Part shown: positions 1 through 20,000 of the stretch, in pieces | How positions within the stretch are numbered: the stretch's first letter is position 1 | Layout: the number at the start of each line of letters is the position of its first letter | From: an uncultured virus (IMG/VR IMGVR_UViG_3300030333_004509) | Taxonomy: Duplodnaviria; Heunggongvirae; Uroviricota; Caudoviricetes | Virus record (IMG/VR): IMGVR_UViG_3300030333_004509 | Location: 50,081-70,080 of that record | Direction: 5' to 3' (one strand) | DNA: 20,000 nt | Made by a program: the position numbers and the translations under genes | The notes under the pieces: generated by a model | Database searches by the model: none | What the model saw: only the letters and a program-made list of their open reading frames with translations | Told to the model about the DNA's origin: nothing

Positions 1-1
1 A

Positions 2-2707
2 ACTCAGCAAGGTGACGCCCAATGTGATAGCTGCCCGCTCAGGAACGGGGGGCCACTTTCGGAGGGAGAGTGGAAACCGGTGGGACCTGAGCTACACCAA
101 AGAGCGACCGTAATTGCAATTGCAGAGTCGCCCGGTCCCGAGGAGGTCGAGAGAGGCCGACCCCTTGTGGGCCGCTCTGGTGGTGAGTGGAACGATGCCC
201 TGCGTGCTGCGGGCAAGACTCGCCCCGAAGTGGACCTAACCCACGTAATCCTCTGCCGCCCACCAGGACAGTCTTCTGGTGCCTGGGGTCGGATGGAGAA
301 GAAGTTAGACAAGCTAAACAAGAAGCGAGAGAAAGACGGGCTGGACCCGCTGCCTCACCCGGCAGAGTGCTGTCGCCCTCGACTACTCGCTGAAGTATCA
401 AAGTACGATCACATCATCACGCTGGGTAAGACCGCCACTCGAGCTCTGACCGGCTCATCAGGATCCATCCAGGCTATGCGCGGTGGACCACTGTGGGTCG
501 ACGAAGACTGGCAGATCACGACAGACGATGACGCCAAGCTACGCCGAGTCATGCCGACTCTGCACCCCTCGTTTGTACTGCGCTCACCCAGCTGGCGTAA
601 CGTCTTGCACTCTGACATCGGTAAGGCTTTCCGTTGGTTCGGCGGGGCACTACGCTGGACTGAACCCGACATCCTATGGCGACCTTCACCCGAAGAGCTT
701 GAGGAGTGGCTTAGTCAACCAGCTCCTTTCTGGGCTTATGACGTGGAGACTGACGGTATCAACGCGCTCGAGTGCGGGTTGCGCACCTTGGCTATCGCCA
801 TCCCTGACATGGACGACCAAGGTCGAGTGGCTGACCCCACCATGGGTCGACAGGTCCACACGAACGCCAGGTCTGTAGGGTTGACATTCATGACTGTGAG
901 TGGGGTCGCATGGTTCGACACCGAGGAAGGCGCAGAGATCAAGGAGATCCTTCGACGGGCTTTCACTGATGGGCGTCCCTGGGTCGGACACAATGCCGGG
1001 TTCTTCGATCGACTGGTGATCGAGAACCACTTTGGTGTGACGCCATACCCCCTCATCGACACGCTCTTCCCCGCACGTTTCCGTGCACCTGACCTGCCCA
1101 AAGGTCTCAAGACTGTGGGTTCGGTACTCACCGACGTAGAGCGCTGGGAGAGTACAGAGAAGGGAACGAAGATCGCGACAGGCAGTGAAGACGACGATGA
1201 GCTGTTGCGTTACAACATCATTGACGCTGTAGTGAACGCACGTATCGTTCCTCCGCTTATCGTAGCTACTGAGAAAGCAGGCGCATTCCGCCCATGTAAC
1301 CCAGCGTTTCGTCCATCAGGTTGGCCCAGCCATAGACCCTGGGATCTCAACGAAGTGGATCACGCCACGCAGGAGATGTGTGTTGAGCTCCACAGGAACG
1401 GTATCTGGGTCGACCAGGCTAAGCGGCTAAGTCTCGAGGCAGAGTATGAGATCAGCGTTCAGCAACGACATAAACGGCTTAATGGTTTTATCGATGGAGT
1501 CCCCATCAATCCCGGTAGTGCTGATCAAATACGCGATCTACTGTATCGTCGTTGGGGCCTGGGCATACCACCTCAGATGGAAGCGAGAGACTTCTACACC
1601 GAGACTGGTGCCCCTGGAACAGGTGACGCTGTTCTCCGAGGACACTTAGCCAGCGGAAACTTGACGGCACAACAGGAAGAGTTCATACGTGAGCTGAGGT
1701 TGTACCGTAGAGAAAAGAACAAGATCTTAGGTACGGTGTTGATCCCGATGCGTCGACGAGACATCGACCTCAAGAAAGGCTTGGTCTGGGAAGACGGGCG
1801 TGTCCGCAGTAACTGGAACGCTCACGTCACCAGCGTAGGTAGGCTGTCCAGTAGTGGACCCAACCTCCAGAACATCGGTAACCGAAAGGGGCAGGGCAGG
1901 CTGAAGAGTATCTTCGCAGCACCACCTGGACGTGCTTACATCGGGGCTGACCTAGACCAGGCTCACCTGCGGATCACAGCCAACTACTGGCAGATACCAC
2001 GTCTACTCGAGTGCTTCGCGGAGAAGAAAGACCCGCACAACCTGCTGGCCTATGACGTATTCGGCTCGAAGTTTAAGAACGCTGATGGGTGGGGACCGGA
2101 AGGATTCAGCCTCAAGCGTAAGCCTACAAGCGGCTCAGCTAAAGCGATGCGTGATGTGATGAAGACGTTCCGCTATGCCTCGATCTACTGGGCAGATCCC
2201 ATGACCGTCTGGCAGGTGCTCACCTCAACGGAGACAAACGACGGCAAGATGCCGTACCTCAAGTTCGAGACTCGAGAGGTACGCCACTTCCATCGCAAGT
2301 GGTTGGAGGCTGAGCCTGAGTGGATGGATGCGTGGAACCGCATGCTCACGATCTACCGATACCAGAACTATATGGAGGAGCCTGTGCTGGGTAGGCGCAG
2401 CGGCGGGCTGAGTGACGGCAAGAAGAACGAGGTTGTTAACTTCCCGATCCTCGCCGCGGAGAGCTCGCTCATGCGACTGGCTGAGCAGGCTGTCATCGAA
2501 GCATTCCCGTTCCAGTTTGACGGGCCCGGCACTGGCATGATTCACCAGTGTCACGACAGTATCTGTGTCGAGGTCCCTGATGCAGGAGAAGAGCAGCTCG
2601 AGGAATGGCGCTGCATCGTAGAAGAATGCATGACAATCAAGGTGCCTGGCTGGGAGGTCGACCTGACTTCTGAGGCGGACATCGGACGAACACTAAAGGA
2701 TGTGTAA
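2..2707 (+). CDS. polA: Phage family A DNA polymerase with N-terminal family 4 UDG-like domain and 3'-5' exonuclease (5' partial)
   Basis: The frame is open upstream of the GTG at 80 to the window edge (TQQGDAQCDSCPL, the UDG4 Fe-S CxxC). UDG motifs: AESPGPEE..GRPLVGRSG, CRPP, LGKTA, HPSFVLR. Exo I/II/III: YDVETDG, GHNAGFFD, YNIIDA. Pol: GRLSSSGPNLQNI, motif A ADLDQAHLR, motif B RDVMKTFRYASIY, motif C QCHDSI. Confidence 0.95.
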   Translation, partial: TQQGDAQCDSCPLRNGGPLSEGEWKPVGPELHQRATVIAIAESPGPEEVERGRPLVGRSGGEWNDALRAAGKTRPEVDLTHVILCRPPGQSSGAWGRMEKKLDKLNKKREKDGLDPLPHPAECCRPRLLAEVSKYDHIITLGKTATRALTGSSGSIQAMRGGPLWVDEDWQITTDDDAKLRRVMPTLHPSFVLRSPSWRNVLHSDIGKAFRWFGGALRWTEPDILWRPSPEELEEWLSQPAPFWAYDVETDGINALECGLRTLAIAIPDMDDQGRVADPTMGRQVHTNARSVGLTFMTVSGVAWFDTEEGAEIKEILRRAFTDGRPWVGHNAGFFDRLVIENHFGVTPYPLIDTLFPARFRAPDLPKGLKTVGSVLTDVERWESTEKGTKIATGSEDDDELLRYNIIDAVVNARIVPPLIVATEKAGAFRPCNPAFRPSGWPSHRPWDLNEVDHATQEMCVELHRNGIWVDQAKRLSLEAEYEISVQQRHKRLNGFIDGVPINPGSADQIRDLLYRRWGLGIPPQMEARDFYTETGAPGTGDAVLRGHLASGNLTAQQEEFIRELRLYRREKNKILGTVLIPMRRRDIDLKKGLVWEDGRVRSNWNAHVTSVGRLSSSGPNLQNIGNRKGQGRLKSIFAAPPGRAYIGADLDQAHLRITANYWQIPRLLECFAEKKDPHNLLAYDVFGSKFKNADGWGPEGFSLKRKPTSGSAKAMRDVMKTFRYASIYWADPMTVWQVLTSTETNDGKMPYLKFETREVRHFHRKWLEAEPEWMDAWNRMLTIYRYQNYMEEPVLGRRSGGLSDGKKNEVVNFPILAAESSLMRLAEQAVIEAFPFQFDGPGTGMIHQCHDSICVEVPDAGEEQLEEWRCIVEECMTIKVPGWEVDLTSEADIGRTLKDV

Positions 2708-3159
2708 TGAGTACTGCAAGATGGTTCCTGGCGCATGACAAGTCGGTTGAGGAAGATCTCATCAACATGTGGGCCAAAGAACTAAAAGAACTGTTGGCTT
2801 CCCCCGGCTTTGAAGTCGAAGTAACTTCAGGTCGAGATGACTACATCGCTCGATCTGCAGCCTTGGGTGGCTGGGCTCGTTGGTGCGGTGATGTCCCGCA
2901 CGGTCGACGCTACGATGGTGATCCCATGTTCCATGGTGTAGTCGTACCCGTCAGTCCTGGTGACATGAAGCCGCTGGTCGGCAAGGCTACCTGTCAGATC
3001 GTCGCTGGCTTTATCAGCGAGATGAAGCACGCCTACACCTGGTGCCCCGCATCTGGTGAGTTTCAACGCATCGAAGATGTTCAAACGACTGACATGGACG
3101 ACTGGCGTGGCTGGGCTCAACTAATACTTGAGGTTGACGCCTCGTCACAATGTGAATAG
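2707..3159 (+). CDS. Hypothetical protein (150 aa), translationally coupled to the polymerase
   Basis: TAATG stop/start overlap with pol, upstream AAGGA SD-like sequence, globular composition. Confidence 0.85.
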   Translation: MSTARWFLAHDKSVEEDLINMWAKELKELLASPGFEVEVTSGRDDYIARSAALGGWARWCGDVPHGRRYDGDPMFHGVVVPVSPGDMKPLVGKATCQIVAGFISEMKHAYTWCPASGEFQRIEDVQTTDMDDWRGWAQLILEVDASSQCE

Positions 3160-3162
3160 TCT
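3134..3162 (+). promoter_or_regulatory. Sigma70-like promoter with a palindrome in the spacer
   Basis: TTGACG-N17-TAGTCT; spacer contains TCACA-A-TGTGA (3145-3155); followed by SD AAGGAGG and ATG 3192. Confidence 0.6.
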
Positions 3163-3191
3163 ACCAGTATCCTAAACTCAAGGAGGGATGA

Positions 3192-4946
3192 ATGTCTAAG
3201 ACACCTTCGCCTGATCCCTATGTCAGGCTCATAGAGAGCAACGTAAAGAGTCCCACGGGGGACTTCTGGAAGCTAGAGCTCAGTCCTCGAACGCTGCTCG
3301 TTGGCTCAAACACATCACATAAGAGCGCGGTTCTGCAGTCAGTAGAGCTGGCATTGACGGGTGCTGCCGATGATATTGTCGGTCGATCTGCTGTCAAGGA
3401 TGCGGGCTTGCTCATGACTCTGTCCCCAAGCGACACGCTTGAGACTACAGCTTGTTTCTCGGATGGGTCAGAAGCTTTCTTCCGCGTCAAGAGTGACGGC
3501 AAGAAAGTCAGCAAGCCAGAGCACGCTCACGATCTCGATACCAAGCAGAGCCTACTGCTGCGTCAGGTTCGCTCAGTGCTTGCCTCAGGCACAGATACCT
3601 CTCGCCGCGCGTTTCTCCGGTGGGTAGGTAGAAACCTACAGGAAGAAGACATCCTGGCTTTCGTACCGACAAACCTGCACTCTAAGTATCGCGACTGGGC
3701 TGAGCATATCCGCGGAGATGACCAGGTAGACACGCTTCTTAAGATCTACGATTACGCAGCCAAGAAGCAGAGAGACTTGGGTCGACAGGCACAGGCGGCT
3801 CGCGCTGTGGTGCAGAGTCTCAGTGAAGATGTTGAGCTGGGTGACAGTGCTCAAGTCGGACATCTTAAAGAGAAGATCAGCAATCACATCTCGTTGATGG
3901 CTCACGCCTACACGGGCAGTCACCTGCCGGAAGGATGGAAGCACGTCGATGTATCTAAGCAGGCAGTGAACTTTGCGATTGAACAGGACCTCGAGTCGTG
4001 TCCTCTGTGCGGCAGCAACGTAGGCAACGAGCACTTTCACCGAGTCCTGGATTACTACCTCAAGGCTTGCGAAGACGTGGATCGAACTGATCAAGCAGCT
4101 TACTTGTTTGAGAAGAATACGGAGCTTCAAGAGATGCTCAACCAGCTGGCTGATCTGTCGAATAAGCAGGGGCAGCGTAGCTCAATGATGGACACGCAGG
4201 CCAAGGTGATCGAGCTTACGCAAGAAGCTGAGAACTACAAGCTCTACAAGTCACAGCTGTCTGACACTGTACTTCAGCTACTTCGCTCTTCTTTTGTCCA
4301 AGACTTCTGTCTGCAAGTTAGCGAGTACCTACCAAAGAACTGGCGCTTCTCAGTCAGGCTCAACGAGGGTGACCGCCAGGTGTTCCGGGTAGGTCTGTAT
4401 GACTCCGAGTCTGGGCGTGTGCGCTGCGCTTTGTCCGGTGCTGAGTGGGCTACAGTCACATCAGCGCTGGCTATGTGCGTGGCCGATGGACTGCCGGAGA
4501 CTACACCTCGAGTGATTATTCCTGAGGATCGAGCTTGGGATAAGAAGACCTTGGCGGCTGTTATGCGGAGCTTTAACTCCTTCGATGGTCAGGTCCTGAT
4601 GGCGAGCACCATCCGACCGCAGGGTCGCACTCCCAAGGGCTGGACCATTATCGACATGGACCAGTGGCTGGAGGAAGAGATCGAAGGCTCAGCTGAGGCT
4701 GCGGATGAGCAAGCAGAGCTTAGCTCATGTCCCGTAGACACTGAACCTGAGCGACCAGTCTCGAGCAAGGGAGCGAAGATCCTTACCGGTCTTGGCTACG
4801 ACAAGGAGCAGATCACGCACATGAACGTGTCGACTGCTGCGGCTATCATCAAGCAAGGTTTGTTGGCTGAGTACACTCACATCAGCTCAGACGGCGGTTA
4901 TGAGTTCACTCAGAGCAGCAAGCTGATTAAGTTGCCAGAACAATGA
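3192..4946 (+). CDS. Rad50/SbcC/gp46-like ABC-type ATPase with zinc hook (degenerate motifs)
   Basis: Walker A-like LLVGSNTSHKS, coiled coils flanking a CPLCG hook, signature LSGAE, Walker B region VIIPEDRAWD, then QVLMAS; strong SD. Confidence 0.8.
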   Translation: MSKTPSPDPYVRLIESNVKSPTGDFWKLELSPRTLLVGSNTSHKSAVLQSVELALTGAADDIVGRSAVKDAGLLMTLSPSDTLETTACFSDGSEAFFRVKSDGKKVSKPEHAHDLDTKQSLLLRQVRSVLASGTDTSRRAFLRWVGRNLQEEDILAFVPTNLHSKYRDWAEHIRGDDQVDTLLKIYDYAAKKQRDLGRQAQAARAVVQSLSEDVELGDSAQVGHLKEKISNHISLMAHAYTGSHLPEGWKHVDVSKQAVNFAIEQDLESCPLCGSNVGNEHFHRVLDYYLKACEDVDRTDQAAYLFEKNTELQEMLNQLADLSNKQGQRSSMMDTQAKVIELTQEAENYKLYKSQLSDTVLQLLRSSFVQDFCLQVSEYLPKNWRFSVRLNEGDRQVFRVGLYDSESGRVRCALSGAEWATVTSALAMCVADGLPETTPRVIIPEDRAWDKKTLAAVMRSFNSFDGQVLMASTIRPQGRTPKGWTIIDMDQWLEEEIEGSAEAADEQAELSSCPVDTEPERPVSSKGAKILTGLGYDKEQITHMNVSTAAAIIKQGLLAEYTHISSDGGYEFTQSSKLIKLPEQ

Positions 4947-5176
4947 AATGCCCTGTCTGCAATCAGAAGACTGTCGTTTGCACCACTCGTACAAGCGACA
5001 GTCCGCGAGGTTACAAGGCGGCTCGTCTTGTAAAAGAGTCGGTGTCTTGGTACACCAGTGATTGGGTTGCTCGCATACGATCCTGCTCCAACTGCGGTTG
5101 GAGTGGGCCAACAGTCGAGCTTCCACTCGAGGATTTGAAGGGTGGTTGGAAACATGCCTACCCGCACAAACCTTGA
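4943..5176 (+). CDS. NrdR N-terminal/Ogr-like zinc-ribbon protein without ATP-cone
   Basis: MKCPVC..T.V..TR...VARIRSCSNCGW...TVE matches the NrdR zinc-ribbon pattern; ATGA overlap with the upstream gene. Confidence 0.75.
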   Translation: MKCPVCNQKTVVCTTRTSDSPRGYKAARLVKESVSWYTSDWVARIRSCSNCGWSGPTVELPLEDLKGGWKHAYPHKP

Positions 5177-5202
5177 CAGCATGGTCCGCGACTCGATAGA
5201 TT
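5173..5202 (+). promoter_or_regulatory. Sigma70-like promoter upstream of the helicase leader
   Basis: TTGACA-N18-TAGATT. Confidence 0.55.
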
Positions 5203-5211
5203 GATCGAACC

Positions 5212-5302
5212 CACCAGACTGCGCGGTCTGGTTCCTGTAACAAGGATTGGGTTTAGGGTTGCGTCATCCGTTTGAGCTCGGGCGGGTGGCGCATTTCCTT
5301 GT
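5212..5302 (+). other. Structured RNA leader or attenuator-like element before the helicase gene
   Basis: Hairpin ACCAGAC/GTCTGGT; outer stem ACAAGGA (5240-5246)/TCCTTGT (5296-5302) enclosing a 15-bp stem 5260-5293 with five G-U pairs. Confidence 0.5.
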
Positions 5303-5363
5303 CCCTCAGCGCACTTCTTTGATCCCCCCCTAACGGTACACTTCATGATCCCCGGAGTCCCTC

Positions 5364-7454
5364 ATGCCAGATACGGCGCAAGCCGATGGAGCTCAAGCTG
5401 AAAACCCTGAACCCATCTCAGCAATCGAAGCCCTTGAGAATCTACTAACTGCCGCGAGAGAACAGAACGCTGAAGCTCGCGACTCTGCCTGGTCCCAGAT
5501 CCAGGACCCTGATGTAATGGATGAGCTAGCTCGAGAGTGGCGCACATCCAGCGATCGGATCACCGCACTGATCTCAGCGCTTGAAACAACAAGAGGTCAG
5601 GCTCGTCGAGCCCGGACACTGCGTAACGCAATCAGGCGACTGGCTGAAGAGCGTGCTCGCCAGATGGCTGAGCAGTGGCTCAATGAACTACAAGAGGACA
5701 TGACCAGGCTACCTACCCTGGCCGAGGCGCTGAGCCTGGGCGGGCCGCCCGCGGGCGTAGTGGATCCCCTGGTCCTGGCGAACCTGCATGTACCTCGAGG
5801 ATTCCAGATCGAAGTCTCGGGAGTCTACCGATTGACTCCTGGGATGGACGGTGACATGCAGCGCACAAAGATCTGTTCCGCTCCGATGTTTATCTCAGGC
5901 CGGACCATCGATGTCCTTACCGGAGAAGCGAAACGTCAGGTTGTGTGGCGGGGGCCCAGTGGTTGGTGCTGCCGTGTCGTAGACAGGAGAACGATCCTTG
6001 ACGGCTCACGCATCATGTCCCTTGCGGATCTCGAGGCCCCGGTAAACTCAATCACAAGCGGACAGGTTATCACTTACCTGGCAGAGTTCGAGTCCGAGAA
6101 CAGTCACCGCTTCCCGGCAATCCGCTCAGCTTCGCGCATGGGCTGGCTCCCGGACGGCTCCTTTATCCTGCCGGACGTTCACTACACGCCGGACGATGAG
6201 CCCACCAGGTTCGCCTTGACCGCACCTCCCGGACTCGAGCAGCTATCCAAGGGTTGGGGCTCGGCAGGCACCTGGAACGAGTGGTGCAACGGTGTGCGCC
6301 AGATCTGTGAGTTCCCGCACATGATGATCTCCATCTATGCCGCGGCAGCTGCCCCGATCCTTACTGTCCTGCGCCTTCCCGGATTCGTCGTAGACTTCAG
6401 CGGCGAGACCAGCGGAGGTAAAACCACAGCTCTTCGTATGGCTGCGTCTGTGTGGGGTCGGCCCGCAGACAGTTATCCTACGGCGATGTATAGCTGGGAC
6501 GCCACCAAGGTCTGGATCGAGCGCACCACCGGCTACCTCCACAACCTGCCCTTGATTCTCGATGAGACCAAGCGCGTGCGTCATCCCCGGATGATTCGAG
6601 ATGTGATCTATGACTTCTGCCAGGGGCAGGGTCGAGGCCGCGGATCGGTCGACGGCACCAGGTCCATGGCATCCTGGCGCTCTGTCCTGATCAGCTCCGG
6701 CGAAGGTGCAGCCACCAGCTTCAGCCAAGATGCCGGAACTCGAGCTCGAGTCCTTAGCCTCAAAGGTAAGCCGTTGGGTAACAACGCAGAGGAAGGCGGC
6801 AAGATCAGCGAGAACATACAGGTGATTCTTTCGGATAACTACGGACACCTGGGCCGGAGGCTCGCTCATTACCTGGTCGCTAACACCGCAAACCATGACC
6901 AGATTCGGCAGGTCTTCAAGGAAGCTCGGGACCGGTACTCGAACATTGCACAGACTGCGGTAGCTCGTAGACACGCAGCTCACCTGGCTGTTCTCGAAGT
7001 AACCGCACAGATCGTTCATCAGCTTGACGTGCCTCGTCCGCTCGAGGATCCCTTCGCTCGACTGATCGAGGCCGCGGCGGACGCAGGCATCGACGCCGAC
7101 CGACCGTTCGCTGCGATGCAGGACATCGTGAGCTGGTGCGCAGCCAATCGCACACGGTTCTGGGGCCGACATGAGAGCACCTCCTTTGGCCCACGCACAC
7201 CCGGAAACGGTTGGGCTGGGGCCTGGTCAGACGAGGAGGGCTGGGAGTTCATCGCGATAACCACACTAACGCTTCGTCAGATTCTGGATGAGCTGGGCCA
7301 CCATCCTGACGAGGTGATCACCCGGTGGGACGAGAGAGGCTGGCTCTTCAGGGGACGAGGGCGAAACCGAACCAAGGTCGTGCGCGTGGATGGCTCCCCG
7401 ATCCGCTGCTACTGCATCGACCGGAGAGCTGCTGACCTGGCGCTGGATGACTGA
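5364..7454 (+). CDS. DUF927-domain, Cch-like replicative helicase/ATPase with a probable C-terminal winged helix
   Basis: DUF927-like RMGWLPDGSFILP and GTWNEW; Walker A GETSGGKTT; Walker B LILDE; GQGRGRG, LISSGE and RARVL motifs; C-terminal WDERGWL...VVRVDG..RCYCI. Confidence 0.88.
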   Translation: MPDTAQADGAQAENPEPISAIEALENLLTAAREQNAEARDSAWSQIQDPDVMDELAREWRTSSDRITALISALETTRGQARRARTLRNAIRRLAEERARQMAEQWLNELQEDMTRLPTLAEALSLGGPPAGVVDPLVLANLHVPRGFQIEVSGVYRLTPGMDGDMQRTKICSAPMFISGRTIDVLTGEAKRQVVWRGPSGWCCRVVDRRTILDGSRIMSLADLEAPVNSITSGQVITYLAEFESENSHRFPAIRSASRMGWLPDGSFILPDVHYTPDDEPTRFALTAPPGLEQLSKGWGSAGTWNEWCNGVRQICEFPHMMISIYAAAAAPILTVLRLPGFVVDFSGETSGGKTTALRMAASVWGRPADSYPTAMYSWDATKVWIERTTGYLHNLPLILDETKRVRHPRMIRDVIYDFCQGQGRGRGSVDGTRSMASWRSVLISSGEGAATSFSQDAGTRARVLSLKGKPLGNNAEEGGKISENIQVILSDNYGHLGRRLAHYLVANTANHDQIRQVFKEARDRYSNIAQTAVARRHAAHLAVLEVTAQIVHQLDVPRPLEDPFARLIEAAADAGIDADRPFAAMQDIVSWCAANRTRFWGRHESTSFGPRTPGNGWAGAWSDEEGWEFIAITTLTLRQILDELGHHPDEVITRWDERGWLFRGRGRNRTKVVRVDGSPIRCYCIDRRAADLALDD

Positions 7455-7655
7455 ATGCCAATCTACGAATACAAATGTGCGAAGTGCAACATCAGTATCG
7501 AACGACTCGTTCGTATGAATGAGACTGCTAAGCCAGACTGTCCGATGTGTAATGAAGAGATGAAGCGCATAATCAGTCAAACCAGCTTCGTCCTTAAGGG
7601 CGGAGGCTGGTTCGCTGATAGCTACTCCTCGAGCTCCGCGGACCCAAACAAGTAA
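7455..7655 (+). CDS. FmdB-family (CxxC_CxxC_SSSS) zinc-ribbon regulatory protein
   Basis: MPIYEYKCAKC...CPMC...KRIIS..SFVLKGGGW..DSY is the canonical pattern. Confidence 0.9.
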   Translation: MPIYEYKCAKCNISIERLVRMNETAKPDCPMCNEEMKRIISQTSFVLKGGGWFADSYSSSSADPNK

Positions 7656-7656
7656 C

Positions 7657-7935
7657 TCAGTACAAGTCTGGGTCTGCCTTTATCTGGTCAATCAACCTAC
7701 CCAGATACATGTTCGCTCGCCTTGTTCCCTTGATCTCTTCATCTGCATCCTGCGCGATTGCCACGCGCATACGCTCGGCCATGCCGGGACGGATTGCCTC
7801 GACGCAGAACAGCACCTCGTTCATCTTCTCGATCATGAACTCCAACTCTTGCTTCAAGTCGTCGCAGATTTGCTCCTGCAATCCAAGCTCATGGATGGCG
7901 TCTGCCATCGTTTCGATATGTTCTTCTAATCTCAT
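7657..7935 (-). CDS. Hypothetical protein (92 aa)
   Basis: SD AAGGAG upstream; last gene of the minus-strand operon, converging on the FmdB-like gene. Confidence 0.75.
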   Translation of the reverse strand: MRLEEHIETMADAIHELGLQEQICDDLKQELEFMIEKMNEVLFCVEAIRPGMAERMRVAIAQDADEEIKGTRRANMYLGRLIDQIKADPDLY

Positions 7936-8000
7936 GGGTTACGATTCTCCTTCGTTCATTAGTAGGAACGATTGGTAGGTCTGAAAGTGGACACGAACTT

Positions 8001-8252
8001 TTAGATTTTTCTTCGCACCTCCGCCAGCAGCTCATCTCGCTCGGCCTCCATCGCCTCAAGCTCCTCGACCCTGCGGAAGTACTGCTGACGCATCAAGCGG
8101 ATCTCACGCTTAAGCTCTTCGACCTCGCGCTCCTGCGCATCTACAAGCTCCTCGACCTCGGCCTTCAGCTTTCGGACTTGCATGTGCAGTTGTCCGTTCT
8201 CGGCCTCGACCTCCTCGTACCTGTCTGCCATCCTCATAAATGCGCTCATCAC
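8001..8252 (-). CDS. Coiled-coil hypothetical protein
   Basis: E/R/K-rich heptads; coupled via GGAAGGTAAGTGATG. Confidence 0.8.
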   Translation of the reverse strand: MMSAFMRMADRYEEVEAENGQLHMQVRKLKAEVEELVDAQEREVEELKREIRLMRQQYFRRVEELEAMEAERDELLAEVRRKI

Positions 8253-8611
8253 TTACCTTCCAACGAGTCAGCAAGCTGCTCGAGTTCTTCGATGATGTCT
8301 GCCGATGCGACTGCTCTGGTCCTTGTGCCGACAGCTGCTGCTGACGCGGCCCCGTTATCGAGCAGACCCTGCGCTCGATTGAGCACGCTAATCGTCCATT
8401 CGTCTCCCTTGTTAACCAGATCCCAGACTACCGAGTCAACGTCTTTGTACTCGGTGAGATCCAGCAGATCCTTCACAGACTCCTGCAAGAGATCGTACTC
8501 AAGCTCGACAGCATCGCACGCGAGGATCAGATCCTGCTTCCAGTCCGGCTTGCGGCTACCTGCCACCACATCACAGACACACTCGACCAGTCTTTGCATT
8601 GCTTCCATCAC
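8249..8611 (-). CDS. Hypothetical protein (120 aa)
   Basis: Coupled via GGAGGTGAGTGATG; acidic, helical. Confidence 0.8.
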   Translation of the reverse strand: MMEAMQRLVECVCDVVAGSRKPDWKQDLILACDAVELEYDLLQESVKDLLDLTEYKDVDSVVWDLVNKGDEWTISVLNRAQGLLDNGAASAAAVGTRTRAVASADIIEELEQLADSLEGK

Positions 8612-9093
8612 TCACCTCCCAAACCATTCAATCGGCTGCGGGGAACACCTGTCGTCAGACCTCGAGCCAGTCGAGCTTCGTAGCAGGCCTCCCTGACGGA
8701 CTCGATCTCACTCTCAGTCAGCCAGACTACCCGGGTCTCCTTGTCGTGGCTTCCGACACTCAGTCGCTCAGCCACCCTGATGTAGTCCGTGCCCCGGTAG
8801 ATGTACTCCTTCTCCAGGCCACCGTGCTGGTCGTGGCGATGTCTCCACGGTCGGCACTTGAGCTTCGACCCGGTGTCGGGGCCAGCCTTCAGCTCGGGCT
8901 CCTCACCGGGGTCAGGGCTGGGCGCTTCCTTGCGCCTCGTCTCCAGCTCGTAGAGAACCACATCTGGCTCTTTGCCGTCCGTAATCGCAGCGATCAAGTC
9001 TTCGGCTCCCCACCTGTCTGGGCTGTCATACCCACAGATGGCTTCGTCGAAGATGAACTTGCCTGTGATCTGTACCTCGTAAACTTTCTGCAT
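8608..9093 (-). CDS. Hypothetical protein (161 aa)
   Basis: SD AGGAGGT; downstream of a conserved promoter copy (9119-9141). Confidence 0.8.
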   Translation of the reverse strand: MQKVYEVQITGKFIFDEAICGYDSPDRWGAEDLIAAITDGKEPDVVLYELETRRKEAPSPDPGEEPELKAGPDTGSKLKCRPWRHRHDQHGGLEKEYIYRGTDYIRVAERLSVGSHDKETRVVWLTESEIESVREACYEARLARGLTTGVPRSRLNGLGGE

Positions 9094-9118
9094 AGTAGTT
9101 ACCTCCTGAATCTAATGT

Positions 9119-9141
9119 TGACACGTTGGAAATATAGTCAA
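9119..9141 (-). promoter_or_regulatory. Conserved 23-bp phage promoter/operator, copy 1
   Basis: TTGACTATATTTCCAACGTGTCA on the minus strand. Confidence 0.65.
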
Positions 9142-9665
9142 CAACTTTCTTCGATCTTTTTTATAAACTGTTGAGCTGATCTTACGGTTGCAAACCTAAG
9201 CCAATCTTCTGTTTGCTCCGGTGCTTTCAGCGTAGTCCCACATCTTGCTTGCGGGTTCTTAAGTAGGACAGACCCCGGTCTCTGCTGACCGAACATACTA
9301 AACCTGTCGGTAGCAAGAACGTAAGGACCATTCCTGTGGCTACGAGTCTCGAGGATCTTAGCCAACCATTCCATGCGTTGGTTCAGGGGCAGGGGCGAGA
9401 CCACATCGTGCAGCTGGATGTATGGTTCAGACAGTCGAGCCAGGACGTACCGTCCAGCGAAGTCTTTGCATGATCCGCGGAGTGGTCCATCTAATCTCAC
9501 ATGTCGTGAGCCATTGTAGGTACGCACCAGTCCGCTGCCAATCACAACGTCCATTCCTTTGGCTAAGATCTGCATGGTCCAGTCACCTTGGGCTCGAGTC
9601 AGCTCCTCCCCCGGTGTGGGTCGAAGCGGAAACCCACACCAGGAATATCCGTTGAGCCGGGTCAA
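9138..9665 (-). CDS. Degenerate ATP-dependent DNA ligase adenylation-domain-like protein
   Basis: Probable TTG start at 9665 (TTGA overlap with the upstream stop, GAGG SD). GDWTMQILAKG aligns to motif I; LHDVVSPLPLNQRMEWL, GSVLLKNP and EDWLRF resemble FD..plxeRrxxL, EGlvlK and WlKlK. Confidence 0.5.
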   Translation of the reverse strand: MTRLNGYSWCGFPLRPTPGEELTRAQGDWTMQILAKGMDVVIGSGLVRTYNGSRHVRLDGPLRGSCKDFAGRYVLARLSEPYIQLHDVVSPLPLNQRMEWLAKILETRSHRNGPYVLATDRFSMFGQQRPGSVLLKNPQARCGTTLKAPEQTEDWLRFATVRSAQQFIKKIEESC

Positions 9666-10000
9666 GGTATGCCTCGCTTCGAGCCTGTGCATGGGCAGCA
9701 TGGGTCGGAGCACTGGCACCAGTCCTGCTGGTTCTGCCAGACTTCGTAGTGATCCTCCTCGGGACCCTCCTGCGCACAGGACAGAGTCTCGAAGACTTCG
9801 ACGTGGGGCTCCTCGTTCCAGGACACGTACCACAGAGTCTTGAACTTGCCGTCCTCTGTCGAGCGAACCTCGCACCAGCTGTCGTTGTCAATCTGGAGAT
9901 ACAGCATCACCTCGACCTGGTCTTCAGGCTCATGGTTGATCTTGTCGTCCTGCCACGGAGTCCCCTCGTACTCGGGTGGATTCGGTAGTCTGCGCATCAC
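9662..10000 (-). CDS. Acidic hypothetical protein with C-terminal Cys cluster
   Basis: Coupled via GGAGGTGAGTGATG; WCQCSDPCCPC. Confidence 0.75.
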   Translation of the reverse strand: MMRRLPNPPEYEGTPWQDDKINHEPEDQVEVMLYLQIDNDSWCEVRSTEDGKFKTLWYVSWNEEPHVEVFETLSCAQEGPEEDHYEVWQNQQDWCQCSDPCCPCTGSKRGIP

Positions 10001-10584
10001 TCACCTCCCTTTGCTTGCTCGATTGCTTCGCGCAGGTCAGCTTCCCACCGCTCTTGGCAGTCGTTCGCGTCCTTGCACTCCTGCTCGGTCCACGGGGTTC
10101 CGTCGTCCATGCCGATACCCGTCCAATAGTCGGGGAGACTAAACGGTGCCTTGTCAGCCTCGACCACACTGCTCTCCAGTGTGTCGGTGAAGCCACCACT
10201 GTCGCTGTTGACAACGACATGGAAAGCAACCAGCACACCTCGGCTCGGGTGCTTCCAGACCTTGAAGTCGAAGCAGGCCAACCAGTCGCCCATATCCCGC
10301 TCGGTGTAGACCCCCTTGGCGTCATTCTCCTCATCCGAATAGCCGGTGGTGTAGGTCAGGTGACCGTAGGCATCGAGAGACTTTAACTGGCTCTCGTCCG
10401 TGGGCACGGGCTCACCCTTTCGGCAGGGCTCAGAGCAGTACCCCTCCCACCAAGGACTCACTCCTGTGATGCCATTCTCTGGGTCAGGGTCTTCATCGGG
10501 TAGGTCGCATCCACAGCTGAAGCAGACGGTATCGTCCCAAGGCTCATCCGGTCCACCAGGATATGTTGTTCTGTAGGTCATCAC
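9997..10584 (-). CDS. Acidic hypothetical protein with putative zinc finger
   Basis: CFSC...YCSEPC; coupled junctions at both ends. Confidence 0.8.
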   Translation of the reverse strand: MMTYRTTYPGGPDEPWDDTVCFSCGCDLPDEDPDPENGITGVSPWWEGYCSEPCRKGEPVPTDESQLKSLDAYGHLTYTTGYSDEENDAKGVYTERDMGDWLACFDFKVWKHPSRGVLVAFHVVVNSDSGGFTDTLESSVVEADKAPFSLPDYWTGIGMDDGTPWTEQECKDANDCQERWEADLREAIEQAKGGE

Positions 10585-11054
10585 TCACCTCCTTGAGTCG
10601 CTGAGGCGAACAGGTCGGGGTCGCATGCCCCAGTCGTAGCCCCACAATCAGGGCATGGGACTACAGGGTTCATGTCCTCGGACAGCTTGTCCATCGCCTC
10701 GTTTGTTTGCTTGTATGTCTTGAGCTCCACGAAGCAATGCTCCTCGCAGCTGTGACACCACTGGGTCTCGGTGCTGCTCCCCGAACCGTACCAATCGTTT
10801 GGCTGACTCGTATTCGGGTTGACCCACGTCGCGACCTCGACGTCTGCGCTTCCGCATTCCTGGCACACGTACTCTTCGAGCGGAGAGTCCTCCTGCTTCA
10901 ATGCTTCCGCGGCTACGTCTGCTGCCCAGTCATCGAAGCACTGGGTGTTCTGGTCGGGTCCATTCGGGGGCAACGGGTACTCGGCGTTGTTTGCGTGGTA
11001 GTCCCTTGCGTCCACAATCTTACGGAGCGCCTCTTCCATTCGTTTACTCATCAT
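10581..11054 (-). CDS. Zinc-ribbon hypothetical protein
   Basis: CQECGS...WCHSC and CPDCG motifs; coupled junctions. Confidence 0.8.
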   Translation of the reverse strand: MMSKRMEEALRKIVDARDYHANNAEYPLPPNGPDQNTQCFDDWAADVAAEALKQEDSPLEEYVCQECGSADVEVATWVNPNTSQPNDWYGSGSSTETQWCHSCEEHCFVELKTYKQTNEAMDKLSEDMNPVVPCPDCGATTGACDPDLFASATQGGE

Positions 11055-11809
11055 CCACCCCCAATCATCTTGCTGTTGCTTCGAGCGCCAACCCCACGAT
11101 TGAGGGAGATGGTTCTACCCGCGGCTCGACCCTGAGCTGACCCGCCCACGCCTCCGCTGTAGCCGCTGCCCAACCGCGGGTTGTGCTGTCGCATGAAACC
11201 ATCCGCCCGCTGCTTCCGGGTCTGGAGTGCGATGGCCGTGCAGCTCGACACGTCCTGCCGGTTTGCTGCTCGACGCTGCTCGTACAGCTTAGCGCTGAGA
11301 CCCTGGACTGCGCCCTCGCGGAAGCGAGTCACGTCGGTGCGGCTGGGAGTCTCCCAGTAGTCGTTGCGATACTCTTCGCGGAACTTCTTAGCCAATCGCT
11401 GAATCTCACGTTCAGCTACTGAGTAGAGGTACCGCCAAACTTCCAGGTCAGACTTGTGACCATACGCCAGGGCGAAGGTGCGCCGCTTCCAGCCCTTGCG
11501 GTCTGTGGAGTCAGGCACCCAAGGGTTCCGGTTGGTGTGGCGGACGGCACGCAGAGCGGACACGTTGCAGTGGTTGGCCAGTGCCCACGCCAGCTGAATG
11601 GCCCAGGTGTTCTTCCCTACCTCGATGGCAGTCACCTCCATAGGATCTTCGCTTAGGATCTGATCCTCGCGCAGAGCGTGCAGACTGACTGCGTGTTCAC
11701 GCATGAGCTTGTCTGCCATCTTGGCTGCGGCAGCAGCTTCGCCACCCTCGGACCCCTCAGCCAATGCGAGGAGCTTGCGGATTCTGCTGGTGATTCTTTC
11801 GGTTGTCAT
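11051..11809 (-). CDS. DUF2786-family protein
   Basis: N-terminal RIRKLLALAEG...EAAAAAKMADKLMREH; LAWALANHCNV, FREGAVQGL and terminal GRAAGRTISL are typical of this phage/MGE family. Confidence 0.85.
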   Translation of the reverse strand: MTTERITSRIRKLLALAEGSEGGEAAAAAKMADKLMREHAVSLHALREDQILSEDPMEVTAIEVGKNTWAIQLAWALANHCNVSALRAVRHTNRNPWVPDSTDRKGWKRRTFALAYGHKSDLEVWRYLYSVAEREIQRLAKKFREEYRNDYWETPSRTDVTRFREGAVQGLSAKLYEQRRAANRQDVSSCTAIALQTRKQRADGFMRQHNPRLGSGYSGGVGGSAQGRAAGRTISLNRGVGARSNSKMIGGG

Positions 11810-12195
11810 TCTGCACCTTCCTTCGACAGGTTCTCTGCCTCTTCGATGATCTCTCTCATGCGAGCCATAGCGCGGCTGAAATCTCGGTCTGTCAAGGAGG
11901 TCCAGTTATCCGCGTCACCTCGACCTTGGAGCCCTCCCTCTGCGACTGCGCGTACGGAAGGCAGGACGTGATGCTTCAGCAGAGCCGACAGTAGCATGCG
12001 GGCCTCGCGAGGATACAGCTCTGCGATGTCCTCCTCGTTGAACTCGACTTCGTGCTCTTGCTCGTCGAACTCAACGGTGACGTCCGTGCCTACGTCGATG
12101 CACTCGTCCCCGATGTTGATCTCTCCGTGCACCTCGACGCACTGCGTGTGCGGTGTGACGCTCTTGTACGCTGTGAATAGTGTGATTGCTGACAT
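11806..12195 (-). CDS. Hypothetical protein (129 aa), first gene of the leftward operon
   Basis: SD AGGAG; acidic; ATGA overlap with the next gene. Confidence 0.8.
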   Translation of the reverse strand: MSAITLFTAYKSVTPHTQCVEVHGEINIGDECIDVGTDVTVEFDEQEHEVEFNEEDIAELYPREARMLLSALLKHHVLPSVRAVAEGGLQGRGDADNWTSLTDRDFSRAMARMREIIEEAENLSKEGAE

Positions 12196-12242
12196 GTGAT
12201 GTACTCCTGAGTGCGGGCTCCGTTGCCTCGCAGAATGAATGT

Positions 12243-12265
12243 TGCCACGTGGGAAACATCGACAA
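12243..12265 (-). promoter_or_regulatory. Conserved 23-bp phage promoter/operator, copy 2
   Basis: TTGTCGATGTTTCCCACGTGGCA on the minus strand. Confidence 0.65.
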
Positions 12266-12334
12266 CCCCTTGGGCAAAGAAAGTTGTAGATTGCAGCGCA
12301 GTCGTGCGATTAAAAACTTTCTGATATTTCCTCC

Positions 12335-12362
12335 TTGTCATGTTGATCGCCGTGCCTACATT
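12335..12362 (+). promoter_or_regulatory. Divergent sigma70-like promoter facing the repeat tract
   Basis: TTGTCA-N16-TACATT with AT-rich upstream sequence. Confidence 0.5.
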
Positions 12363-12446
12363 CTTTGTGAGCGGGGCACACGGCACTGACGCCAGCCTCA
12401 AGGAGGTGACGATAGCCTAAGCAAGGCGGACAGAAAGTGTCCGCGT

Positions 12447-12785
12447 AGCGTTACGACCTACGAGGGAGGGTATGTCGTAACGCTGAAAGAGCAGGTCGAA
12501 CCTAACCTATCGCCCAGTTCTTGACAGTTCTTTGACATCTCTGTTACGACCCCGTCGTAACAACCATTCAACAGGTTGAACCTGGACAATGGTCGAGCCT
12601 CGGGGGGCGTTACGACATGATCGCACAACACATAGACATGTCTCTGGATGGATAAGCATAAGCACATAAACAGGCTGCAATGACCTATCCAACCAGTCAG
12701 AAGGGTATATGTAAGAGTTTAGGTCGTAACACGTTATTTTGCGGGCGATTGTTCCGCTTCAACCTACACTCTGAGCGTTACGACC
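12447..12785. repeat. Array of seven GTTACGAC octamers in alternating orientation (candidate replication origin)
   Basis: Copies at 12450(+), 12474(-), 12543(+), 12554(-), 12609(+), 12723(-), 12777(+); non-coding; relatively AT-rich 12650-12740. Confidence 0.8.
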
Positions 12786-12786
12786 C

Positions 12787-12796
12787 NNNNNNNNNN
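12787..12796. other. Assembly/scaffold gap
   Basis: Ten N characters. Confidence 0.99.
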
Positions 12797-13330
12797 ATGG
12801 AAGACTCCACTGAACAAACGATCTCACCTGCAAACGAACCGACCACGCTTGTGCCTACCGTCGTAGTCCCGCCAGGGGAAGACGAGGTTGTGAGTATGCT
12901 GGTCGAAGAAAGCAGGTTTGAGAATGAGCCTGAGGTCCAGGCCGCCGCAGCTCGGCTACTCGAAGCCGGTTACACAGTTTCTGTGGTTGCGAGGCGGCTC
13001 CAACTCAGGCCTTCGACCCTCTGGCGCTGGTCTAAAGAACCAGATATTGCTTCAGCGATCCAAGCTGGCCGCGAATATAGACGTCAGACCTTGGGACAAG
13101 GGCTCGAGCACGCCGCTGAAGCTGCTCTATCAGCTCTTTTGGAGGTTGCGGAGGACGTTGGGGCCGCTCCAAGGGACAGAGTCAAGGCTTCTGAGGCGAT
13201 TCTGGACCGGTGTGGGATCACACCAGCCGCAGAATCCGCCGGATCTACCACAGCTGTAGCCGTAGAAGTAGATTTTGATGATAGACTGGCCCGGATCGTG
13301 GCCCAATCGGCCATCGCGCCGACTAAATAG
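12797..13330 (+). CDS. Terminase small subunit-like HTH protein (start uncertain, abuts the gap)
   Basis: HTH AARLLEAGYTVSVVARRLQLRPSTLWRW followed by helices and RVKASEAILDRCG, the usual TerS architecture. Confidence 0.65.
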   Translation: MEDSTEQTISPANEPTTLVPTVVVPPGEDEVVSMLVEESRFENEPEVQAAAARLLEAGYTVSVVARRLQLRPSTLWRWSKEPDIASAIQAGREYRRQTLGQGLEHAAEAALSALLEVAEDVGAAPRDRVKASEAILDRCGITPAAESAGSTTAVAVEVDFDDRLARIVAQSAIAPTK

Positions 13331-13361
13331 CGTATATTTTAGTATACGGAAGGACAATCCC

Positions 13362-13700
13362 ATGCACGGACAGCCGATCGCCCTGATAATCGCCAAGAAA
13401 GAAGCCGGAGCGCCGGACTTCTCCGGCCCAACCATGGATCAGGCCCGGAAAGACATGATCCACGCGCATGATTCGCCGGATCAGGCTGATCAACCGGATG
13501 AAACGTCCGATAAGGCCGGATCTAAGGACATGAAAGAGATGCATGCTGAGCTGATGGAGATTGCCGGAGAGCTGCGCAAGGCATCGGAGACTCACGCCGG
13601 ACAGGCCGACCGGATCGAAGCTCTCTGCGAGTGTATGATGAAGGCTGAGCCGGACGATGCCGGAGTCGGAGAGGCGAAGGTCTTCGAGCCCGCCGAATAA
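13362..13700 (+). CDS. Acidic hypothetical protein (112 aa)
   Basis: ATG 13362 after GGAAGGA; helix ELRKASETHAGQADRIE; gene is saturated with CCGGA. Confidence 0.65.
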   Translation: MHGQPIALIIAKKEAGAPDFSGPTMDQARKDMIHAHDSPDQADQPDETSDKAGSKDMKEMHAELMEIAGELRKASETHAGQADRIEALCECMMKAEPDDAGVGEAKVFEPAE

Positions 13701-13729
13701 AAGAAACGACCCGCCGGATTAACGGCGGG
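13698..13729 (-). terminator. Intrinsic terminator-like hairpin
   Basis: CCCGCCG-N6-CGGCGGG, followed on the minus strand by TCGTTTCTTTTA; lies between converging genes. Confidence 0.55.
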
Positions 13730-13802
13730 CCGCTGGGATGAACGGTACTGACCACATGATCCCCAGTGGTCTTACCGTTTATATACACTGTGTGCCGGGG
13801 TG

Positions 13803-14036
13803 TCAAGTCTCCCACTGCTCGAGGAACTCAACCAGCTGGACGAGTGTCAGCTTGATCTCCGGCTTCCACGGATCTCCGTGATCATCCTTCAACGACCGGA
13901 GATCCTCGAGCCACATCCGCAGCTGGCCTGGCTCCGGGTCCGGGTTGACGATCATCGCGCCCGGCTCGAGGTGCTGGTCTATCTGCTTGGCGAGCTCGTC
14001 AAGGCTCTCACTCAGCTCTCTCATTTGCTTGATCAT
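13803..14036 (-). CDS. Hypothetical protein (77 aa)
   Basis: SD GGAGGAG precedes ATG 14036; alternative start 14075. Confidence 0.65.
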   Translation of the reverse strand: MIKQMRELSESLDELAKQIDQHLEPGAMIVNPDPEPGQLRMWLEDLRSLKDDHGDPWKPEIKLTLVQLVEFLEQWET

Positions 14037-14160
14037 CGTCGGCTCCTCCGGTACGCTCGGCGTTCCCAGTAACATAGTCTGCTTGTGTAACTAAGGTATA
14101 GCATCAATACTCCAGGCAGTTTCTACTCATGCCCAGGAGTTTAGGGTTTAGGGTTGGGTC

Positions 14161-14817
14161 TCAGTGTCGGTGGTAGTCCACCACTTGAACGGTACGATCC
14201 CAGCAGGCTCGGCAGCTGCCGCAGGCGTTGTCCTGCTCGGGGGCTGGGCACTTGTGCCCCTTGCCATGGTCGACGGTCGAGTACAGGGTGCCATCCTGTC
14301 GCCAGCGCCGAGCTCCATCCTGACCGATCATCGGAGCGGACAAGCGGATGACCAGGTTATCGGGCCAGTCGCTGACCTGCTTCATGGCTTGACGGATAAG
14401 GGCGTACTCCTTGGACGGAGCCCAGAACCTAATCGAAGGAAGCAGCTGTGCGATGGAGACCCAACGGAGCACATGCTCTACCGACTGAAAGTCTCCGCTG
14501 TCATGGATGCGGAAGTATGCATCCGCGGGGTCGGTGTAGTGGCCGATCAGCCGAACCATTGCGCCAATCCAAGTGTCGGCATCTCCGGTTAGCAGTGCGG
14601 ACAGTCGGCGGTAGAGACCCTTCTGCACATCGGGTGTCCCGTAGTTACCGCGGAAGGCATAGCACTTCTCACACACAGAGCCTTTGATTTTACGGAGCTT
14701 AGCTCCGGTCGTGCACTCGCGGGCCGGTAGAGCTGTGCTCCATCCAGGCATCTTGGATGGGCGTCCGAGCCCCGACTTGTGACCTACGATTTCCTTTGCT
14801 TTCTTAAGAGTCAGCAT
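14161..14817 (-). CDS. Phage GP88-like Cys-rich (radical-SAM-like) protein
   Basis: SKMPG, C..GAKL....SVCEKCYA, FRIHDSGDF, NLVIRLS, CPA....CGSCRACWD; SD AGGAGG before ATG 14817. Confidence 0.85.
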   Translation of the reverse strand: MLTLKKAKEIVGHKSGLGRPSKMPGWSTALPARECTTGAKLRKIKGSVCEKCYAFRGNYGTPDVQKGLYRRLSALLTGDADTWIGAMVRLIGHYTDPADAYFRIHDSGDFQSVEHVLRWVSIAQLLPSIRFWAPSKEYALIRQAMKQVSDWPDNLVIRLSAPMIGQDGARRWRQDGTLYSTVDHGKGHKCPAPEQDNACGSCRACWDRTVQVVDYHRH

Positions 14818-14856
14818 GTAATCCCTCCTGAGGATAGTCCTTGATTGGACACCTAT

Positions 14857-14885
14857 AATATATGACACCCTGGAAACATTGACAA
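14857..14885 (-). promoter_or_regulatory. Conserved 23-bp phage promoter/operator, copy 3, with -10
   Basis: TTGTCA ATGTTTCCAGGGTGTCA TATATT (17-bp spacer). Confidence 0.75.
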
Positions 14886-14900
14886 GGGGGAAATATCTAC

Positions 14901-14928
14901 TTGACGAAAATAATCTCGGCACTATGTT
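14901..14928 (+). promoter_or_regulatory. Divergent sigma70-like promoter
   Basis: TTGACG-N16-TATGTT. Confidence 0.55.
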
Positions 14929-15066
14929 CTGGTCATCGGATGGACACGATCCGCCGAACCGCTTTTCCTGAGGAGGCGCTCCGCAATTCGGCGGATGCGC
15001 CTGCCCGGTAGGGGACCAACAGCCCCTGCCGGGTTCCCCCTCAGCCGTTTCTTTTGTGAGGTTATC

Positions 15067-15288
15067 ATGCCGGACACGACCACCCACACCCCGGACCTGC
15101 CGGACCTGCCGGACCGAGCGTCTGAGTTGCTCGAGGCTTGGAACCATAGCCGGACTGAGCTCCTCGCCGGACGTATCTGCTCGCTCGTTGCGATGCGGGA
15201 GCGCCGCCTAATCATGCAAACTGCAGAGGAGGTTGGCGTAACCGACCAGCTTGTTTCTATGATTGAAGAAGGTTGCACAAGGGCTTGA
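15067..15288 (+). CDS. Hypothetical protein (73 aa)
   Basis: SD GAGGT before ATG 15067; N-terminal PDLPDLPD encoded by CCGGACCTG repeats. Confidence 0.55.
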   Translation: MPDTTTHTPDLPDLPDRASELLEAWNHSRTELLAGRICSLVAMRERRLIMQTAEEVGVTDQLVSMIEEGCTRA

Positions 15289-15307
15289 CGTTCTTTCCAC
15301 GGTGTCA
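15285..15307 (+). promoter_or_regulatory. Conserved 23-bp phage promoter/operator, copy 4
   Basis: TTGACGTTCTTTCCACGGTGTCA, followed by a 5' hairpin at about 15317-15342. Confidence 0.65.
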
Positions 15308-15358
15308 ATGTTCTTGGTGTCGGGGGACTGAACCCTCGGCACTGACCCAGGAAATCAG

Positions 15359-15553
15359 ATGAGTGTAAAGCAACAAATCATTCAGTGGGCTGAGGCCAAC
15401 TACGACGAGAGCTACGCCGCTCAGGTTGTCATCGAATGCCATGGCGCCCACGACGAAGAATTCTTCGCAGAGTACGAGAGCTTGGAAGACTTCCTCGAGT
15501 ACGCGGCTGTCCTTGACGACCGCTATGCAGACATGCGCGCGGAGGTGTTCTGA
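15359..15553 (+). CDS. Small highly acidic protein
   Basis: 64 aa, D/E- and aromatic-rich; AGGA SD. Confidence 0.75.
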   Translation: MSVKQQIIQWAEANYDESYAAQVVIECHGAHDEEFFAEYESLEDFLEYAAVLDDRYADMRAEVF

Positions 15554-15774
15554 TGCCCTACATCGGAGAAGATGGACACGAATACGAGAACCAGCGGCAC
15601 TACGAAGTGTTCCCTGGTGACTGCCTATGTTGCTGCGATGAAGAGCTGGACGACGGGGGCGCAGCCTCCGAGCGCCGCATGCTCGCGGGCATGGCGCACG
15701 GGAACCAGGGACTCGCCGACCTGGAGGGGCTCGAGCTGGATGGTCCTGATCATAAGGACCATTGGTACTGGTAG
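15553..15774 (+). CDS. Small acidic protein
   Basis: TGATG coupling; SD GGAGGT; CLCCC motif. Confidence 0.7.
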   Translation: MPYIGEDGHEYENQRHYEVFPGDCLCCCDEELDDGGAASERRMLAGMAHGNQGLADLEGLELDGPDHKDHWYW

Positions 15775-16026
15775 CATCCGCCAATCCCACACCCTGAATG
15801 TACGATCCGCCTGGACCGCCGGGCCGATCCGCCGAGGGGAGGGGGCTCACCCGAGCTCCCCCCTCACCGAGCGGGCGCCTGGCCGGGACCAGCCTCCGGC
15901 CCTGCCGCTGCCGCTCCGCTCCCCTGCCGGACTGCCGCTCCCCCCTACCGGACACGCCGGACTATGTACCCTACTGCATTGCCGGACATGCCGGACGAGT
16001 GAAGCTCGAGCTTGAGCCCGAACGCA

Positions 16027-16058
16027 GAAAAGCCCCCCGACCCGTAGGCCAGGGGGCT
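16027..16058 (-). terminator. Intrinsic terminator with cUACGg tetraloop
   Basis: Minus strand AGCCCCCTGGCC-TACG-GGTCGGGGGGCT-TTTC, just after the stop at 16077. Confidence 0.8.
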
Positions 16059-16076
16059 GATTGCTACCCGTGCATT

Positions 16077-16460
16077 TCATTCTTCTTCTTCTGCGTCAAA
16101 GTACAGGGTTGGTCCGTCGTTTCTACAGTTTTCTGGGCTGACACCCAGCACCAGAATCGCGCTCACTTCCGAGGTGAACTGACAGCGCACGGCGTCATAG
16201 CCTTGCGCCTTCAGGTCAATCACGGGCTGAGGATTGCAGAACAGCATCACCCTGTCGAACGCTGACCACTCCTCGCGGGTTACCTCCTTGATATTGTGGA
16301 GGGTCAGCTCAAAGTCATTCACTGGTCCGTAGCACACTGCCAGCGAATGGTCTGAAGTGAACCATGCCAGATTGAAGGGGAGTCGACCTTGCGCATGGTA
16401 GAAAGGCTGCAGCGTTGTGGGGCAGCTGTGGCCGCCCCGATAGAGCTCGAGTTTATCCAT
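16077..16460 (-). CDS. Stand-alone ADP-ribosyltransferase-like (ART-PolyVal-like) domain protein
   Basis: LYRG...AWFTSD..LA..YG.V...L.L.N....LKAQGYDAV pattern; SD GAGGAGG before ATG 16460. Confidence 0.55.
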   Translation of the reverse strand: MDKLELYRGGHSCPTTLQPFYHAQGRLPFNLAWFTSDHSLAVCYGPVNDFELTLHNIKEVTREEWSAFDRVMLFCNPQPVIDLKAQGYDAVRCQFTSEVSAILVLGVSPENCRNDGPTLYFDAEEEE

Positions 16461-16830
16461 TGTTTGGTCCCTCCTCTCGAGGGAGAGCGTAGCCGAGGCA
16501 CATGATGTCATCGGCCATGACATCCATCGTCTCCTGGAGTGTTACGAGGGCTAGTCTCAGTGCGTCGGCTTCAGCGAGTGCGACATCCCTGATTCTGTCA
16601 CGCTGCATTACAGCGCGTTCGTAGGCCTTGCCCCACTTCTCCGTGTCCTTACCTGCCTCGAGGTCAGTGACAAGGCGCTCATAGTGGGCGAGGTATGTTT
16701 CAAGTCGTCTCGACAGTTTATATGTGGGGATATGCTCGTCGCGGGCGGCATCGATTGCGATGAGCGCCTCGCTCATGACAGAGCTGAATCCAATAGAGGG
16801 ATACTGTGTCCCTGGTTCGATAGTAAGCAT
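16453..16830 (-). CDS. Helical hypothetical protein
   Basis: ATG 16830 after AGGA; 8-bp overlap with the next gene. Confidence 0.7.
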   Translation of the reverse strand: MLTIEPGTQYPSIGFSSVMSEALIAIDAARDEHIPTYKLSRRLETYLAHYERLVTDLEAGKDTEKWGKAYERAVMQRDRIRDVALAEADALRLALVTLQETMDVMADDIMCLGYALPREEGPNNG

Positions 16831-16963
16831 GATTTTATTCCTGAGTTTAGGGGGAGTGGACAGTTTAGCCACATGTCCAGGTGGAAGTACTCAGTCGAAG
16901 GTTTGAGCTGCGTAGGCCGCCAGCATCAGGATCAGCAGTATCGTGCAGATCCAAGTATCCCAA

Positions 16964-17413
16964 TCACGCATCATTGATGCGCTGCTGAGTTGCGTGCTCG
17001 ACCTCTGCAGTCACAGTCTCGACCTTGACGCTCCCTCGACTGTATCTCGCCTTGCCCTGATCAATCAGTTCAGACTTGATATCAGCGAAGAATGACTTGG
17101 TCTCTGCGTCCGTTCTTGGGGTGCTACCCTCAAGAATGGTGCGCTTGACTGCAGCCTTCTCTGCATCTGTGAACCCGTTGACCGCACCCGTCGCGATGTC
17201 CTTGTAAGGAATCGAGACGCGAGGAGTGGTCGAGTCTTCCGCCACTGTCAGAGACAGGTCGAGGGACAGGTTCTTGATGCTGACCTTGTATTCGCCTGGG
17301 TAGACAAGGTCGCGCGGCTTGATGTCGCGCTCCTCATCTATCACTTGGTTTGCAAGGTCTGCGAAGTACTTAGCAGCTGCGAGGATTGCAGCCGCGGGAA
17401 GGTTGGTTGCCAT
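16964..17413 (-). CDS. Hypothetical protein (149 aa)
   Basis: SD GGAGG; plausible protein composition. Confidence 0.8.
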   Translation of the reverse strand: MATNLPAAAILAAAKYFADLANQVIDEERDIKPRDLVYPGEYKVSIKNLSLDLSLTVAEDSTTPRVSIPYKDIATGAVNGFTDAEKAAVKRTILEGSTPRTDAETKSFFADIKSELIDQGKARYSRGSVKVETVTAEVEHATQQRINDA

Positions 17414-17447
17414 GATAGGCCTCCGTGGGTTTAGGGGGTGGAAGGGT

Positions 17448-17471
17448 GGAGGGGACCGAATGGTCCCCTCC
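17448..17471. other. Perfect 10-bp intergenic hairpin without U-tract
   Basis: GGAGGGGACC-GAAT-GGTCCCCTCC. Confidence 0.6.
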
Positions 17472-17478
17472 GAGGGGG

Positions 17479-18423
17479 CTATGCGTGCTCTCGCATCGCC
17501 TTCTCGATGTCGAGCTCAGGGATGGTCGCGTCTTCGACGCTTCCACCACTGGCACTGATTGCACGGGTGACATGGTGAAGGCCACCATAGCCACCGAATG
17601 CGCGAATCGGTGCGGAACGCTGCATTGCCGCGGTCACTGCCTGATAGGCTGACCAGAGCGAGGACCGACCGAGGTCATCGGTCTGTCCATGTGCATCGTG
17701 TAGCTTGCCTGCATGGCATGCGGCCCAGTACTTGTAGGCAGTACTGGCCAGCTGCGAGGAGATAATCTCGCGACCCTGCAGAATGCCGACGTAGGCATAG
17801 AAGAGATCACTCTTCACCTTGATGTCCTGCCACTGCGAGGTCTCTGCCGCAATGGTGCGAAAGTCAGAGATTGCAGTGGAGGAAACGTCAGAGGTCAGCT
17901 CGCGAAGCTTATCAAAAGTTCCGCTTGTGTGACGCGCTGACTTCACCATTCCATCGACCGAGAATGCCCCATTGGCACACACGAACACCGACTGTCCGAT
18001 GCCGAATGCACTGGCAATCTGCCCATCGTGGGAGCCACGAAGAGCAAGACAAAGACCAGTAGTATCCGACTCAGGGAGCCGCCAAGTCATCATCCCATAG
18101 AGCTGCTGACCTTGACGGGCAAGCGCATAGGATTCTGACATGGGCTCGAGGTTCAAGGCTTCCGAGAAGGAATCCCGCAAACCATCGAGCAGGGTAGCGT
18201 ATGGCACAGGTTGATACGTCAGATGGCCCTTCTCATTGTACCGCTCTTCGGGCGTCGGAACCTCGCAAACCTGTTGATAGGTTGCGCGATAGGAATCCTT
18301 GGCGCCGATGAGGCAGACATGGTCTTGTGACAGCTGAGGCAAGCCTGCAGGTGCCGCCCTTCGGAGTGAAGGGTCAAGACGAAGAGTAGCCAACGGACGA
18401 CTGATTGCTGTGATTGCATTCAT
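17479..18423 (-). CDS. DUF932/DUF945-family protein
   Basis: YQPVPY, LALRGSHDG, VFVCANG, RHT and SLWSAYQAVT motifs. Confidence 0.85.
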   Translation of the reverse strand: MNAITAISRPLATLRLDPSLRRAAPAGLPQLSQDHVCLIGAKDSYRATYQQVCEVPTPEERYNEKGHLTYQPVPYATLLDGLRDSFSEALNLEPMSESYALARQGQQLYGMMTWRLPESDTTGLCLALRGSHDGQIASAFGIGQSVFVCANGAFSVDGMVKSARHTSGTFDKLRELTSDVSSTAISDFRTIAAETSQWQDIKVKSDLFYAYVGILQGREIISSQLASTAYKYWAACHAGKLHDAHGQTDDLGRSSLWSAYQAVTAAMQRSAPIRAFGGYGGLHHVTRAISASGGSVEDATIPELDIEKAMREHA

Positions 18424-18631
18424 GATATTTACCTTCCTGAGGTAATGGGTTTGAAAGTACGCTGCTTTGGCATGGCGGCCATTGCCGCACTATACCGCTT
18501 CTCAATCCTCAGGCTTCGTCACCAGCCAGGCCTCCAATATCCTGGGCAGCTGCAGCCACGGTCTCGGCCCACAGGGGGCGAGGAGAGAACGCTATTGAGA
18601 TTTCAAAGTTCGAGTGTCATTCCTGACATAA

Positions 18632-18661
18632 AGAATGGAATCACAGTTTAGAAAGTGACAA
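18632..18661 (-). promoter_or_regulatory. Leftward early promoter
   Basis: CCCCC-TTGTCA-N18-CATTCT with AT-rich upstream tract; same CCCCCTTGTCA context as the 14885 promoter. Confidence 0.55.
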
Positions 18662-18705
18662 GGGGGCAAGTGATATTTATTTCGATTTTCTGAAAAGGTC
18701 TGTGA

Positions 18706-18718
18706 TATCAATGACTTA
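18706..18718 (+). promoter_or_regulatory. IHF consensus site
   Basis: TATCAATGACTTA matches WATCAANNNNTTR exactly, with an AT-rich tract on its 5' side. Confidence 0.55.
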
Positions 18719-18818
18719 GCCGCACAGATTATTCTTGGGGTTCTGGATATGGGGGCCGATTGTGGAACGTCTGGCTCTGCCTGACGTGGAGCGATGGCCA
18801 TCGCCGAAAGGCGAAACC

Positions 18819-18938
18819 GATCCGCCGATTCTTCCCCCGCGGGGGATAGACGTCTTCCCCCGTCGTCCTGGTAGCCGATCCTCCCGTGATCTATCAGCCC
18901 AGATCTGCGATCAGATCAGCCGATCAGATCCGATCAGA
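18819..18938. repeat. GATC cluster / CGATCAGA repeats
   Basis: GATC at 18819, 18877, 18888, 18902, 18909, 18914, 18922, 18927, 18932. Confidence 0.8.
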
Positions 18939-19018
18939 CCCCCCACCCACCCCCAGCGAGTCCCTCCCGGGACCCGCCGCAAAGGCGTTTCATTCGGCGT
19001 GAGTAATTTTCAAAACCC

Positions 19019-19053
19019 TTGACAACATGTCAATGACAGTTATGTGTTATGCT
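19019..19053 (+). promoter_or_regulatory. Promoter/operator upstream of the RHH gene
   Basis: Inverted repeat TTGACA-ACA-TGTCAA plus a third TGACA; extended -10 TGT-TATGCT. Confidence 0.55.
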
Positions 19054-19085
19054 CAGACTACGACATACGACAAAAGGGGGCCTGT

Positions 19086-19676
19086 ATGGGCAACGTGATG
19101 GAGCTCGTAGAAGCGCCAAGGCAGAAGGTAACTCTCGACTTAGAAACTGAAGTTATGCGGCAGATCGACGAACTGGTAAAAGAGGTCGCCTCCTGGCCCG
19201 CAACTCAAGAGTTCGGGGTCAAGGTGACCCGCGAGGTTGCTGCGCGAGTCGCACTTCTGAGGGGGCTCCAAGCACTCCAGAAGTCCCCGACGCCGGGTCC
19301 TGCTGAACCCCCGACCCCGAAAAGTGACGGTAACAGCGTAGCAAAAGATCCTGAGTCTAAGCCCGCTGCGCCAGACTCTAATGTCTCGCGCACTGCGGAT
19401 GGCTTGATTGCCCGACCTGACGGGTGGGAAGAGTGGCAGAGTCGAGACGGACTACCCGACCACCAAGACCTGATGCACACGTACTATACAGCGCAAGGCT
19501 GGAAGCGTATGTGGGGTAAGATCGGCTCAAGCGTGATTAACTTCTATTGGTCGGACGACGAGTCCCATCAGAACCTGGAGCCCTTCGTTGGAGGGGAGCA
19601 AGAACTACTGGTCCAGTCAACCCCTTGGGGGCCTGGCCACATCATCCCAAAGGGCTGGATGCCCAAGGAGGCATGA
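19086..19676 (+). CDS. Ribbon-helix-helix-like N-terminal domain, Pro-rich linker and unknown Trp-rich C-terminal domain
   Basis: RQKVTLDL-ETEVMRQIDELV-...-TREVAARVALLRGL fits the RHH pattern; ATG 19086 after AAGGGGG. Confidence 0.6.
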   Translation: MGNVMELVEAPRQKVTLDLETEVMRQIDELVKEVASWPATQEFGVKVTREVAARVALLRGLQALQKSPTPGPAEPPTPKSDGNSVAKDPESKPAAPDSNVSRTADGLIARPDGWEEWQSRDGLPDHQDLMHTYYTAQGWKRMWGKIGSSVINFYWSDDESHQNLEPFVGGEQELLVQSTPWGPGHIIPKGWMPKEA

Positions 19677-19677
19677 C

Positions 19678-20000
19678 ATGAAGCTCGTATTTAACCTGGC
19701 TGCGTCGGACGAAGTACACTTGAACCGGCACCTTAGACACTCGGGCGTTACCGTCACTGTACTGAGTCGCGGTGGTCGCGAGAATGGCGTTACCTACTCA
19801 GTTGAAGGTAGTCAGGATCGCGTTAATAGTTTTATGAGCCAGGTTGACTGGCTTCGACTGGACGTGTTGGAGTCTGAAGATGGGGGACCCGTGGATCTAG
19901 GCCTGAATGCTGTAGCTGAAGCGCTTGAGGTGCTCGATCAGTCCGTGACTAAGCTTCGTAAGGCTCTGGCAACGGGTGACTACGACATGTATCTCGAGGC
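19678..20000 (+). CDS. Hypothetical protein (3' partial)
   Basis: SD AAGGAGG, ATG 19678, open to the window end (MKLVFNLAASDEVHLNRH...LRKALATGDYDMYLE). Confidence 0.75.
   Translation, partial: MKLVFNLAASDEVHLNRHLRHSGVTVTVLSRGGRENGVTYSVEGSQDRVNSFMSQVDWLRLDVLESEDGGPVDLGLNAVAEALEVLDQSVTKLRKALATGDYDMYLE

Follow-up and report, generated by a model that had tools for sequence, protein, structure and literature searches.

A steric-gate histidine that switches together with three other active-site residues in a UDG-fused family A DNA polymerase from an uncultured marine phage

Among A-family polymerases, the steric-gate residue E710 of Klenow is described as universally conserved, and so is Tyr766, to which it is hydrogen bonded (PMC3715850). 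The genome of an uncultured tailed marine phage of about 70 kb (70,080-bp contig, 76 ORFs) encodes a family A enzyme with a histidine, His655, at the gate, indicating that the "universal" Glu is a generalization from the known members and not a catalytic requirement. What does such an enzyme do with its substrates? The original prediction, made from the window (the whole stretch of 20,000 nucleotides that was analyzed), held that several clustered changes in the nucleotide pocket had been selected for a new chemistry. Our analysis retains the selection and finds no evidence linking these changes to new nucleotide chemistry.

The polymerase gene occupies positions 1..2707 of the plus strand. 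It starts with a TTG at genome position 50055, 26 bases upstream of the window and preceded by GGGGGAG, and ends with a TAA stop (2705-2707), giving a protein of 910 amino acids; residue numbers are those of P0001, the translation of positions 2-2707. The architecture is a fusion of uracil glycosylase, proofreading exonuclease, and family A polymerase. The uracil-DNA glycosylase (UDG) domain, which is of family 4 (23..595, plus strand), matched PF03167 over residues 34-198 (52.2 bits; cut-off, 24.3), which places the protein among the UDG-PolA fusions, as well as the PDB sequences 1L9G, 1VK2, and 1UI0 (E values of about 1e-11 to 1e-12). It carries four cysteines (C8, C11, C85, and C124) and the motifs AESPG (Glu42) and HPS (His188). 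The 3'-5' exonuclease domain (728..1261, plus strand) scored 20.9 bits with the Pfam profile DNA_pol_A_exo1, under its cut-off of 23.6, and shows Exo I (YDVETD), Exo II (GHNAGFFD), and Exo III (YNIIDA). Its residues D247, E249, N331, D336, Y404, and D408 were present, in a 120-row alignment, in 87 to 88 of the 89 sequences with His at the gate (His-type) and in 30 to 31 of the 31 with Glu (Glu-type). The polymerase domain (thumb, palm, and fingers; 1436..2695, plus strand; residues 479-898) matched PF00476 (DNA_pol_A) with 111.3 bits against a cut-off of 34.3, and the protein matched the PHROG family phrog_17, DNA polymerase (E = 4.9e-71). This was the only polymerase family match among the 76 ORFs, making it the sole polymerase found in the genome.

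An AF2 model of the protein (pLDDT 95.4, pTM 0.92) was compared with known structures using Foldseek. The top matches were Klenow, Bst, and Taq (TM by target, 0.78 to 0.82); the match to 1kfs (E = 7.6e-28; TM by target, 0.78) revealed a Klenow-like fold with thumb, palm, fingers, and 3'-5' exonuclease. The phage enzyme is only about 16 to 20% identical to these large fragments, carries a UDG domain in addition, lacks a 5' nuclease domain, and differs from them by T666V, E710H, Q849L, A852E, and E883S. It shares with them the two catalytic Asp residues (D650 and D852) and the equivalents of R668, R754, K758, and Y766 (R614, R717, K721, and Y729); D650 and these four equivalents are near-invariant across homologs. 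Together with the three Exo motifs, this bears out what had been predicted about the intact parts of the enzyme. Motif B, RDVMKTFRYASIYW (2150..2191, plus strand), lies outside the HMMER alignment to Klenow. We matched it by eye to what we take to be the Klenow motif, which presumably makes R717, K721, and Y729 the equivalents of R754, K758, and Y766, and puts Tyr725 at the F762 position, Arg at 761, and Trp730 at G767. Motif C is His-Asp-Ser (2552..2560, plus strand), at positions H881, D882, and E883: HMMER pairs HQCHDS with MQVHDE of Klenow, so that D852 corresponds to D882 and S853 to E883.

Translation and the HMMER alignment to Klenow confirmed the two substitutions at the center of the original prediction. 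Motif A reads DLDQAHLR, and since ADLDQAHLRI pairs with Klenow ADYSQIELRI, His655 (CAC, 1964..1966, plus strand) is the steric-gate E710; likewise, NFPILAAES pairs with NAPMQGTAAD, so that Leu817 of the NFPILA motif (CTC, 2450..2452, plus strand) is Q849. The prediction overlooked two further residues. One is Val612 (GTA, 1835..1837, plus strand), in place of the TGR-motif Thr, which precedes the R668 equivalent by two residues; the other is Glu820 (GAG, 2459..2461, plus strand), at the Klenow A852 position and one helix turn past Leu817. The four changes, TGR-motif Thr to Val, Glu to His, Gln to Leu or Ile, and Ala or Gly to Glu, occur together. H655, L817, and E820 were invariant in 121 of 121 homologs of 62 to 100% identity, far more than chance would give. 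All of these homologs have V or P at 612, and the close homologs with normal Glu and Gln that had been named as the sign of decay or assembly error did not occur among them.

To follow these positions across the subfamily, we used a covariation set of 151 rows, made of the query and 150 representatives at 50% clustering (the best 150 of 10,384 library matches). Among these best 150 matches and the query, 95 rows were His-type and 54 Glu-type, with no mixed state. At 655/817/820, the 95 His-type rows comprised 87 H/L/E, 5 H/I/E, 1 H/L/D, and 2 gapped rows, whereas all 54 Glu-type rows had Q at 817 and A, G, C, S, M, or N at 820; Glu at 820 was thus found in 92 of 95 His-type and 0 of 54 Glu-type rows. 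The two remaining rows were one D/Q/A and one gapped at 655 (-/L/E). Residue 612 was V in 62, P in 16, and I in 4 rows of the main His clade, against T in 39, S in 12, and G in 2 Glu-type rows, and it was V in 6 of 6 rows of two further His clades, nested among Glu-type neighbors. A scan of all columns singled out 612, 655, 817, and 820 as the only ones to change in each of the three His clades; at the remaining discriminating columns that were listed, the nested clades share the residues of their Glu-type neighbors. A second sample of 97 rows around one nested clade gave 12 V/H/L/E, 85 canonical sequences, and zero intermediates. The polar cluster around the primer terminus and the incoming sugar has two forms in this subfamily, Thr(TGR)/Glu710/Gln849/Ala-or-Gly852 and Val/His/Leu/Glu.

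The other residues of the predicted pocket are outside the switch. Whether H, L, and W covary as a clade had been put forward as a check; H and L do co-switch, all or none in these 151 rows and in at least three clades, while W730 varies even in close homologs (W in 84, A in 25, G in 11, and K in 1 of 121). The variable residue after Y766, Tyr at 762, and HDS or HDA are common to the Glu-type sisters and ordinary in the subfamily, and the Arg-for-Asn at 761 (R724) characterizes the main His clade alone. Position 883 is Ser or Ala in 47 of 54 Glu-type rows of the best 150 of 10,384 matches plus the query, and also in outgroup phages. HDS is compatible with activity, since the characterized Tt72 polymerase is reported to carry D615/S616 (PMC9324360).

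Trees were built after deleting the trait columns. A FastTree phylogeny of 145 rows required three changes for His, and an IQ-TREE phylogeny with five outgroup phage polymerases placed the Glu-type at the base, with His gained three times. In the most careful tree, three changes were needed in 200 of 200 bootstrap trees, with the nested clades supported at 99/97 and 99/99. A single His clade was rejected by the AU test (delta lnL = 75.7; P = 0.020), the test group having been defined after the tree was seen. These phylogenies point to at least three independent origins of the His form from Glu-type ancestors, a direction that depends on the outgroups and on the Glu state of the other PolAs examined, since the outgroups are distant (about 21 to 25% identity) and three of them have long branches. 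Such a repeated convergent gain suggests a selective advantage and would not be explained by a purely neutral rewiring. With the 121 close homologs, the all-or-none pattern among the best 150 of 10,384 matches and the query, and the intact catalytic, exonuclease, and glycosylase residues, it upholds the view that these changes were selected and do not stem from decay or assembly error.

The most probable interpretation, in our opinion, is that of a working, dNTP-using replicase in which the electrostatic cluster around the invariant Arg has been rewired with its net charge kept. Judged from its sequence, the product is likely to be the replicative family A DNA polymerase of the phage, one that proofreads and senses uracil; it belongs to a UDG-PolA subfamily that is large and uncultured. 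A coupled cluster fits a review that places Q797, R615, E658, and D830 of Bst (Klenow Q849, R668, E710, and D882) close together in one electrostatic interaction (PMC10520511). In the His form, the gate carboxylate would have shifted along helix Q by a single turn, ending at position 852, so that the surroundings of the invariant Arg and the catalytic Asp would keep their net charge. The imidazole would occupy the gate position, and Val and Leu would repack the space. We propose that Glu820 contacts His655 or the Arg. Ordinary dNTPs would still be used for DNA copying, and the bulky ring of His would serve as the gate that keeps out the 2'-OH; the missing minor-groove contact of Gln849 may be tolerated, or offset by Glu820 and proofreading, and there may be differences of degree in selectivity for the sugar and against mismatches. 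Retained normal function is an assumption made from conservation and compensation, because Klenow E710A and E710Q are described as poor mutator enzymes, slow and error-prone (PMC3715850).

An enzyme with altered sugar selectivity would share the same residues and do something else with them. His could admit, or hydrogen bond with, the 2'-OH or another 2' or 3' substituent, resulting in incorporation of ribo- or sugar-modified nucleotides, or chain terminators could be rejected better than in the usual Tyr762-type enzymes. The gate itself and its neighbors are precisely the positions that changed, and the convergent origins argue for an advantage. Tyr is present at 762, where, following Tabor and Richardson in 1995, it is said to make PolAs accept dideoxynucleotides. 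The constraints on neighboring residues are also relaxed in the His-type: among the best 150 of 10,384 matches and the query, Gln occupies the Q708 position in 72 of 95 His-type rows against 54 of 54 Glu-type rows, and for Arg at the R712 position the corresponding counts are 73 of 95 and 52 of 54. Yet the gate is opened in Klenow and Taq by Ala or Gly substitutions, and His is bulkier than these. Moreover, we found no RNase H, ribonucleotide-related, or analog-related gene specific to His-type loci, which leaves altered selectivity unlikely. In a broader version, which we regard as doubtful, Val/His/Leu/Glu would be a repeatedly evolved, adaptive alternative site that alters sugar or minor-groove acceptance, for instance by tolerating nucleotides with a ribose or a 2' substituent, or by turning away chain terminators. 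If so, nature would have found another way of gating the sugar in family A, with a His-Glu pair replacing the "universal" Glu.

The subfamily offers hundreds of replicases without Glu710, apparently functional as far as sequences tell, along with changes that compensate for its loss and with Glu-type sisters of about 50% identity for comparison. This makes it testable how far sugar gating and minor-groove checking depend on these exact side chains, and it may provide polymerase engineers and work on modified nucleotides with a new scaffold. Should the enzyme act like ordinary Pol I, its active site would be a clear example of compensatory evolution that is coupled and has happened repeatedly.

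The switch could instead suit the polymerase to a phage genome with non-canonical bases, be it modified thymidine, 7-deazaguanine, 2-aminoadenine, or a change in the minor groove. In favor of this, UDG-PolA fusions are tied in published accounts to the T-modified genomes of SPO1, SP-15, and YerA41 (PMC10201439, PMC13697223), and the loss of the Gln849 contact could permit an altered minor groove. The changed residues, however, face the sugar and the minor groove, whereas known phage base modifications sit in the major groove. The suggested search for modification genes gave none: the 76 ORFs of the 70-kb genome contained no recognizable nucleotide-modification or nucleotide-metabolism gene, including thymidylate-synthase-like, hydroxymethylase, dUTPase, deaminase, PurZ-like, and deazaguanine genes, and neither did the 24 neighbor families that differ between His- and Glu-type loci contain any. 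Deposited UDG-PolA phages whose polymerase does have modification genes beside it, StAshley (7-deazaguanine synthesis) and ctfzr933 (pyrimidine hydroxymethylase and thymidylate synthase), keep Thr/Glu/Gln. This makes an adaptation to modified bases quite improbable and, with the Glu described for the PolA primase CCPol (PMC7581432), leaves the proposed new chemistry unsupported.

These locus comparisons covered 162 loci; 19 that the motif pattern left untyped and 5 with Asp were counted as neither H nor E. Each of the 80 His-type loci from IMG/VR is 57 to 86% identical to the query, so differences in gene content between His- and Glu-type loci are confounded by descent. Scans for the exact patterns of the two nested His clades matched no locus; an alignment-based scan recovered one nested-clade His-type locus (L177) and a Glu-type sister (L114), with flanks too short for comparison.

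The neighborhood also recalls CCPol-MP-Cch2, the SCCmec arrangement of the primase-polymerase CCPol-MP (Bebel et al. 2020, PMC7581432; Rice 2023, PMC10061031), in which a small ORF is described as coming after the PolA gene, with a helicase of the DUF927/Cch type in association. In the phage, a 150-aa ORF (2707..3159, plus strand) has an ATG overlapping the polymerase stop, and farther downstream lies a DUF927/Cch-HTH helicase (5364..7454, plus strand; PF06048, E = 2.9e-43; phrog_8841, E = 2.5e-100). The polymerase could thus be self-priming, with the translationally coupled 150-aa protein as its single-stranded DNA-binding partner, and no DnaG or AEP primase domain was recognizable in the 76 ORFs. 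Against this, the 150-aa ORF adjoins the polymerase in 10 Glu-type as well as 45 His-type loci, and it gave no OB-fold signal and no usable match (Atlas model pLDDT, 0.47). The DUF927 protein belongs to a PHROG family annotated "primase/helicase" and may itself prime. CCPol, as described, retains the equivalents of E710 and F762, so that His is no mark of the known PolA primase, and is without most of the exonuclease domain (PMC7581432); the phage enzyme has Exo I to III complete, unlike the truncated exonuclease that binds an OB-fold partner, and was not assigned to that type. Self-priming is accordingly very improbable. The intervening 584-aa ORF (3192..4946, plus strand) was considered as a primase and rejected: it is probably an SbcC/Rad50-like ATPase, named after language-model and structure look-alikes (the nearest clusters bear AAA_23 or SMC_N), with no match in Pfam, PHROG, or PDB sequence searches. 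Finally, private decay, a pseudogene, or an assembly artifact can practically be dismissed, as the ORF is open over 910 aa and the same residues recur in 121 of 121 homologs from many independent metagenomes and in the 80 IMG/VR loci.

Whether the query or two other His-type members were used for comparison, no deposited phage exceeded about 27% identity, and a scan of GTDB genomes yielded no more than two contigs that look like phage, both binned to the same Myxococcaceae MAG, and one match to the UDG part alone. The Glu/Gln-type sisters (for example, P0173, P0210, P0266, and locus L114) resemble the query in UDG-exo-pol architecture, with 34 to 50% identity in the polymerase domain, in the Fe-S cysteines, exonuclease residues, HDS or HDA motif C, and mostly Tyr at 762, and in a replication module with SNF2 helicase, PD-(D/E)XK nuclease, AAA_24, and SbcC-like ATPase. 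They differ by Thr/Ser-Gly-Arg, Glu710, Gln849, and Ala/Gly852, and among the best 150 of 10,384 matches and the query none of the 54 had any member of the Val/His/Leu/Glu set.

Of the described UDG-PolA groups, the N4-like one (cluster #17, Czernecki et al. 2023) is reported to have lost the UDG catalytic residues (PMC10201439), whereas Glu42, His188, and the four cysteines are intact here. The polymerase of the Schitoviridae phage XC38, the one sequence of that family tested, is 26% identical, has Glu at the gate, and falls in the outgroup, separated at 97/95 support; we therefore rejected membership in that cluster. The SPO1-like and SP15-like enzymes (YerA41, phiLo; Missoury et al. 2026) do retain the UDG catalytic motifs, and uracil excision is proposed there to be coupled to replication (PMC13697223). 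The SP15-like ones are described as having two large inserts and a C-terminal domain (1306 aa in YerA41) in T-hypermodified phages (PMC13697223); the query, with 910 aa against about 1300 aa, a Klenow-sized polymerase domain, and no modification genes, was set apart from them by description.

A search of literature texts, with the motif logos in the figures of PMC10201439 outside its scope, found no description of a His gate in a family A polymerase, nor any paper on this clade. The likeness we found is with divPolA1 of Flavobacterium phage immuto (gp001), a polymerase of unrelated architecture and role, described as a miniature, thumb-truncated, and exonuclease-dead second polymerase (Yutin et al. 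2024, PMC11348598). Membership in that group was rejected, the phage enzyme being full-length, exonuclease-intact, and the sole polymerase found in its genome. divPolA1 keeps Gln849 and gave no TGR-type match in the alignment, but in a weak pairwise alignment (E = 0.003) it has His at the gate (DFDGYHLRL) and Glu at the 852 equivalent (NYMMQSLET).

In a large clade of uncultured phages, the family A polymerase has a real and strongly selected alternative active site, the His-type (Val612/His655/Leu817/Glu820), which apparently has not been described before. The canonical Glu-type carries Thr, Glu, Gln and Ala or Gly at the corresponding positions (Klenow 666, 710, 849 and 852). The gene studied here lies on a tailed-phage genome, since the 70,080-bp contig of which the window is the final 20 kb codes for a portal, a large terminase, a major head protein and a replication module, together with a 4,190-aa ORF. 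The polymerase ORF has 910 codons, of which the last 901 fill window 2-2707; it starts at a TTG (genome 50055), 26 bases upstream of the window and after GGGGGAG. The resulting 910-aa product is a fusion of uracil-DNA glycosylase (UDG), exonuclease and family A polymerase (P0001, used for residue numbers). This start retains the conserved CxxC of the glycosylase Fe-S site (window 2-100 region), which the 875-aa gene call of the protein collection (GTG at window 80) would remove. The glycosylase domain retains its four Cys, the AESPG Glu and the HPS His, as judged from column counts. PHROGs classed the ORF as a DNA polymerase, and no match to a second polymerase family was found among the 76 ORFs scanned of the genome. 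The AlphaFold2 model, built from 120 homologues, is confident (pLDDT 95.4; pTM 0.92) and has its nearest solved counterparts in the Klenow fragment and the Bst and Taq large fragments, with TM values by target of 0.78-0.82.

Alignment to Klenow (HMMER against PDB sequences) paired ADLDQAHLRI with ADYSQIELRI, NFPILAAES with NAPMQGTAAD and HQCHDS with MQVHDE. His655 (CAC, 1964-1966) is thus the equivalent of E710, the steric gate, Leu817 (CTC, 2450-2452) that of Q849, and motif C is HDS, as the original prediction of a rewired nucleotide-selection pocket had it. The rest of the enzyme is also as intact as proposed: it keeps its catalytic Asp residues, the equivalents of R668, R754, K758 and Y766, and all three Exo motifs.

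A homologue search over 5.8 billion proteins showed that the family is large; its members come from metagenomes, marine ones among them, and many lie on 65-74-kb contigs. His655, Leu817 and Glu820 were invariant in the query and the 120 best matches aligned with it (62-100% identity), so the change is not private decay. We also searched 1.84 billion cluster representatives exhaustively with HMMER (10,384 matches, 353 of them <1e-30) and took the best 150 matches plus the query as a covariation set of 151 rows. The gate was His in 95 rows, Glu in 54, Asp in 1 and a gap in 1. Among His rows with residues at these positions, Q849 was replaced by Leu (88) or Ile (5) and nothing else, and A852 by Glu (92), Asp (1) or His (1). 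All 54 Glu rows had Gln at 849, and their residue at 852 was a small one such as Ala or Gly. The suggested covariation of His, Leu and Trp as a clade therefore holds for His with Leu or Ile; the Trp after Tyr766 is variable (Trp730: W 84, A 25, G 11, K 1) and no part of the change, positions 612 and 820 switch as well, and the His-type is not one clade. HDS or HDA in motif C and Tyr762, also counted as changes at first, occur in both types and therefore lie outside the switch; the active, characterised Tt72 phage polymerase is described with Asp-Ser in motif C (PMC9324360). Arg in place of Asn761 characterises only the main His clade. Constraints on residues near the gate are looser in the His-type (Q at the Q708 position in 72/95 versus 54/54 Glu-type; R at the R712 position in 73/95 versus 52/54), and pocket behaviour is therefore not identical in the two types.

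For phylogenetic analysis, trait columns were taken out before tree building. The His state needed three changes in a FastTree phylogeny of 145 rows. IQ-TREE was run on 60 rows including five deposited phage outgroups (Rctr197k, Mel-JY34, BillDoor, N4-like XC38 and Opt-155), whose gates were Glu or Asp, together with Gln, although motif 6 of XC38 had no consistent alignment. The basal grade was Glu-type, and the His-type arose three times, as a main clade and as two small ones that each sit within Glu-type relatives. A careful tree search supported the nested groupings at 99/97 and 99/99, and all 200 of 200 bootstrap trees had three His changes. A single His clade was rejected by the AU test (delta lnL 75.7; p=0.020), for a group named after the tree was seen. 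In a scan of all columns from position 200 to the C-terminus, the two types were distinguished in each of the three His clades at four positions only: 612 (Thr/Ser of the TGR motif to Val), 655 (Glu to His), 817 (Gln to Leu/Ile) and 820 (Ala/Gly to Glu). At other discriminating columns (659, 668, 682, 724, 771, 774, 800 and 884), the nested His clades resemble their Glu-type neighbours, which argues for repeated point-mutational convergence rather than transfer of one block. A second sample around one nested clade comprised 12 V/H/L/E and 85 canonical sequences, with no intermediates among these 97. The polymerase domains of the His-type IMG/VR locus L177 and the Glu-type locus L114 are 50% identical, yet none of the four switch positions is shared.

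Other variation was seen in the same regions. Tyr at the H881 equivalent of motif C was found in 10/95 His-type and 0/54 Glu-type representatives, and in 8/12 V/H/L/E sequences of the second sample; a nested His clade carries it as QNYDS (P0220, P0303, P0152, P0304, P0305, P0309, P0310 and P0202; L177). Insertions of 100-412 residues occur in 19/151 aligned polymerases (homologues of window 1835-2460) at three hot spots: one adjoins the TGR/PNLQN motif (query residues 610-621), one falls within motif B, past residue 726, and one is at the Q849 equivalent (817). Carriers include P0110, P0123, P0198, P0221, P0224, P0237, P0238 and P0264; P0128, P0153, P0191, P0218, P0226, P0236, P0239 and P0268; and P0199 and P0241. 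These insertions are probably inteins in active-site motifs, since some of them have HNH or intein-type domains in precomputed Pfam annotation.

In Bst polymerase, Q797, R615, E658 and D830 are described as close together in electrostatic interaction (PMC10520511). Their Klenow equivalents are Q849, R668, E710 and D882, and the switching positions are residues of this cluster or immediate neighbours: the switch Thr is on the same strand as the Arg, two residues ahead, and 852 is one turn past 849. The Glu-to-His and Ala-to-Glu swap leaves net charge unchanged. The carboxylate would be relocated to helix Q, an imidazole would form the gate, and Val and Leu would repack the space. The enzyme has most likely kept the ability to synthesise ordinary DNA from dNTPs, because it is the sole phage polymerase, otherwise intact and strongly conserved.

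As to self-priming, no DnaG or AEP domain was detected in the 76 ORFs, and the gene order is reminiscent of CCPol-MP-Cch2; however, CCPol is described as keeping the gate Glu (PMC7581432), the query has a complete exonuclease domain, and the 150-aa ORF whose ATG overlaps the polymerase stop also lies beside Glu-type polymerases. New chemistry with a modified nucleotide, as originally suggested, found no counterpart in gene content: Pfam and PHROG gave no nucleotide synthesis or modification genes in the 76 ORFs covering the genome. UDG-PolA genes adjoin 7-deazaguanine synthesis genes in Brevundimonas phage StAshley and pyrimidine hydroxymethylase and thymidylate synthase genes in isolate ctfzr933, and both polymerases keep Thr/Glu/Gln. 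ORF clustering of 162 related loci and the query's own region, with 24 untyped or Asp-type loci excluded, revealed a replication module common to His-type and Glu-type phages. Families restricted to the His-type, among 24 differential families scanned, were regulators, a DUF927 helicase and unknowns, a comparison confounded by descent. A 66-aa zinc-ribbon protein (PF09723, E=9.7e-13; window 7455-7655) is encoded directly after the DUF927 helicase gene, and a small family with an NrdR-type zinc ribbon (PF22811) is present in 22 loci of the His-type but in none of the Glu-type.

Published UDG-PolA fusions include N4-like cluster #17 (PMC10201439) and the SPO1-like and SP15-like enzymes (PMC10201439; PMC13697223). 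The query subfamily is distinct from them by identity, retained UDG residues or size, SPO1-like and SP15-like being compared via descriptions. Against each of three His-type queries, every deposited phage stayed below about 27% identity. E710 is described as universally conserved in family A (PMC3715850), and the searched text, as distinct from figures and logos, gave no account of a His gate. The published miniature second polymerase divPolA1 of Flavobacterium phage immuto (gp001; L013:1-1323), an unrelated PolA, shares with the query, in a weak alignment (pairwise E=0.003), His at the gate (DFDGYHLRL) and Glu at the 852 equivalent (NYMMQSLET), but unlike the His-type keeps Gln849. If this alignment holds, divPolA1 would add a fourth, distant case in which the His and the Glu occur together.

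Two phage-like contigs with His-type polymerases (L010, 28.8 kb; L011, 70.0 kb) were binned to one Myxococcaceae MAG; they are probably mis-binned phage DNA, a host lead that is weak at best. A 10-N run at window 12787-12796, within a 216-aa HTH/small-terminase-like ORF (12680-13330), represents either an assembly gap or sequence that was withheld. Outside the window, in the structural region, the 4,190-aa ORF (genome 26087-38659) is preceded by two others of 1,410 and 1,021 aa. It had no Pfam or PHROG match in the first 3,971 residues, the portion scanned, and may encode an ejected or virion-internal giant protein.
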